IMG/VR virus record: IMGVR_UViG_3300030503_000566
Location: 21,558-85,557 of that record
Length of the DNA: 64,000 bases
Direction: 5' to 3' (one strand)
Source: a virus
Shown: piece after piece, positions 1 through 64,000 of the stretch
Layout of the letters: every line of letters starts with the position of its first letter
Position numbering within the stretch: the first letter of the stretch is position 1
Notes under the pieces: generated by a model
What the model was told of the DNA's origin: nothing
The model's input: the letters and a program-made list of their open reading frames with translations, nothing else
The model's database searches: none
Program-made: the position numbers and the translations under genes

Positions 1-382
1 ATTTAATGGTTTTAAGGTAATCTTCCCTCATTTCACTAAGAGCATGACACTCATCAAGAATGAGAATATCTACTTCTTCCTCTACGTATTTGTGTAGTGA
101 GGCATAGCATAGGAAGGTAACGCCAGTTAACAAGTAAGTTAACCCCCATTTGGAGAACTCATCTCTCCAGTTCTGCTCATGGTTTGTCTCTTTTAAAACT
201 ATATAAATCTTTGGATATAAGCAGCTTGCGCTCCTAAGGTTTTCTATTATTCTGATTGCAGTTAATGTCTTACTAGTGCCGGTTGCCCAAGCGAGAAGGA
301 GATTAAAATACTTATCAGAAAGCATTATTGCATTCTCTTGTATCATCCCCTTCTCTCTTGAAGCTTTTTCAATATCAAACAT
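1..382 (-). CDS. SF2 (DExH) helicase, N-terminal part, runs off the window
   Basis: Manual translation from ATG at 382: MFDIEKASREK...LAWATGTSKT (Walker A-like)...ILILDECHAL (DECH box); no stop before base 1; absent from the ORF track. Confidence 0.85.
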   Translation of the reverse strand, partial: MFDIEKASREKGMIQENAIMLSDKYFNLLLAWATGTSKTLTAIRIIENLRSASCLYPKIYIVLKETNHEQNWRDEFSKWGLTYLLTGVTFLCYASLHKYVEEEVDILILDECHALSEMREDYLKTIK

Positions 383-617
383 ATATTAGCATTAAATGGG
401 TAAATCCTTTTGCTTTTGACATTTGAAGAAATGCATTATATAGATTAGTAGGCACCCCATCACTTTGATCTTGTATATACATATCTGTCGGCACTATCAA
501 ATATCTATCCTGATGATCGGTAACCACAGGTTTATCCTCCTTACCTAGGACATGCATCCCTTTAAAGTACTCAAAAGAGAGGGCTAATTGTTCTTGTCTC
601 AACTGTAAAATATTCAA
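375..617 (-). CDS. hypothetical protein
   Basis: 80 aa ORF in the leftward operon; its stop overlaps the helicase start. Confidence 0.55.
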   Translation of the reverse strand: MNILQLRQEQLALSFEYFKGMHVLGKEDKPVVTDHQDRYLIVPTDMYIQDQSDGVPTNLYNAFLQMSKAKGFTHLMLIYV

Positions 618-643
618 ATTATGGATTTAAAAGGTTATAAGTA

Positions 644-892
644 TCAACTATTTGTTTCAAACTGCCATTGCTGATCTATATTGAAATTATACTCTCTTGG
701 AAAAGGATTATTCTGAAATAGATATTTATCTGTTTGAAAGTCATTTTCCCCAATGGGGTTACCTACTGTTAATGTTTTTAATGATAAATAAGTACCTCCA
801 TTTACATACCCTAAAAGTTCTAGCTGTTTCGTAAATTCGTCCTTTCTTGATGCTTCTCCATTTAAAATTAAAGAGTGCTTAAATATACCCAT
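644..892 (-). CDS. hypothetical protein
   Basis: 82 aa ORF, co-oriented and tightly packed. Confidence 0.6.
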   Translation of the reverse strand: MGIFKHSLILNGEASRKDEFTKQLELLGYVNGGTYLSLKTLTVGNPIGENDFQTDKYLFQNNPFPREYNFNIDQQWQFETNS

Positions 893-904
893 TGTTGTTA
901 TGTT

Positions 905-1975
905 TTATATTGTTGGTAAAAAATAGGAACCATCCATTATACTCTGATAGGAAAAACTGGACATATTTGAAGGTTTAGGTAACTCCTTAAAGAAACCAGT
1001 TGCTCCTTGCATACCCATCCCTATATTTATGTCACTCTCACCATAAGAATTCTTTAGGATTGATATACTCCTGAAGTGCCTCTCACCATTCTCACTTACA
1101 AATTGATCTGCATCATAGGAGAGATTCTTAGTTCTATATCTTAAAGGTTCAAATATACTTAATAATTGATCACAATCCTCTGCTGGTCTACCACTCTCTT
1201 TAACATCATCGATGGTTGGCTCGAAGCTCTCTTGCTTACTGTAGAGAGGATTATTGAGACCTCTGGTAAGCTGAGCAACATCTACAGGAGCATACCCAAG
1301 ATAGTCCCTTGACCACTGTGCATATTCAGATAGCTTATCAATAGCTTCTTTTTTATTCATTTTACTCTCTACTTTTACTAGACCATGATGATCAAATATA
1401 GGAATAACTACCTCATTAGGGTCATTAGGGTGATAAATCTTGGTGAACTCATCTATAACTTCCTCAGTCCCATGGGATAAGGCGTATCTCTTAAGAACTT
1501 TATATATACCAGTAGGGTTTTGAGGGCCTTCAATAATCTCTACCATATTCATTAGTTCATCTATATAGTCTTCGTACATCTCAAAGTATGCCCTCTCTGT
1601 GTCATTTATTTTATTCTCCCACCATCCTAACAATTTTGCTATTGGTATAAGTACTCCATGATCTAGGAAGATTTTTCTTGAGACCCATTTAGCTAAAGTG
1701 AGTACCTTACTCCTCTCCATAGAGAAGAGAAAGACTTTCATTCTTATATTCCTTTTATTAGCTTTACTTCTTATAAAATCAAAGGGATTAAGGATAAATG
1801 CATTGTGAACAAATGCACTTTTACCACTCCCACTAGGTCCGAAAACTAAGGTATATATCCTTTTATTAAGGCGCACAAATTTATTTAATCTAGGAAAACC
1901 GATAGGGAGACCCTCATTTTCTCCGAGAATCCCCCTATCAACCTCCTGTCTTAGTAGTGAAAACTCTGAACTCAT
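905..1975 (-). CDS. dnaB: DnaB-like replicative helicase
   Basis: GLPIGFPRLN, Walker A GPSGSGKS, FLFSME, IFDH, AQL-R, ILKNSYG; RecA/DnaB motif order. Confidence 0.85.
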   Translation of the reverse strand: MSSEFSLLRQEVDRGILGENEGLPIGFPRLNKFVRLNKRIYTLVFGPSGSGKSAFVHNAFILNPFDFIRSKANKRNIRMKVFLFSMERSKVLTLAKWVSRKIFLDHGVLIPIAKLLGWWENKINDTERAYFEMYEDYIDELMNMVEIIEGPQNPTGIYKVLKRYALSHGTEEVIDEFTKIYHPNDPNEVVIPIFDHHGLVKVESKMNKKEAIDKLSEYAQWSRDYLGYAPVDVAQLTRGLNNPLYSKQESFEPTIDDVKESGRPAEDCDQLLSIFEPLRYRTKNLSYDADQFVSENGERHFRSISILKNSYGESDINIGMGMQGATGFFKELPKPSNMSSFSYQSIMDGSYFLPTI

Positions 1976-3033
1976 TCCTTTTCTTTTAATAAGAATTGAT
2001 TAGATATTACCTTAAACGAAATTGTCCTCTCTAAGTTTCTCAACACCAAGCCCTCTCTTGAGGTTTTAGGGTTGAGCACTGATGGACCATCAGCAAGTTT
2101 AATCAAATCTTCAATTTCTTCTGGTAGTTCAAATCTATCACTTAAAAAAGGTACGTGCTCTATTTGTAGTAGGCCACAATAGTTTTGGAATTTAAACATA
2201 TTCATATATTGTTGATTGTCAATATCAAATATGTTAAAAGCTTTAATTGTATTACCTTTAAGATTATAAGGATTTCCTTGAATACCTTCACCTATTAATT
2301 CCCCTTGGAGGCAAATATTCTCATTAATTCCTCTCATATATTCTTCCAACCTTAAATTTCTGGTAGCTTTCCAAAATGCATTTCCTTCAGTTTCAATCAA
2401 TTCTAGGTTCCTACTACATACACCAAAAGTATCATTATTTAGATAACAGGTAAAGGAGGAACCATCTAATTTCTCACTGACATAATATTTACTCTTCTTT
2501 AAATTCTCATATATCCCTGAGAGATTTTGTATCCTCTCCTCATCTGTTTTCCTAAGGAAAGCTGGAAAATTACCTTTTACTTTACCCCCTAGTCGTGCGG
2601 GTACCGGTGGGTCCCACTTAACTACTCCTAGCTCATCAGTTACGTCATTCCCAATGTTAAATCCATCTCTTACAATATAATTTTCTGCACAGTCGCAGTA
2701 TCTTTTATCTGGTAAAATACTAATATCTGGTAAAATACTAACTGGTAATACCAACCCTTGAGATATTTGCCCCCTAAGTTTAATAGTTTTTAGTCTTAAA
2801 CCCTCTATATCCCCCATTTTTCTATAGGAGTTCTTCTTCAAAAACTCATACTTCTCCTCTAATGGTAGGAAGCTATCTACCTCAAAGTATACACAGAGAT
2901 CTCCTACCTTAAATTCTCCTTTTTTTACTACTACCTTCCATCCCCTGACTGTCGCAACCTCTATATTATCAGAATTTGGTATTTCTTCCAAATTCACTAT
3001 CTTTTCAATTGTTGCTAATTTTCTCTCTTCCAT
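1972..3033 (-). CDS. ATP-dependent RNA ligase (Rnl2-like/DRB0094 type) with N-terminal OB-fold
   Basis: SEKLDGSS (KxDG adenylation motif), QGELIG, FNIF, REGLV, FKVISN; N-terminal GWKVVVKKGEFKVGD. Confidence 0.9.
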   Translation of the reverse strand: MEERKLATIEKIVNLEEIPNSDNIEVATVRGWKVVVKKGEFKVGDLCVYFEVDSFLPLEEKYEFLKKNSYRKMGDIEGLRLKTIKLRGQISQGLVLPVSILPDISILPDKRYCDCAENYIVRDGFNIGNDVTDELGVVKWDPPVPARLGGKVKGNFPAFLRKTDEERIQNLSGIYENLKKSKYYVSEKLDGSSFTCYLNNDTFGVCSRNLELIETEGNAFWKATRNLRLEEYMRGINENICLQGELIGEGIQGNPYNLKGNTIKAFNIFDIDNQQYMNMFKFQNYCGLLQIEHVPFLSDRFELPEEIEDLIKLADGPSVLNPKTSREGLVLRNLERTISFKVISNQFLLKEKE

Positions 3034-3736
3034 TATTTTCTAAGGTACTTTTATATATTAAAACTTTCCTAGTATCACTTGCTAAATGACCTAGATGTAC
3101 ATACATATCATATGCTTTATGATCTGGATCAGCTAATTTCTCACACTCTAGGTATAGAGCATCTTTTACCGCCTTGCCATTAGAATAATGTTTATGTTCA
3201 ATTATTATATCGGCAAAATAATGGATGTTATTAATCCTTATACCTAAATCTTTCCAATAATTGTCTATATAGAAATGAGTCAATGTGGGAGGAGCCATGG
3301 ACCCAACAGCTTCAACTATCTCTCTATGGATGAAGATATTATTAGGGAGTATCTCCCCTTGTAAAAGATCATTACAATAAACAATACCCCTATTCTCCTC
3401 TATCTTATTTACTACTCTATCTTCCCAGTTTTCAGTTTGAAAAACACAATCATCCCCCATAAATGCAACACCTATAGAGGGACCAAAGTCTCCTCTTATA
3501 ATTCCTTCAGCTACAATATTTAGCTTAGGTGTTAGCATATATCTTTTATCCAAAACTACTACAGTTACTCCCATCCTCACCTCTTCAAATAACCTTTTAT
3601 ATTTATTTGTTTCGTCTTTATCTATCACTACTAACATCTCTGTCCTCTCACCCCTAGTTTTAGTATAGCTATCTATTAGATCCCATAAAGACTCTCTACC
3701 TCCTCTTGAGGGTACTATAATAAATACTTTCTTCAT
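3005..3736 (-). CDS. GT-A fold glycosyltransferase (GT2-like)
   Basis: IIVPSRG start, FMGDD DxD-like motif, HFYIDN, IEHKH. Confidence 0.8.
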   Translation of the reverse strand: MKKVFIIVPSRGGRESLWDLIDSYTKTRGERTEMLVVIDKDETNKYKRLFEEVRMGVTVVVLDKRYMLTPKLNIVAEGIIRGDFGPSIGVAFMGDDCVFQTENWEDRVVNKIEENRGIVYCNDLLQGEILPNNIFIHREIVEAVGSMAPPTLTHFYIDNYWKDLGIRINNIHYFADIIIEHKHYSNGKAVKDALYLECEKLADPDHKAYDMYVHLGHLASDTRKVLIYKSTLENNGREKISNN

Positions 3737-4419
3737 ATATCAATCCTTTTTGTTATTGCATCAACTGTTAATACTGCTTCCGGTGTTCTAAGTAGCTCAA
3801 TAAATGGCTCAAATGTCCTCTGATTTAAATACGTTAGGCTGTTCTGAAAATAAGACATCTTGTTATGTCCTACTCTTATACTTTCTTCCATCTTTTGTGT
3901 CTTCTCTAACTCCAAGGCACCTATCATCTCCTCTATAGTATATTCACCCTCCGTAAGTATTTTGTGTATCTTTGGTATACATTGCTCTTTATTCTGCCTG
4001 AGGGTTCTACTACCTTTAAATTGTTTACCTTTATAGGTAAAGTTATCAGTTCCCGGATATGCTTTCCACCATAAGTCGAAATTGTTCACTATAAGCTCCT
4101 GCTTTTCTCTTTTCTTCTTCACTATAGATATATTGCCTATTCCAATATCTGATAGTAGTTGATTCCCCGAAGGTAAGATTTCTCCTATAGCCGAAAGGTA
4201 TCCCTTCCTTATTAATGTTTGCTTCCATGATTCTCCTCTACCTGCATTTATATGTTTAGTTAAATCAGTCCCCTGAGCAAATCCCTCTAGTATGAAAATA
4301 TGATTTAAATCAATTCCCAACTGAAGGATTTGCTCAAAGGTCTTACTATTGATTGGAATTATGCTCTTTTCTTCCTGTAAATCTAGCGCTACGCCAGTTT
4401 GTTCTTCCATAGTGTACAA
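3733..4419 (-). CDS. hypothetical protein, possibly replication initiator-like
   Basis: FDLWWKAYP and NSLTYLNQRTFE resemble C-terminal motifs of phage replication proteins; replication context. Confidence 0.5.
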   Translation of the reverse strand: MYTMEEQTGVALDLQEEKSIIPINSKTFEQILQLGIDLNHIFILEGFAQGTDLTKHINAGRGESWKQTLIRKGYLSAIGEILPSGNQLLSDIGIGNISIVKKKREKQELIVNNFDLWWKAYPGTDNFTYKGKQFKGSRTLRQNKEQCIPKIHKILTEGEYTIEEMIGALELEKTQKMEESIRVGHNKMSYFQNSLTYLNQRTFEPFIELLRTPEAVLTVDAITKRIDI

Positions 4420-4720
4420 ATTTACTACGCTTTTTCATAGGTAACAAAACTACTTTATATACTTTCTCCTGATCCCCATCTTTTTCTAAATTCTCTATCT
4501 CCATCAATTTCTGACTGCTCTTTATCTGCCATTCCACAGGAGTCATCTCCAATCCAGTATGCTCTACCTGCTGCATGTGTTGTTCCTCCTCCATGACTTG
4601 CTGCCATAGGATATCCTGCTGCATCTGGTCTTCTGATATTATCAGGGCCCTCTCCTGTTGAGGTAACATCTCCCAATCTTGAGAGAGCCACACGATTTTC
4701 ATGTCCTTGGAGTTTATCAT
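4346..4720 (-). CDS. Q/E-rich hypothetical protein overlapping the macrodomain ORF
   Basis: 124 aa ORF starting where macrodomain similarity ends. Confidence 0.45.
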   Translation of the reverse strand: MINSKDMKIVWLSQDWEMLPQQERALIISEDQMQQDILWQQVMEEEQHMQQVEHTGLEMTPVEWQIKSSQKLMEIENLEKDGDQEKVYKVVLLPMKKRSKFVHYGRTNWRSARFTGRKEHNSNQ

Positions 4721-5189
4721 ATTCTACAACTGTTAGATCCATATCCTTCAAATTGTCATTCATAATGGAGGAAACCATGGGTTGAAAAGCTCCTGCAAGG
4801 CCACACCCAACCCAAGGAAGACCTATCTTTTTTCCTGCATAAGTGAAGTTAATCTTCTTACAGATAACTGCAAATGCATCATAATCAAATGGTATATCAC
4901 ATCCGGGGGAAATATCTCCGGGCCACATTTGAGTATACATGTTGAGAATCACAAAGCTAGACTTTTCATCATTATAATAGAATGCACTATAATTTCCCAT
5001 CATGTCAATATAGTTGATCCCCGCATATCTTCTATATTCTCGATCTACTATATAAGCATCAGGAAACCTATGTGCTATCTGTGCAGCTATCCCTGCCCCC
5101 ATCACATTTTGGGTGTTACAACCATGTCCTATAAGGTCAAATTGGTTTTGTAAAGCGAGAGTAATTAGATTACCTTTAATGATTCTCAT
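4455..5189 (-). CDS. macrodomain (ADP-ribose binding/hydrolase) protein
   Basis: IKGNL, HGCN..MGAGIAAQIA, NMYTQ, PWVGCGLAG macrodomain motifs. Confidence 0.88.
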   Translation of the reverse strand: MRIIKGNLITLALQNQFDLIGHGCNTQNVMGAGIAAQIAHRFPDAYIVDREYRRYAGINYIDMMGNYSAFYYNDEKSSFVILNMYTQMWPGDISPGCDIPFDYDAFAVICKKINFTYAGKKIGLPWVGCGLAGAFQPMVSSIMNDNLKDMDLTVVEYDKLQGHENRVALSRLGDVTSTGEGPDNIRRPDAAGYPMAASHGGGTTHAAGRAYWIGDDSCGMADKEQSEIDGDREFRKRWGSGESI

Positions 5190-5592
5190 TTTTGATAGTT
5201 TTAACGATTTTATAATAAATGTACTGAGGAAATTCTCCGAACACCCATAGTGTTACATCAGAAAGCCATAAATATTTACTGTTATAGCCTGTATAATATT
5301 TACCAGTGATAGTGGGAATATAATCTGCCCTAATGAGATATTCCCAGTTGTGTGGTACAAATGCTGGCAATTTGTCGTGGATTCTGATTTCTTGAATATT
5401 AGGTGTTATAAGGAGGGTTATTTCATTCTCATTATCAGTTGTAGATGCTAGTTCGGCAAGGAATTTATCAGCCCCTAAAACCATCTGTAAATCAGCTTTG
5501 CTAGCTCCTAATACCTTCATATCCTCTAAATAATTAGGTATATCAGCATACCACACTCCATCTGGTTCTTTGTAGAATCTTATTTCTTGCAT
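5176..5592 (-). CDS. hypothetical protein
   Basis: 138 aa ORF overlapping the macrodomain start; FYKE..WYADIP, LQMVLGAD. Confidence 0.7.
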   Translation of the reverse strand: MQEIRFYKEPDGVWYADIPNYLEDMKVLGASKADLQMVLGADKFLAELASTTDNENEITLLITPNIQEIRIHDKLPAFVPHNWEYLIRADYIPTITGKYYTGYNSKYLWLSDVTLWVFGEFPQYIYYKIVKTIKNENH

Positions 5593-5673
5593 TATAGATG
5601 ATGTATATATTTAGAGAATATCCCTAGTAAAACGAGGATTGAGGAGCCTATTAAGAAATAGATTATGCTTTTT

Positions 5674-5955
5674 TTATTCATGTTTAATGTTATTTTGTTC
5701 AAGATATTGTAATACTGCTAAATATGCATCCACCTCCCCCCTCTCATTAAAAGGAAAAGTCTTTCTAAAATAGTTTTTATCCCCCTTTCTTCCATATACC
5801 GCTGTCCATAAAGGGTGTCTTCCTTTTCTCATACCACTTACACCTACCCCATTCTGCATAGTATAAACATATTTATACCTAGAGGTAATTCTTACTCCCA
5901 TTCTATTTGCTTCCCATAAAAATTGAAGCTGATTTACTCCTTGTGGTATTACCAT
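5674..5955 (-). CDS. small basic protein, possibly AP2-like DNA-binding
   Basis: GVS...W.A.Y...KTF.....A...A pattern resembles AP2 domains. Confidence 0.45.
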   Translation of the reverse strand: MVIPQGVNQLQFLWEANRMGVRITSRYKYVYTMQNGVGVSGMRKGRHPLWTAVYGRKGDKNYFRKTFPFNERGEVDAYLAVLQYLEQNNIKHE

Positions 5956-8054
5956 AAAGTCTGTTGATTGGGATTATGAATACTCTTTTTGCCTTTCTTT
6001 TGACCTCTTTCAATACTATCTATGAATTCGTGAGCCGCTTCAAGATAGTATTTTTCACATACTCCTCTTTCTTTAAAAGTGGCTGATCCATAGTTATTAC
6101 ACTCTGTTGTTCTCCAATAACTTTGATCTCTAGCCTCACAATTGCTGATTTGGGGACCAGTAGCTTCACTACCCTCATTCTTAACTTTAATAAGAAGCTT
6201 TCCCTCATTGGATACATAATATCTAACAACCCTATTGTATTTGGTAATGTCCTTGCCAGAGGAATCTGTTGCTTCGTAGTGATAGTTTCTAGAAGCTTTG
6301 AGACCAATACAGAAGTCTGATATGTCTTCATAGGACTTAAGATAATCTTCTGGTGATACTCCTTTGGTAAAATACTGTTCATATATTAATGGTAGGATTC
6401 TCCTACTAGGATTCTTATTTAATTCAAACTCTGTCATAAAATCACCCTTCTTCTTCACTTTTCCCTCTATAGGCATAGCGATATAATCATTTACTGATTT
6501 CTGTACCATTTTGGAGTACTCTGTAAACTCTAGTGCTCCAAGTAATTGGCCCTCAACTATTGGCATTTGTACCTTTTTCTCCCATGCATGACAAATCTCA
6601 TAGTATTTATCAAGCTTGTTTTTATCAAAGAGACAAACAATACCATCAGTATTGGCACTAACTACATGTATACCGCCTTCTACTTCAAGAGCTTCAATTA
6701 GCATTAAGATTTCAAATTGATTACCAATAGTGCAGCTAAACGCAGCAAAAGGATCATATTGCCAATTAGTAGGCTCATTGAGCTTACCGAAGCCCCCCCC
6801 ATTCAAACTCAATTTGAGCATCTCTGCTACTCCTTTAGCTCGTTTATCAGTTTTACCCCTCGCTTTATATGATATACGTCGTACAATAGTGCTACCATAC
6901 ATAGTAAGCCATTCAGGACCCAAATGTGAGGGGAAGAGCTTGCGTTTGAATATGGCACAGGGATACTGACTCCCAATGTCAGCGTCCATAAGATGCTCGC
7001 TCTCAGATGGTATAAGAGTTCTATTTTTTTCATTGCTATGCAAGCCTCCTCTGGCTAGTGTGTATATAGTTCCATTAAATGTAAATTTGAAGAATTGGCT
7101 TCTTTTTTTACCGTCTTTGTCTTTTTTATCCCTTAGTTCTACTTTAACAGGTCCAATCCTCTCCAATAAATCCCTAAAAGCCGGAGTAGTAAAATTAATG
7201 TAATTAGGGATGCAATCACGATAAGTAAAACCTTTTCTAGCTTTTCTATTCTTTTTGAGATCATATAAAACTCTTTCATTTTGGATCTTTTTGAGCTTCA
7301 TATACCCCAGTTTATTCAACTCGTCTCCTATTTTCACATCACTATAGTTCATAGCCTCTGGGGGTAGGTTGAACTCTGTGATAATGTCAATTCTATCCTG
7401 TATCTTGTTTTTACCCTTATACACTTCATTTTCAACATTTCCTAGGGTATAATCCAGCAATTTACAAGTAGCCTTAACATCATTCCTTCTATAGTGATCT
7501 GTCATCTCAAACTCTTTGGGCCCCCATAGCCTATCCTTCGGAACCCTATGATTTCCAATCCATTCCCACTCTACGTGAGGTAGGGGCATTTCCTCTATAT
7601 CCTCCATATCCATAGTGTACTCACACCACTTAAGAGAAGTACTACGGGCATCATTATCAAAGTGATGTATTTTGAATAGATCCATTTGTTTTGCCCATAA
7701 GTACTTCTCTCTATATGGAGGGAATAAACCATTATTAGTCAAATCAATGACATCAGTAGCAAACTGCCAGATTAAGGCACATATCTCAGCCCCTGTTTTA
7801 TCTACCCATCTCTCTTGGTTATCAAGTACAAATTGGCAAACCTGAGCGTCAAATTGTACATTATTATAGCCGCACCAATAATTTACAGAAATATCCTGAA
7901 GAGCTTTACAAATACTATCAATTTGATTAGTGAATCTATTGATTCTCAAATCTAAAGGATTCTTAAATCCCGGGTCACTAATAGTAATAGAAAATTCTTC
8001 GAAGAGTGTTTCGATGTCATGGACCTTAATTATTAATTCATTCCAAGCTTTCAT
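5949..8054 (-). CDS. polB: family B DNA polymerase
   Basis: Exonuclease HDIET, GYNN..FD, Y..NDV; polymerase DIGSQYP, KLSLNGGGFG, ANTDG. Confidence 0.93.
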   Translation of the reverse strand: MKAWNELIIKVHDIETLFEEFSITISDPGFKNPLDLRINRFTNQIDSICKALQDISVNYWCGYNNVQFDAQVCQFVLDNQERWVDKTGAEICALIWQFATDVIDLTNNGLFPPYREKYLWAKQMDLFKIHHFDNDARSTSLKWCEYTMDMEDIEEMPLPHVEWEWIGNHRVPKDRLWGPKEFEMTDHYRRNDVKATCKLLDYTLGNVENEVYKGKNKIQDRIDIITEFNLPPEAMNYSDVKIGDELNKLGYMKLKKIQNERVLYDLKKNRKARKGFTYRDCIPNYINFTTPAFRDLLERIGPVKVELRDKKDKDGKKRSQFFKFTFNGTIYTLARGGLHSNEKNRTLIPSESEHLMDADIGSQYPCAIFKRKLFPSHLGPEWLTMYGSTIVRRISYKARGKTDKRAKGVAEMLKLSLNGGGFGKLNEPTNWQYDPFAAFSCTIGNQFEILMLIEALEVEGGIHVVSANTDGIVCLFDKNKLDKYYEICHAWEKKVQMPIVEGQLLGALEFTEYSKMVQKSVNDYIAMPIEGKVKKKGDFMTEFELNKNPSRRILPLIYEQYFTKGVSPEDYLKSYEDISDFCIGLKASRNYHYEATDSSGKDITKYNRVVRYYVSNEGKLLIKVKNEGSEATGPQISNCEARDQSYWRTTECNNYGSATFKERGVCEKYYLEAAHEFIDSIERGQKKGKKSIHNPNQQTLW

Positions 8055-8056
8055 AG

Positions 8057-9220
8057 TTAAATATGGAGTTTTTCTATTTCTTCTTTAGCTTTTATAGAGT
8101 CCTTTGGATTTCTTATACATATCTCCTGTATAGTGGCTATAGGGAGGGAGAAGTTACCTGCAAAGGTAGCATTTTCCTCATAAAATAAATCAAAATATGC
8201 TTTTATTTCTCTGTTGGTAGAGTAGGGGATTTCTTCTCTAATATCTACTCTACCATCTCTTAATAATGCAGGATCAAGCTTCTCTATATGATTGGTTGTC
8301 ATCATTATAACAGCACCATGCCTGCTAAAAGGACCATCTATACAGTTTAATAATCCCCCCAATGGTACGAAAGGCTTCTCATCCTCAAAAGCTCTATCAA
8401 TGTCTTCTAATAAGAGAATCCCATTACTAGGAACTAAGGAGAAAAGTTTCACTATTTCCTGTGCCGTTTTAACTGAAGTTAAATCAATTATATAGATATC
8501 TTTCTCCATACTTTTTGCTACAGATAAACAAAGAGAAGTCTTTCCTGTTCCCGGAGGCCCATAAAGACAATAGCATCTCTTATAAGGAATTCCTCTCTCT
8601 AGATACCATTTCTCCTGAGATTCAAACATTTCTAAATCCTCAAGAATTTTAGTACCTTTATCTTCAGGATACACCAAAGTTTTAATGTCCTTAGGGAACA
8701 CCTCTACCCTCTCACTCATAAAATCACTATAGGTATCCTTAGTACTAAACACACCCACTGCTCCTTTTTTTCTGTTCTTTGAATATTTCTTTGCGACATA
8801 AGCTAAAAGGTTTTCGATATTCCTTTTTGCTTTGTAACCTCTGATAGTTATTGTATGAAATGAAAAACCAAAGTCGGTTACCCTCTGGAGTTCTTTTTCT
8901 GCACTTGTAATAAACAACCTTTTACCCTCATATCTTATGCTGAAGAAGTCATTATTCTGCTTATAAGTCAGCTTAGGAACTGTAGCATATTTCTCTAGTT
9001 TTGCCGAAACATTATTAAATTTATTACTATAGTTCTCCTGCAACCACCTTGAAAAGCTATCATATATTAGGTTTTCTTCAGACAAAACCACTCTATATAC
9101 AAATTTTGCTTTTATTTTAGAGAGAAGGGTGAAGTGTAGGCTCTTCAATTGTGAAATTGCAGTAGCTCCAACCGAACCTATAAGTAAAAGAGCATATGGA
9201 TTACTTAATATTTGATGCAT
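8057..9220 (-). CDS. BCS1-like AAA+ ATPase with N-terminal hydrophobic anchor
   Basis: WY.ERGIPYKR..LYGPPGTGKTS, LLEDID, GLLNCIDG, MTTNHIEKLDPALLRDGRVD. Confidence 0.88.
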   Translation of the reverse strand: MHQILSNPYALLLIGSVGATAISQLKSLHFTLLSKIKAKFVYRVVLSEENLIYDSFSRWLQENYSNKFNNVSAKLEKYATVPKLTYKQNNDFFSIRYEGKRLFITSAEKELQRVTDFGFSFHTITIRGYKAKRNIENLLAYVAKKYSKNRKKGAVGVFSTKDTYSDFMSERVEVFPKDIKTLVYPEDKGTKILEDLEMFESQEKWYLERGIPYKRCYCLYGPPGTGKTSLCLSVAKSMEKDIYIIDLTSVKTAQEIVKLFSLVPSNGILLLEDIDRAFEDEKPFVPLGGLLNCIDGPFSRHGAVIMMTTNHIEKLDPALLRDGRVDIREEIPYSTNREIKAYFDLFYEENATFAGNFSLPIATIQEICIRNPKDSIKAKEEIEKLHI

Positions 9221-9238
9221 CCGGCTTATATTTTAATT

Positions 9239-9745
9239 TTACTGATTATATTGAAAATCCTCAAGGTTTTTGAAATCTTGCTTCTCCCAATCTACAGGTT
9301 CCCACTTCTTAGGTTTCTTATTTGAAAGCACTCTGTTATTCCATATCTTTAGTGAGTTAATAATACCCGGTAGGAGCTTAAGATTTGTTAACGAACTCTT
9401 ATATTGAGTAATGGCATCTAATGCTTTTACACATACTATTGTGTTGGTTACATAAGAACCTTCCCAGAATCTATCTCCTTTTATCTGATATATATTATGT
9501 AGCTCACTCTGGGTAGAGGATAGAATTGCTGCCCACACTATGTTATCTTCAACTTTAAATATCAATGCTGGATGAGTGCCTAGTATATTAAACATAAACA
9601 CATCACCTACCTGTAGTGTTGAAATAGTTCCTCCTACTCTTCTACCTGTAATCTCAAAAGTCATCATCATACCCCTAACCTCTTCCGTACTCCAATTTTG
9701 CCGTGTACCTAACCTAGATAAAAACCTATTCATATTGTCTTCCAT
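9239..9745 (-). CDS. hypothetical protein
   Basis: 168 aa ORF; VGDVF...HPALI suggests an SH3-like barrel. Confidence 0.65.
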   Translation of the reverse strand: MEDNMNRFLSRLGTRQNWSTEEVRGMMMTFEITGRRVGGTISTLQVGDVFMFNILGTHPALIFKVEDNIVWAAILSSTQSELHNIYQIKGDRFWEGSYVTNTIVCVKALDAITQYKSSLTNLKLLPGIINSLKIWNNRVLSNKKPKKWEPVDWEKQDFKNLEDFQYNQ

Positions 9746-9772
9746 GTTAATCTTTTGTTTATGTAGTTAAAT

Positions 9773-9800
9773 AAAAGTAGGAAGTCTAGAGAGACCTCCC
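9773..9800 (-). terminator. intrinsic terminator
   Basis: GGGAGGTCT-CTCT-AGACTTCCT hairpin then ACTTTT on the minus strand. Confidence 0.55.
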
Positions 9801-9823
9801 TTGATAGTCTTTAGACCCTGCTT

Positions 9824-10081
9824 TTAAAATTTTACATTTTTACCTTTGAGTGGGATTTTCTTACTTACATAGTTAAAGTATGATTGTGAGGGTTGATAAG
9901 AATAATAACCATTCACAATATGTACATTACCTTTATGAGTCTTTGACATACCTTTCCTTATTATAACCTCAATAAGGGGAGTCTCATAAACTGGTTCCGA
10001 AGGTCTACCCCACCCTGAGAGAAAGGGTGGGTGTATCCTGTAAAACATTGATCTCTTTACTCTGTTAATGGATACTGACAT
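9824..10081 (-). CDS. hypothetical protein
   Basis: 85 aa co-oriented ORF. Confidence 0.55.
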   Translation of the reverse strand: MSVSINRVKRSMFYRIHPPFLSGWGRPSEPVYETPLIEVIIRKGMSKTHKGNVHIVNGYYSYQPSQSYFNYVSKKIPLKGKNVKF

Positions 10082-10104
10082 ATGTTGGATATTTAGTTTG
10101 GTGA

Positions 10105-10551
10105 CTACTTAATACCATGAAGCTTACAAAGCTCCAAAAATCTACTTTTGGTTATAACCCTCTCCAAAATTAATTCCCTCGAAATTATATCTCCTCCTGT
10201 TCCCCTGTAATAAGGAGTGCCTTTAGGTATTGTACACTCTATAAGTCTTATAGAATAGCCTCTATTAAAGATGCTGCTTCTATTCTTATAATGCTTTATC
10301 TTATTTAGATCAAATGAGTGCATACCTTGATCAGTCATGGAATATGGAGCATTTTCTAGGGGAAAATTATCATTAATATAGTGATAACCAAGCTCATACT
10401 TAAATGCAAAATGAACTGATATGAATTCCCTTCTTTTAAAAGGTGGTCCAAATGACTTATTGGCCTCTGGAACTCTCTTTAGTTTTTTATATACGGTGAT
10501 ATCCCCTTTTGCTATTTTTGCTATAGGGGACCCTTTTCTGTCTAAACACAT
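10105..10551 (-). CDS. hypothetical phage protein
   Basis: MCL..DITVYK..GMHSF..CTIPKGTPYY pattern. Confidence 0.7.
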   Translation of the reverse strand: MCLDRKGSPIAKIAKGDITVYKKLKRVPEANKSFGPPFKRREFISVHFAFKYELGYHYINDNFPLENAPYSMTDQGMHSFDLNKIKHYKNRSSIFNRGYSIRLIECTIPKGTPYYRGTGGDIISRELILERVITKSRFLELCKLHGIK

Positions 10552-10553
10552 TA

Positions 10554-10883
10554 TTAAAAGTTTAAGTTTTTAGTGAGTTGATACTCCCTCTCCCACTCTT
10601 TAACCATCTCCATAGTGAGAGGGGTACCCCCTAATGTAGCAAACCTTGTTACGTTCCAGTAGGGCTCTATCATAGTAGTTCCTAATATAGGATGAGCTAT
10701 TGGAACTTTTGGATTATTAATCTCATTAAGAAGAATACCGCTATTTCCCTCACTGTTTTTAGCTATTATCTCTCTTACTGTATATAGGACATCTTGTAAG
10801 GGATGAGTAACCCCCCAGTGTACCCAAAAGGCTAATTGGTCGGCTGTAAACTTTGCATCTACACATATTATTTGCTCATCCAT
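10554..10883 (-). CDS. hypothetical protein
   Basis: Probable start MDEQIICVDA at 10883. Confidence 0.65.
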   Translation of the reverse strand: MDEQIICVDAKFTADQLAFWVHWGVTHPLQDVLYTVREIIAKNSEGNSGILLNEINNPKVPIAHPILGTTMIEPYWNVTRFATLGGTPLTMEMVKEWEREYQLTKNLNF

Positions 10884-10929
10884 AATAAGTAAATTGAAAA
10901 ATAGGAGGATATCAAGTCCTCCTATTGAG

Positions 10930-11283
10930 TTAAACTTTTTCGGTTTCTTCAATCTTTTTTAAATCCTCCTCATTGGGCAATTCAGGAACTTTATTCCTTA
11001 TGTTACCAACGTGGGCTACAAGTGCCTCTCCAAAAGGGATAGTTCCTATACCATGAACACCAAATCCAACAATCTCTCCAATATAATGGATAATATATAT
11101 ATCCCCCGTCAGATGGGAGATAACAACACCTATAGTCATCATAATAATACCTGCACCCATTCTATGATGTAAAGTGTGATCCTCACCTATTAGATGTATA
11201 CAGATAATCCTTGGAATATCTATTTTCAGCAGGGTTTTTTTTCTGTTGGATTTAGTTGGGGGAGGGCGCTTGTTTTTGGTCAT
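10930..11283 (-). CDS. membrane protein with two hydrophobic segments
   Basis: GAGIIMMTIGVVI and IVGFGVHGIGTIPF hydrophobic stretches. Confidence 0.6.
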   Translation of the reverse strand: MTKNKRPPPTKSNRKKTLLKIDIPRIICIHLIGEDHTLHHRMGAGIIMMTIGVVISHLTGDIYIIHYIGEIVGFGVHGIGTIPFGEALVAHVGNIRNKVPELPNEEDLKKIEETEKV

Positions 11284-11309
11284 AGTTTTGCTTTTGATGA
11301 TGGTTGATT

Positions 11310-11759
11310 TTATTTATTTTTCCTACTCTCGCCGGGTTTTCCATTAATTTCCTCTGATTCTCTGATAATCTTTTTAATAGGATCTTCCTCCACATTCCCT
11401 GCTTGGAGACCTCCCAACTCTACTTTCAAAACATTTATTTTTGGCCCCCCACTCCTACCTGTTGTGATTGCTAGATAACCTCCAAAAGCATACATAGCAA
11501 GAGCTAATTCAGTGGGGGTTTTGCATTGTTCAGATATTTCTGTAATGCAAGGAATAGCAAGGGTATATTTCCCAATCTTTTTGTCCTCGCCAGTAGCACT
11601 ATCAAAAGCTTTTATAATCATCCCTGTAATTTCAGAACCTCTCTCATTAGAAATTCCAAAGAAAGAAAGTATAGAGCCCTCAAGGTCTAGAGAGTCAGGA
11701 TTATATACTTTACCTATAGTGAGATCAAAACCCTCGGGAACATTTTCAGTACCTTTCAT
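11310..11759 (-). CDS. 'LG.s..R..E' paralogue family member 1
   Basis: FFGISNERGSEI...TPTELALAMYAFG shared with four neighbours. Confidence 0.7.
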   Translation of the reverse strand: MKGTENVPEGFDLTIGKVYNPDSLDLEGSILSFFGISNERGSEITGMIIKAFDSATGEDKKIGKYTLAIPCITEISEQCKTPTELALAMYAFGGYLAITTGRSGGPKINVLKVELGGLQAGNVEEDPIKKIIRESEEINGKPGESRKNK

Positions 11760-11765
11760 AACTGA

Positions 11766-11804
11766 TTGATTTATAGTTGATTTATAGTTGATTTATAGTT
11801 GATT
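11766..11804. repeat. 11-bp tandem repeat TTGATTTATAG x3.5
   Basis: Read directly; lies just upstream of the start codon at 11759. Confidence 0.85.
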
Positions 11805-11825
11805 AATAATTCACAAATTGTAAAT

Positions 11826-12000
11826 AAAAAGAGAGCCTAGCGTTAATGTCTTTATAAAATTAAGTATAATAGAGCTATCTTCGGTGTTTACGGCTGTTAA
11901 CCTACCGATCCCTATGTGGATAAATATCCTCTAAGTACTTTCGAGAGTTTCTCTTATTATAGAAATTGAGTATATTGCAGGCTCACACTGCTAAGGCTCC
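11826..12000 (-). ncRNA. candidate ~170-nt structured RNA
   Basis: Nested complementarity GGAGCC-TAGC/GCTA-GGCTCT, AGTGT/ACATT, TATAATA-GAG/CTC-TATTATA, apical hairpins, 3' U-tract. Confidence 0.55.
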
Positions 12001-12024
12001 TTTACGTATCCCTACTAAGGAAGA

Positions 12025-12087
12025 TTAGAATAATACTATAACTGCTACATAAGCAGCCAGCATTACTACAATTATTAGATTCTTCAT
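12025..12087 (-). CDS. 20-aa hydrophobic microprotein MKNLIIVVMLAAYVAVIVLF
   Basis: Manual translation; starts 1 nt after the upstream stop. Confidence 0.5.
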   Translation of the reverse strand: MKNLIIVVMLAAYVAVIVLF

Positions 12088-12088
12088 A

Positions 12089-12535
12089 TTAAATTACTTG
12101 TTTTTGAAGGTCGATTTGAGCAATTGTGTCCTCTGCAATATCAAAAGCTTTTAGTGAGAGGGCTACCTCTTTCTTTATAATATAACAAGGGCAAGAAAAG
12201 GCACCAAACATTAAACCTACCATACCTCCAGTAAGATATTCAGGATAAAGTTTGCTCATTTCTGTCTCTATAGGTGAGTGTATAACTATGGGGTGGACAA
12301 TTCTTAAGTCCTCTTTTAGAGCTTCGAGATCTTTAGATGCGTTTAGAGCAATTTGCATTCCCTTATTAATAAACTCTTTTCGTCCGAATACCTCAATACC
12401 TTTAGAATTACCTTGGATAAAGGTTCCTGCCTCTGTGATAAACACAACAGAAAAGCCCTCACATGTAATACCATTGACTATTTGCTGTGATATTTCAATC
12501 TCTTCTCCGGTGTCTTCTAATATTATCTTTTTCAT
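12089..12535 (-). CDS. hypothetical protein
   Basis: Probable start MKKIILEDT at 12535; the longer start runs through a terminator. Confidence 0.65.
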   Translation of the reverse strand: MKKIILEDTGEEIEISQQIVNGITCEGFSVVFITEAGTFIQGNSKGIEVFGRKEFINKGMQIALNASKDLEALKEDLRIVHPIVIHSPIETEMSKLYPEYLTGGMVGLMFGAFSCPCYIIKKEVALSLKAFDIAEDTIAQIDLQKQVI

Positions 12536-12563
12536 GAATTTTTCTGTTGGATGTGCTAAAATG

Positions 12564-12595
12564 AAAATAGGAGGAGGGATACCGCCCTCCCCCCC
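12564..12595 (-). terminator. intrinsic terminator
   Basis: GGAGGG-CGGTAT-CCCTCC hairpin followed by TATTTT on the minus strand. Confidence 0.6.
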
Positions 12596-12613
12596 ATAAA
12601 TCAAGCTGGTTAA

Positions 12614-12997
12614 CTAACTGTTATCATCATTGTCAGAGAGGGGACTGAAATCTTCTCCGTCCCCCTCACCTTTTCCCAAAGAGGCTAAAAGTGAAGAGAG
12701 AGGATTTTCACCACCCTCCTGATCTTCAAAACCACTTTGGTCATCATTCATGCCAATACCGTGGCCTATAGCCCATGCTGCAAAAAGCCTTTCACTCTCC
12801 ATGGGTAGGCCTACTGCTGCATTCCACACAGCACCTTTGATATTCTCTCCAAAACCATCAACTTTGGCACCCGCATTAATGAGGGCGACAATCTCTGTGG
12901 CACGGTCATTACTTACCCCAAGGTTCTCCCTTACATCTTCTGAGGTGGGGTTTGCGAGTGTAAATGCAGAGGCGACTGATGCTGTTGCTGTGTTCAT
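12614..12997 (-). CDS. paralogue family member 2
   Basis: NLGVSNDRATEI...SERLFAAWAIG; acidic tail with NPLSSLLASLG. Confidence 0.7.
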   Translation of the reverse strand: MNTATASVASAFTLANPTSEDVRENLGVSNDRATEIVALINAGAKVDGFGENIKGAVWNAAVGLPMESERLFAAWAIGHGIGMNDDQSGFEDQEGGENPLSSLLASLGKGEGDGEDFSPLSDNDDNS

Positions 12998-13081
12998 TTT
13001 TCTGTTTTAAAATTGTTAATGAAAATTAATAAAAAAGGAAAGATTTAATGATTTCTGCTATTTGATTACTGTAACAAAGGA

Positions 13082-13414
13082 CTAATTACCATCATCCTCC
13101 AAATCATTATCAGTAATAGCACCGCCTAAGGCTGCTGCTAATGCTGCAAGGGGGTTTTGAGAATTCTGGCGATCTGCCATAAAACAACCAAAGATAAACA
13201 TGGTAAAAGCCAATTCATTGTGATTAGTAGTACTCGAAGCTACTATTGCCATTCTCTCAGAGATATCAAATTCATCTCCCTCAGCATTTTCTTCAATAAT
13301 ACCGCAAAGTTCATCTCTGCGAGTATCCTCAATACCAAGGGTCTCCGCAATGTACTTTCTGTTGGGTGTTAATGTAAGGCTGATTTTTTCTCCTGTTTGA
13401 GTGTTCGTTTCCAT
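13082..13414 (-). CDS. paralogue family member 3
   Basis: TLGIEDTRRDEL...NHNELAFTMFIFG; NPLAALAAALG. Confidence 0.7.
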   Translation of the reverse strand: METNTQTGEKISLTLTPNRKYIAETLGIEDTRRDELCGIIEENAEGDEFDISERMAIVASSTTNHNELAFTMFIFGCFMADRQNSQNPLAALAAALGGAITDNDLEDDGN

Positions 13415-13441
13415 TTTACTGGTTTTTGTTTGTTATGAAAA

Positions 13442-13729
13442 TTAATCGTCTCCTAAAGTTGTCTCAACTATACCTCTCTTAAAATGCTTAGTACCAAAAT
13501 AATACATGCAATAAGAGAGTTCATTTGCATTATCAGCTATTTGCTGAATACCAGCCATAATAGTGAGGTTTGTGGGATTTGGACTGAGAACTACCTCCAA
13601 ATTGACAGCCTCTTCTAATTTTCTCCTTCTATGAGGGAGTATTCCTAACATAGTAGGCAAATCTGAGTTTTGATCCCCATTTGCAATGATTAAACCCAGA
13701 TTCTTTCTTCTAAGCAATGTAGAGTGCAT
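13442..13729 (-). CDS. paralogue family member 4
   Basis: MLGILPHRRRKL...NANELSYCMYYFG. Confidence 0.65.
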   Translation of the reverse strand: MHSTLLRRKNLGLIIANGDQNSDLPTMLGILPHRRRKLEEAVNLEVVLSPNPTNLTIMAGIQQIADNANELSYCMYYFGTKHFKRGIVETTLGDD

Positions 13730-13740
13730 ATAGTTGGTTT

Positions 13741-14070
13741 TTAGTGTAATGTATTACTTTTACTAAAGTCAAGGATAAATCCTTCACCGTTCATTATAGG
13801 GATAAGATAGCTGTTTTTATTGTTTTTATTGTTATTAATAAGGTATCCTCGATCCTGAAGAGCTTTCTTTTCTATTAAAGTATCCTCTTTTGGGTTATAG
13901 ATATTGAAGGTATCATCTATCCAACCTGTAGCAACTGTATCTCCATATTTAACATTAAGTACCGTTTGAGAAACTATTATGTACTTACTATGTTGAGATC
14001 TTTTACACTCAAATAAAAATAAAAGGCTAATAAGAAATGTTAGCGTCAAATAAAACTTTGTTGATTGCAC
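13741..14070 (-). CDS. secreted or lipoprotein-like protein
   Basis: N-terminal hydrophobic signal ending in Cys (LLFLFEC). Confidence 0.55.
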   Translation of the reverse strand: MQSTKFYLTLTFLISLLFLFECKRSQHSKYIIVSQTVLNVKYGDTVATGWIDDTFNIYNPKEDTLIEKKALQDRGYLINNNKNNKNSYLIPIMNGEGFILDFSKSNTLH

Positions 14071-14074
14071 GAAA

Positions 14075-14404
14075 TCATTTTTTTGATGGTATATATAGGT
14101 AAGATCCTGAATAGGTTACTCCATCCCACTTAAGATCTTCGTCTATCTCCAATCCTGTTTCCGCATTAAAATCCCACTCTGGCATTTGTGAAAATTCAGG
14201 AACATTAAGAAGACCCAAGGCTTGGAGGGTTTGCCTTATCTCTTTTAAAACCTCTTCTTTTGACCTAGGGACTGATACAGTAATAATCTTATCGTCTCTT
14301 CTAATCACAATGCACTTTATTCCTACAATTCCTGCTAGGAATCTCTCGACTATATCCCCCACCTCTAATTCATCTAGCTGTTCTCTTGTCGCTTTTGTAT
14401 GCAT
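14075..14404 (-). CDS. hypothetical protein
   Basis: 109 aa co-oriented ORF. Confidence 0.65.
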   Translation of the reverse strand: MHTKATREQLDELEVGDIVERFLAGIVGIKCIVIRRDDKIITVSVPRSKEEVLKEIRQTLQALGLLNVPEFSQMPEWDFNAETGLEIDEDLKWDGVTYSGSYLYIPSKK

Positions 14405-14405
14405 A

Positions 14406-14675
14406 TTAAAGATATTCAGTTATAATACAAGTAGTCATAGGGATAGTCTTTTTTATAGCTTTCCCTTGCTCATTTACTCCTGTAATTTGTAAGGTGTATT
14501 GGTAAAAGCCCTTCAGTGGGTCATATACACCCTTATCCACAGTGATCTTATCCTCATTTGGTGGAGTGATAACCTCATTTATTAGCCCACTCATGAAATC
14601 CCTCTCATCAGGATAGCTAACCTCTACTCTCTCAATAGTGTCCTGATCTTTGTAATATACATTAACATAAATCAT
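14406..14675 (-). CDS. hypothetical protein
   Basis: 89 aa co-oriented ORF. Confidence 0.6.
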   Translation of the reverse strand: MIYVNVYYKDQDTIERVEVSYPDERDFMSGLINEVITPPNEDKITVDKGVYDPLKGFYQYTLQITGVNEQGKAIKKTIPMTTCIITEYL

Positions 14676-14686
14676 AATTATGAATT

Positions 14687-15001
14687 TTACAGTCCAAATA
14701 TATCTCTAAAAGCATCTGAGGTGTAATTTACCTTTGCCTTGGCTAGCTGTATAGCACTTATGACTACTGTTGATATGACATAGCTAATAAAACACAATTC
14801 TTCAGGTGTTTCGGGGGAAGCCTTTTTTATAAATTCTATTAATATATCTCCACTGTTAAGTTTATCCCCTTTCTTTGCATTATTAACAAAAGCGGCTGCT
14901 GCTTCAGCAATCTTATCAGTAAGTTCTGTATATCTTTCATCAGATAATCCGAGAGTTAAATACATATTTGATTGTCCTTTATTTAATGTGAGATTTATCA
15001 T
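14687..15001 (-). CDS. paralogue family member 5
   Basis: TLGLSDERYTEL...TPEELCFISYVI. Confidence 0.7.
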   Translation of the reverse strand: MINLTLNKGQSNMYLTLGLSDERYTELTDKIAEAAAAFVNNAKKGDKLNSGDILIEFIKKASPETPEELCFISYVISTVVISAIQLAKAKVNYTSDAFRDIFGL

Positions 15002-15019
15002 TTTGTTACTTTATACGTT

Positions 15020-15061
15020 AAAAATAAAAATGGGGGTAGTAGTTTTACCTACTTTCCCCCC
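15020..15061 (-). terminator. intrinsic terminator
   Basis: GGGGG-AA-AGTAG...CTACT-A-CCCCC followed by ATTTTTATTTTT. Confidence 0.65.
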
Positions 15062-15112
15062 TAACACCTAACAAGCTCCTGAAAGGCACCCACCCATAAG
15101 AGAGCTATAATC

Positions 15113-15442
15113 TTAACAGTTTTCGTTAATTCTTTTGAGTTTTAGCTTTACTATAGGTATACCAATGAGGCTTACTTTTGCTTCTTCTGATATTCTATTA
15201 ATATCCTCTATACTATACGATTTTTTCCAAGGCTTTAGATTTGGACCAACTTCCCCCCATCTATAGGGAATTTTATATTTCTGACCCCCCTCATCCCAAA
15301 TAAAGAGAAAAGTACTCCCAACCTCGGAACGATATCCCTTCCTTTTAAGAGCCTGATATAGAGGACATTGCTCAGAACCATAATATCCATGATTAGCATC
15401 CCTAAAATCCTCAGGTGTTATAGTTACCTTAATTGATGACAT
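15113..15442 (-). CDS. hypothetical protein
   Basis: 109 aa; VTITPEDF..CPLYQALKR. Confidence 0.65.
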   Translation of the reverse strand: MSSIKVTITPEDFRDANHGYYGSEQCPLYQALKRKGYRSEVGSTFLFIWDEGGQKYKIPYRWGEVGPNLKPWKKSYSIEDINRISEEAKVSLIGIPIVKLKLKRINENC

Positions 15443-15453
15443 AAATTAATATT

Positions 15454-15813
15454 TTAAAACTTTCCAGTTAATGAGTACTCCATAATAGTATGATCCTCAG
15501 GATCACACTCAGCAGGTTCAAGTTTCAGGTGAAGTTCAAACACTCCTGTACCATGATTCTCTGCTGCTTGGAGGAGGGCTTTTGCTGCTACTTGGCACAT
15601 TATTTCACAGGAACCAACATGGTTTTGGAGAGCATCAGTAACAACAGCTTTTATCTCTTTATTATCAAGGATAAAGCCATCTTTGTCCATATTACTCTCC
15701 AAGCATACTATAGATGCAGAGTATTTATACTTCTTCCATCCTCTATCCCAACATTGGGTGTCAGAAGTATGCTCAATATCTACCTTCCCCAAACGGGTGA
15801 TTTTTAGAAACAT
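15454..15813 (-). CDS. degenerate QueD/PTPS-like T-fold protein
   Basis: C...Y.Y...I.....D.DGFILD..EIK..V and SCE.M...A..L echo the QueD layout; Zn-binding His residues not evident. Confidence 0.45.
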   Translation of the reverse strand: MFLKITRLGKVDIEHTSDTQCWDRGWKKYKYSASIVCLESNMDKDGFILDNKEIKAVVTDALQNHVGSCEIMCQVAAKALLQAAENHGTGVFELHLKLEPAECDPEDHTIMEYSLTGKF

Positions 15814-16055
15814 GATACTTGTTTTAGTTGTCAATAATATTAAGTGCCCTGAGGGGGTTGAATAATAGGATATCTGGGTCCTCTATCACTATCAGGGTAC
15901 ATCCATCCGGGGTCTGTAGGCTCAAAATCCTTATCAATTGCTCCTCCCCTTGGTAAATCTGGAGCATAAGGATTAATAAGATCAAATTCTTGCAATAACT
16001 CTTCAAAACCTTTTTTGGTGGACTTTCTCTTCTTGGTGGGCATTTTAGGTGGGTT

Positions 16056-16154
16056 TTAACTATTACGATGTTTTATACAGTATCCTGCTAAACAAAGGCA
16101 TAAGATAAGAGCTAATATAAGCACTACTCTTATTGGTATTTGGGTGGGGTCCAT
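16056..16154 (-). CDS. 32-aa single-TM microprotein
   Basis: MDPTQIPIRVVLILALILCLCLAGYCIKHRNS, manual translation. Confidence 0.45.
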   Translation of the reverse strand: MDPTQIPIRVVLILALILCLCLAGYCIKHRNS

Positions 16155-16639
16155 AGATATTGATTTTTAGGTAAATATAATTTGTCTAACAGATCTCCTT
16201 TAAGACTAAAGAGCCTACAAACTTCATTGATTAGTTCTTCCTCCCTTTTTCTCTCTTTAATAGCACCCATCACAAGCTGTATAGCTATTTTCTCATATTT
16301 AACGGCCTCTAATAGATGTTTAGTCTTTATACTTGAATCAGAGGCACTGTCTGCCCTACCCTTGCAAACTGTACTCATCGAATCCCATAAATTAGATTCA
16401 ACTACTAATCTATTTTCATCGCTATCAAGATATGCTAAAGAGTCAAGAATAATTAGTCCTCTCTCAATGCTATCAATATTTGTAAGAGTACATTGCATAA
16501 ATGGTGTAACGGCATTCCACCCAGCTACTGAATCTGTATCTTTTTGATGTATTACCCAAGGACCCAGTGTGTCCTTAATTTGTGCAAATCCACCCATAGA
16601 GATAAAAGTACTAAAGATCCAAATGATTGCTTGTTTCAT
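16130..16639 (-). CDS. secreted hypothetical protein
   Basis: Signal-peptide-like MKQAIIWIFSTFISMGGFA-Q. Confidence 0.65.
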   Translation of the reverse strand: MKQAIIWIFSTFISMGGFAQIKDTLGPWVIHQKDTDSVAGWNAVTPFMQCTLTNIDSIERGLIILDSLAYLDSDENRLVVESNLWDSMSTVCKGRADSASDSSIKTKHLLEAVKYEKIAIQLVMGAIKERKREEELINEVCRLFSLKGDLLDKLYLPKNQYLWTPPKYQ

Positions 16640-16642
16640 GAT

Positions 16643-17754
16643 TTAATTTTTAGCGCGTGTAAATTTTTGTACCCAAAATTCAGTTCCATAGAGCTTGGTT
16701 TTCTCCCCTTTTATAATAGAGGACAATTTATCATCTAAGTAGTTGTCATTTAAGGAGATATGGAACTGAGATTTAATATCCTCAAGGGTAGGTTCCTCCC
16801 AATATACTATCTCTAGTGAGCTAGTGGGACTCTGGTGCTCTTGGGATTGCGACAAAAGGATCCAAATCTGTTCCATCTTTGTTTAATTTAATGATTAAAG
16901 CGCATTCTAATAAAGGGCACTAACTGGGTTGTGTATCCCTCTCATAGCTACCTATCCATAGGGGTGGTGCTGCTGGATGCTGACAAAATTCCTCATACGA
17001 ATCATATAATGGACAATTAAGACAGTTTCTTACATTAGTTTCTTGTAGCATCATAAAATACCTTTTGTCTTTTGTTGTATAAATCAATAAGATATCTCTC
17101 AAATCTCCTCCTAATACTCTCTATTTCCCACTCAACTCTATAGGCTGCATGAAGGGCATTATATATATCCTCTCCCTCTACTCTATGAGTAGTATCACTA
17201 TAGGTAAGTATAAGGTAGCCCATCTCATTATTACCAAATGGACCTTTACTAGGAGGCTGTATAGTTCCCGTACATCCTCTACCTATCATATACTCAACTA
17301 ACTGTAATACTATTGGATCTTTATCCCACATTCTTCAAGGATTTAACTCTAAAGATATATTGTGTAGGTTCTGTACAACTATAGATAAAGGCTGTATATA
17401 GGTTTCCATCATCGAGATAAACATGCAGTGTCCCTCCCCCCTCTATTTGTTTGAATACCTCTATCACACTATCTACTTTTAATTTTTTCCCTGTAGTATT
17501 ATAAGAATAGGTAAATGGTTCCATTAGTATTTGATTTTTGACATTTGATCTAATGCTTGATCCATCTCTTCATTAGCATCTACAAACTTATTCTCACTCT
17601 CAGTATGAGCATTGAGAACATCAGTAATTCCATTAGCTGCATCAAGACTCTCCTCACTAAGATCTTGAATAATCTGATAGGTATAGTATTTGTTTTTTCC
17701 TATATAGAGTTCGTGAATCCACTTATTTATCTGGTCAATAGTGTAAGATTTCAT
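16643..17754 (-). other. run of five short hypothetical ORFs (16643-16876, 16920-17102, 17035-17331, 17321-17524, 17524-17754)
   Basis: Co-oriented, abutting or overlapping ORFs; no recognisable motifs. Confidence 0.55.
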
Positions 17755-17757
17755 ATA

Positions 17758-18327
17758 CTAAGGTTTAAATGTTCCTTTATTAGCGATAATATTTTTGCAG
17801 ATACCTATTAATCTCTCATTATCTTTTTTATAAGTTCTTCCAAATTCTTTGGCTTTACTCGTAACATCATTGACATTCCAAAAGGTAAGAGTATCTTTTT
17901 CATCTGTTATACCTCTCTTTTCAAAAGCACTCTCTATAAGACTTAACTGGCGTGGAGTAAACGCTCTTCTTAGGTATTTTCTCCAGTTGTAATCATCTTG
18001 TAATGCCTCAATACTCCAGCTTCTATAAAACGCACTCTCAGACCCCTCTATATCAGATAATCTTAAATTATCACCCAAATTGACTAGACTTATAAAGCAA
18101 GAGCCTAGAGCACACGCCTGACATGTGTTATTTGAAAAAACACTATCAAGAGGTATATCCTCATTATTGATCTTTTTTTTATTTTTTATATGTATATAAA
18201 GACCCTCTTTAGGTTTTATTTTACCTTTGGAGATTTGTTTGATAATATCTTTTGCAATAGCTACCCTTTTCTCAGATTTACTAAGCCTCCAAAAAGCTTT
18301 ATTTTTAGCTGATAATTTCTGTTTCAT
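17758..18327 (-). CDS. hypothetical phage protein with CxxCALG motif
   Basis: KRVAIAKD, CQACALG, LIESAFE, ERL.IC.NII.NKG.FKP. Confidence 0.7.
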   Translation of the reverse strand: MKQKLSAKNKAFWRLSKSEKRVAIAKDIIKQISKGKIKPKEGLYIHIKNKKKINNEDIPLDSVFSNNTCQACALGSCFISLVNLGDNLRLSDIEGSESAFYRSWSIEALQDDYNWRKYLRRAFTPRQLSLIESAFEKRGITDEKDTLTFWNVNDVTSKAKEFGRTYKKDNERLIGICKNIIANKGTFKP

Positions 18328-18347
18328 TATTAGTTATTTTAAAAGTT

Positions 18348-18373
18348 AAAAAAAGTGCCATAGAAATGGCACT
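18348..18373 (-). terminator. intrinsic terminator
   Basis: AGTGCCAT-TTCT-ATGGCACT followed by a T-run. Confidence 0.7.
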
Positions 18374-18403
18374 ACATCACTCAAATCGTAAGTATAACAC
18401 GTC

Positions 18404-18878
18404 CTAAACTCTTTCTTTAAGGATTGCTATCTCCTTAGTAATACGTTTTTTGTCATGTTCTGAATAAAGAGGGAAACTTGGTCTTTGCTTGAGATAACTA
18501 TTATTTACAATTTTGTCAAAATCTTTTGTTTGCTCCTGTAATCTCATCAATGCCCCTTGTCTTCTAGCTTTAGCTTTGGGACCCTGTGATAGGTGCCCTC
18601 TTTTCCAAATTGTCATCTTCTACTTGTTGTTTTGTTTTAAATAATCCATGGGGAAAATATATTCTATCCCCACAACATGAACATGTTTCATGAAATTCCT
18701 CCAAATAAAAGTAAGGATTGGGATATGCTTTTAACATAGCTTTAACAGATTCAACATTTTCAGGTCCTTTATCGTTAATATCAAAATTAAAGCTTTCCTC
18801 AACATGATATCTGTTACCTATAATGAGATCTTCATAAGGTTTCCTATTTGAAATACAAACTACATAATTATCTTCCAT
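18404..18878 (-). other. two short hypothetical ORFs (18404-18616, 18570-18878)
   Basis: Co-oriented overlapping ORFs. Confidence 0.55.
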
Positions 18879-18889
18879 GATAGAGTGTT

Positions 18890-18927
18890 AAAAAATCAGC
18901 CCACTATAGGTGAATATAATGGGCTGA
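18890..18927 (-). terminator. intrinsic terminator
   Basis: TCAGCCCATTATA...TATAGTGGGCTGA followed by TTTTTT. Confidence 0.7.
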
Positions 18928-18953
18928 GACCATTAATAATTATCAGATAGCTA

Positions 18954-19160
18954 CTATTCTGCACCCTCTAACTCCTCCTCAAGGAGTTCTTCTTTGAGGT
19001 CAAGGCACTCTTCCTCTGCATCCTTTGCTACGGGATTATCACTATCAGATTTTGTGGGATCAAATGAAGCTACTTCGCCCTCCAGAGTCTCAGGATTACG
19101 AACTTCTTTTGCTCTGTTGTGTGCTGCGGGTCTCTCTGCATGTTTTACATTCTTGTGCAT
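18954..19160 (-). CDS. small acidic protein
   Basis: E-rich C-terminus; followed by a terminator. Confidence 0.6.
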   Translation of the reverse strand: MHKNVKHAERPAAHNRAKEVRNPETLEGEVASFDPTKSDSDNPVAKDAEEECLDLKEELLEEELEGAE

Positions 19161-19204
19161 TGTTTTCGTTTTTATGATGAATAAATAGAGAATTAACTTA
19201 GATA

Positions 19205-19537
19205 TTATCTATCCTTAATTTGTAGAAATAAAGTATCATTTCTACTCCATACTAATAGCTCACTAGGATTCCCCCTGTCTCCTACACTATCAATGTCATG
19301 ATCATCAGGCCAATCTATATAACTATATTTAGTAGGGCAATTAGGAGAATGGTGATGTACACTGCTAGTACTTGTGTCACTTAAAGCCTCTTGTATATCA
19401 CCATTATCATTTGAGGCAGGTAATAAAAGTCGCTCTTCATCCCTATGACCATTATAATAGCCAATGGTATAAATAACACCAAATCCAAAAACTGCCACTA
19501 GTATTACTAATAATATACCTAATAGTTTCATAAACAA
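19205..19537 (-). CDS. N-terminally anchored membrane protein
   Basis: LLGILLVILVAVFGFGVIYTIG. Confidence 0.6.
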   Translation of the reverse strand: MFMKLLGILLVILVAVFGFGVIYTIGYYNGHRDEERLLLPASNDNGDIQEALSDTSTSSVHHHSPNCPTKYSYIDWPDDHDIDSVGDRGNPSELLVWSRNDTLFLQIKDR

Positions 19538-19556
19538 CGATTTAAAAGTTGATAAA

Positions 19557-20397
19557 TTAGAGTGGATTCATAAGGAGGATATTTACCTCATATAAATAAC
19601 CTAGTTTTCCCAGTGCTAGTAATACTCCCTCCTTGTTATTTGAGGGGCCAAGATTGGGAAGAATCTCTCCACATGTACTAGAGGTGGGTTGAAGTTCTAC
19701 TATTTCAAAAGTGAGTAATAATGGGCTCATCTCTGTGCCCCCACCTGTAGTGATCTCTTTTTTGTATGTGAATGAGACAAAGTATTTTTTCATTCGTATA
19801 ACGTATTTAATAGAGTTAATATTCCAATTATGATAATAAAAAACAGAAAGATAATTGTAGTGACTTTTCTATCCCTATCATCATCGTTAGGAGTAAATGA
19901 AGTTGTATCATGAATCATATACCTTTGGTTTTATCTTTCTCAAGATCGGATATTCTTTTTTCCAATCCCTCAACCTTTGTAGCAAGGTTAATGATACTGG
20001 CTGATATCTTGCTAATTAACTGATCTAAACTACTCATTGTTATAGCTATCTCGATCATTTGTTGGGCTAATTCTTCCATAAAATTGTTAATTTTAACATT
20101 AATAATAAATAAAATGGCCCCTTGTAGAAACAAGAGGCCCAACTTAACTCTAAATTACAAACGCTACAATTACTTTAATTGAGGGAATATTAGCATCTCC
20201 CATACACTGAGTTTAGATTCAGTAGTTTCAGGGGTAGCCTCCATCAGATCTTTACTAAGATCCCTGAAGAATTGTAATTTGGTAGCATCTGCAAACGGTT
20301 GGGTACTTATACCCTCCATTAGAGTTATTAATTTCTCGAAATTAGGACTAGAGCCTCTTATTTGAGCAAGCTCTTGCTCTGTCAATAAATGTTGCAT
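19557..20397 (-). other. short hypothetical ORFs (19557-19793, 19790-19918 single-TM 42 aa, 19915-~20080, 20170-20397)
   Basis: ATGA-coupled ORFs; terminator-like hairpin at 20111-20140. Confidence 0.55.
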
Positions 20398-20423
20398 AGA
20401 TTTTTGTTATTTAGAGTTTAAAA

Positions 20424-20621
20424 TTACACACTCCCACTTCTACTCCAACTCCCACTCCAACCCCAACTCCCACTCCCACTCCCACTTCTACTCCAACTCC
20501 CACTTCTACTCCCACTTCTACTCCCACTTCTACTTCTACTCCAACTCCCACTCCCACTCCCACTCCCACTCCCACTCCCACTTCTACTCCTGTATAATTT
20601 ATTCTGATGTGAGGTAATCAT
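20424..20621 (-). CDS. RS/SG/SW dipeptide-repeat peptide
   Basis: MITSHQNKLY then ~27 dipeptides, nearly all Ser-x, built from AGT-NNN hexamers; ATGA overlap with the upstream Sm-like gene. Confidence 0.6.
   Translation of the reverse strand: MITSHQNKLYRSRSGSGSGSGSGSGSWSRSRSGSRSGSRSGSWSRSGSGSGSWGWSGSWSRSGSV
20547..20582. repeat. (CCCACT)6 perfect hexamer tract within a longer degenerate array (20430-20590)
   Basis: Read directly; the minus strand is (AGTGGG)6. Confidence 0.9.
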
Positions 20622-20896
20622 AAAGTTGATTTAAAAGATTCACCGAAAGATTCAATTGCTGAATTTTGTATATACCATTCAGAGGCAAGTTTTTGAGCAT
20701 CTTTAAATTTACTATCACTAAAAGCTCCTGTTTCAAAGACTTGATATACATCCTTTAATTTAATACAACTTTCATTTACTCCTACTAATTCACCATAGTA
20801 AAAGTAATTAAAGCAAAAAATAAGAACTTTCTTACCTAATAGTGCAAATAAACCCTCTATAGGGACATCGATAACTTGTGTTGGTAACATTTTCAT
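20618..20896 (-). CDS. Sm/LSm-fold protein
   Basis: LLGKKVLI....Y.GELVGVN...I.L.D (Sm1-like) and WYI...AI.SF (Sm2-like). Confidence 0.65.
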   Translation of the reverse strand: MKMLPTQVIDVPIEGLFALLGKKVLIFCFNYFYYGELVGVNESCIKLKDVYQVFETGAFSDSKFKDAQKLASEWYIQNSAIESFGESFKSTL

Positions 20897-20921
20897 TTTA
20901 TTTGATTTAAGTGTTTATAAA

Positions 20922-21173
20922 TTATTTAATACCTGCGTGTTGTTTTATATAATCAAGATTGTTATTGATGGATATGATCTCTTCTGGTAATAAGGGGAAG
21001 CCCATTCTATATCTGCATTTAAATTCTCCCTCCTTAAAGTCAAATAGATGACGAGGGCTAGTGTTCTTATAAGTATTGCGATATAACCTACTCATCGCAG
21101 AGTAGGCATCAGAATCTAAAAGTGATTCCATGTATAAAGGTGGTCCCTCTTCAATTCTCTTTTCCATCTTCAT
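20922..21173 (-). CDS. hypothetical protein
   Basis: 83 aa co-oriented ORF. Confidence 0.5.
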   Translation of the reverse strand: MKMEKRIEEGPPLYMESLLDSDAYSAMSRLYRNTYKNTSPRHLFDFKEGEFKCRYRMGFPLLPEEIISINNNLDYIKQHAGIK

Positions 21174-21421
21174 GTTGGTTTATATATTCAAGGGTGGTAT
21201 TATAGGCAGTTTTTTGGCTCCCTTTTCTTATAAGCTTATGGAGATCTTTAGGCTCCTCAAGCATTAGCTGATTCCACTCCTCTTGGAGCTTATTAATCCT
21301 CATTTTTAACCAAGATTTAATCTCTTCCATTATTGTGTGTATTCGGTTGTATTATTACTGCTAGGATTATAAATACTAACAGTAGAATGAATGCCATAGT
21401 AAATAACATAAAATGGTGTAT

Positions 21422-21874
21422 TTAATAGTTTTTTAGCAAGAATTCCTCCTGCAATTCATGTTTAAACTCATAGTGAAACCTCTCTTTCTCCTCTTTAATA
21501 GCATCTTTGACTGACCATCCAAGAGCTACTCTAGCCAATACAGAGAATGTAGAAGTTCTACCATGCCCATGAGTACAGTGTATAAGAGCAGGTTCTCTAA
21601 GCTTTGTTACATCTGCAATGAACCTGTTAGCCTGTATCACAGTAGGAATTTCATGATCCTTGACTCTGAACTGTTTTATCTTTATCCCTATACCTTTTAC
21701 TGATCTTATATCAATATTCTCAGGTCTAAGATCAAATATTACCTTGATTCCCAATACGTTATGTAACCACTTATATTCATACCTATAGAGAGGTTGAGCA
21801 CTACGGTATATATTTCTCCCCTCATCTAGTATACCAAAATTCCTAAGGGGAACTAGTCCAAACTCCTTTTTCAT
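21422..21874 (-). CDS. cysteine-dependent (dual-specificity/PTP superfamily) phosphatase
   Basis: IYRSAQP, IFDLR, VKDH acid loop, P-loop HCTHGHGRT (CX5R). Confidence 0.88.
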   Translation of the reverse strand: MKKEFGLVPLRNFGILDEGRNIYRSAQPLYRYEYKWLHNVLGIKVIFDLRPENIDIRSVKGIGIKIKQFRVKDHEIPTVIQANRFIADVTKLREPALIHCTHGHGRTSTFSVLARVALGWSVKDAIKEEKERFHYEFKHELQEEFLLKNY

Positions 21875-21896
21875 TAGTTTAAATTTAAGAATTAAG

Positions 21897-21970
21897 TAGG
21901 CTCATCAAGACTTGAACTTGAAACCCCCAAGGTATAAGCTTGGTGCTCTAACCAATTGAGCTATAAGCCC
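21897..21970 (-). tRNA. tRNA-Ile (anticodon UAU)
   Basis: GGGCTTA/TGAGCCT acceptor stem, D-arm AGCTCAATTGGTTAGAGC, CCAAG-CT TAT AC-CTTGG, TCAAG-TTCAAGT-CTTGA; no encoded CCA. Confidence 0.9.
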
Positions 21971-21977
21971 ATAAAAA

Positions 21978-22161
21978 TACAACCTACAATTAGCTCGGTT
22001 GTCTTATGGCTTATTACTGAGCATGTCCCTCCTCAGTTTATCTGGCTAATCAGATATTTGCAGCTACCTATATATTGCTGTTTTGCCATAGGCCCAAACC
22101 CCTATGATCCTGAACTTTCGCCCTTACAGCAGCTTTTTTCCTTGTACTTCGGTATACAGGC
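21978..22161 (-). ncRNA. candidate multi-hairpin structured RNA upstream of tRNA-Ile
   Basis: Three-way junction TGCTGT/ACAGCA with GGGC-GAAA-GTTC and CATAGG/CCTATG; three more hairpins, two with complementary loops ATTAGC/GCTAAT. Confidence 0.55.
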
Positions 22162-22334
22162 ATATTAAAAATCAAGGCTAGATCTTATTGGAACCCTGCA
22201 AATAGTACTCCAATGAGTTTATTTATGAAGAAACAACATTACAATCATGAGCTTACTATGATGAGGTCTTGCCTCAATAAACTTCATTGCTATAGCATCT
22301 AAGTCTATCTTATCCATAGTAATAAATTTAAAAG

Positions 22335-22742
22335 TTAAAGTCTTTTATCAGTATGAAACTGTTGAATTTGCTGACCCTGATTTACCCAGCTTCCCGGCCC
22401 CATATCATCAGGACGATAATAGACTGTATGACAACTCTCACATTGCTTTTTCTCCTTGTTCAGAGTACTGATATCATGCAGTCGACCACCATCTTCAGGA
22501 CATTCATTATTGCATATCTTTTCGTAGTTGTTCATAGATAACTTGTTTAAACGTTCTGTTTTTGCTGTATCCAGTTTAAGCATAATAACATCTTGATCAG
22601 TGGAAATCATAGATAATTGATTTAAAGAATTAAATAAAGCTAGTTCTTTGTGTTTTACTCTTAGGGTAGCTGTACCTCTCACCACTGGAAAACTAGCAAG
22701 CCGCTGCTTCTTTAGTAAGTTAATGATACCCAAGTTATACAA
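22335..22742 (-). CDS. hypothetical protein with Zn-ribbon-like CPxD...CxxC
   Basis: ECPEDGG...QCESCH; start codon uncertain. Confidence 0.55.
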   Translation of the reverse strand: MYNLGIINLLKKQRLASFPVVRGTATLRVKHKELALFNSLNQLSMISTDQDVIMLKLDTAKTERLNKLSMNNYEKICNNECPEDGGRLHDISTLNKEKKQCESCHTVYYRPDDMGPGSWVNQGQQIQQFHTDKRL

Positions 22743-22838
22743 GGTTCATAACCCCTTGAATCAGTATACGTCTATACTGCTTGTACATGGTCTAATCCAT
22801 ACGCTACTCCTTTGAGATATAACTTAAGTATCAAAGAG

Positions 22839-23243
22839 TTATGCAAACTGTAATTCCTCAATAGCTGGTAATGAGGATATTAATTCTTCCGCTGTAATAG
22901 GGGGATCGCTAATCTCAACCGATAATCTTCTTTGATAGAAAGACACCAAGCTTCTAATATCCATCAATGCAGCTAATACTCTTTGTTTAGGAGTTTCTTG
23001 GTTATAGGAATTAGATAACCCATCATTTATACTAGTAACCTCTGATTCAAGGTATGTCCTTATTATTCTTTGGAGTGCAACTGCCTCTTTAGTAACTTCT
23101 AAAAGACCAGTACGGCTGGATCCACTCCCACAATGCCCCAATGCACAGAATGCTGTTCTCTCTGTATTGTTATAGTTACCCTCGTACCAATTTTCCTCAG
23201 GTATTGCCTGAAACTTTGCGATAAAATAATCGACTGTGTACAT
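22839..23243 (-). CDS. hypothetical protein, paralogue of 25101-25415
   Basis: YTVDYFIAKFQAIPEENW...CALGHCG...IND...QETPKQRVLAALMDI. Confidence 0.7.
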   Translation of the reverse strand: MYTVDYFIAKFQAIPEENWYEGNYNNTERTAFCALGHCGSGSSRTGLLEVTKEAVALQRIIRTYLESEVTSINDGLSNSYNQETPKQRVLAALMDIRSLVSFYQRRLSVEISDPPITAEELISSLPAIEELQFA

Positions 23244-23254
23244 AATAAATGTTT

Positions 23255-23739
23255 TTAATGTGATAAATAATATAAACATGACCATAGGAGTATCGCAATA
23301 AAGAAGGTTATCACATTAAGATTGTTTTTTTTAACCCCTCCTTCGAGAGAATCTTCGATAAAGCTAATAAGATATAGCCATGTAAAAACTAGAGCAAATG
23401 CAAAAACGAATGTAGGTAACATAAATATGATTTTTATAATATGAAAGTAAAGCCCCAAAGGACTAATAGGGTAATCCATGGTCCAATTAATGCCCCTGCC
23501 AATTCATACCAGACCTCTCCTTTTTTCTGTTGCTCGTTCTTCATGCGGAGAGGCCTAAATATTCCCACAATTAGCATTACAGCAACTGAACCATAAAAGG
23601 AAAGATTGAAATGGAGACCTATAATAGGAAAGTACCATAAACAGGCTTTGTAAAGCACAAAACCCTGTATAAATGCTCCCAATATTATAAGAATGGGAAT
23701 GAGAAATATTCCTCCTACCACTGCAAGAAATGATTTCAT
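23255..23739 (-). other. two small membrane-protein ORFs (23255-~23421, 23434-23739)
   Basis: Strongly hydrophobic translations with 2-3 TM segments each. Confidence 0.6.
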
Positions 23740-24089
23740 AAATAGAGTTTTTAAATTGTTGATTAATTATCATGTTCCTCATCATAATCAGGATCATCCA
23801 AAGGGTCAATGGTATTAGCCCCCCTTATGTTCTCTGCTGAGAGATTATATATTATATCACCCCTTGAGTTCTGTGACAGCAAATACTTCCTTATCTCCTC
23901 AATAGTGAATTTGTCTTCAATATCATATGTTTGTGACATAAATGATATTTTAAATGGTTAATTATTCCTCAAAGAGCTTTATATCAGCTTCCATGAGTTT
24001 ATAGAGTGCAATAGCCCATAATAGAGCTACTATACCAAAAGCAATATTTCCTAGCATAAAATTAGAAGTTTAAGTGGTTATTAAAATGA

Positions 24090-24575
24090 TTAATGATTTG
24101 ATGGTTTGTAAAAAGGGCACATTTTCTCATCTTTTAAGAATCTATCAAGATGGTCTCTAACAGCTATTAATCTCTCTTTTACCTTTAGATAGTCCTCAGA
24201 GTGATCAAAATGAGTCCACATTGAGACATCATCTTTACCCCAAACATCAAACTCTAATATCAAATTAGGTTGTCCATGCTTAGAGATTAATGCCTCCCTT
24301 TGTTTGTTTGAGAATGACATGTTTAATGATTTTTGGTGTTAATGCTATATAATGTGGTGTTAATTAATGCCCCTATAGGTAAGAATGGCCTTAAGTTTGT
24401 CAATAAATACCTGCCGTTGTGATATCCCACTTTCAGCAAATATTATTTCTTTTTTGTATTGAGGAGGATTTCTCCTATAAACAGCTAAAAGTGCATTTTT
24501 CTCATCTATTTCAGCTTGAGTATCAGCTATATCTTGCTGTATCTCATTAGTGGAAATATGATCGAACTCTTTCAT
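24090..24575 (-). other. two short hypothetical ORFs (24090-24320, 24360-24575)
   Basis: Co-oriented ORFs with ATG starts. Confidence 0.6.
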
Positions 24576-24596
24576 AATAAATTGATTTATAAAGGT

Positions 24597-24809
24597 CTAT
24601 GATGCACTCCTAATAGTTATAGTTTTACCTAGATTGTTAGTTCTATTCTTACCTTTCCTCTTCATAGTCTCTTGGACTCTTGAGGTAGTAAGACCTAAAG
24701 CTTTGGCACAACCAGTAATAGTCTCAAATACTCCTATAACTCTCTTAGTTTCAACATCATAGACCTTACATTTTGTCTTATCAAATGCAAATCCCTTAAT
24801 ATTACTCAT
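24597..24809 (-). CDS. stand-alone NUMOD1/IENR1-type HTH protein
   Basis: KVYDVET..VIGVFETITGCAKALGL..SRV. Confidence 0.65.
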   Translation of the reverse strand: MSNIKGFAFDKTKCKVYDVETKRVIGVFETITGCAKALGLTTSRVQETMKRKGKNRTNNLGKTITIRSAS

Positions 24810-25100
24810 TGGTTATACCTCTACTGATCAAAATGGATTTCAGTTTATGAATTTCTTTTCTTGTATCACCTGCCTTTTTTAATTCAGCACGTTTATCCCG
24901 GATATCTTGTAATATCTTTGCTGTAGGCCATTTGCTAAAATCTTCCATAAATAGTTTTATTCAGCCCTCTCATAAAGGTCATTCTCCTGATCTATAGTAA
25001 GGCTATTGTCTGCTGTAATGACTAATAGCCTTATATAATTTGCTGGATTGTTGGGAAATGTGTACATAGATGGTTGATTTAGAGTTATTTAATATATTTA

Positions 25101-25415
25101 CTACAATTTGTTTAGTTTGCCTTGCTTTATATCATTAAGGTAGGCCAATATCCTTAGTTTAGGAGTATCCTGTGTGTACAGTGGACTTAGATTATCATTT
25201 ACGACATCTATCCTGGGGAAATAATTCACTGTTAAACTGTATAGAGCAGAAGCTTCTACTGAATCATCTATTTCATTCTTAGCTCCACATTGCCCATAAG
25301 CACAATACCTAACTGAAGATCCCTGATCATCCCTACAGATAAACTGGTACATACACCACTTATCATCAGGTATATCTTCAAACTTCTTAATATAGTGGTC
25401 GATATCGTATTTCAT
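25101..25415 (-). CDS. hypothetical protein, paralogue of 22839-23243
   Basis: YDIDHYIKKFEDIPDDKW...CAYGQCG...VND...QDTPKLRILAYLNDI. Confidence 0.7.
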   Translation of the reverse strand: MKYDIDHYIKKFEDIPDDKWCMYQFICRDDQGSSVRYCAYGQCGAKNEIDDSVEASALYSLTVNYFPRIDVVNDNLSPLYTQDTPKLRILAYLNDIKQGKLNKL

Positions 25416-25437
25416 AATACATTGATTTTTAACTGGT

Positions 25438-27132
25438 TTATAATATTTTAAAATCAATCTCAGCACTTGTAATATAAGAGAAGAGTTTATAATAACCCTC
25501 TTCAGTCATACTGTAGGTATAAGCGTTTGAGGTTGCACCCTCCCATTTAACATAATATTGGTAAATATCATTACCAAATCTTCTATCAATAGGATCTCTT
25601 GAGCGAGCTACATATATCTTCTTCATAGTTAATAATTTAGAGTTAAAATAGAAGTATTAAGACCAGAAGTAGCATGATAAATAGCACGTATAGTATAATC
25701 TTCATAATCAATGATTTAGAGTTTTGATAAATACCATTTGAACACTTGTCTCGCTATTCTTAATTACTAAGTATAGCTCACCCTGATTTGAGAGTATTAA
25801 ATACATAGTAATAAGATTTAATGGTTAATAATTAAATGATTAGAGAGTCATTGTGTTATAGATAGTCTCAAGATTATCAATAACATACTGAGAATCAGCC
25901 TCTTGCAATGGTTTCTCTACTCTATTTTTGGTAGTGACAACCGCTGTATCCTTTATACCCCTCCTCGGATTACTATCTAGCCCAAAAGCAATTGCATTAT
26001 CCTTATCTATAGTACACCCAATTAGTAAAAGACCATCACTGTACTGTATCTTATCAATAATACCAAGGGCTAAGGCTTTATTAAGAAGCCTAACTTGTTG
26101 TTCTGAGAGTTTCATGTTAATATAAATTAATGATTATCAATTAAATAAAGAATTGGGTTGCATAAATGTTGACCACTTCATTAAATACTCAAAGAAGCGC
26201 CACTCATTATCCTCATTCACCTCACCATATTTGGTTAATATTAAGTACATGATTTACAATTTATGAATTGTTAATTAGTTGAAAATGAGAGTGATATACA
26301 TTAGATACCACTCTCCAATCCGAACCCTAACCTCAACCAATAGCATTTGGTTCAAATAATATAATAAAAGTCTCAAATCTCCTACCTTCATAATTAAACT
26401 GAGCTTTACCATTCACTAGATCAACATCAAATGATTTATACCAAAGGTCACAATCTTTAGCATGTTTATACTCAGGGCCATATATACACTTAATATAAGA
26501 GAGATCATTAAGTCTCATCTTAGTGGTAAGGTTGTATAAATGGCCAAATATTTCAGGGAATACGGCCAATAACTCATTCCTTTCCTTCATATTCTTGGAA
26601 TGTTTATACATTCTAACCAAATATGCGATTTGTGCGGTAGTCATAATTTAGAGTTTTAATGTTAATAAAATAGTATTAATATAACAATGAGCTACTCGAT
26701 AGCCAAGTAATAGCTGGCGACCAGCTTAACCAGCTTAACCAGCTTACGCAATACGAGTTTAAGCCTCAGCTTAATCTGGCATGGAGTATTATTTATAGCA
26801 AGCGTACACTCTTTATGCTCATTAGTATTCCTATTAGAAGAGAACATAATATGACCGGTATTTTGACATGCAACTATACAATTGCACCAGTAAGTCACAA
26901 TAGGTTTAGCCTCCTCAAAATAGATTTGTTGTAAGTCTTTCATTTTCAGATATTTAGAGTTAAGTCAATGATAATGAATAGTTTATAACGAATCTCTATA
27001 TGAGTATATCATAAGAGCTTCATCATAGGGAAAAAGATAAACAGCACCCTTAATAGAATCAGCTAGTCTTTTAGCTTCTTCTTTGTTATCAAGAGTAATA
27101 AAGTGCTTAAAATCACAGGTAATAGTATACAT
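25438..27132 (-). other. cluster of short early-type ORFs (25438-25626, 25643-25705, 25840-26115, 26333-26644, 26692-26943, 26983-27132)
   Basis: Co-oriented; most are preceded by AACTCTAAAT. Confidence 0.55.
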
Positions 27133-27154
27133 AGATTTAGAGTTTAATTAGTTG

Positions 27155-27171
27155 TTAATGCCATATAGAGC
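27155..27171. promoter_or_regulatory. 17-bp motif TTAATGCCATATAGAGC, copy 1
   Basis: Identical to 39663-39679; 16/17 to the inverted copy at 32870-32886. Confidence 0.7.
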
Positions 27172-27369
27172 TAATACCGTTACTGTTTATAACACTGTTA
27201 TTTTATCCTAACACTGTTAGATATGGGTGATATTACACCATTTATAGACTTGAGTAGTCTAAACACGTAAGTCTTCAGTGTAATACAATATATAATGGAG
27301 TAAAACATTGACAATTGTCAACAAATGGATATAAATGAGTAAGAAATGTAGTAAATAAAGGGGAATATA

Positions 27370-27401
27370 TTTGGTTATGTCAGTAATACTGCATACATTT
27401 G
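27370..27401 (+). promoter_or_regulatory. Bacteroidota-type primary sigma promoter
   Basis: TTTG-N20-TACATTTG. Confidence 0.6.
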
Positions 27402-27690
27402 CATTTCAGTTTAACATTTCATTAGGACACATAGATAAGTTATAGGCTACGGACTCACTGGCTACTATACCCCTAAGTAATTGATTCACTGAAAGTTGCC
27501 TCATTTGTCCCACCTTTTTCACTACCTTAGTGTCAAAGGTTTTGTTGTTTGTGTTACTGTAGGTAATTGAGTAAAGAGGGTTGCTAAAGTTTTATACCAT
27601 TATATATAGTAACACTCAACCTACCCATAGTGTGAATAATGTAGTACATTACTGAAAAATGTAGTACAAGGGAGAACCTATATACTGTTA

Positions 27691-27725
27691 TAATAGGGAC
27701 CAGCCATTACAGCCAGTCCCTATTA
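27691..27725 (-). terminator. long hairpin or terminator downstream of 27740-28102
   Basis: TAATAGGGACTGGCT-GTAAT-GGCTGGTCCCTATTA. Confidence 0.65.
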
Positions 27726-27739
27726 ATCAGCCATTTACA

Positions 27740-28102
27740 TTAGAAGGCAGCACCCGCCAGTTTGGCAACAGCAGCCTCAGAGAGATTGAGAGTCTTAGCG
27801 ACCTTCTGCACTTCGGCAGCAACCTCTGCTTCGAGAGTACCAACCTCAGCAGCAGCCTCGATAGCACTCACTTTGTCAGGAAAGGTAGCAGTGATCTGCC
27901 AGATTTCGCGAGGTGTCTCCAGTTTAACCAGATTGCCATCTTCGTCAGTGGTCATTGTCTGTGTAGTCTTGATGGCATAGGCATACTGGCCTGCTACAAG
28001 CTCCATGGTCTTAGTCCTTGGAAAGAATACTCTGCCTGTGATGTCATTGGCATAAGTCCTGTCGCTGCCACTTTTGGCAACATTTGCGATTTTGATTAAC
28101 AT
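27740..28102 (-). CDS. first gene of the leftward arm, Ala-rich hypothetical protein
   Basis: 120 aa; visibly higher GC than neighbours; followed by a hairpin. Confidence 0.8.
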   Translation of the reverse strand: MLIKIANVAKSGSDRTYANDITGRVFFPRTKTMELVAGQYAYAIKTTQTMTTDEDGNLVKLETPREIWQITATFPDKVSAIEAAAEVGTLEAEVAAEVQKVAKTLNLSEAAVAKLAGAAF

Positions 28103-28272
28103 GATTAAAAGTTTAAATGTTTAAGAAATTACTAATCAGGCAGGCAGCTACCCGGGGGTACCCACCTACCGCTATAATACCTAGGGGGTTTTGGGATGGT
28201 GTATACTTACCTCCCATAAAAATGAAAACTTTTTCTGGAGAAAAAAAATTATTTTCCAAACCCAAAATAACC

Positions 28273-28280
28273 TACCTTTG
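28273..28280 (+). promoter_or_regulatory. Bacteroidota -7 element
   Basis: TACCTTTG; the ATG begins at 28286. Confidence 0.5.
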
Positions 28281-28285
28281 TAATT

Positions 28286-28483
28286 ATGGATCATGCAATA
28301 AACATAAATGTAGACTATCTTGGGTACTCAGAAGATTTCTCCCTGACAATGGAGTTCATTAGGCAGTTACCTGATAAGGGTAAAATTGCCTTAGTTAATA
28401 GGATTGTTAAGGTGAGTAAAAGACTTGAGTTTATTAGGAATCAGGGTAGTGCTATACCCTTACCTGCTGATTTAAGAGATTAA
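28286..28483 (+). CDS. hypothetical protein, first gene of the rightward arm
   Basis: 65 aa after a promoter element. Confidence 0.55.
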   Translation: MDHAININVDYLGYSEDFSLTMEFIRQLPDKGKIALVNRIVKVSKRLEFIRNQGSAIPLPADLRD

Positions 28484-28496
28484 TAAAGAATATAAT

Positions 28497-28727
28497 ATGA
28501 ACTTTATAGTAATGATATACCCCGATGGGTTAGTACATAAGCTTCCTCAGGATGATCCTATGTATACGGACCTTATGACAAAGATAAAAAATGCTGCCCC
28601 TACCTTTACTCCTTACTCAGATGATGGAGATTTAGGTTTGTTCTTTGATGTTGTAGGCTCTAAGGGTCCTGTCAGGTTTAAGGTACCTACTACCAGTAGC
28701 ACAACTACAACAAGCACAACTCAGTAA
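28497..28727 (+). CDS. small protein with Thr/Ser-rich tail
   Basis: Ends VPTTSSTTTTSTTQ; hairpin at 28733-28768 follows. Confidence 0.7.
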   Translation: MNFIVMIYPDGLVHKLPQDDPMYTDLMTKIKNAAPTFTPYSDDGDLGLFFDVVGSKGPVRFKVPTTSSTTTTSTTQ

Positions 28728-28807
28728 AAAATAAACCCCTAAGTATAGAGATACTCGTGGGGTTTTCTTAAACACAATATTTTATCCCAAGATTAATGAT
28801 ATTTTAA

Positions 28808-28839
28808 TTTGGTGGTTATGAGAATGTAGCATATCTTTG
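28808..28839 (+). promoter_or_regulatory. Bacteroidota-type promoter
   Basis: TTTG-N20-TATCTTTG. Confidence 0.7.
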
Positions 28840-28844
28840 TGAGC

Positions 28845-29150
28845 ATGATAATTACATTAATTATACTATTGGTATCCATAGGATTAGGATATGGTCTATT
28901 TACTTCCCATTTCTTTTATTGGGGATATAATATTTTATCCCTAAAGTACCCCTATTATAATTTTGGTGTCTCTTTTAAGGGTTTTCACCTAACAACTTCC
29001 GAGGGTAAACAGTTCCTACGAAATACTTTTATCTTAGGGCTTGTACTGGTTGAGATTTGGGTTTCCTTTTATATAAGAATTGATGGTGACAAAATAGAAC
29101 AAGAAGATGATATTACAACTATCCCCACCCCTACCTCTCTGGTCAGTTGA
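28845..29150 (+). CDS. membrane protein
   Basis: Hydrophobic N-terminus and a second hydrophobic segment. Confidence 0.6.
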   Translation: MIITLIILLVSIGLGYGLFTSHFFYWGYNILSLKYPYYNFGVSFKGFHLTTSEGKQFLRNTFILGLVLVEIWVSFYIRIDGDKIEQEDDITTIPTPTSLVS

Positions 29151-29376
29151 TCACCAAGAGGAGTGCTATGCTTTTATAGCCTTAGACTATGGTATTGAGG
29201 ATTTTATGTATTTTGTAGTAGCATTGGAGAAAACAGGAGAGATTTGGGTTATACCCTCCTCTAAACTTAGAGCATCAAAGAATTTCACTGCTGGTAGGCC
29301 CTCACTCAATAAGGAACCCTACTCAGCATATTTACAACATGGATCGCCGGAGATCAAACCACTTGCAAAGGATTAA
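29107..29376 (+). CDS. hypothetical phage protein
   Basis: MILQLSPPLP...LDYG...TGEIW...LR..KNFT.GR. Confidence 0.7.
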   Translation: MILQLSPPLPLWSVDHQEECYAFIALDYGIEDFMYFVVALEKTGEIWVIPSSKLRASKNFTAGRPSLNKEPYSAYLQHGSPEIKPLAKD

Positions 29377-29377
29377 A

Positions 29378-30112
29378 ATGAGGACGTACTATTGGACTAA
29401 AAAACCTAATTTTGGAGATCTCCTAACCCCTCTTCTATTAAAGAGGTTTACGGGCTTGCCCTCCACCCTCTCTACTCCACAGGATGCTGAATTAGTTATG
29501 GTGGGTTCTATCCTGCATCATTTATCATCTGACTATAAAGGGGTAATTGCTGGGTGTGGTGCTTTACAACCACTTCATTATTGGTTTCCTAAAGCTAATA
29601 TATTAGCAGTAAGGGGGCCATTGACATTACACTCTATTAAAAGTAAAAAGGGCTATATAGTACTAGGTGATCCGGGGTTATTAGCTGATGAACTTGTGCC
29701 TCCTCAAGATAGGATATATGAGTTGGGAGTAGTACCACATTGGAGTGATACACAACTTGCTAAAGATGAACGCTTTACTAAATATGATCCTAAGATTATA
29801 GATGTAACTCAAGACCCACTGAAGGTGATTACTGAGATTGCTCAGTGTAAAAAGATTGTCTCCTCATCCCTACATGGTATCATATTAGCAGATGCTTTTT
29901 ATATCCCTAGGAGGATTGAATTGGCTCCCGATATGATAAGTAATCCTTTTGAGGGGGGAACATTTAAATGGGAAGACTATTCCCTCTCTATAGGTATGAA
30001 ATTTAAGACAGGGCTTACACAGGAACCTGAAAGAAATAAAATCACAGAACGGCAACATGAACTTTATGATGTTATGCAGGAGATCAAGGGAATTTTTAAA
30101 AAGACTATATAG
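29378..30112 (+). CDS. polysaccharide pyruvyltransferase family (ExoV-like)
   Basis: NFGD.L, VGSIL, AVRGPLT, GDPGLL, GVVPH, SSSLHGIILADAF.IP. Confidence 0.88.
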   Translation: MRTYYWTKKPNFGDLLTPLLLKRFTGLPSTLSTPQDAELVMVGSILHHLSSDYKGVIAGCGALQPLHYWFPKANILAVRGPLTLHSIKSKKGYIVLGDPGLLADELVPPQDRIYELGVVPHWSDTQLAKDERFTKYDPKIIDVTQDPLKVITEIAQCKKIVSSSLHGIILADAFYIPRRIELAPDMISNPFEGGTFKWEDYSLSIGMKFKTGLTQEPERNKITERQHELYDVMQEIKGIFKKTI

Positions 30113-30113
30113 A

Positions 30114-30998
30114 ATGTTTTTTAAGAAGAGACCTGTTATTTCCTTATTGATACCCTTCTCCTCGAAGGACCCACTTAGAAAGAAGAACTTCAAGTGGCTT
30201 CTTCAGTATTGGAGGTATGAGTTACCTGAGGCTGAGGTAGTTGTAGGTAAATCCTCCTCCAAGATCTTTTGTAAAGGAGAGGCACTTAACGATGCAGCCT
30301 CAAGAGCTAGGGGAGATATATTTGTTATACTGGATGCAGATGCCTACCTGAATGGATATATACTTAGGGAGTGTGCTAATTCAATATTGCAATCACTTAA
30401 GGAGGGATACCCTTTGTGGTATGTACCTTATAGAAATCTGTATAGGCTAAAAGAGGGTATAACTAAAGCTGTAGTAGCCTCTAATCCTCGTAATCCCCTA
30501 AGACTAACCCCATTAGATAACTGGATTTTGGCTGAGGAGGGTGGTGCTAAAGCAAGATATGGACATAGGTATGGTGCTATGTGTATGATGTTCCCTAGGG
30601 AGGCCTATGATCTTATAGGTAACTTTGACGAGAGATTTAAAGGATGGGGTGGAGAGGATGTTGCTCTACTCAGAATGCTGGATACTCTATATGGGAAACA
30701 TAAAACAGTTGAGGAGAATATATATCATCTTTGGCATCCCACTATAGGTGATAGCTATGATACTAGGAGATGGGTGGGCCAAGATTCTGGATCTATAAAT
30801 TGGTCACTAGCAAAGCGTTATAATAGGGCGGTTAGATGGCCCTCCCGTATGCAGGAGATACTTGAGGAGAGTCAGTACTATTATAAGTACAAGGTTGAGA
30901 GTAAGGATGAGTATCCTGACTATGAGACTGCTGTAAAGCGAGGACATCTCCCCTCCATAGAGAATATTAGAGATCTTTTAAAAAGAATAAATAAATAA
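30114..30998 (+). CDS. GT-A glycosyltransferase (GT2 with GT7-type C-terminus)
   Basis: ISLLIPF, KG.ALN.AA..A.GD..VILDAD, GNFDERFKGWGGED, YHLWH. Confidence 0.88.
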   Translation: MFFKKRPVISLLIPFSSKDPLRKKNFKWLLQYWRYELPEAEVVVGKSSSKIFCKGEALNDAASRARGDIFVILDADAYLNGYILRECANSILQSLKEGYPLWYVPYRNLYRLKEGITKAVVASNPRNPLRLTPLDNWILAEEGGAKARYGHRYGAMCMMFPREAYDLIGNFDERFKGWGGEDVALLRMLDTLYGKHKTVEENIYHLWHPTIGDSYDTRRWVGQDSGSINWSLAKRYNRAVRWPSRMQEILEESQYYYKYKVESKDEYPDYETAVKRGHLPSIENIRDLLKRINK

Positions 30999-31000
30999 TT

Positions 31001-31804
31001 ATGGCAAGTACTTTCAGCGTAAAAGGTTATTGGAAACATAAGAAATTAGGTAGGAAGGCTGTATCAAAAGCACCTACCTTAAAACTATCTAAGTATTTGA
31101 ATTATAAGTCATTACCTCCTATTCCTGCTGAACTAGAGAGGTATACCTCCCTCACAGATTGGACTATGATGGGTAATGATACTTATGGTGATTGTACCTG
31201 TGCTGCTGCTGGACATGGGATTATGGCTTGGACTAGTGAGTACTCCCTCATTACACCTTCAGAAACTTCTGTACTTGCGGTATATACTGCCGTAACTGCT
31301 AAGGAGTGCTCATGTGCAGGTTTTAATGCTACAACTGATGCTAATGATAATGGTTGCATTATTACAGATGTTCAGGATTATTGGAAGACGGTAGGTGTAG
31401 ATGGTCATAAGATTGATTTATATACCTCAGTAGATATTACCAATCATGGTGAGGTTAGAAATGCCACCTACCTATTCGGCCTATTGAATATTGGACTGGC
31501 TCTCCCATTAACTGCTCAGGATCAACCTACTTTATGGGATGTAACTGATACCACCCTTAGTGGTAATGCTGCCCCCGGTTCTTGGGGAGGACATGATGTT
31601 ATTATAGTAGGGTATAACGCAACTACTCTAGATCTGATCACTTGGGGTGAGAGGATTAAGATGACTTGGGCTTTTTGGAATGCTTATGTAGATGAGGCAT
31701 ACGCTATACTTGCACCAGATTGGTTCTCAACCTCTTCTCCACATCACATCTCACCAACAGGCTTAAGCTTGGCACAGTTGGAGGCTGATATGAAACTAGT
31801 TTAA
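31001..31804 (+). CDS. papain-like cysteine peptidase
   Basis: GNDTYGDCTCAA (catalytic Cys), GGHDVIIVGY (His), ITWG. Confidence 0.75.
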   Translation: MASTFSVKGYWKHKKLGRKAVSKAPTLKLSKYLNYKSLPPIPAELERYTSLTDWTMMGNDTYGDCTCAAAGHGIMAWTSEYSLITPSETSVLAVYTAVTAKECSCAGFNATTDANDNGCIITDVQDYWKTVGVDGHKIDLYTSVDITNHGEVRNATYLFGLLNIGLALPLTAQDQPTLWDVTDTTLSGNAAPGSWGGHDVIIVGYNATTLDLITWGERIKMTWAFWNAYVDEAYAILAPDWFSTSSPHHISPTGLSLAQLEADMKLV

Positions 31805-32257
31805 ATTATCAAACTCCCAATGACAGTTTGGGCATAAACCTCTTAAATTATCAGGATGGTTTATTTCAGATAATTTTGTATCTGGAGAGAATGAAGATAC
31901 TGCTCTGATATGACAGGCTTCTATATGTTTATCATAACCGCAATTTTGACAAGATACAATTCCTAATTGTTTAAGAATAGATCTAGCTCTACTTCGTACT
32001 AGAGCGAAAGCCGAGCTTCTATGATGTTTGATATAAATTGCTTTTTCTAATGTGAGATCATCTATTTGAGGAATTGTTCTTATACCTCTGCAATCTTCAC
32101 AATATGTCCAAGCAGATCGTATAGATCTGCCACAATTTTTACAATTTCCTTCTTTTTTTCTTCTTGGGTTAAGTTTATTATTGTAACTTACAGAGCAAGA
32201 ACGAGAACAAAATTTAGGATTATTAGTTTCTTCGTTGCAATTTATACAGTTATTCAT
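31796..32257 (-). CDS. HNH endonuclease with N-terminal Zn fingers
   Basis: CxxC...KFCSRSC, CQNCGY...EACHI...N..DNL..LCPNCHWEFD; likely start 32257 (alternative 32323). Confidence 0.88.
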   Translation of the reverse strand: MNNCINCNEETNNPKFCSRSCSVSYNNKLNPRRKKEGNCKNCGRSIRSAWTYCEDCRGIRTIPQIDDLTLEKAIYIKHHRSSAFALVRSRARSILKQLGIVSCQNCGYDKHIEACHIRAVSSFSPDTKLSEINHPDNLRGLCPNCHWEFDNLN

Positions 32258-32259
32258 TG

Positions 32260-32332
32260 GGAGATATAGTTCAACTGGAAAGAATAGAGGCCTTCTAAGC
32301 CCCTGATGATGGATCATCCCCATCTATCTCCT
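32260..32332 (+). tRNA. tRNA-Arg (UCU), atypical T-loop, possibly degenerate
   Basis: GGAGATA/TATCTCC acceptor stem, GAGGC-CT TCT AA-GCCCC with one mismatch, T-arm GATGG-ATCATCC-CCATC. Confidence 0.7.
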
Positions 32333-32363
32333 CAAATATATGAATTGAAAGTGAATGTACAAA
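32333..32363 (-). promoter_or_regulatory. Bacteroidota-type promoter for the HNH gene
   Basis: Minus strand TTTG-N19-TATATTTG. Confidence 0.6.
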
Positions 32364-32406
32364 ATTTATTTTTTATTTAGATTCGATTCCCAAATGAGGC
32401 CTTTAT

Positions 32407-32479
32407 GGCGGGTTAGAGAAGTGGTTATCTCGCTAGGCTCATAACCTAGAGATCGTTGGTTCGAATCCTTCACTCGCTA
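32407..32479 (+). tRNA. tRNA-Met (CAU; could be Ile2)
   Basis: GGCGGGT/ACTCGCT acceptor stem, CTAGG-CT CAT AA-CCTAG, GGTTCGAATCC; two T-stem mismatches. Confidence 0.85.
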
Positions 32480-32481
32480 CT

Positions 32482-32568
32482 ATGATAAGTGTATTAGAAG
32501 GAGTATTGATTATATTTGTATTTTGTTACATATGTTACAAGGTCATGAAATGGGTAATCAACGGGTAG
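32482..32568 (+). CDS. 28-aa single-TM microprotein
   Basis: MISVLEGVLIIFVFCYICYKVMKWVING, followed by a 13-bp hairpin at 32560-32595. Confidence 0.45.
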   Translation: MISVLEGVLIIFVFCYICYKVMKWVING

Positions 32569-32697
32569 TTCGGTAATATATACGAACTGTCTGTTATTCC
32601 GTACAAAATACCGAACTTTGTTTGTTATATCAGACATTAAAAAGATTTGGCTATTCCGTAAAAAGTTCTTATCTTTATATTCACTAAATTATTTTAT

Positions 32698-32784
32698 ATG
32701 TTAACAGTAATTGTGGGCGTACTCGCTTATTTTGCAGGGGTGATTACAGTATATGTGGTTAGAAATAATAAGAATAGTCTATAA
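32698..32784 (+). CDS. 28-aa single-TM microprotein in its own transcription unit
   Basis: MLTVIVGVLAYFAGVITVYVVRNNKNSL; TTTG-N20-TATCTTTA at 32646-32677 upstream, terminator downstream. Confidence 0.55.
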   Translation: MLTVIVGVLAYFAGVITVYVVRNNKNSL

Positions 32785-32818
32785 GATATTAATCTAATTA
32801 GTCCGTCCCATTGCAGGT

Positions 32819-32856
32819 AACTCTCTAGCCCCTAGGCTAGGGAGTTTTTTGTTTTT
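32819..32856 (+). terminator. intrinsic terminator
   Basis: AACTCTCTAGCC-CCTA-GGCTAGGGAGTT followed by a T-run. Confidence 0.8.
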
Positions 32857-32910
32857 AATAAAAAACTTTGCTCTATATAGCATTAATCCAAAAAGATTGC
32901 TATAATCAAT

Positions 32911-32941
32911 TTTGTTAGGATTGTAATACTTACTACCTTTG
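32911..32941 (+). promoter_or_regulatory. Bacteroidota-type promoter of the packaging operon
   Basis: TTTG-N19-TACCTTTG; 17-bp motif just upstream at 32870-32886. Confidence 0.7.
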
Positions 32942-32962
32942 TTCTCAAACCAGTATAACTAA

Positions 32963-33313
32963 ATGGGTGATTTTCTTGTACAGACGCTCAAAAAAGAGTT
33001 TGAGGATCCATTGGAGAAAGCGGAGAAATATTATTCCCTTCTTTCTGTATGGAATAACCTATATCTTACCCAAAGAGAAATTGAGCTTTTGGCATATACT
33101 GCTGTGGAGGGTACAATCTCCTATGGAGCCTCTAAAGAGAAATTCTCCCAGTTATATAACTCATCACCAGCCACTGTTAATAACATGATTTCCAAGTTAA
33201 AGGGGATGGGTTTATTGGTTAAAAATGGGGGTAAATATAAAGTTAATCCAAAGATTCAATTAGACTTTTCTCGTGAAATAGTTCTTGGTTTTAAACTTAT
33301 TGATCATGCTTAG
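32963..33313 (+). CDS. winged-helix DNA-binding protein
   Basis: LTQREIELL...SPATVNNMISKLKGMGLL.K....YKVNP. Confidence 0.8.
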   Translation: MGDFLVQTLKKEFEDPLEKAEKYYSLLSVWNNLYLTQREIELLAYTAVEGTISYGASKEKFSQLYNSSPATVNNMISKLKGMGLLVKNGGKYKVNPKIQLDFSREIVLGFKLIDHA

Positions 33314-33761
33314 CCCCCATGAGGATATAAAGCCTAAGAATCTTAAGCTTCATGATTTCCTTGTCAGGAAAACAGGAGTGAAGTTGATGATAGATGAAAC
33401 TGTTGTGGAGAAGGTTATCTCCTTTGAGAAGAGGGGAATTCATCAAGCTCTAAAGGAGTTCACAGAAGTTGAGATCTCTGGTTTTGGAAAACTCTTCATC
33501 TCACCCGTCAAACTACATAAACGGATAAAGAAACAATTATATATAATTGAGTGCTTAGAAGCTAAAGCCGCTAGGGGTGAGGATGTTACTAGGGGGATGG
33601 AAATTGCTACAAGAGACTTAGAATTTTATCAGAAAAAGCTAGGAGATTATGAAAATAGATGTACGGGGAATATTAGAGGCTCTAAAGAATACCCACTTTC
33701 CAGCGAAAGAGTTGAAGGAATTGATAGATCAAACAGCGGAGCAGAGGAAGGAGATATGTAA
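33306..33761 (+). CDS. HU/IHF-like protein
   Basis: VEKVI....IHQAL....VEISGFGKL. Confidence 0.7.
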   Translation: MLSPHEDIKPKNLKLHDFLVRKTGVKLMIDETVVEKVISFEKRGIHQALKEFTEVEISGFGKLFISPVKLHKRIKKQLYIIECLEAKAARGEDVTRGMEIATRDLEFYQKKLGDYENRCTGNIRGSKEYPLSSERVEGIDRSNSGAEEGDM

Positions 33762-33996
33762 TACTTGTCCTTTTTTCTCCCCGAATGCAGAGATACAAGG
33801 TTATAAACCCTCAGTTCCCCGTTTTGATCAGCACTGTATCAGTTGTGGGTGTAGTATCTTTTACAAGACTAGATGCCTTTCTTGTGAGTGCCCGCAAGGT
33901 AAATGGGGGGCTGTTGTCACAGAAGTAGAGGATCAGAAGCTATTTGATAGAGCAAAGGAAGAAAATGAAAAGAGTAATAAGAAACATACCAACTAA
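33649..33996 (+). CDS. Cys-rich Zn-binding protein
   Basis: R.EICNTCP...CISCGC...KTR.L...CPQGKW. Confidence 0.7.
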   Translation: MKIDVRGILEALKNTHFPAKELKELIDQTAEQRKEICNTCPFFSPNAEIQGYKPSVPRFDQHCISCGCSIFYKTRCLSCECPQGKWGAVVTEVEDQKLFDRAKEENEKSNKKHTN

Positions 33997-34479
33997 AGAT
34001 CTTCTACTGTTATTGGCTCAGGCCAATAAATTAAGCTGTCCTTTTGTCGATCTAGGTTTTGATACAGAGAGAAAAGTAGTCAGTGTTACTCCTATTACTA
34101 CTGCTGAGGGTAATAAAAGATTTGATCAAGGCAAGGAGGGAACTAGTATGGAAGACTTAATAAATGAATCATGAGCAAAGTTACTGAGCACTCTCAGATT
34201 ATAGAGATACTGAGACAACTAAAGGTAGAGTATCCCAATCAGGGGATTGGTAGACATCTCTCTAATATACTCTCTGATTACCCAAATTACTGGGGAATGT
34301 CAGATAAAGAATTTTTATTTGCATTAGAGAAGTACAAATTTGAGTTAGATGATAATCACTTACCCCCAGAGAAAGAAATTGAAAAACTTGTAGATGAATC
34401 TTCATCTATTGAGAATCTTAGAGAAGGTATTGATGAGTATACAGAATTTGATGAGGAGGGGGATGATTATGGCGACTAA
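33965..34479 (+). other. two small ORFs upstream of the terminase (33965-34174, 34171-34479)
   Basis: Coupled ORFs in the packaging operon. Confidence 0.6.
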
Positions 34480-34804
34480 AAAGAATAACTATATAACTGC
34501 TGAATTAGACTTTGCAGAAGAGCAACTTGCTACTTGGAAGCAATATATATTAGACCGGCCAGTAGATCAATTAAAAGATAGAATTGAGTGGAAGCAAACT
34601 AAGGGTGGGGGGATGATGCCTATGGTTATCGCCTCTATAGAGGCACAAGGTAAATTCCTACAAGAGACTCTCAAGAATTATCTCTCATTATTAGAGGTAG
34701 TAAATAAGTTAAGAGAACAAGAGGAGGCTAAAGTTGAAGCTAGAGGAGGCAAGGAGATAAAGGGTGGAATGATGGGTAGACTTGTTAAAGGAGAAGATGA
34801 ATGA
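34469..34804 (+). CDS. helical protein, candidate terminase small subunit
   Basis: ATGA-coupled directly upstream of TerL; function inferred from position only. Confidence 0.45.
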   Translation: MATKKNNYITAELDFAEEQLATWKQYILDRPVDQLKDRIEWKQTKGGGMMPMVIASIEAQGKFLQETLKNYLSLLEVVNKLREQEEAKVEARGGKEIKGGMMGRLVKGEDE

Positions 34805-36840
34805 GCATAATTACATCACCTGAGTTTTTTAGAAATGTCAAGAGACCTCCAACTCCAGATTCTGCGGAGTATGAGCATTTCTTTGAATATGAATTGGATA
34901 AAATCAAGTATGGTGTAACCATTAATGGAGTCTTTATAGATCCTTGGCTCTATTGGCATCTTAATCATTGGAATATTTATATTAATGATAAAGATGAGAG
35001 AGATGACTCTACCAAAAGAGTGTTTACTCACCCTACTCCCAGAGATAATGAGTGGGCCTTGGCTGAGGCAAGAGCAGAAGCTATTAAGCAGAAAAAAGGA
35101 TTAGTAGCTATTGGTATTCGTAGGTTTGGTAAATCTGAGATAGAGGCTTCTATTATAGCAAGATCAGCAACTATTTACCAAGGTTCTGAAAATGTTGTTT
35201 CCTCCGGTAATGATAAAGATTTAGGGCTTATAACTGATAAACTTGAGAGAGGCCTGACCTCCGTACACCCTTATTTTCAATGGCAAAGGGTAGAGGATAA
35301 TTGGAAGAGGCAGGTTACACTAGGGATAAAAAAGAAAAGTGGTGAGAAATTACCATTCTCTTATATATTAATAAGGAACTATGATGATGGTATCAATAGT
35401 GAAGCAGCCGCAGGTATCACAGCCAAAGAGTTTATTATTGACGAAATTGGAAAATTCCTCTTTCTTCGAGCATTTGAGGCAGCAATGCCAGCTTTTACCT
35501 CAGAATTCGGGTGGATATGTAGTCCTCTCCTTGTAGGGACAGGAGGGGCTTTCGAGAAAGGTAGTGATGCAGAGAAGGTTTTCTTAGATCCTGAGGGACA
35601 TAATATGCTAGGTTTCCAATGGAAGGAGGAACCTAAGAAAATTGGTTTCTTTGTTGGGCATAAAAATAGACTTGAGGCCAAAGTGGATACTACACTGGGG
35701 GATTGGATAACTACAGAGAAGGGAATTATAATCCCCGCAGGTTCAGAGCTTTACACAATCCCCTTTAAGGCATCTGATGCTGAGAAAGCTGAGAAAATAA
35801 CTGATGAGAAAAGAGCACAGAAGAAAAAGGCTAACGATCCTCAGGCTTACCTTAAAGAAGTAATGTACTTCCCCAAGAATCCACAGGAATGCTTCTTAAC
35901 TCTAGGTAATTCGTTCTATAATAGTGAGATGGCTAGAGCACAAAAGGCCAGATTACTCTCTATGGGTAGGAATGGTACCCCCGTAGTCCTCTTTGAGGAT
36001 GGGCAGGAGATAAAACATCAGTTCTCAGATAAGGGTCCAGTAATGAATTGGCCAGCTAAGGCCATGGATGATAAAGATGCTCCTATTATCATATATGAGT
36101 TTCCAATGGAGAATCCACCATTTGGATTATATGTAGCTGGTGTTGACCCTTATAAACAAGATCAGGCTAAGTACTCAGAATCCCTTGGGTCTGTTTACAT
36201 TTACAAAAGAATACATGATATTCTCGGAGAGGGATATAGAGATGTGTTTGTAGCCTCCTACGCAGCAAGACCTAAAAATATTGATACGTGGAATGAACAA
36301 AGTCGTCTCTTAATAAAGTTCTATAACGCTAGAACATTATGTGAGAATGAGGATATGGGATTTATTAACTATATGATTTATAAGGGAGATGGGCATTTTA
36401 TGGAGGATCAACCTGAGTGGTTAAGGGAGATAGTCCCCAATACACAGGTGAATCGTAAGAAGGGGATACATCGTTCCTCTTCCCAAATAAGAACTTATCT
36501 ACACTCAGTTCTTAAACATTATTTCGAAGAGAAGATAGGTGTTCGTCGTAATGATAAAGATGAAGTTATAGGTGATGTGTTAGGAATAACACGAGTACCT
36601 GATGTTATGTTATGTGAGGAAATTGCCCGTTTTAATGAAGAGGATAACTTTGATAGAGAAGTAGCAGCTTCTCTAGCAGTAGCATTAGCAAGACATCTTG
36701 ATCCTCAATTTGTTGTCTCATCTATAGAGAAAGATATTAGAATAAGAGCTTATTTTGATAGAGCTAAATCACAACAGAATCAAAGCTTCATAGATAGAAA
36801 GACCCCAAGCTTCTTAAATAGGAAGACTAAATTTGTATAA
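34801..36840 (+). CDS. terL: terminase large subunit
   Basis: RRFGKS Walker A, IIDEIGK Walker B, VGTGG, nuclease AGVDPY, CENE, NFDR. Confidence 0.92.
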   Translation: MSIITSPEFFRNVKRPPTPDSAEYEHFFEYELDKIKYGVTINGVFIDPWLYWHLNHWNIYINDKDERDDSTKRVFTHPTPRDNEWALAEARAEAIKQKKGLVAIGIRRFGKSEIEASIIARSATIYQGSENVVSSGNDKDLGLITDKLERGLTSVHPYFQWQRVEDNWKRQVTLGIKKKSGEKLPFSYILIRNYDDGINSEAAAGITAKEFIIDEIGKFLFLRAFEAAMPAFTSEFGWICSPLLVGTGGAFEKGSDAEKVFLDPEGHNMLGFQWKEEPKKIGFFVGHKNRLEAKVDTTLGDWITTEKGIIIPAGSELYTIPFKASDAEKAEKITDEKRAQKKKANDPQAYLKEVMYFPKNPQECFLTLGNSFYNSEMARAQKARLLSMGRNGTPVVLFEDGQEIKHQFSDKGPVMNWPAKAMDDKDAPIIIYEFPMENPPFGLYVAGVDPYKQDQAKYSESLGSVYIYKRIHDILGEGYRDVFVASYAARPKNIDTWNEQSRLLIKFYNARTLCENEDMGFINYMIYKGDGHFMEDQPEWLREIVPNTQVNRKKGIHRSSSQIRTYLHSVLKHYFEEKIGVRRNDKDEVIGDVLGITRVPDVMLCEEIARFNEEDNFDREVAASLAVALARHLDPQFVVSSIEKDIRIRAYFDRAKSQQNQSFIDRKTPSFLNRKTKFV

Positions 36841-39444
36841 ATGATCATTTTACATACTAAAGATACCGATATTCGGTATGCATATCTTAACCTATATCCA
36901 GACCAATTTGTCTCTGAGGAAGAGAAGAAGACTGATGACTGGATAAAGCCCACGTTAGATTATTTTGCAAATGTAGCATACGCTCAGTATAATAAGAATG
37001 TTATGACCTTTACCAGAAACTACAAACTGGTTAAAGGCATTATTGATAGAGGAGATTTTTTTGAGAATCCTGTTGAGGTTCAAAGCTTTACAGATACCTT
37101 AATGCAGAATGTTGACCTTCCCTCAAATATAGTCCATTATCCTATTCTCAATCCTCCCCTTAATACCCTTGTTGGTGAATTAGCCAAAAGGCCAGATAAT
37201 ACCTTTGTTAGAGCTTTTGATGATGAGAGTAAATCTGAAGAATTGGAAGCAAAGACAGATATGCTCATGCAGTTTATTATGCAGCAGGGTAAACAGGAGG
37301 TTTTAAGAAAGCTTGCATTGCAAGGTGAGAAAGTTCCAGATGAAAAGGATTTAGATCAAATGACTATGGATGAGGTTGAGGAGTATATGACTGATTACAC
37401 CTCCTTAGCTGAACAATGGTCTAATCATATATTAAAAGCCATGAAGATGGAGTTTAATATGAAGGAGAAATCTGAGGATGCCTTTAGAGACTTGTTAATT
37501 AGTGGAAGACAGTTCTATCATATATTTGAAGATAACTCTAAATTAGGATTTAATATCGAGGTAGCTAACGTAAAAAATGTATGGTTTTTAACAGTCCCCG
37601 ATAGGAAATATACCTCCGAACCTACCTCCAGAGAAGGTTGTTATGCAGGAGGAATTATAGAGGTAATGGAACTCTCCGAAATTATAGAGAAGTTTGATCT
37701 CACAAAAGAGGAGATTGATCATCTTAAAAATGGTGTTAAACAGTTCAACTTATTAAATGTCAGGGAGTCCAACTTAATCAATACTAGAAATGTAGGTATA
37801 AACTCAGTCACATATGATGTGTATGATCCTTTAGTATTACAGGAGAGACTAAAGGCTGAAAGCTTCCTCAAAGAAAATAATGACCAACTTAAAGACTTTC
37901 TAGGCCTCTCTAATAACGTAACGGCTTATGGTAATAAATATGCTGTAATGAGGGCTTACTGGATTTCTAAGAAAAAGATGGGGAAACTAACCTTTCTAGA
38001 TGAACAAGGGGTAGAGCAGGTGATCCAAGTAGATGAACATTATGTAGAGGGTTCCATACCTACAGAGATATCAATTGAGTGGGGATTTATCAATCAGTGG
38101 TATCAGGGAGTTAAGATAGGACCAGATATTTACCAACTAAAACCTTTTACCCTTCTAGATTATTGCCCCCTTATAGGTCTTGTACACGAGATCAAGAATA
38201 CAGAGTCTCGTGCCCTAGTGGATTTGATGAAGAATTATCAGACAATTTATAATGTCTGTATGAATCAAATCTTCCAGTTACTCTCTAAGGAGATAGGTAA
38301 CGTGTATCTTACCTCTATAAGGCAGGTTCCTACTCCTAAGGATGGAGATGGACAGGATGCATTAGAACTATTTGAGGAACAGGCTCGTAAAAATGGTATC
38401 CTTTATGTGGATGATAGTCCTGAGAATATGAAGGCCCCCTCCAATTTCAATCAGAATAGGAATGTAGATCTCACAAGAACTCAAGAAATAGAATCTCGCT
38501 TTAAGATAGCTACACAAATGAAACAGGAGTGCTGGCAGCTAGTGGGGGTCTCTGAGCAAAGAGTAGGTGAGGTAGCAGCTACCGAGACTGCAACAGGCAC
38601 ACAAGCTGCTCTCTCTCAATCATTTGCACAGACAGAGCCTTATTTTGCAGCCCACTCGTATGTTCTAAATATGCTTTATCAGGCTATCTTAGATGCTGCC
38701 CAATATGTAGAGAGTACTAAACCTCTCTCCACTATTAAGTATGTATCCTCTGAGGGTGAGAATGCTTTTATACAAGTTAATGGTAAGGATATTAAGAATA
38801 GGGATCTTAAAGTATTTGTTACTGATAGAGCAGATGATTTACGTAACTTACAGGATATCAGGGGTTTATCTCAAGAGATGTTACAAAATGGTGCCTCTGC
38901 TTATGAGATAATTAAATTCTATAACACCACCTCCATGAGGAAGATGGAACAGATTGCCAAAAAGCTTAAGGATCAAAATGATCAAATGCAGCAGCAGGCA
39001 ATGCAACAGAAACAGCAAGAGCTTGATCAGCAACAGAAACAACATGAGGCTGAACTTGAACAAGCTGCTCAACAGCATGAATCTGACCAAGAAAATCAAG
39101 ATAATCAAAACGATCTTGATAGGATTAATAAGAGAGAGATTGCTCTTATTACCGCCCTCGCAGGAAAGAATGATCCATTTGGTCCAACAACTCCAGAGGG
39201 AGAACCAGACATTCTTGCTTATACTAGCTTGCAAAATGACCAAGCTAAGGATGCACAAGATCATGATCTTGAGAATAGAAAGTTCCTACAACAGCAAAAA
39301 GAGCATAGTGATAAAATGGGAGTGGAATACAAGAAGATTCAGGCTGAGAAGGAGAGAACTAAAGCGGATTTAGCTAAAGGAAGAATGGAACTTAAGAAGG
39401 CTAAGATTGCAAAAGCTGCTCAAGCAAAGAAAACCAAGAAGTAA
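36841..39444 (+). CDS. portal protein
   Basis: Follows TerL; HYPI..P.LNTLVGE, LVDLMK.YQ.IYN, GVSEQRVG..ETATG; Q-rich C-terminal coil typical of crAss-like portals. Confidence 0.88.
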   Translation: MIILHTKDTDIRYAYLNLYPDQFVSEEEKKTDDWIKPTLDYFANVAYAQYNKNVMTFTRNYKLVKGIIDRGDFFENPVEVQSFTDTLMQNVDLPSNIVHYPILNPPLNTLVGELAKRPDNTFVRAFDDESKSEELEAKTDMLMQFIMQQGKQEVLRKLALQGEKVPDEKDLDQMTMDEVEEYMTDYTSLAEQWSNHILKAMKMEFNMKEKSEDAFRDLLISGRQFYHIFEDNSKLGFNIEVANVKNVWFLTVPDRKYTSEPTSREGCYAGGIIEVMELSEIIEKFDLTKEEIDHLKNGVKQFNLLNVRESNLINTRNVGINSVTYDVYDPLVLQERLKAESFLKENNDQLKDFLGLSNNVTAYGNKYAVMRAYWISKKKMGKLTFLDEQGVEQVIQVDEHYVEGSIPTEISIEWGFINQWYQGVKIGPDIYQLKPFTLLDYCPLIGLVHEIKNTESRALVDLMKNYQTIYNVCMNQIFQLLSKEIGNVYLTSIRQVPTPKDGDGQDALELFEEQARKNGILYVDDSPENMKAPSNFNQNRNVDLTRTQEIESRFKIATQMKQECWQLVGVSEQRVGEVAATETATGTQAALSQSFAQTEPYFAAHSYVLNMLYQAILDAAQYVESTKPLSTIKYVSSEGENAFIQVNGKDIKNRDLKVFVTDRADDLRNLQDIRGLSQEMLQNGASAYEIIKFYNTTSMRKMEQIAKKLKDQNDQMQQQAMQQKQQELDQQQKQHEAELEQAAQQHESDQENQDNQNDLDRINKREIALITALAGKNDPFGPTTPEGEPDILAYTSLQNDQAKDAQDHDLENRKFLQQQKEHSDKMGVEYKKIQAEKERTKADLAKGRMELKKAKIAKAAQAKKTKK

Positions 39445-39447
39445 TAT

Positions 39448-39636
39448 ATGGCAAAACAATCATATAAGTACGAATTAGGCCAATTGGTATACCTCGTGCA
39501 TGACCCAGATCAATATCTGAGAATGATTACAACAATACATCTGAACCTGACAGGAGTTAATTATCAAGTATCATGCGGAGCAGAAGTACTTGATGTTTAT
39601 GAAGAAGAGATAGCACTAGATAAAAAAGTATTCTAA
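39448..39636 (+). CDS. small hypothetical protein
   Basis: YELGQLVYL..DP.Q..R.IT pattern. Confidence 0.65.
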   Translation: MAKQSYKYELGQLVYLVHDPDQYLRMITTIHLNLTGVNYQVSCGAEVLDVYEEEIALDKKVF

Positions 39637-39662
39637 TTGACTTAGTTAAGGAGAATTTTTGA

Positions 39663-39679
39663 TTAATGCCATATAGAGC
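39663..39679. promoter_or_regulatory. 17-bp motif TTAATGCCATATAGAGC upstream of scaffold and capsid genes
   Basis: Exact match to 27155-27171. Confidence 0.7.
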
Positions 39680-39773
39680 GATAAAAATCAAGCTTTTACC
39701 TATTTTTCCTTTGCTAGTATCAATAGTAACCTTAATTTTACATCCATAAACCACTCATAAATAACTACATTAT

Positions 39774-41012
39774 ATGCCTGCTGAAGCTAAAGAGAAACTT
39801 AGCCTTGATTTTGGTATTGAGGACACGGTGGATGCTGGGGATAAGGAAGTGCTAAATTCATTTTTCGGTACCTCTTCCTCTGCCAATCCAGACGATGTTA
39901 TTAGTAATGATACTGATTCATCCACTACAGATAAGACTACAACCAAAACTCCTGCTAAACCTGATCCTAATAAGAAACCAGACTCGAAGAAGCCTGAAGA
40001 AAAGAAGGATGAGAATACAATAGAGGTTGATCTTGAGGAAGAAGTTCTTGGTGGTGACACTGAGGGTGATGATAAAAAGGTTAAACCTGATGAGGCAAAT
40101 ACCAACACTAATAACCAACAGGAAGATGCTAAGAGCACAATGGCTGCTTTAGCAGAAGAATTCGTTGGTATGGGAATTTTTGCACTTGACGAAGGTGAAA
40201 CTATTGATCCTACCTTAGCTCCAGAAGAATTCTTAAAGTTATATGACAGGAATCAGAAGAGGCAAATCAATGATACTATTGAGAATTTCCTCGAAAAGTT
40301 TGGGGAAGATTACAAAGAGATGTTTGATGCAGTCTTTGTGAATGGTGTTGACCCAAGAGCCTATCTACAGACATTTACCAAATTACAGGATATTGCTTCT
40401 CTTGATATGACCCAAGAGGCCTCACAGGAGAAAGTCTTCAAGGAGTATTGGAGAAGACAAGGATTTCCTGAAGATAAGATTGAGGCAAGATTAGCCAAAA
40501 CTAAAGTTAATGGAGATCTAGAAGATGATTCTACCGAGTTTCACAAAGCCCTTGTTGAGCAAGACTCTAAAGATCTTGAGGTAAAGGCTGAGGATGCAAA
40601 AAGGAAGAATGTAGAAGAGAGAAGAGTTAAGCAGGAATTTGCACAGAACATTAATAAAATTTTGGTTGAGAAGGCAAGGGATAAAGATTTCGAAGGAATC
40701 CCTGTTACTGATCAAATTGCAAAAAGCGCTTTTGAGTTCCTCACACAGGAAAAATACAAACTGCCTACTGGCGAACCTCTTACAGAGTTTGACAAGGCAA
40801 TCCTAGAACTCAGAAGACCTCAGAACCATTCACTTAAAGTGAAATTAGCTCTCTTGCTAATGAATGGTCTGGACCTTACTAAGGTTAAAGTAAAAGAACA
40901 AAATACTACTACTTCCAAGGCCTTCGATTGGGCTACTAAAGGTAGGGGTATTACAAATACCACCAAGAGTGGAAAACAGGCTCAGGTTAAAGAAACCGAA
41001 CCCTTTATATAA
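39774..41012 (+). CDS. acidic scaffold-like capsid assembly protein
   Basis: Acidic low-complexity N-terminus, helical remainder; lies between portal and capsid. Confidence 0.7.
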   Translation: MPAEAKEKLSLDFGIEDTVDAGDKEVLNSFFGTSSSANPDDVISNDTDSSTTDKTTTKTPAKPDPNKKPDSKKPEEKKDENTIEVDLEEEVLGGDTEGDDKKVKPDEANTNTNNQQEDAKSTMAALAEEFVGMGIFALDEGETIDPTLAPEEFLKLYDRNQKRQINDTIENFLEKFGEDYKEMFDAVFVNGVDPRAYLQTFTKLQDIASLDMTQEASQEKVFKEYWRRQGFPEDKIEARLAKTKVNGDLEDDSTEFHKALVEQDSKDLEVKAEDAKRKNVEERRVKQEFAQNINKILVEKARDKDFEGIPVTDQIAKSAFEFLTQEKYKLPTGEPLTEFDKAILELRRPQNHSLKVKLALLLMNGLDLTKVKVKEQNTTTSKAFDWATKGRGITNTTKSGKQAQVKETEPFI

Positions 41013-41037
41013 AAGCAAATCTAAATAGATAAGTACA

Positions 41038-42588
41038 ATGGCTTTACAAACAATTCCCGGGTTTACTGGGTACGCTGCCGCTAGAGTTTCTTCTCTTGAT
41101 AAAAGAGCAGTAGGTAAACTGACAGATACCAATCACTTGGAATCCTTACACCAGATTGAACCTGCTCATTATGACAAGAAGATAATCTCCCTGTATACAC
41201 AGACTTCTTTGTATAGCAACGACTTCTTGGAGATGATTAATCAATCCACTCCATATTACATTGAGAGTAATTCGGATAGCTGGCAGTGGGATATTCAGGT
41301 TCCATACAAGTTTCCTAAGATCATCCAAGTTCCTGATGCAACTAACTCGTTAACCAGACCGGGTATTGATGGGCAGGACTTTCAGTTGGTACTTGATACC
41401 AATGAATTTGTCTTGAATGATGTGGTCACCCCCCATAAGATGTATTGTGATACTCCCTTAGTAGTTGCAAAAGATCCACTTCCTTATGCTGATGGATTCC
41501 TTTATGATTTTACTATCCTTAGTGAGAATCCCCTGACTACTTTTATTCAATCCAACTTTATTCAGCCGGGTGTTGAATTACAACAGATTGATAACAGTAC
41601 TGGTGAATTTGATCAGGATCTCTCTGGTCTACCTAGATTGGGAGAAAGAATTACATTGTATGAAACATTGGGTTCTGGTTACTCTGTTGAGCACTCCATA
41701 ACTGGTTGGGCTGATGACAGAATGCTGAGAGATGGAGATGGTAAACCACTGGATATCACCATCTTTGCTAAACTACGTAGAAATGAAATTGGTACTAATG
41801 ACCTCCAAGGGGTTAGATGGGAACCTTATGTAGAGACAATGATGAGGAAGAAGATGCTGGATCTGAAGGTTAATAGAATGGTATGGGGTAAACCCGGTAC
41901 TACTAAGACCAGAGGTTCTCGTCAGGAACTCAAGAAAGTCTCTGGTGGCATATACTACAAGATGAGAAATAACGGGAATAGAGTTACCTATAATAGAGGT
42001 GAGTTCTCGCTAGAGCTTTTGAGAGATGTATTTGGTGATTTATTCTATCGTAGGGTTGATATTAAAGATAGAAGGGTTAAGATCTACACTAATGAAGCAG
42101 GGTTTGATCTTTTTAATCAGGCTAACAAGCAGGATTTGCTGAACTCTGGTTTGACTATTATCGCTGATGACAGGTTCATCGAAGGTAAAGGTCAGCATAT
42201 GACCATCAGTTATGGTTTTGATGCAATGGTTACTCGTGAAACTGGTAGGATTGATTTAGTTCACCTTAGAGAACTTGATCTTCCACAGACTAACTTGGAA
42301 TTTGGTCAGAACAAAAAGTCCACTCCTCTATTCATGGTATTTGATGTATCTACCACTGGGGATGGTACTCTAAAGAATAATATTAGAGAAGTAAGATTGA
42401 AGGGTAGACCTTCAATGACTTGGGGTTATATAGATGGTAGAAGACACCACCTTGGTTTTGCCAAGTCTCAGGGCCACTCTGCTGCTAACAAGTTTGATGG
42501 CTATACAATATTTATGGATGATAGATGTGATGTATTTATTGAAGATCTCTCTAGAACAGTGATCATCGAAGAAGTTCCGCAATTCTAA
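41038..42588 (+). CDS. major capsid protein
   Basis: 516 aa, crAss-like gene order, KLTD.NHL start, strong codon bias. Confidence 0.88.
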   Translation: MALQTIPGFTGYAAARVSSLDKRAVGKLTDTNHLESLHQIEPAHYDKKIISLYTQTSLYSNDFLEMINQSTPYYIESNSDSWQWDIQVPYKFPKIIQVPDATNSLTRPGIDGQDFQLVLDTNEFVLNDVVTPHKMYCDTPLVVAKDPLPYADGFLYDFTILSENPLTTFIQSNFIQPGVELQQIDNSTGEFDQDLSGLPRLGERITLYETLGSGYSVEHSITGWADDRMLRDGDGKPLDITIFAKLRRNEIGTNDLQGVRWEPYVETMMRKKMLDLKVNRMVWGKPGTTKTRGSRQELKKVSGGIYYKMRNNGNRVTYNRGEFSLELLRDVFGDLFYRRVDIKDRRVKIYTNEAGFDLFNQANKQDLLNSGLTIIADDRFIEGKGQHMTISYGFDAMVTRETGRIDLVHLRELDLPQTNLEFGQNKKSTPLFMVFDVSTTGDGTLKNNIREVRLKGRPSMTWGYIDGRRHHLGFAKSQGHSAANKFDGYTIFMDDRCDVFIEDLSRTVIIEEVPQF

Positions 42589-42596
42589 ACTCCTTA

Positions 42597-42791
42597 TGGT
42601 TCTGGGTTATCCTTCAAAACCCTGAAACTAATTCCCACCGGGGGAGAGAAATCACTGGTTCAAGGACTTTCCCCCACAATCTCTTTACTCAGCTTTATGG
42701 CTGTGGTTCGAAACTAAGTAAAGAACATAAACAAGACAGGATAAGCATCTGGGCAGCCGCAAGGCAGGATATCTTAACTAGGCAGTCTTGT
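42597..42791 (+). ncRNA. candidate structured RNA in the capsid 3' region
   Basis: Four consecutive stem modules, including a three-way junction with GGTTCGAAAC and a GCC-GCAA-GGC tetraloop. Confidence 0.5.
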
Positions 42792-42819
42792 AAAAAACCA
42801 CAAATAAACAACTACAGTT

Positions 42820-43785
42820 ATGGCTAAGATGGGCAAGATTTCCAGCATTAAGAAAGCATACCCAAAAGGTATTAGCAGTCTTGAAGCTTCTCTCTCTGAT
42901 AAAGGATATGACAGGTTTCCCGGTACTTATAGCATGATGCTCCCTTTTAGGGAAATGTCTGGTAAGTATAGAACAGGGCTTGATGTTGATGCAGGATATC
43001 TTAATAAGCTCTCCCCTGAAAACAAAGTGTTAAAGGTGAAAGAAATTATTGAGACCAAGAAGAGATTGGAGGAAGCCACAGGATTGGATTTGGGTCCCCG
43101 TTCCTCTTATTATAATCTTGCTGCTAAAGGAAAGGATGGAGAACCTATCACAAAAGTTAGCGCCGTGAAGCTCTATCAAGGTGATAATTTATACACCTTT
43201 AATGATCCAATTCAAGAAATTACGTTTATCTGGCTCTCTGTCCATCCACAAATTGCTTCCTCCTACAAAGCATATGAGAGAGGAGAATACACTTCTCAGA
43301 CTCAGTTTTATGTAAATAGCGAGGATATTGAACAGGAACAGATCTTTAGTAAGAAAGTCCTTCAAAATAAGGCTATTGCTGAACTGGAGGATATGACTCC
43401 CGAAAAGAAGAAAAAGATTGCCAGATTACTCGGTTTGCCAGTATCTGATAATACTAAGGAAAGTCAGGTCTATAATCTACTCGATTCTTGGATTAAGCAG
43501 GGGGATATCAGAGCAGGAGACTTTAAGGGTCAAAACCCAATCACTCTTTTCAATAAGTTAGTAGGTTTAGATAATAAGCTTCTCGAAGTTAAGAACTTGG
43601 TAGAGCAAGCCATAACCAACTCCATCTATAGGGTCCATAAAGCAGGTCGTATATATGAGGGTAATGTAGAACTGTTCAAATCTAAAGATGAGCTAATTGA
43701 GTATTTATACTCGGAAAAAGGACAAGAAGATTTCTTAGCTCTCACAGACAAACTTGAAGCCAAAAAATCTATGACAGTTCAATAA
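42820..43785 (+). CDS. conserved crAss-like capsid-module protein
   Basis: Position after the capsid gene; GKYRTGLD motif. Confidence 0.7.
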   Translation: MAKMGKISSIKKAYPKGISSLEASLSDKGYDRFPGTYSMMLPFREMSGKYRTGLDVDAGYLNKLSPENKVLKVKEIIETKKRLEEATGLDLGPRSSYYNLAAKGKDGEPITKVSAVKLYQGDNLYTFNDPIQEITFIWLSVHPQIASSYKAYERGEYTSQTQFYVNSEDIEQEQIFSKKVLQNKAIAELEDMTPEKKKKIARLLGLPVSDNTKESQVYNLLDSWIKQGDIRAGDFKGQNPITLFNKLVGLDNKLLEVKNLVEQAITNSIYRVHKAGRIYEGNVELFKSKDELIEYLYSEKGQEDFLALTDKLEAKKSMTVQ

Positions 43786-43791
43786 GGTATT

Positions 43792-44520
43792 ATGATTAGT
43801 GTATACAGTTTGCTTTACAAAATTGATTTAAGGCTTAATAAACTGGCTACAAATGATCATCAAGCGATACCAGTTGAAAATAAGATTGTTTCGCTTAATT
43901 CAGCACAGGATAAGCTTATTAAGCTCAGGCTTGATGAGAACAATATATACCATCAAGGCTTAGATGCCTTTAAAAAGAGATATGAGGATCTACAACATTT
44001 GATAGAACCCTTTCATCTCCACCCTCTTTCCCTAGAACTTGTTGATCCCCAACTAAATAAGTGGTCTGCTCAGTTAAGCAACCTGATCCCCTTATATATG
44101 TTCTACATAGATTCCTATGTATTAGCTAATAAGGGAGTTTGTCGGGATCATACTATATATGTTAATAGAGATTTGACAAAACATGCAGATATAACAGTCT
44201 TGCTTGCAAATAATAATGTCAATCCCTCTTTTGAGTATCAAGAGACATTTTGTACTATCTCCTCTGACGCTTATGAGGCATATACTGATGGTAGTTTTAA
44301 CTTTACTAATGCTTACATCTCATATCTTAGATATCCAGTTAGAATAGATGCTCCGGGATATATACATGGCGATGGAGTTACCTCTACAGAGGTTGATTGT
44401 GAATTAGCAGCCTATTTAGAAGATGATATTGTAGATCTTGCTATTCAAGATCTTGCTATGAGTACTGAGAATATGGCTGCCTCACAGGCTTCGCAACAAA
44501 GAACACAGACAAATGAATAG
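43792..44520 (+). CDS. head-tail adaptor/ring protein
   Basis: LN.AQ...I, YLRYP, CEL...L..DIVDLA pattern of ring/adaptor proteins. Confidence 0.65.
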   Translation: MISVYSLLYKIDLRLNKLATNDHQAIPVENKIVSLNSAQDKLIKLRLDENNIYHQGLDAFKKRYEDLQHLIEPFHLHPLSLELVDPQLNKWSAQLSNLIPLYMFYIDSYVLANKGVCRDHTIYVNRDLTKHADITVLLANNNVNPSFEYQETFCTISSDAYEAYTDGSFNFTNAYISYLRYPVRIDAPGYIHGDGVTSTEVDCELAAYLEDDIVDLAIQDLAMSTENMAASQASQQRTQTNE

Positions 44521-44578
44521 TATAGTATAGTACTAAAAGTACTAGCTAATAACTAACAAACTTAAAATTTGAATAAAA

Positions 44579-45706
44579 ATGGATTTTTCACTCACAACCC
44601 TCTTCGTTGTTCCTCAGAGCAACTCACTGCCTACAACTGGAGATACTTCGGCTTTAGCTGCTAGTCAGTTTGGGGTGTTTCTTAATACCTATCAGGCGGC
44701 TACTACTGGGAATATTGCTGCTGCACCTTATATTTATCTAGCTCAGGGAAGACCAATTCCCTTACCGGGGGTTGGCACTAAAAGATCTGATAAGATCAAT
44801 GTGGGTCAAGTTGTTGAGTGGTACTTAAATCCTGCTGTAACTACTTATAGCCCCGAGATCTACAACATTAACACATTTACTGTTACTTGTGGTCAGACTA
44901 TCACATTTACCTTTGTCCTTCACTCTAGTTATATTGATACAGCATTCTTCAATGGTTTGACAAAAAGTTATACTGTAACTGCACCTTGTTGCAATTGTGG
45001 TGTTACTCCTTGTACTGATATTGATGTAACAGCTACTTTAGGACAATTGCTTGCAGCTATTGCAGCAGATACTTCAGCAGAAGCTTATTACCTTGGTCAT
45101 TACTTGACTTTTCAGATTGTTGGTACTGGTACTAATATCTCCATTCAGGTTACTACTAACCCGCTGGACATTTATGGACAGCCTTGTGATATTGCTGCTT
45201 ACCCCTACGAGTATGATAGAATCTGGCTTAGAATTTTCGTTCTGCCTGCTCCTGCCACTACTCAGGATTATGAAACATATCCTAACAATTGTAATCAGGT
45301 AGCTAATGTTACATTACTTCAGAGATCTACTTACCCCTCTGGTGGTTCTCCTGAAATTGCACAGCTTGAAAAGAACTTCTATAGCTATCAAGCTCTCCAT
45401 AAACATCTGTTTAGATGGGTAATTTTTAATGAGGCTTTCCAATCTGAGGTAGTTTCTGGGATTTATTATGATCAGTACACAATTAAGTGTAAGGAATACC
45501 CCGGAAATCAGTCTTGGAATATGGGAATGTCTGAGGATTTCACTTGTATTATAGCTGTTCCCTCAGGATCAGGTGGTTCTCTTACAACCCTTTTGACAGA
45601 TTACCTTGGAACGCCAACTAGTTATACAGTTACAGTTCCTACGACTACAAGTACTACAAGTACTACTTCGACAAGTACTACTTCTACCTCAACTCTGGAA
45701 CCATAA
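44579..45706 (+). CDS. virion structural (auxiliary capsid-like) protein with Thr/Ser tail
   Basis: Beta-rich, PCCNCG..PC; ends PTTTSTTSTTSTSTTSTSTLEP; followed by a terminator. Confidence 0.7.
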   Translation: MDFSLTTLFVVPQSNSLPTTGDTSALAASQFGVFLNTYQAATTGNIAAAPYIYLAQGRPIPLPGVGTKRSDKINVGQVVEWYLNPAVTTYSPEIYNINTFTVTCGQTITFTFVLHSSYIDTAFFNGLTKSYTVTAPCCNCGVTPCTDIDVTATLGQLLAAIAADTSAEAYYLGHYLTFQIVGTGTNISIQVTTNPLDIYGQPCDIAAYPYEYDRIWLRIFVLPAPATTQDYETYPNNCNQVANVTLLQRSTYPSGGSPEIAQLEKNFYSYQALHKHLFRWVIFNEAFQSEVVSGIYYDQYTIKCKEYPGNQSWNMGMSEDFTCIIAVPSGSGGSLTTLLTDYLGTPTSYTVTVPTTTSTTSTTSTSTTSTSTLEP

Positions 45707-45731
45707 TATTAAGATAACCCTTTAAAGATAT

Positions 45732-45773
45732 AAAAGGTGAAAGGAGTGTTCCAACTATCCTTTCACCTTTTTT
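45732..45773 (+). terminator. intrinsic terminator
   Basis: AAAAGGTGAAAGGA...TCCTTTCACCTTTTTT. Confidence 0.8.
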
Positions 45774-45782
45774 AGTTATAAT

Positions 45783-46253
45783 ATGCAACCATCAGTAAAT
45801 TTCTTTCCTTTTTTGGCAGGTTGGGAGGGCGAAGAACTTTGCCCTTATAAGGATCAAGCTGGGATTCCTACTATAGGTATAGGAAGTACCTTCTACCCTA
45901 ATGGGACTAAGGTTACAATGGCAGATCCTTGTATAACCAAGGAACAGGCTGTAGAAATTTGCCAAGTTAATCTGAAGAGTTTTATTGATGAGGTAAATGA
46001 GTATGTTAAAGTCCCAATAAATCAGAATCAATTTGATGCAGTTTTAGATTTTACCTATAATGAGGGAGATGGGGCCTTAGCAGAATCCACTCTCCTAAAA
46101 AGGATAAATGCTAATCCTAGTGACCCAACAATAAGAGATGCATTCATGATGTGGGTAAAGGTTAAAGAAAATGGAGTTTTAGTTACAGATAGTTGGCAGG
46201 TCAAAAGAAGAACTGGTGACGCTAATCTGTACTTCACACCTATAGTAGAATAA
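45783..46253 (+). CDS. GH24 phage lysozyme (endolysin)
   Basis: WEG....Y.D..G.PTIGIG, NQNQFDA..F.YN.G...STLLKR.N, RR..A.LY. Confidence 0.92.
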   Translation: MQPSVNFFPFLAGWEGEELCPYKDQAGIPTIGIGSTFYPNGTKVTMADPCITKEQAVEICQVNLKSFIDEVNEYVKVPINQNQFDAVLDFTYNEGDGALAESTLLKRINANPSDPTIRDAFMMWVKVKENGVLVTDSWQVKRRTGDANLYFTPIVE

Positions 46254-46255
46254 TA

Positions 46256-46825
46256 ATGGCAGTTACTTCACCTATATTAGGTATCTTAGTATTGGATACT
46301 CATAACTTGAGTACACTAGCAATTGCGGATAATTCACAGTATCCTAGTGGATATTCAATTATTAGCCCCTCATTATCTATCATACCCCCCTCTTTTCCTG
46401 TAATTACTGTTCCTTTTACTGCTGGTTCTCTTAACTTACTTAGTAGTAATACTGTAGGTATAACATGTAATGATCCTAGTTGTGAAAGTTGTGAATTACC
46501 AGATGGATACTGGGACTTCAAATATACAATTTCACCTGCTCAAACATACTTTGCTGAGATTGGATTCATGAGAACTGCCATGCTTGGCAAGAAATTAGAT
46601 GAGGCCTTCTTAGCCTTAGATCTTGATAGGTGTGACCAAACTATCAAGGATCAAGATATGAGAGAATTAGATGAGATAAATTATTATATCCAAACCTCCA
46701 TAGCTGCCGGAAATAGATGTAACCCTAAACTTGCTATTGATCTTTACAATATAGCTGAGAGAATGGTAGATAGGTTTTTAAATCGTAGATGTTATGGGAG
46801 AAATAGATCAAATACTTGGAGTTAA
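46256..46825 (+). CDS. structural protein
   Basis: LPDGYW.F.Y, AAGN.C..A..LY..A; structural module context. Confidence 0.65.
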   Translation: MAVTSPILGILVLDTHNLSTLAIADNSQYPSGYSIISPSLSIIPPSFPVITVPFTAGSLNLLSSNTVGITCNDPSCESCELPDGYWDFKYTISPAQTYFAEIGFMRTAMLGKKLDEAFLALDLDRCDQTIKDQDMRELDEINYYIQTSIAAGNRCNPKLAIDLYNIAERMVDRFLNRRCYGRNRSNTWS

Positions 46826-46836
46826 AATGAAATAAG

Positions 46837-46989
46837 ATGGCAGCTATTTGCCCCGGTTGTGGGATTAATGTAGGATGTGGATGTAATTTAATTCGTGGGT
46901 ATTGCGTAACCTGTAATAATAGGCTAGCTTTAGGGTTACCCTTTATTAGAGTAAATAAATCTTTCTATCGTGTTAAGTTTTTTGACTAG
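46837..46989 (+). CDS. 50-aa Cys-rich microprotein
   Basis: MAAICPGCGINVGCGCNLIRGYCVTC...; below the ORF-track cutoff. Confidence 0.65.
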   Translation: MAAICPGCGINVGCGCNLIRGYCVTCNNRLALGLPFIRVNKSFYRVKFFD

Positions 46990-47248
46990 ACAAGCCTGTG
47001 ATGATTGCTTTTCAGCTTCTTTTCTGTTGAAATCTATTAACGTAGCATTAGAGAGTTATGGGTTAAGGATATGGAGAAATAGAGTTTTTGTACTTGGGAG
47101 ACCCGTAGAAGATGTTAGATTAAAAAAGATCCTATATTACAAAGGTATACTTGAAAACCTTTTATTTAATCCCTTTTACTACGGCCCAAAGTATTCATAC
47201 CAAGATATTGACTCAAGAATAAAAGCACTTATAAATGGCCTGCATTAA
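46970..47248 (+). CDS. hypothetical protein
   Basis: 92 aa coupled ORF. Confidence 0.6.
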   Translation: MLSFLTRQACDDCFSASFLLKSINVALESYGLRIWRNRVFVLGRPVEDVRLKKILYYKGILENLLFNPFYYGPKYSYQDIDSRIKALINGLH

Positions 47249-48317
47249 TTGTTTACAAAACTGTGGAGGTAGATCAACCTCTGATCAATGTACAGAGTAT
47301 ACTGGTGATCCAGTTCCCTCTTTGAATATTTGTACAGGGGATCAGTTATCATCTGTTGAGGCAAATATCATAAATGGTTTACTCACAGCACTCAATGGTA
47401 CTGGTATATCTCCTACAGGTGTAACTCTACAGGCCTGTACTTGGCTAGCCAATCAATTTATAGGCCAGTTGCCCACTCTTGCTAATTATCTACAACTATT
47501 AGCCAATGGGGAGTGTAGCTTATACACTATGATCCAAAATCTCACTGCGCTAATAGCGGGGGAGAATTCTACTTTTGCTACTGGATGTCTTACTGGATTG
47601 CCCACTAATGCTACAGCAAATGAAGTACTTCAAGGACTACTTACAGCATATTGTGCAACACAAGTTACAGTAGCTGCTATTCCCACTACTTATGTACAAC
47701 AGAGCGATCTTGATACTCTTGTAACAACTATTCTTACAAACCTTGGCCTGATAGGTGGAAGTACACAAATTGCATATGCGCAATACATACCTATAGGCAT
47801 GGCATTTCCATATTTTGGTTCATTAGCTAACTTTGATAATACAGGTAAGGGATTAGTATCTGCTGGATTTTCTGGCATTTATCTTATGAATGGCTTGAAT
47901 GGTACTATAGATGCTAGGGGGAGGGCTTTTGTAGGAGCTATAAATAATGTACCCGGTGCTACATTATCGCCAGTTGTAGATCCTACACAACCATGGAATC
48001 CTAATACTAATTGGACCATGGGACAGACTTCTGGGGAAAACTATCATACTTTAACTACAAGTGAAATACCTTCTCATAGTCATGGAGTTACTGATCCGGG
48101 GCACTATCATACTTCTCTAATTCCTGAAGATTTTAAAGGGGAGGGTACCTCTGGATATGCAGTGCTATCTACTGCTCCACCTACAAGAACTGGTACTTAT
48201 AATCAGCTTACAAATACTGTTGTAACTAATATAAGTATTAATAATACTGGGGGTAATTCTTTCCATAATAATGTTCAACCTTCCCTATTCACTTATTGGG
48301 TTATCAGAGTATTCTAA
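47235..48317 (+). CDS. fibre protein with tail-collar domain
   Basis: PIG...PY.G...NG.NGT.D.RGR..VG...G...HTLT..EIPSHSH...HNNVQP. Confidence 0.8.
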   Translation: MACINCLQNCGGRSTSDQCTEYTGDPVPSLNICTGDQLSSVEANIINGLLTALNGTGISPTGVTLQACTWLANQFIGQLPTLANYLQLLANGECSLYTMIQNLTALIAGENSTFATGCLTGLPTNATANEVLQGLLTAYCATQVTVAAIPTTYVQQSDLDTLVTTILTNLGLIGGSTQIAYAQYIPIGMAFPYFGSLANFDNTGKGLVSAGFSGIYLMNGLNGTIDARGRAFVGAINNVPGATLSPVVDPTQPWNPNTNWTMGQTSGENYHTLTTSEIPSHSHGVTDPGHYHTSLIPEDFKGEGTSGYAVLSTAPPTRTGTYNQLTNTVVTNISINNTGGNSFHNNVQPSLFTYWVIRVF

Positions 48318-48330
48318 AACGTATATATCA

Positions 48331-50226
48331 ATGAGTTGTTCTTCATGCAATAATAGCAGTTCTATAGTGGTCGGGGGTTTGAATCAAATTCTTGCAACAA
48401 TTAATTCCCCCTGCAATACATCTTTATGTCCGTCTCCACAGGATTCCTCATGCACCTTCTATACTGCTGCTAATCTTCCTTGCTCTGGAATTAATACTCA
48501 AGACTCTATTGAGGTAGCTTTGCAGAAGATTGATACCTTGTTATGTGCCTCTTCTGGTAATTATGCATCTTATAATACTTATTGCCTAGCTCCTATTACC
48601 ACCCAGCAGCAGTTTGTACAGACTATTTCTGCTTATGTATGTGCTACGCAGTCCTCTTTAACTACTTTTACAGGAACCACTTTCCCTGCCTATCAGGCCA
48701 CTATTAACTCCACTTTAGCATCTTTACAGGTTCCGGGTACCACCAATGCTACATGCTCTAGTAATACAATTCTTAATACCGATACCCTCCAGACAGTTCT
48801 ACAAAAGCTGTCTAATATGGCATCTGATATCTATTGTAATCAGTTAAGCCTTTCTTCTGTTAACTGGAATCAATGTTTTACTGTATCCCCTACTCCTACG
48901 ACTGTAGCTCAGGGTTTCTCCACTCTTGCTTCTCAGATATGTACTCTACAGACTAGTATAGGCTCTGCCTCCCTGCCAGTATTTAATAATGTGGGATCCT
49001 GCCTCCCAACACCTGTTACCTCTGCCGATACTCTTGTATCTACAGTAAACAAGATCAAGACTTTATTGTGCCAAACTCCCACATTTAATATAAATACATT
49101 AACTTGGAATTGTATAACGCAGCCTTCTAATGTAGCAACTGATTTACAAGATGCTTTTCAAGCTGTACTAAATAAGATTAATATCATATGTCAGAGTTTA
49201 CCTACATTTTCAGGTAATTTCTCAGTGACTGCTACAAATCCGAGTAACCCATGTTCAGGGGTAACTGTTGATCTTTCTGGCTCCGTAGCTGATAGATTAG
49301 TTGCTGCCACCACTAATGATAATACCCCGGGGGTACTCTCAGCAAAACTTGTCGGTGATGGTACAACCATCTCAGTTAACTATGGTTCTACTACCCAAGG
49401 TATTATTAGTTATATAGGTGGTGGCACTGGAGGTGGGAATGGCAAGGTTATGTCTGATTCTGGGGATAGCACCTCAGATTATCTTTTCCCCAAGCTTGAG
49501 GTAGGGCCAGAGGTTTCTGGTATAAGTATCTCTCCTTATCTAGATACAACAAATGCCTATCATCAGGTTGGATTTAAGGCAAACCTTAGCCCCATTGCCC
49601 TATTTACAGCACTTCTTCAGGCAATTCCAACTGACACAACTGGTGCCTTACAGGCAGCATTTTGTGCAGCAGTAAATGCATGCCCTTCTCCTTGTGCAGC
49701 ACCAACTAATGTAAGCATAGTGTATGGAGGTACAACTTCCTCGACTACAACCACTACTACTACAGGCGGACCTACTACCACCACCACTAGCACTACAACG
49801 ACAACCACTACAACTACAGGTGGACCAACAACTACTACAACAAGTACTAGTTCAACTACTACGACTACAACAACAACTATTGTAGCCACTATATATGTAG
49901 GTGCCCAAACCTCCGGTACTCCCCCAATTGCCTCGGTAATTGAGGCTGGTAATACTTCTTCTCAGAATCCTGCGAATGATGTGAATGCTGATTGGACACC
50001 ATTTAATTCGACTCCTCAATATTGCTGGGTTGCTATACCTGCTGCTTATGTTAAAACATGGTGGGAGGTTACCTCTATCAACCAAGGGGCTATAGGTGGT
50101 GGAGATAATACATTTGGTACGCCAACAGCGGTTACTCTTTTCAGTCAATCATATTTACTTTACTTTACAAACTTCCAAACCCAATTTGAAGGGGTCTGTG
50201 CAATGCAAGCTTCAGAAGGAGTATAA
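48331..50226 (+). CDS. Cys-rich fibre-like structural protein with poly-Thr linker
   Basis: Start MSCSSC; repeated D(T/S)(L/I)....(Q/N)K(I/L) helices; (T)nGGP(T)n tract at ~49730-49880. Confidence 0.75.
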   Translation: MSCSSCNNSSSIVVGGLNQILATINSPCNTSLCPSPQDSSCTFYTAANLPCSGINTQDSIEVALQKIDTLLCASSGNYASYNTYCLAPITTQQQFVQTISAYVCATQSSLTTFTGTTFPAYQATINSTLASLQVPGTTNATCSSNTILNTDTLQTVLQKLSNMASDIYCNQLSLSSVNWNQCFTVSPTPTTVAQGFSTLASQICTLQTSIGSASLPVFNNVGSCLPTPVTSADTLVSTVNKIKTLLCQTPTFNINTLTWNCITQPSNVATDLQDAFQAVLNKINIICQSLPTFSGNFSVTATNPSNPCSGVTVDLSGSVADRLVAATTNDNTPGVLSAKLVGDGTTISVNYGSTTQGIISYIGGGTGGGNGKVMSDSGDSTSDYLFPKLEVGPEVSGISISPYLDTTNAYHQVGFKANLSPIALFTALLQAIPTDTTGALQAAFCAAVNACPSPCAAPTNVSIVYGGTTSSTTTTTTTGGPTTTTTSTTTTTTTTTGGPTTTTTSTSSTTTTTTTTIVATIYVGAQTSGTPPIASVIEAGNTSSQNPANDVNADWTPFNSTPQYCWVAIPAAYVKTWWEVTSINQGAIGGGDNTFGTPTAVTLFSQSYLLYFTNFQTQFEGVCAMQASEGV

Positions 50227-50804
50227 TGAGTACAACAACAGTAACCATAAATTGGACACCGGCCCCCGGCTCTCTAGGTGTATTAGTGCAATATAGGGTA
50301 CAGGGGACTACTCCTTGGATAACAGCAACTGGGGCACCAAATCCTACGGTATATCCATACTATACACTTACAGTACTATATGATACATACTATGATGTAA
50401 TGCTTACTGCACAAGGGGGTGCTACTTGTAGTCCCTCTTCAGTGACATTTCAATTTCTCTCAACTCCACCTCCACCTCCTGCTATAGTAACCTTCAGGGA
50501 TACAAGTGGAGTAGTGACAGTAACAAATATCACTATAGGTGGTGTAAGTGTATCAGGTATTACTTTCCCTATAGCTCCAAGTAGCTCAGTTAGTGGAACA
50601 ACCCCTAGTATAGGCAGTGAGACTATTGCAGTAACTTTCTCCTCTACCTCCAGTGATATTAATATAGCAGTTACTGATAGTTTAGGAACTGTTAGCTGTC
50701 AGGATATTACCTCGTCTGGCACACATACACTCACTTTCAGTTCAGAAACTGTAAATTCAGGTGGTACCATCTCAATAGTAAGCTCTGTTGGACCTTGTAC
50801 TTAA
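50226..50804 (+). CDS. FN3/Ig-like virion protein
   Basis: INWTP....VQYRVQG...W...Y.V FN3 pattern, poly-Pro linker, second beta domain. Confidence 0.65.
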   Translation: MSTTTVTINWTPAPGSLGVLVQYRVQGTTPWITATGAPNPTVYPYYTLTVLYDTYYDVMLTAQGGATCSPSSVTFQFLSTPPPPPAIVTFRDTSGVVTVTNITIGGVSVSGITFPIAPSSSVSGTTPSIGSETIAVTFSSTSSDINIAVTDSLGTVSCQDITSSGTHTLTFSSETVNSGGTISIVSSVGPCT

Positions 50805-50814
50805 AACATGAAAA

Positions 50815-51057
50815 ATGGCATCGATAGAATTTAATTATACTATTCCTTTTGGAACCTCACTGAGGGTAGGGTATAGAGCTACTGGTTCATCTGGGCCTTT
50901 TACTTATATAGCTACTTATCCTGCTTATGATGAATCTCCCTATACTCTATCTGGTATACCCTCAGGATTAACAGATATAGAACTTACTACCTTATGTCCC
51001 TCCTGCTCTGGGGGGTTAGCATCTTCATCATACGTTTTTACTGCAACTGCAAGTTAA
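50815..51057 (+). CDS. small FN3-like protein
   Basis: RVGYRATGS..FT....PYTL. Confidence 0.55.
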   Translation: MASIEFNYTIPFGTSLRVGYRATGSSGPFTYIATYPAYDESPYTLSGIPSGLTDIELTTLCPSCSGGLASSSYVFTATAS

Positions 51058-51087
51058 CACCTTTGTTTTTATGGTTTTCAAAGGTGT

Positions 51088-51124
51088 GCCCCCAAGTCTT
51101 TGTGACCAAGGGGGTTTTTTATTT
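51088..51124 (+). terminator. intrinsic terminator
   Basis: GCCCCC-AAGTC...GAC-CAA-GGGGGT then a T-run; preceded by an ACACCTTTG/CAAAGGTGT hairpin. Confidence 0.65.
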
Positions 51125-51253
51125 CTAATCTACTTCGTTAAGGAGATTTGTCAAAAATAATCAATTTCATTAGAAAGGATTTGGTAATGTCAAAAAGATT
51201 TTGTAGTTTTACACTTCTTCAGGTCTTCTATTATCTAACAACAACAATAGTAA

Positions 51254-52573
51254 ATGAGTATAAGACAAGAATTCTTTGATGATTTGGCTTTAAATGGTAA
51301 GGGTGAGAGGAGTTGGAATTATTTAGCTAAACAATATGGATTTGGAACTGGAGAATCTGCCAGAGGCACATGGAAAAGTTATAGAAAACTTAATGAAATA
51401 GTTGAAAAACAGCAAGTTAACAATTATATAGCAACCCTACAAGATAGGGTAATATCTCTAGAAGAGGATTTAAAAACCTCAAAAGCAGAGTTAGTTTACA
51501 GATCAAAAGATGAAATCAAAACTCTTGAGGAACTTATACAGAGAACAAATATTGACCTTAAAAAGTGGAATATTGTAAGATGGAGGCAAAACTATTGGGG
51601 CAACTTAAATGACCCTCATTGGCAGGTAAGAGCAGAGTTAGAACCTAGAGTCCTAGATAAAGACCCACAACTACAGAAAGAGTTTCTCCTAAATGAGATA
51701 AAAGCTTATCAAAAAGAGTCCTCTTTAAATCTGTTTGGAACTGCTGGAGAGTTTGACTACTCTGATCTCTCAGAATTTCTGGGATTACCCAAAAGAGAAT
51801 ATTTACTAGAGATATCAATACCTGACCTACATATAGGCAAATTAGCATGGGGTCTTGAGAGTGGTGAAGATTATGATACTAAAATAGCTTGTGATCGATT
51901 TAAAGCAGCAGTTAATAATCTCCTTAAACGCACTCCTGTCTCCAGTATTGCTAAAATAGTACTTCCTATTGGCAATGATCTTATCCATATAGATAATGCT
52001 GAGAATCAAACTACTGCCGGTACTCAAGTAGATGCAGATAGTAGATTTGCCAAGATAGTAAAGACAGCAAAGGCACTATTGGTAGAGATAATTGATGAAC
52101 TTAAGCAGATAGCCCCAGTAGAGGTAATTATAGTAAGAGGAAATCATGATAGTACCACAACATTCCTATTAGGAGAAGTGATTGAAGCATGGTTTCACGC
52201 CGATCCTTTAGTTAAAGTAGATAACAGCCCTAAGTGGAGGAAGTATTATCAATATGGTCAAGTAGGTGTACAACTTACTCATGGTGAAAAAGAGAATCAT
52301 CAGGAATTAGGGCTTATATTTGCTACAGAAGAACCCCAACTGTGGGCGGATACTAAGTATAGGTTCTGCAAATTAGGCCACTTCCATAAGACAAAGAAGA
52401 TGAATTATGTATCTGTAGATAACCATCAAGGTTTCCAGATAGAGATACTTCCTTCACTATCAGCAGCAGATGAGTGGCATAGTGCAAAGGGATATATCTC
52501 AAACCCACAAGCTAAAGCTTTTTTATACCATAAAGAAGAGGGTGAAATAGCTGAGTACACATATACAGTATAA
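51254..52573 (+). CDS. calcineurin-like metallophosphoesterase
   Basis: DLHIG, GND..H.D, GNHD, THG, GHFH motifs; promoter-like TTTG-N20-TAGTTTTA at 51180-51211. Confidence 0.88.
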   Translation: MSIRQEFFDDLALNGKGERSWNYLAKQYGFGTGESARGTWKSYRKLNEIVEKQQVNNYIATLQDRVISLEEDLKTSKAELVYRSKDEIKTLEELIQRTNIDLKKWNIVRWRQNYWGNLNDPHWQVRAELEPRVLDKDPQLQKEFLLNEIKAYQKESSLNLFGTAGEFDYSDLSEFLGLPKREYLLEISIPDLHIGKLAWGLESGEDYDTKIACDRFKAAVNNLLKRTPVSSIAKIVLPIGNDLIHIDNAENQTTAGTQVDADSRFAKIVKTAKALLVEIIDELKQIAPVEVIIVRGNHDSTTTFLLGEVIEAWFHADPLVKVDNSPKWRKYYQYGQVGVQLTHGEKENHQELGLIFATEEPQLWADTKYRFCKLGHFHKTKKMNYVSVDNHQGFQIEILPSLSAADEWHSAKGYISNPQAKAFLYHKEEGEIAEYTYTV

Positions 52574-53319
52574 TGCCGACAGTTAGAGATGTAATATCAA
52601 ATAAATATTATATTTATCGTCATATAAGAGAAGATAAAAATGAGCCTTTTTATATAGGAATTGGTACTATATGGGGGAAGGACAAAAATTCTAGCTGTGA
52701 TGCCAAGAAGTATGGAAGAGCTTTTGCAAAAATAAATAGAAGTGAATTTTGGAAGAATATTATATCCAAGTCAAATTATACTGTAGAAATTTTAATGGAA
52801 TCTGATAATTTAGATTTTATTAAAAATAAAGAAAGGGAATTTATCATTTTATATGGAAGAAGAGATTTAAAAACTGGTACTTTAGTTAATTTAACAGATG
52901 GTGGAGATGGTATAATAAATCTTTCTGAAATGTCAAGAGATAAAATTAGAAATAAATTATTAGGAAAGAAACTATCAGAAGAACACAGAATAAAATGTGG
53001 AAATGCTAGGAGGGGTTCAAAGCTAGAGGAATGGCACAAGAAAAGAATATCTGAAGCAAATTTAGCTAGGAATAATAAGTCTGGAAACAATCCTCAATCT
53101 AAAGAAGTTTACCAATACAATTTACAAGGAGATTTTGTCAAAAAGTGGAATTGTACAAAAGATATTGAGAGAGAACTGGGTATACCAAATCAAAGAATAT
53201 CAGAAGTTTGTTCTGGTAAAGTATTGACTTATCATGGATGTGTTTGGTCATATACCTTTCTTGGACAAAAAGTTATGATAAAGAAAAAAGGTAAAAGAAA
53301 AGAATTATGCCTACTTTGA
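52573..53319 (+). mobile_element. free-standing GIY-YIG homing endonuclease with NUMOD3 and NUMOD1 domains
   Basis: YIYRH....FYIGIG, E..I..YG, L.NLTDGG, LSEEH..K repeats, VYQY.L.G..VK.W; AT-rich. Confidence 0.88.
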
Positions 53320-54017
53320 GGAGTGTTATTTCAAGAGTGCGTACAACTAACAAACTCTTATCTAGTGACAATATCATAAGTGATAGAGCCGTGGAAAAGG
53401 AGCTTAAAAGTAAAGCTATTACCTTAATCCGTAGGGAAACTAACTTACGAAGGTTATGGTCTACCTCCACCATCTTCAGTGAAATTCCTTGTCTGGAAAT
53501 GATCCAAGTACCTCTCTCTGAATGCTGTGATTATCATTCTGATAGGGTTGTAGCAAGGAGCAAACATAAATTGCCAGCTATGGCGGAGGGTATTTATGGA
53601 TATCTTATCCAGTGGGTTAGGAATGTAGAGAGAACCACCAAAGAGAGTAAGCGGATAAATGAGATGTCTATTAATAGATATGTGAATTTCCTTGGTATTA
53701 ATCCAAGATATAATAGACTTGTTTACTGGATTGATAACAGATATCTATATTGCTCAAATCCAGATGTACAGGTATTAAGCATCTCTGCCTACTTTGAGGA
53801 CGATATTCCTAAGTATTTATTGTTCCCTGAGTGCAAATGTGACTCAAGAAAACCATCTTATGACGAGTGTAAAAATCCTCTGGATCTACAGTTTAAATGT
53901 CCGGGGTATCTTGAGGACAATTGTGTATCTATGACTTCCAAATATCTAATTGAAACATATTTTAGATTGGTAGATGATAAGACCTCTGATAATAGAGATG
54001 ATGAAACAGTGAAATAA
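53307..54017 (+). CDS. tail ring-like structural protein
   Basis: Tail-module context; YWI.N.YLY, A.FED. Confidence 0.65.
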   Translation: MPTLRSVISRVRTTNKLLSSDNIISDRAVEKELKSKAITLIRRETNLRRLWSTSTIFSEIPCLEMIQVPLSECCDYHSDRVVARSKHKLPAMAEGIYGYLIQWVRNVERTTKESKRINEMSINRYVNFLGINPRYNRLVYWIDNRYLYCSNPDVQVLSISAYFEDDIPKYLLFPECKCDSRKPSYDECKNPLDLQFKCPGYLEDNCVSMTSKYLIETYFRLVDDKTSDNRDDETVK

Positions 54018-54057
54018 TACTATAAAATAGATAAACCGTACTATAAAACACATATAA

Positions 54058-54543
54058 TTGCCAAGAGTTACAGTAGAATGGATCAGTGCCAGTAGGAAAA
54101 ACTATAACGAGTTCTTAGAAAAGAATCCCGACATAAAACTGTCGGCAAAACAGTTCTACGACATAATTAGGACCTATAATGTCATGTTTAGGGACTATAT
54201 ATTGGAAACTGGTGAAAAGGTAAAGCTACCTCAGGGCATTGGATATTTTTCCATTAACAAGAAAAAGACTCGCAAATACGGTTATAACAAGAAAAGAGAA
54301 AGAGTTATTCGTCTACCTATAGATTGGCCCAAAAGTAGGGCTGCCGGGAAGCACATCTACAACTTCAACTACCATACAGAAGGATACAAATTTAGATGGG
54401 TTTGGTTTCAAGATACAGCATACTTTCTCAAATCAGATATTTGGTGTTTTAAGCCTTCTAGAGAATCTTCACGGGCAATTGCAGATAAAATCTTACGTAG
54501 TAAAGATAAGAATTACGCTGATGTTTATCATGAGTGGAAGTAA
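54058..54543 (+). CDS. HU/IHF-like protein
   Basis: GEKVKLP.GIG.F.I.KKK, IDW..S, N.HT.GY, FKPSR. Confidence 0.75.
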   Translation: MPRVTVEWISASRKNYNEFLEKNPDIKLSAKQFYDIIRTYNVMFRDYILETGEKVKLPQGIGYFSINKKKTRKYGYNKKRERVIRLPIDWPKSRAAGKHIYNFNYHTEGYKFRWVWFQDTAYFLKSDIWCFKPSRESSRAIADKILRSKDKNYADVYHEWK

Positions 54544-54552
54544 ATAATACAC

Positions 54553-55470
54553 ATGTCTTATTATTATAAATATAATTTTGTCTCTCCTGAGCCAATTTTT
54601 TCTGTTATCAAAGAAGAATTAAGAACTTACTTTGAGGCAGGTGCTGTTGATGATGTTATGTTCTCTGTATGGATGGATAGGGCATTAAAGAAGTTAGGTA
54701 GAGCCACTAATCAAATAAGGGAAACAATTCTTGAGGTGCATGATTACCAAGCTAAATTGCCACCAGAGTTTCTGGCAGTTAGAGAAGCTTGGTTATGTAC
54801 AGAAATAGAGCCTTGGGTACAGAGACCGAATGCTAAATATGATCAGGTTTTCTGTAGAATTACCCCTGTCTATAATGATAGTCCTTGTGTAGATTGTGTT
54901 CCTGAAATATTGAGAGTAACTTATAAGAATACTGAATTTGGGCCATATCCAGATATGAAAATAAGGAGAATATATCTTCTTAAACCGGGGTCCATCTCAG
55001 CAAAAGACAATTGTGGTCTACCCTTAGTGCAATATGAGGGGGCTAATTATGAGGATGTATCTCCTCTAGAGAGACCAATGGCTAATCTAAATTCCTCTGC
55101 TCCAGATAGTTATGATATTCATGGTAATAAGTTTGTCCTAAACTTCAGAAAGGGAATTGTTCATCTGATATATTATGCAGAGGAGAGAGATGGGGAAGAT
55201 TATCAGCTTGTTCCAGATAACTATTGGATTCAGGAATATGTTAAACGCTTTATAAAATTTAAAGTGTTTGAGCAGTTGTGGAATCAAACCACAGATGAAA
55301 CTTACAACCAGATCAAACAGAAAATGGATTATTACAAATCCTCTTATGACGAGGGTTGGATTATGGCAGATATAGAGATAAAGAAGAAAGATTCTACTAC
55401 TATTCAAAGGTCGATTAAGAGAGATATGAATAGGTTACATCATTATAAGCTTGATCATTATAGACATTAA
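54553..55470 (+). CDS. tail tubular/ring protein
   Basis: AKLP..F, NF..G.V.L.YY......LVPD; directly upstream of the muzzle gene. Confidence 0.65.
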   Translation: MSYYYKYNFVSPEPIFSVIKEELRTYFEAGAVDDVMFSVWMDRALKKLGRATNQIRETILEVHDYQAKLPPEFLAVREAWLCTEIEPWVQRPNAKYDQVFCRITPVYNDSPCVDCVPEILRVTYKNTEFGPYPDMKIRRIYLLKPGSISAKDNCGLPLVQYEGANYEDVSPLERPMANLNSSAPDSYDIHGNKFVLNFRKGIVHLIYYAEERDGEDYQLVPDNYWIQEYVKRFIKFKVFEQLWNQTTDETYNQIKQKMDYYKSSYDEGWIMADIEIKKKDSTTIQRSIKRDMNRLHHYKLDHYRH

Positions 55471-58400
55471 TGGCTGAACAGGAAGACGATAATCAGCAGC
55501 AGCAACAACCTCCCCAACAGGGAAATGTATCCCTTAATCCAAATCAGGCTATTGGGGGTATGAATCTGAACTCCATCTTGAGAGAGGTGAAGCCGGGACA
55601 GTTAACTTATGCCCTAAATGCTCAGGTAGAGAATTTTGATGGGGGTGGTATCTCATACCAAAACGAAAGTGGTAATACTCTATGTTACAACTTTCCTATA
55701 GGTTATGTTGATATAGGGCACCATTTTATCCCAGAGCAAGATAGAACAGTATGGTTCTTAGTAAATCCCACAACGGGGGGATCTGAAATAGGAGTTGGAA
55801 GTACATTAACATGCACTTATACAACCCTAGTGAACCAATCTTGCTTAAATTTTAATATAAATTACCCGATACATAAATCAGTACATAAAATAACAGCTTG
55901 TGGCACAGAAGTTTATTGGACAGATACATATAATGGCCGTCGATATATGGATATCGATAATCTCCCTTATGCACAAACTTTCGATGGAACAGCACAGTCC
56001 CCATGTGCAAGCACTACTCTCAGTACTATTGACTGTAATAAATTAAGTATACAGCCAAATTTTGCTATTCCACAGATTGTATATGAAGCAGTTCTTGGTG
56101 GGGGAAATGTGATAGAGGGGACTTATCAATTTGCAGTCCAGTATTGTAATTTTGAAGGAAGTGCATACACTTCCTACTATTCCCATACTAACCCAATGCC
56201 CATCTTGAATCCATTTATAGTGGGTCCTGACTTCAATTATAATACTGGGAAATCAATTAAGTTCAAAGTAAGTAATATAGATATAACTGGACTATTTGAT
56301 TATTTTAACATTGCTGTTATAAAGACCATAAATAATATAACAAGTGTAGATCTTGTAGCTACCTATCAAATTACTCAGGCTACTCAGACTGTCATTTATA
56401 CAGGCCAATCCAAGGCAGATATTGCACTAACCATTGATGATGTATTCGAGAGATTTGTGTATTTTGATACTGCTCAGGGTGTAACTACAGTACAGGATGT
56501 ACTTGTTTGGAATGGTCTAACTACTAATGAGAGGCTCTCATATGCTAGTATATTTAATCAAGTCACTCTACAGTGGGTTAGTTTTAAAGTTCCCCCAAGT
56601 AGCAATCAATTCGCAGATCCATTAAACTCTGCCAACTACGAAGGATACATGAGAGATGAGATTTATCCTTTTGATGGTGTAGTTATCTTAAAGAACGGTT
56701 ATCAATCTGATAGGTTTCCCATCCCTAATAGAGTGGCCACATCAGCAGATTTACTTATCATAAGTAATGGTGATGTTCAAGCTGGTGGGACTGTATGTGA
56801 ACCTGTAACAGGCTTACCAACATGGCAAGTGTATAATACAGCTACTGTAGAGGGGTATTGCCCACAATATGTAGGCAATGAGAATAATGACTGTTATGAG
56901 GGGCCTTATCAGTATGGTAATTTTGGCTTTTGGCAATCAACAGAGACATACCCTTGCAATGAGGGTATATTTGGCTCCCTATCTGGACAACAGATTAGGC
57001 ATCATTTATTCCCTGATAATGCCGTAAGTAACCACCATGATAATGAGGGCAATATTTATCCACTAGGGGTGCAAGTAGATGCTTATCAATTATATACACT
57101 TATTCAGCAGTCAGGTCTTACACAAGAACAAATAGACCAAATTGCTTGTATTAAGATAATTAGAGGGGATAGGGCAGCAAATAAATCGATAATTGCTAAG
57201 GGTCTATTATATAATGTGGGTTCTTACACAAATAACGATATTAATAACACAGGTAATAATGGGACCTTCTTCTTCCCGAATTACCCTTTTAATGATTTAA
57301 GGGAAGATCCTTTTATTAAAGGTAGTAATGATGCAGTTTCTGGATCTACAGTCGTAAGTAATTACAATTCAGTAAACAATTCCGGTAATACAAACACGAC
57401 TCTCTATACAGCGATTATACCTGCAAACACTTTAGTTAATATTGGTGACCAATTAATTGCAACCTATCAAGGAGAGTATAACGGGAGCAATAACCAAAAT
57501 CAACTATTGACCGTCGATATTAATAATATTAACATAGGAGGACTATTAATAGATGCCTCTAGTGGTACTACTTGGAGTATAACATCCACTATAACTTTGA
57601 CGGGGCCAGATGCCATATCAGTCTCAAATCAATATACTACTTTTGGGGTTGTTACTTTTAATGACACCACTACTACTACAAAGTCTGGAATAGATACCTC
57701 CTCACCTCTCACCATTACTTTATATGGAGTTGCTCCACAAGGCTCTAATAATGAGGTAACTATCTCAACAATCTCTGAAGTAATTAACTATTCTCCCGGA
57801 GGAGCCAATGTTGCTCCCCCCTCTCCTTATTTGGATGCTTTTTCAAGTAGTGGTTCATTGCAGAGATTTACCTTTCATTCTCCAGATACTTCATTTTACC
57901 AGCCATCTCTAGGTAATATTCTTAAACTAGAAACTATAGAAACAGGTCAGGCTAGGCAGCATTTCGTACAAACAAAAGGGCATGCTAGATATAAATTTCC
58001 CTCACTAGGTTCTTATTTAACGTCACTGGGGATAGGAATAGCAATAGGATTTGCCTCCTCTAGTATAGGTGTATCTACACAGATATTTAATGGGGCAGCA
58101 GCATTTACAGCCTTTGCAACCTTTAATGATATAATCTATAAATTAATTCCTCGTAGGAATTTTGCTTATCAATTTAATTCTATAGGATATTATGATAATA
58201 CTCAAACTATACCTAACTATAATGGAAATAAAATAAGAACTATAGATATAGCTTCTTATTTATCCTCTGGCTTACAGGGAAATAGTGATACCTATCCAAT
58301 TAATAACTGGCAAAGAGAGTCCTCCGTATATCTAAGGACAACTGCTACTCTGCCATTTCCAGATACGTACCCAAATGTGACACCAGAGACCTCTAGATAT

Positions 58401-60521
58401 GTAGCTTCTCAAGTAGGATGTGACTTGGGCTTCAAACAAAATCCTATTTGTTCTTATTATGCTTCATTGAAAAATCCAATAGAGGATCAATATGGACAAA
58501 TATACTCTTATCCAACAGTGGATACAGGTTTTCAATTAGCCATTGACCCCACACAGCCAATATCACAATTCTCCCAACAATTTTATTTTGTCTTTGGAGG
58601 AGATACCTTTATTAATAGATTTGCATTTAAGAGAAAATTTCCTTTTTTTCTTGATAATAGAGTGAATTTTCCAGATGACAGTGATGTTTTTTACGATGAA
58701 TTAGGAAATGTTTGCAATCCTTCATTCTGGTTTAGTACTGACGTGACTCAAGGTAATGGTGGATCATTTGGCCTAGGTTCTTTATTTGGGGTAAAGGTGA
58801 ACAGTTTCGATTGCAAGGATGGTTCCTTCTTTTATGATAGTGGCAAGTTCTATCTTTTTGCATATGGCCTACCTTACTTTTATGTTGAGTCTCAAGTGAA
58901 TGTAGATTATAGACAAGCGGCTAATGACTTAGCTGGTGAGTTCTGGCCTCATGTTAATAATGATGTTCCTGATGAGTGGTTACAAGAAATTAATGTTTCC
59001 ATAGGCCTAGATAACTCATATAATTATAATAAATCCTTCTCTAAGCAAAATGATGAGAATGTATTTACCACATTACCTCTGAATTGGGCACCTAATATGC
59101 CATGTTTGGATACTTATCAGAATAAAGCTATCTGGTCTGATAAGCAAGCAGACCCTGTATACTACTATAAAAATAGCTGGTTGTTATATAGGCCGACTTC
59201 ATATTATGATTTTCCTCTGAACTATGGAAAACTGATTGATCTAGAGGGGATTGAGAATAGGGAAATTATTGCACGTTTTGAGAATAGGATGGTAACTTAT
59301 AACTCTTTACTTACAATAAACACCTCTACCCCCCAAGGAGCATATCTGGGCAATGATAGTTTATTTAAAGGTAGCCCTCCAATAGACTTCTCTGACACAG
59401 ATGCTGGACATGCAGGCACTCAACATAAAATGTTTATCAAGACCTTTGAGGGTCATATATCAGTAGATGCTAAAAGGGGTCAAATTCTCCTGATTCCTGC
59501 TGTTTCTCCCTATTGGGGTAGAAGACAGTTAGAAGATTTGGCTGGTATTAAATATGGGATGAAGGAGTTCTTCTGTGAGAACCTTGAGTTCAAAATTCTT
59601 AAGACTTTCCCTAACTATCCCATTGATAATCATTTTAACTTTATAGGATTACATGGGGTATTTGATAATAAGTATAATAGGATTATTCTTACTAAAATAG
59701 ATTATGAGGTTATTAATCCAGTTTTAACCTATAATCCCATTCTTAACGTTTTTAATGATAGTTATGGCAATATTATTGCCCTTGGAGATCCAGCGTATTT
59801 CTGTAATAGATCATGGACACTCTCCTTCAATTTTGAAACCAGATCTTGGATTAGTTTCCATAGTTACATCCCTAATTTCTACATCCCCGGACCCTCGTAT
59901 TTCTTTAGTGGTATAAACGGTGCTCAATCCTCTAACTGGATACACAACAGGAGTTATACCCTCTTTAATAATTTCTATGGTAATCAAGCCCCTTATGTGA
60001 TCGAGTATCCTTTTGCTTATCAAATGCAAGATGAAATAGTACAGAATGTTAAGGATTATACAAAGGTTATTCAATACTTAAGTAATGTTGATTATCAGTC
60101 TTTTGTAGAGGTCAATGATATTTATTTTAATAAGGCTATTCTTTATAATAATCAACAGACCTCTGGACTTTTAAACCTTGTTCCCAAACCTCCTCACAAT
60201 CTTCAGATCCTCAGGCAGTACCCAAAGTATAATAGTGATTCAAAATCTATTTTAGTAACTAAATCTAACAATTTCTACAACTATAACTTCTTCTGGGATG
60301 TTGTAGCTAATAAAAATAATCCCATATTCTCAAGAGACTGCAACTCTCTATCCTTTGACAAGAGGTTAGTACAGTCCAATATGGATTACTCAATGAGAAG
60401 CTTTAAAAAAGCTCCATTGATGGCAAAAGATCTCCGTATAAGACATATTCTTGATAATCAGTCTCAGTACAAATTAATTTCCCAATTCGTTTTAGCGCCT
60501 TCGCAAAAATCTTACAAGTAA
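55470..60521 (+). CDS. tail stabilisation/muzzle protein
   Basis: 1683 aa; GMN, YALNA, YWTD, GYMRDE.Y, IRHH.FP, FGGDTFI, WTLSF....W.SFHSY.P motifs of crAss-like muzzle proteins. Confidence 0.82.
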   Translation: MAEQEDDNQQQQQPPQQGNVSLNPNQAIGGMNLNSILREVKPGQLTYALNAQVENFDGGGISYQNESGNTLCYNFPIGYVDIGHHFIPEQDRTVWFLVNPTTGGSEIGVGSTLTCTYTTLVNQSCLNFNINYPIHKSVHKITACGTEVYWTDTYNGRRYMDIDNLPYAQTFDGTAQSPCASTTLSTIDCNKLSIQPNFAIPQIVYEAVLGGGNVIEGTYQFAVQYCNFEGSAYTSYYSHTNPMPILNPFIVGPDFNYNTGKSIKFKVSNIDITGLFDYFNIAVIKTINNITSVDLVATYQITQATQTVIYTGQSKADIALTIDDVFERFVYFDTAQGVTTVQDVLVWNGLTTNERLSYASIFNQVTLQWVSFKVPPSSNQFADPLNSANYEGYMRDEIYPFDGVVILKNGYQSDRFPIPNRVATSADLLIISNGDVQAGGTVCEPVTGLPTWQVYNTATVEGYCPQYVGNENNDCYEGPYQYGNFGFWQSTETYPCNEGIFGSLSGQQIRHHLFPDNAVSNHHDNEGNIYPLGVQVDAYQLYTLIQQSGLTQEQIDQIACIKIIRGDRAANKSIIAKGLLYNVGSYTNNDINNTGNNGTFFFPNYPFNDLREDPFIKGSNDAVSGSTVVSNYNSVNNSGNTNTTLYTAIIPANTLVNIGDQLIATYQGEYNGSNNQNQLLTVDINNINIGGLLIDASSGTTWSITSTITLTGPDAISVSNQYTTFGVVTFNDTTTTTKSGIDTSSPLTITLYGVAPQGSNNEVTISTISEVINYSPGGANVAPPSPYLDAFSSSGSLQRFTFHSPDTSFYQPSLGNILKLETIETGQARQHFVQTKGHARYKFPSLGSYLTSLGIGIAIGFASSSIGVSTQIFNGAAAFTAFATFNDIIYKLIPRRNFAYQFNSIGYYDNTQTIPNYNGNKIRTIDIASYLSSGLQGNSDTYPINNWQRESSVYLRTTATLPFPDTYPNVTPETSRYVASQVGCDLGFKQNPICSYYASLKNPIEDQYGQIYSYPTVDTGFQLAIDPTQPISQFSQQFYFVFGGDTFINRFAFKRKFPFFLDNRVNFPDDSDVFYDELGNVCNPSFWFSTDVTQGNGGSFGLGSLFGVKVNSFDCKDGSFFYDSGKFYLFAYGLPYFYVESQVNVDYRQAANDLAGEFWPHVNNDVPDEWLQEINVSIGLDNSYNYNKSFSKQNDENVFTTLPLNWAPNMPCLDTYQNKAIWSDKQADPVYYYKNSWLLYRPTSYYDFPLNYGKLIDLEGIENREIIARFENRMVTYNSLLTINTSTPQGAYLGNDSLFKGSPPIDFSDTDAGHAGTQHKMFIKTFEGHISVDAKRGQILLIPAVSPYWGRRQLEDLAGIKYGMKEFFCENLEFKILKTFPNYPIDNHFNFIGLHGVFDNKYNRIILTKIDYEVINPVLTYNPILNVFNDSYGNIIALGDPAYFCNRSWTLSFNFETRSWISFHSYIPNFYIPGPSYFFSGINGAQSSNWIHNRSYTLFNNFYGNQAPYVIEYPFAYQMQDEIVQNVKDYTKVIQYLSNVDYQSFVEVNDIYFNKAILYNNQQTSGLLNLVPKPPHNLQILRQYPKYNSDSKSILVTKSNNFYNYNFFWDVVANKNNPIFSRDCNSLSFDKRLVQSNMDYSMRSFKKAPLMAKDLRIRHILDNQSQYKLISQFVLAPSQKSYK

Positions 60522-63500
60522 TGGCAGAGAAAATTAACTATCACGTTACTATCGACGAAATCTTTTCCCCCCTAAAGGCCAAAAGTGGTATTAGTATTAA
60601 GCCTGAGAATAAGGGTAAATTCAATGCCACTAAGAAGGCTACTGGTAAGAGTACTGAGGAATTAACTCATTCGAAGAATCCTACTACTAAGAAGAGAGCA
60701 ATATTTGCTCAAAGCGCCTCACGTTGGCACCATGCAGAGGATGGTGACACTTTAGGTCCTGTGGTAGATCCTATTGATCTGAATACTGTATACCCAGCAG
60801 CTAAAAGTAATATTACCACTGGTATCCAACCTGTTGGAGCTACAGGACCAAACACTAATAGTATAGCTGGACCAGAGGCCATGAGTAATCCGGGAACTAA
60901 TACCCCCGCTGGGGCAACTAGACCCCCAAAAGCCCCCCCTACTGATAGCAAGAATTCAATACAAGGTGTTGGTAATAGCGTACTTTTTGGTCTTACTGCA
61001 TTTGATGCAATGCTCTCTAATGGAAAAGTAAGAAATCAACAAGTAGTACGCCCTCCGAGAGCCTATAATCAGCATCCTTATGGTACTGGTTCTGAAGCTT
61101 TAATGAAGAAAGGGGGGAAAATTAAAGCCAAGAAGGGTCTATTCACCCAGCAAACTATGGATGAGGGTGGGGGAATTTATAATCCTCCTTTCCATAATAT
61201 GATTGCTCAAAATGTGGCTGAGGATAAAGGAGGTGCCCCTAAGCATTATTATCATGCAGATGATGATTATTATGAGGAGGGAGGTGCTGTTGAGAACTTA
61301 TTTAATCAGTTTGGTGGAATGAGTAAGGTACCTACAAGCATAATGTCAGGTGCTGGTGGGGCTTCTAGTGCAGGAGGTTTTGCTAAGATAGCTGGTATGG
61401 CAGCTATGGCAGATAATGGTGCCCAATTTGGAGGATATGAACTAGCCCCTCCCTCTAAGTATGTAAAGCAAGATCAGAGTAGTAATCTTAATGTATTTAC
61501 TAATGGAGGTGAATTAAAAGAAGATGATAAAAATAACCTTCTAGTATTCAAAAAAGGTGGTAAAGTTCCTAAAGGCAAGTATGGCTATAGAATGCACCAA
61601 GATGAGACTAGGAATAGACCTACTTTTAAGAATGGTGGTGCTGTGACAGATGAAGATAATCTGTTGGTGTGGGAAAATGGTGGTTCTACTGATAAGGATA
61701 ATCTTTTAGTTTGGGATGATGGGGGCTATATTAAAAAGCTAAATTCTAAAGGGAAAGTTATACCCAATATTCTTGCTAATGGCTCCAAGATTTCTCCTAA
61801 CCAAGCTAGGGCAGATAGACCATATAACCAAATGACTTATTATGATAAGGATATTGTGGCTGAACATGGTTCTGTGATTAGCCCAGAACAGGCTCACAGT
61901 GATTATCCTTATACCCAAGAGTGGTATGAGAATGGTGGTATTTTACCTTCATCCTATGGTAAAGACGAGGATGTAAATAAACTTGTTTTTCATGGTGGTG
62001 GTTCTATCTCTGGTCACTCTATTGCAGGAAAAATGAGCAAAGGAGCAAATGCTCCTAGTGATGGTTCTTTAAGGAAGAGCAGGATTAAAAATCCTAAAGC
62101 GGTCCCCGAGATGGAGGAGGGTGGAAGAATGATTGCTAGTGGATTAGGGGGTCCGGGTAAAACTTACAAGAATCATAAATATCTGGATTCTTTTGATGAT
62201 AGCAAGTTACTTACTGCTGAATATTTTAACGGAGGTTCTGTAGAGAAACCATTTATACCTAAGAATTATAAAAATGTGGCCCAAAAAGGCCAAAAGAAGG
62301 CCCCTCCTATAATGGATTATGGGGGACCTGTAGGTCAAAAACCAGTATCACAAATGACTGATGCTGAAGTACATGCAGAATTAACTAGACCAATGCCTCA
62401 TCCTGCTGACTTAATTAGAGTAAGGGATACCAGAACTACTAATCCGGTGACTAATCAGAAGTTAAGACCAGATCAGCTAGGTGGTAGGAGTACTATAGTT
62501 AATTCCGATGTTATTAAAGCAATTGTTGCTCAGGCCAAAGCTAAAGGTGTAGACCCTAATGAGGCTCTTGCTATAGCTTCTCAAGAGAGTGACTTTGGAA
62601 AAGCAGACTATGTACCACGGTTCAAGAAAATTGATGACTATTTAAGTAGTTGGGGGGGTATAGACCCTAACGCCAGAAAGGAAATGGATAAAGCCAGAAG
62701 CAATGCATATAATGAAGCAATGGGTTCTTTAGGACATGCTTGGGCTTATAGGGATACAAATATGATACCGGGTTATCAAGAGCCTAGTCAAGTTGGTAAA
62801 AATACAGGCCAAGATTTTATGAATGCTGGGGCCGATGCTTTAGCAAAGGCTCTTAAAGAGAAAAATACATATGCTAGACAACTTGGTTATACCGATGATG
62901 CACATAGATTACAGACTTACAATGGTTTAGGTAAATTGGGGTACAATAAGACAATGGGTGGAAAACAGAGTGCTTATGGTGTTCCTCTGGCTCCCGGACA
63001 ACCTTTAGACCTTAGAAAAAACCCTGCTTATGGTAAGAATATAATTTCTATTAGAGATTCCGTAATAAGAAATAACCCTGCGCTTGAGAATATAGTTAAT
63101 AGTACACCTGCATATAAATCAACTACTGATAATTCTACTGCTAAAATGGATAATGGTGGTTCTGTTGATGTTAATAGAGTAATACCTCATCCCCTTAAAT
63201 TCTATTATGGTGGGGATGCAGATACTATTAGTAATAATCCCTATGCTGGACCCACAGTGGAATTTAAAGGGCCATCCCATGAAGAGGGAGGTATAGGAAT
63301 GTCTTATGGTGGAAAGAAAGTAGAAGTTGAGGGTGGAGAAACCGGTGTTGTAGACCAGCAAGGTGATTTTAATGTAATGGGTAATATGGTATTCCCCGGT
63401 ACAAATACTAAGTTTAAAGCACTTTCTAAAAAGATATCAGATCAGGAGAATAGTACTAATAGGAAGCTGAATAAAGGTACCAAGCTAATGGATGAATCTA

Positions 63501-64000
63501 ATCCTGATGATTCTTATGACTATCTGAGATTTAACTCTGGTAGGGCATTGACTATAGGTGCAGATATGAGAATGAAACAATTAGCCACAGCAAGAGAAAA
63601 ACTTGGTGATGTACAGAAAACTATCTTGGACACTGCTGATAGGTTAAATATTGATCCTCAGGAACTTTCTCAAGGTAAATATAAAGCTAAGAATGGGGCT
63701 AAGATTAACTATGCAGATGGTGGTTCTATAGGTGAGGGTGGAGATCCTAATAAGCCCTCAAGATCTGATAGAAACCATAATCCCGGCAATATTAAATATG
63801 GACCTTGGGCAAAAGCCCACGGAGCTACTAGTAAGGATGCTGATGGCTTTGCTATATTTGATAGTGATGATGCTGGGAAAACTGCTATGACAAGTCTTTT
63901 ACAATCAAAGACTTACAATAATCTTTCGGTAAAAGATGCTATTAATAAATGGACTGATAATAAACCATATAGCTATGATTTAGGCCCTCTTGCCTCTAAA
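60521..64000 (+). CDS. large virion cargo/ejection-type protein with lysozyme-like domains, runs off the window
   Basis: Manual translation from ATG 60521 is open to the end (1160 codons): many hydrophobic-x-x-GG motifs, AKAKGVDP..ALAIA.QES (SLT-like, ~62530), GPSHEEGG, RNHNPGNI (~63770). Confidence 0.8.
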   Translation, partial: MAEKINYHVTIDEIFSPLKAKSGISIKPENKGKFNATKKATGKSTEELTHSKNPTTKKRAIFAQSASRWHHAEDGDTLGPVVDPIDLNTVYPAAKSNITTGIQPVGATGPNTNSIAGPEAMSNPGTNTPAGATRPPKAPPTDSKNSIQGVGNSVLFGLTAFDAMLSNGKVRNQQVVRPPRAYNQHPYGTGSEALMKKGGKIKAKKGLFTQQTMDEGGGIYNPPFHNMIAQNVAEDKGGAPKHYYHADDDYYEEGGAVENLFNQFGGMSKVPTSIMSGAGGASSAGGFAKIAGMAAMADNGAQFGGYELAPPSKYVKQDQSSNLNVFTNGGELKEDDKNNLLVFKKGGKVPKGKYGYRMHQDETRNRPTFKNGGAVTDEDNLLVWENGGSTDKDNLLVWDDGGYIKKLNSKGKVIPNILANGSKISPNQARADRPYNQMTYYDKDIVAEHGSVISPEQAHSDYPYTQEWYENGGILPSSYGKDEDVNKLVFHGGGSISGHSIAGKMSKGANAPSDGSLRKSRIKNPKAVPEMEEGGRMIASGLGGPGKTYKNHKYLDSFDDSKLLTAEYFNGGSVEKPFIPKNYKNVAQKGQKKAPPIMDYGGPVGQKPVSQMTDAEVHAELTRPMPHPADLIRVRDTRTTNPVTNQKLRPDQLGGRSTIVNSDVIKAIVAQAKAKGVDPNEALAIASQESDFGKADYVPRFKKIDDYLSSWGGIDPNARKEMDKARSNAYNEAMGSLGHAWAYRDTNMIPGYQEPSQVGKNTGQDFMNAGADALAKALKEKNTYARQLGYTDDAHRLQTYNGLGKLGYNKTMGGKQSAYGVPLAPGQPLDLRKNPAYGKNIISIRDSVIRNNPALENIVNSTPAYKSTTDNSTAKMDNGGSVDVNRVIPHPLKFYYGGDADTISNNPYAGPTVEFKGPSHEEGGIGMSYGGKKVEVEGGETGVVDQQGDFNVMGNMVFPGTNTKFKALSKKISDQENSTNRKLNKGTKLMDESNPDDSYDYLRFNSGRALTIGADMRMKQLATAREKLGDVQKTILDTADRLNIDPQELSQGKYKAKNGAKINYADGGSIGEGGDPNKPSRSDRNHNPGNIKYGPWAKAHGATSKDADGFAIFDSDDAGKTAMTSLLQSKTYNNLSVKDAINKWTDNKPYSYDLGPLASK

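Follow-up and report, generated by a model that had tools for sequence, protein, structure and literature searches.

The stretch between positions 20424 and 22161 of the window (the whole 64,000-nucleotide stretch of viral DNA that was analysed) does not hold up as the five-part RNA-handling module proposed for it; two of its parts, a gene for an Sm-fold protein and a gene for an X-Ser repeat peptide coupled to it, form a widespread two-gene unit. The locus, which comes from an uncultured peat phage, is probably best regarded as a row of small accessory genes that have nothing to do with one another, with the Sm-fold/X-Ser peptide cassette as the single conserved functional unit.

Layout of the locus and occurrence of its parts in relatives

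According to the ORF list and the tRNA scan, the named coding parts and the tRNA all lie on the minus strand within 1.8 kb (Table 1), in the replication-side, minus-strand block of the phage. The parts list of the original prediction is borne out for the tRNA-Ile, the CX5R phosphatase, the Sm-fold gene and the coupled repeat ORF, while a structured non-coding stretch and a pure Arg/Ser repeat are not recovered.

Table 1. Features at and around the locus (positions within the window)
Feature	Position	Strand	Details
Terminator-like hairpin	20116..20139	minus	Stem of 10 pairs (6 G-C) with a T-rich tail; lies downstream of ORF 20170-20397
X-Ser repeat microprotein, 65 aa, net charge +9	20424..20621	minus	Leader MITSHQNKLY followed by 27 X-Ser dipeptides
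Sm-fold protein, 92 aa, net charge -2	20618..20896	minus	AF2, Foldseek and VIA; partner of the repeat peptide
Hypothetical ORF, 83 aa	20922..21173	minus	ORF list; outside the cassette in relatives
Hypothetical ORF, 59 aa	21151..21330	minus	ORF list
Hydrophobic ORF, 30 aa, possible membrane peptide	21317..21409	minus	MLFTMAFILLLVFIILAVIIQPNTHNNGRD; Pfam matches weak, sub-threshold
CX5R cysteine phosphatase, 150 aa, PFA-DSP/atypical dual-specificity type	21422..21874	minus	P-loop HCTHGHGRT, residues 99-107
tRNA-Ile, anticodon UAU (TAT)	21896..21970	minus	ARAGORN; Rfam tRNA, 67 bits
Intergenic stretch upstream of the tRNA	21971..22334	minus	Previously claimed as structured RNA

These parts, perhaps along with an RNA ligase (1972-3033), had been proposed to form a joint RNP or RNA-maturation system. 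Co-occurrence was counted over loci among the matches listed, which are a subset of IMG/VR. The phosphatase gene was present within 3-6 kb in 0/85 of the Sm loci among the matches listed, and a locus comparison of seven phosphatase loci yielded neither the Sm gene nor the repeat in any of them. Whole records gave the same picture: five Sm-carrying records had no phosphatase, five phosphatase-carrying records had no Sm gene, and a DRB0094-type RNA ligase was found in none of five Sm-carrying records. The RNA ligase of the window is itself confirmed (TIGR02306, 201 bits). The tRNAs beside the Sm gene were Gln and Arg in two of the five loci scanned, with none in the other three, and no further neighbour cluster is common to more than 7 of 73 Sm loci among the matches listed. 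Phosphatase, tRNA-Ile and ligase thus occur independently of the Sm-like gene in relatives, an outcome which the original prediction had itself named among those contradicting a joint system.

The remaining small ORFs add little to the unit. The 83-aa ORF has no Pfam, PHROG, NCBIfam or PADLOC family and none of the Sm or phosphatase loci gave a tblastn match to it, and the 59-aa ORF has no family above threshold in Pfam or PHROGs and is unmatched in related loci. PHROGs matched none of the eight proteins searched, and the sole PADLOC match, a weak one (E 0.0011), falls on ORF 22335-22742. The hairpin downstream is a weak candidate for the end of the transcription unit, because one such site was found against 1.5 expected in shuffles. 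Away from the locus, the window has glycosyltransferase-like genes at 3005-3736 and 30057-30998.

The Sm-like protein and its X-Ser partner

The 92-aa protein is confidently placed in the Sm/LSm superfamily at the level of the predicted fold, with an N-terminal helix and a strongly bent five-stranded beta-sheet. Its AF2 model (pLDDT 90.5) has a helix at H15-19 and then five strands; the top Foldseek matches are all Sm/LSm proteins (Lsm1-7 and archaeal Sm; E 3e-4, TM 0.6-0.81), and VIA gives Z 10.8-10.0 against Sm/LSm chains with an rmsd of 2.0 over 67 residues, Hfq chains scoring lower (Z 7.0-7.6). The Sm-fold identity originally suggested for this gene is corroborated by these results. At the level of sequence, the protein has no match in Pfam, PHROGs or NCBIfam, and a PDB profile search with it returned no Sm chain at E <= 10. 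Neither the LSM profile (PF01423) nor DUF6948 in Pfam was matched at E <= 1 by any of the 33 family members searched, and the Hfq and Phage_Hfq profiles obtained no Pfam match from the Sm-like family. A score of 0.80 to Phage_Hfq (PF23874), named by Atlas alone, is a lead only.

The residues invariant in the family are E14, Y31, Y33, N41, T56, G57, D66, Q68, E82, S83 and K89, the sole Lys, together with an IESFG motif, and each of the 33 aligned proteins carries a net negative charge (-1 to -6). The uridine-binding pocket of Sm proteins is formed by an aromatic residue, an Asn and an Arg of loops 3 and 5; the positions which we take, from mapping by eye, to correspond to this Asn and Arg read Ile/Val and Thr56 in the phage family. 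The protein is acidic and conserves few basic residues, which fits peptide binding better than RNA binding. Tandem-duplicated members (P0157, P0159 and P0259, among the best 150 representatives listed) offer a hint that the protein may assemble into rings.

The association of the Sm-like gene with the repeat gene holds in both directions. Starting from the Sm side, 57 of the 61 distinct loci among the matches listed carry an X-Ser peptide (the window included, at least 300 nt available downstream, and at least 10 X-Ser dipeptides required), which upholds the coupling seen in the window. Starting from the peptide, 44 of 47 mixed Gly/Arg/Trp arrays, each with at least 400 nt upstream, follow an Sm-like gene: 30 an A1-type partner and 14 a partner of a second type, with three following neither. 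By hhalign (97.4%, E 1e-11) the A1-type and second-type partners are distant homologues, and the second type has no Pfam match. The ATG of the repeat ORF overlaps the stop codon of the upstream Sm gene (offset -1), and such an ATGA overlap is frequent in relatives. A fused protein was not found in a search for longer proteins at E <= 0.001, which is weak evidence; ten longer relatives among the best 150 listed comprise N-terminal extensions, tandem Sm duplications and read-through artefacts, with no repeat tail.

The hexanucleotide array that encodes the repeat (20429-20590; Tandem Repeats Finder period 6, 27.0 copies) is far beyond chance. The ORF had been described as an Arg/Ser repeat; the repeat and its coupling to the Sm gene are real, and its actual makeup is (X-Ser)27 with X being Gly (14), Arg (8) or Trp (5), the whole peptide containing 27 Ser, 15 Gly, 8 Arg and 5 Trp. 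SR proteins carry long RS/SR dipeptide runs joined to an RNA-recognition motif. Assignment as an SR-domain protein was rejected, since Arg accounts for only 8 of the window's 27 X residues and for 24% of those across loci (Gly 38%, Trp 28%) and the peptide has no other domain. Across loci the median charge of the repeat peptides is +10, and Trp makes up about 12% of their residues. A leader of about 8-12 residues is kept as M-x-[RK]-x-x-K-[QN]-K-[YWF], and its type tracks the partner family: A1 genes are followed by basic leaders, second-type genes by neutral ones (MNAA..RAG[FY]D). This co-variation may reflect only shared descent.

The codons of the array carry two signals. In the window, Ser is encoded 26 times by AGT, and X by GGG (14), AGA (7) and TGG (5). 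Each locus uses essentially one Ser codon, and all six occur across loci (TCT 638, TCG 443, TCA 271, AGT 94, AGC 47, TCC 40). Retention of the start codon, the leader and Ser through six Ser codons indicates that the peptide is conserved at the level of translation. Furthermore, NGG makes up 87% of X codons, and GGG encodes almost every Gly (584, against 14 GGA and 8 GGT) in loci with a G+C content of 27-65%; some constraint or process therefore operates at the nucleotide level too. In seven of seven locus pairs with Sm genes of at least 95% identity (100% in three of the pairs) the array differs; judged from such pairs, it changes rapidly and in frame. The repeat peptide reads, from its sequence, as a disordered, strongly basic and hypervariable tail after a short leader.

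The Sm-like family comprises 519 cluster representatives (50% identity) at E <= 1e-3 and is confined to uncultured phages. In GenBank each partner type is represented by a single uncultured record, and no cultured phage with the cassette was found there. Eight short MAG contigs with the family were detected among 185,579 species genomes; since the contigs are short and their phyla scattered, no host is drawn from them. A literature search covering sources other than subscription journals found no description of an Sm-like/X-Ser cassette.

The phosphatase, the tRNA and the intergenic stretch

The phosphatase is an independent accessory gene, separate from the Sm cassette. It matches Y_phosphatase2 (PF03162) at 39.1 bits over residues 7-146 of 150 and PTP-NADK at 38.3 bits (cut-off 27 in both cases); NCBIfam returned XopH alone, far below threshold (20.9 bits against a cut-off of 500). 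H99, C100, R106 and T107 are invariant in the family, so the P-loop of the CX5R superfamily is present. Foldseek gives the AF2 model (pLDDT 92.5) 138 matches at E <= 0.001, the top ones listed all being PTP-fold phosphatases.

Kinship with RNA 5'-triphosphatases had been suggested from the P-loop. In the capping-enzyme type of these enzymes (metazoan capping enzyme, baculovirus BVP, DUSP11/PIR1) the P-loop is HCTHGxNRT, and the phage enzyme belongs to the same superfamily and shares the HCTHG start. The replacement of Asn by Gly noted in the original prediction is confirmed in HCTHGHGRT, Gly105 being invariant in the family (consensus HCEHGHGRTSTF), and the Thr of HCTHG proved variable. The nearest relatives are Siw14/PFA-DSP and DUSP23. 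PDB sequence matches were obtained to Siw14 (E 1.4e-6) and AtPFA-DSP1 (1e-5), against 0.02 for capping enzyme, and Siw14/PFA-DSP1 occupy Foldseek ranks 1-9, against ranks 32-48 (E 5e-6 to 3e-5) for RNA triphosphatases; placement in the triphosphatase group was therefore rejected.

The phage family also departs from its closest matches. All of the 25 members have Asp73, which aligns with the general-acid Asp of DSP chain 25xa, whereas Siw14 has Gly at this position. To our knowledge, cysteine-type RNA 5'-triphosphatases lack a general acid. With a DSP-type general-acid Asp kept, a phosphomonoester (of protein or small molecule) would be a more likely substrate than pppRNA. Siw14/PFA-DSP provide the best match in both sequence and fold and share the CX5R P-loop, yet the P-loop reads HCxHGHGRTSTF in the phage family and HCNRGKHRT in Siw14. 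We know of no inositol pyrophosphates in bacteria. The Siw14 of S. pombe is described as hydrolysing PPi, polyphosphate and inositol pyrophosphates (PMC10653929, excerpt), and PFA-DSPs as having a non-canonical WPD loop without the general-acid Asp (PMC9038691, excerpt), a feature that the phage family, with its Asp73, does not share.

The tRNA-Ile(UAU), which is 76-81% identical to tRNAs of T4-like phages, is an ordinary phage tRNA that decodes AUA for an AT-rich phage. The adjoining stretch folds no better than shuffled sequence: the z-score is -1.04 for 21971-22334, with 15 of 100 shuffles folding as well, and 0.06 and -0.10 for the minus and plus strands of 22030-22180. Rfam, searched over the stretch at E up to 10, yields the tRNA alone, and the claim of a structured non-coding RNA is accordingly dropped. 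No similar sequence is present in related loci. A 21-nt word from the stretch occurs in no viral contig; its one metagenome hit is L094, a fragment that is nearly identical and starts at about 22041. Positions 22036-22176 lie under an RNA-library contig at a depth of 120, and a 20-nt piece from the unmatched end of this contig is absent from the window at up to 3 mismatches. Within the covered positions lies an ORF of 35 codons (22068-22175). Another contig, from RNA library X20, covers 20931-21165 within the 83-aa ORF. No RNA-library contig covers the Sm-like gene or the repeat array, and DNA contigs break at the array too; this is silent on expression.

Proposed role of the cassette

The best guess, drawn by analogy, is that the cassette encodes a nucleic-acid-binding pair comparable to Sm proteins with RG tails. 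The Sm-like protein would assemble into a ring, the leader of the peptide would dock on this ring, and a tail of Arg/Trp "stickers" and Gly/Ser "spacers" would provide multivalent binding of nucleic acid, probably RNA. The tail would act like the RG/RGG tails of SmD1, SmD3, SmB and LSm4, which work in cis, and the pair might sequester, chaperone or condense RNA early in infection. This arrangement of ring, docked leader and multivalent tail is advanced tentatively, at somewhat less than an even chance.

SmD1, SmD3, SmB and LSm4 bear Arg-Gly low-complexity tails, and the likeness lies in an Sm fold of about 80 residues accompanied by a basic, Arg/Gly-rich dipeptide-repeat segment. The differences are that the phage repeat is a separate, coupled gene product and not a C-terminal tail, that it alternates with Ser, has 28% Trp at X and is hypervariable, and that the phage Sm core is acidic with no LSM-family sequence match. 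Among phage proteins, GoF, MotB.1 and Frd.2 of T4 are small early proteins that are predicted to fold like LSm and are suspected of acting post-transcriptionally (PMC12152347, excerpt); no sequence relation to them was detected, and the excerpt of that source does not mention a repeat-peptide partner.

An alternative casts the cationic Arg/Trp peptide as the active and potentially toxic partner, which might condense nucleic acid, shut off the host, act on membranes or be packaged to neutralise DNA. The acidic Sm-like ring would bind it and keep it until needed, in the manner of an antitoxin with its toxin or of an acidic ring chaperone with protamine-like proteins. All 33 Sm-like proteins are negative against the strongly positive peptides, the invariant residues include three acidic ones, two Tyr and one Lys, the upstream "antidote" is tightly coupled in translation to the downstream peptide, often by the ATGA overlap, and the cassette travels self-contained among unrelated genomic contexts. 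Nevertheless, -1 to -6 per subunit is small beside a peptide of +10, and Ser at every second position leaves no hydrophobic face for membrane activity; this alternative is considered unlikely. The array might instead act mainly as nucleic acid, with the peptide incidental, either as a G-rich (NGG-NNN)n element for autoregulation by the Sm-like protein or as a slippage-prone contingency tract. The NGG bias, the dominance of GGG whatever the G+C content of the locus, the whole-unit changes between otherwise identical phages and the breaking of assemblies at the array would all fit. Ser is, however, kept through the TCN and AGY codon families, which have no bases in common, and the Ser-X frame opens, ahead of the array, with a start codon and a leader that is conserved and free of repeats. 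The third G can be missing, as in the AGA of the window and the GGA of locus L023, and a requirement for Trp (TGG only), along with concerted evolution of the units, accounts for the NGG bias. A role of the array mainly as nucleic acid is very unlikely.

Further down the scale lies a RiPP-like precursor, in which serines would be dehydrated, cyclised, glycosylated or phosphorylated and the Sm-like protein would serve as a recognition or scaffold factor. The leader-plus-core layout and the Ser at every second residue are compatible with this, as are the glycosyltransferase-like genes elsewhere in the window, but no modification enzyme is conserved beside the cassette (neighbour clusters in at most 7 of 73 loci among the matches listed), the leader is only about 8-12 residues long, and the Sm-like protein matches no enzyme family; the probability given to such a precursor is minimal. 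It is equally slight for the single system of the original prediction, with the phosphatase as an RNA 5'-triphosphatase acting alongside the Sm protein, RS peptide, tRNA, structured RNA and ligase. The parts do share one strand within 1.8 kb with a single terminator-like site, located downstream, HCTHGHGRT does resemble HCTHGxNRT, triphosphatases are within the reach of Foldseek, and the ligase is real. These points are set against the independent occurrence of the parts in relatives, a phosphatase matching best with Y_phosphatase2 and Siw14 and having a variable Thr and an invariant DSP-type Asp73, and folds and Rfam searches devoid of an RNA-structure signal.

Building on the nucleic-acid-binding pair, a more far-reaching and quite improbable possibility is that the cassette is a minimal system for viral RNP condensates in bacteria: the ring would nucleate on RNA, and the leader-docked sticker-spacer peptide would, through multivalent contacts, condense and so sequester host or phage transcripts, with repeat slippage rapidly tuning array length and Gly/Arg/Trp pattern as host and phage compete in an arms race. 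If true, viruses of prokaryotes would possess a parallel to the LSm4/P-body or Sm-RG-tail assemblies.

Showing that the unrelated phosphatase, tRNA and ligase are passengers keeps a false "RNA repair module" label from spreading. The pair, at about 160 residues, may offer a compact and tunable RNA-binding or condensate-forming tool. If the two proteins do work together on RNA, phages would have divided the eukaryote-style combination of an Sm core and a basic low-complexity tail between two genes, with repeat slippage driving the evolution of one.

The proposed five-part module and its passengers

The parent IMG/VR record of the window (85,557 bases, estimated to be 73% complete) comes from a phage whose DNA was found again across many peat metagenome runs; the window has a G+C content of about 35% and carries genes for an RNA ligase, a DNA polymerase, a terminase, a portal and a major head protein. 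The coordinates originally predicted for both cassette ORFs, the phosphatase ORF and tRNA-Ile were confirmed, and all these parts lie on the minus strand, inside a block of small ORFs.

Features of the window and of compared loci (coordinates of the window unless a locus is named)
Feature	Location	Strand	Remark
Terminator-like hairpin	20116-20139	-	Sole one within 19800-22800; just past ORF 20170-20397, downstream of the cassette
Repeat peptide ORF	20424-20621	-	65 aa
Hexanucleotide array	20426-20594		Break point of every short-read assembly from independent peat runs
Sm-like ORF	20618-20896	-	92 aa; stop overlaps ATG of ORF 20424-20621
Phosphatase ORF	21422-21874	-	150 aa, HCTHGHGRT
tRNA-Ile(TAT)	21896-21970	-	
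Basic ORF	22068-22175	-	35 codons; exactly beneath the 183-nt RNA contig of library X24; without family match
Cys-rich ORF	22335-22742	-	135 aa, Cys-rich in its C-terminal part; weak match (E 0.0011) to PADLOC candidate family PDC-M01B
RNA ligase	1972-3033		Deinococcus DRB0094 type (TIGR02306, 201 bits; PHROG 968)
tRNA-Arg(TCT)	32260-32333		Reader of AGA
tRNA-Met(CAT)	32407-32480		
tRNA-like gene	L089:4237-4310		In a 368-kb phage record; ARAGORN call with abnormal two-base anticodon 'ga', ~800 nt downstream of a phosphatase homologue
Second-type partner	L126:426-764		Similar pairs in L101, L114, L121, L123, L125, L157 and others
Second-type peptide	L126:761-1027		

The original prediction had joined the Sm-like protein, repeat peptide, phosphatase, tRNA-Ile and a structured RNA, perhaps with the RNA ligase, into one RNA-handling module, and had named co-occurrence and synteny as a check; independent occurrence of the genes in relatives would speak against the module. 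Since phosphatase, tRNA and ligase occur independently of the Sm-like gene in relatives, this five-part module is not real. Among 85 viral loci with a relative of the 92-aa protein (73 distinct loci including the window), tblastn detected a phosphatase relative within 3 to 6 kb of the Sm-like gene in none; relatives of the window's eight other neighbouring ORFs were absent from the fetched Sm loci. Once an antisense artefact that overlies the Sm gene is set aside, no further gene cluster was common to more than 7 of the 73 loci. From the phosphatase side, a profile built on 25 homologues yielded seven viral loci, none with an Sm-like gene or Ser-X array and one with a doubtful tRNA-like call. 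At the level of whole records, the Sm-like gene was absent from all five compared records that carry the phosphatase (three of them at least 90% complete), and both the phosphatase and a DRB0094-type RNA ligase were absent from all five other records compared that carry the Sm-like gene, the ligase search having detected its positive control in Deinococcus. In a tRNA scan of the first five Sm loci, two held tRNA-Gln or tRNA-Arg and none held tRNA-Ile. Phosphatase, tRNA and ligase are passengers, and the demonstration of this is new.

The non-coding stretch described as structured gave fold z-scores of -1.04, 0.06 and -0.10, no Rfam family at E up to 10 and no similar sequence in related loci, which does not bear out that description. 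Two RNA libraries have contigs that reach into the region of the proposed module (X20: 20931-21165, depth 2.3; X24: 20283-20425, depth 7.5), and a 183-nt contig of X24 (word depth 120) matches 22036-22176 exactly before running into 36 unlike letters; contigs of this kind carry no strand, ends or true level, and their cover is a weak hint of expression. DNA contigs (X4 and L094 among them) likewise end at 22036-22041, and a strain-variable junction is therefore placed there.

The phosphatase is read as an independent accessory enzyme. Its P-loop had been likened to the HCTHGxNRT of RNA 5'-triphosphatases, a reading that two findings speak against: the family consensus of the P-loop is HCEHGHGRTSTF, so that the Thr responsible for the HCTHG look is not conserved, and Siw14 and PFA-DSP1 lie nearer than capping enzymes. 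Pfam assigns Y_phosphatase2 (39.1 bits) and PTP-NADK (38.3 bits), each against a cut-off of 27, with DSPc under its own cut-off; the best PDB sequence matches are Siw14 (1.4e-6) and Arabidopsis PFA-DSP1 (1e-5), with capping enzymes at 0.02. In the structure ranking of the AF2 model (pLDDT 92.5), Siw14 and PFA-DSP1 occupy ranks 1-9 (TM ~0.75), DUSP23 ranks 10 and 16, and the capping enzyme and baculovirus RNA phosphatase ranks 32-48. Substrates described for Siw14 of S. pombe include PPi, polyphosphate and inositol pyrophosphates (PMC10653929). Asp73, invariant in the phage family, aligns with the general-acid Asp of a DSP chain, whereas Siw14 has Gly at this position; its retention points to a phosphomonoester as a likelier substrate than pppRNA.

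The Sm-like gene and its X-Ser partner peptide

Close homologues of the 92-aa protein number 132, none of them named, and its family comprises 519 cluster representatives at E <= 1e-3. A confident AF2 model from a 33-sequence alignment (pLDDT 90.5) consists of a helix and five strands; its top Foldseek matches are all Sm/LSm chains, and the VIA search, independent of Foldseek, returned Sm/LSm at Z 10.8 to 10.0 and Hfq at about 7. The Sm fold predicted originally is thus upheld, yet membership of the LSM family is not demonstrable, since the sequence matches neither LSM nor Hfq nor any other Pfam family.

Directly downstream, a peptide with at least ten X-Ser dipeptides was present in 57 of the 61 distinct loci with enough sequence, which corroborates the proposed coupling. 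The description as an Arg/Ser repeat holds for Ser, which alternates throughout; Arg fills only 8 of the 27 X positions encoded by the 27 hexanucleotide copies of the window, the others being Gly (14) and Trp (5). Across loci, the peptides have 27-110 aa, a median charge of +10 and about 12% Trp; the leader with which they start is short and follows a conserved pattern, M-x-[RK]-x-x-K-[QN]-K-[YWF]. As their starts vary from -14 to +117 relative to the partner stop (frequently -1), reading of the two genes indicates separate coupled genes and excludes a frameshift product.

All six Ser codons are used across loci, one per locus (AGT in the window, TCA in L003, a 79%-identical relative); because Ser is kept through all six, selection for serine is the only explanation. 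X positions are Gly, Trp or Arg in 89%, with NGG codons in 87% and GGG as nearly the sole Gly codon. A nucleotide-level role of the array is possible; the NGG bias is attributed to concerted evolution of the repeat units, which have to remain capable of coding Trp (TGG only), and the third G is not obligatory, since the window uses AGA and locus L023 uses GGA. The Arg codon is AGA in seven of eight cases in the window array, and AGG or CGG in most other loci. Arrays change quickly: peptides differ in all seven locus pairs with Sm genes at least 95% identical (identical in three pairs), mostly by whole units. Array length in natural populations is not readable from contigs because assemblies break at the array.

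A second partner family and the proposed working of the cassette

The linkage also holds in reverse. Viral contigs scanned for eight GGTCNN units gave at least 124 stretches, of which 80 loci with flanking DNA (L095-L174) were analysed. Among these, 47 mixed Gly/Arg/Trp arrays with at least 400 nt upstream were preceded by the window's Sm-like family (A1-type) in 30 cases, by a second family in 14 and by neither in 3; 20 non-mixed arrays followed an A1-type gene in 5 cases and none in 15. The second family (110-136 aa, motif ..IRTVT..TG.L....L..AAWIADTGRF....EVEP) has no Pfam match and is a distant homologue of the A1-type (hhalign 97.4%, E 1e-11, 71 columns). Its peptides bear the same kind of Ser-(Gly/Arg/Trp) array behind a different, uncharged leader, MNAA[LV][LM]RAG[FY]D, and in most cases their genes overlap the partner gene by ATGA. 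Leader type tracks partner type, which is consistent with docking between the two and could also be due to shared descent.

The analysis shows the Sm fold, a linkage of the genes that holds both ways, a peptide that is translated and under selection, and fast turnover of its array; a working may be proposed from these. The Sm-like protein would form a ring, a hint being P0157, P0159 and P0259, proteins with two Sm-like domains in tandem within one chain, as fits subunits side by side in an oligomer; the peptide leader may dock on it, and the Arg/Trp-Gly/Ser tail may provide multivalent nucleic-acid binding by analogy with RG tails, to which it is likened and which SmD1, SmD3, SmB and LSm4 bear. 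An alternative role of the Sm-like protein as chaperone or antidote of the peptide is less probable; it is entertained because every aligned Sm-like protein is acidic and because three acidic residues but just one Lys are among those that never vary, both of which count against simple RNA binding.

A description of the cassette was not found in the literature searched (subscription journals being outside its scope), where the nearest phage work concerned T4 GoF-type LSm-like proteins (PMC12152347). New here are the counts in both directions, the codon analysis and a second, homologous partner family whose peptides have a leader of their own. The cassette of an Sm-like protein and a Ser-(Gly/Arg/Trp) microprotein is real and widespread, and belongs to uncultured phages only.
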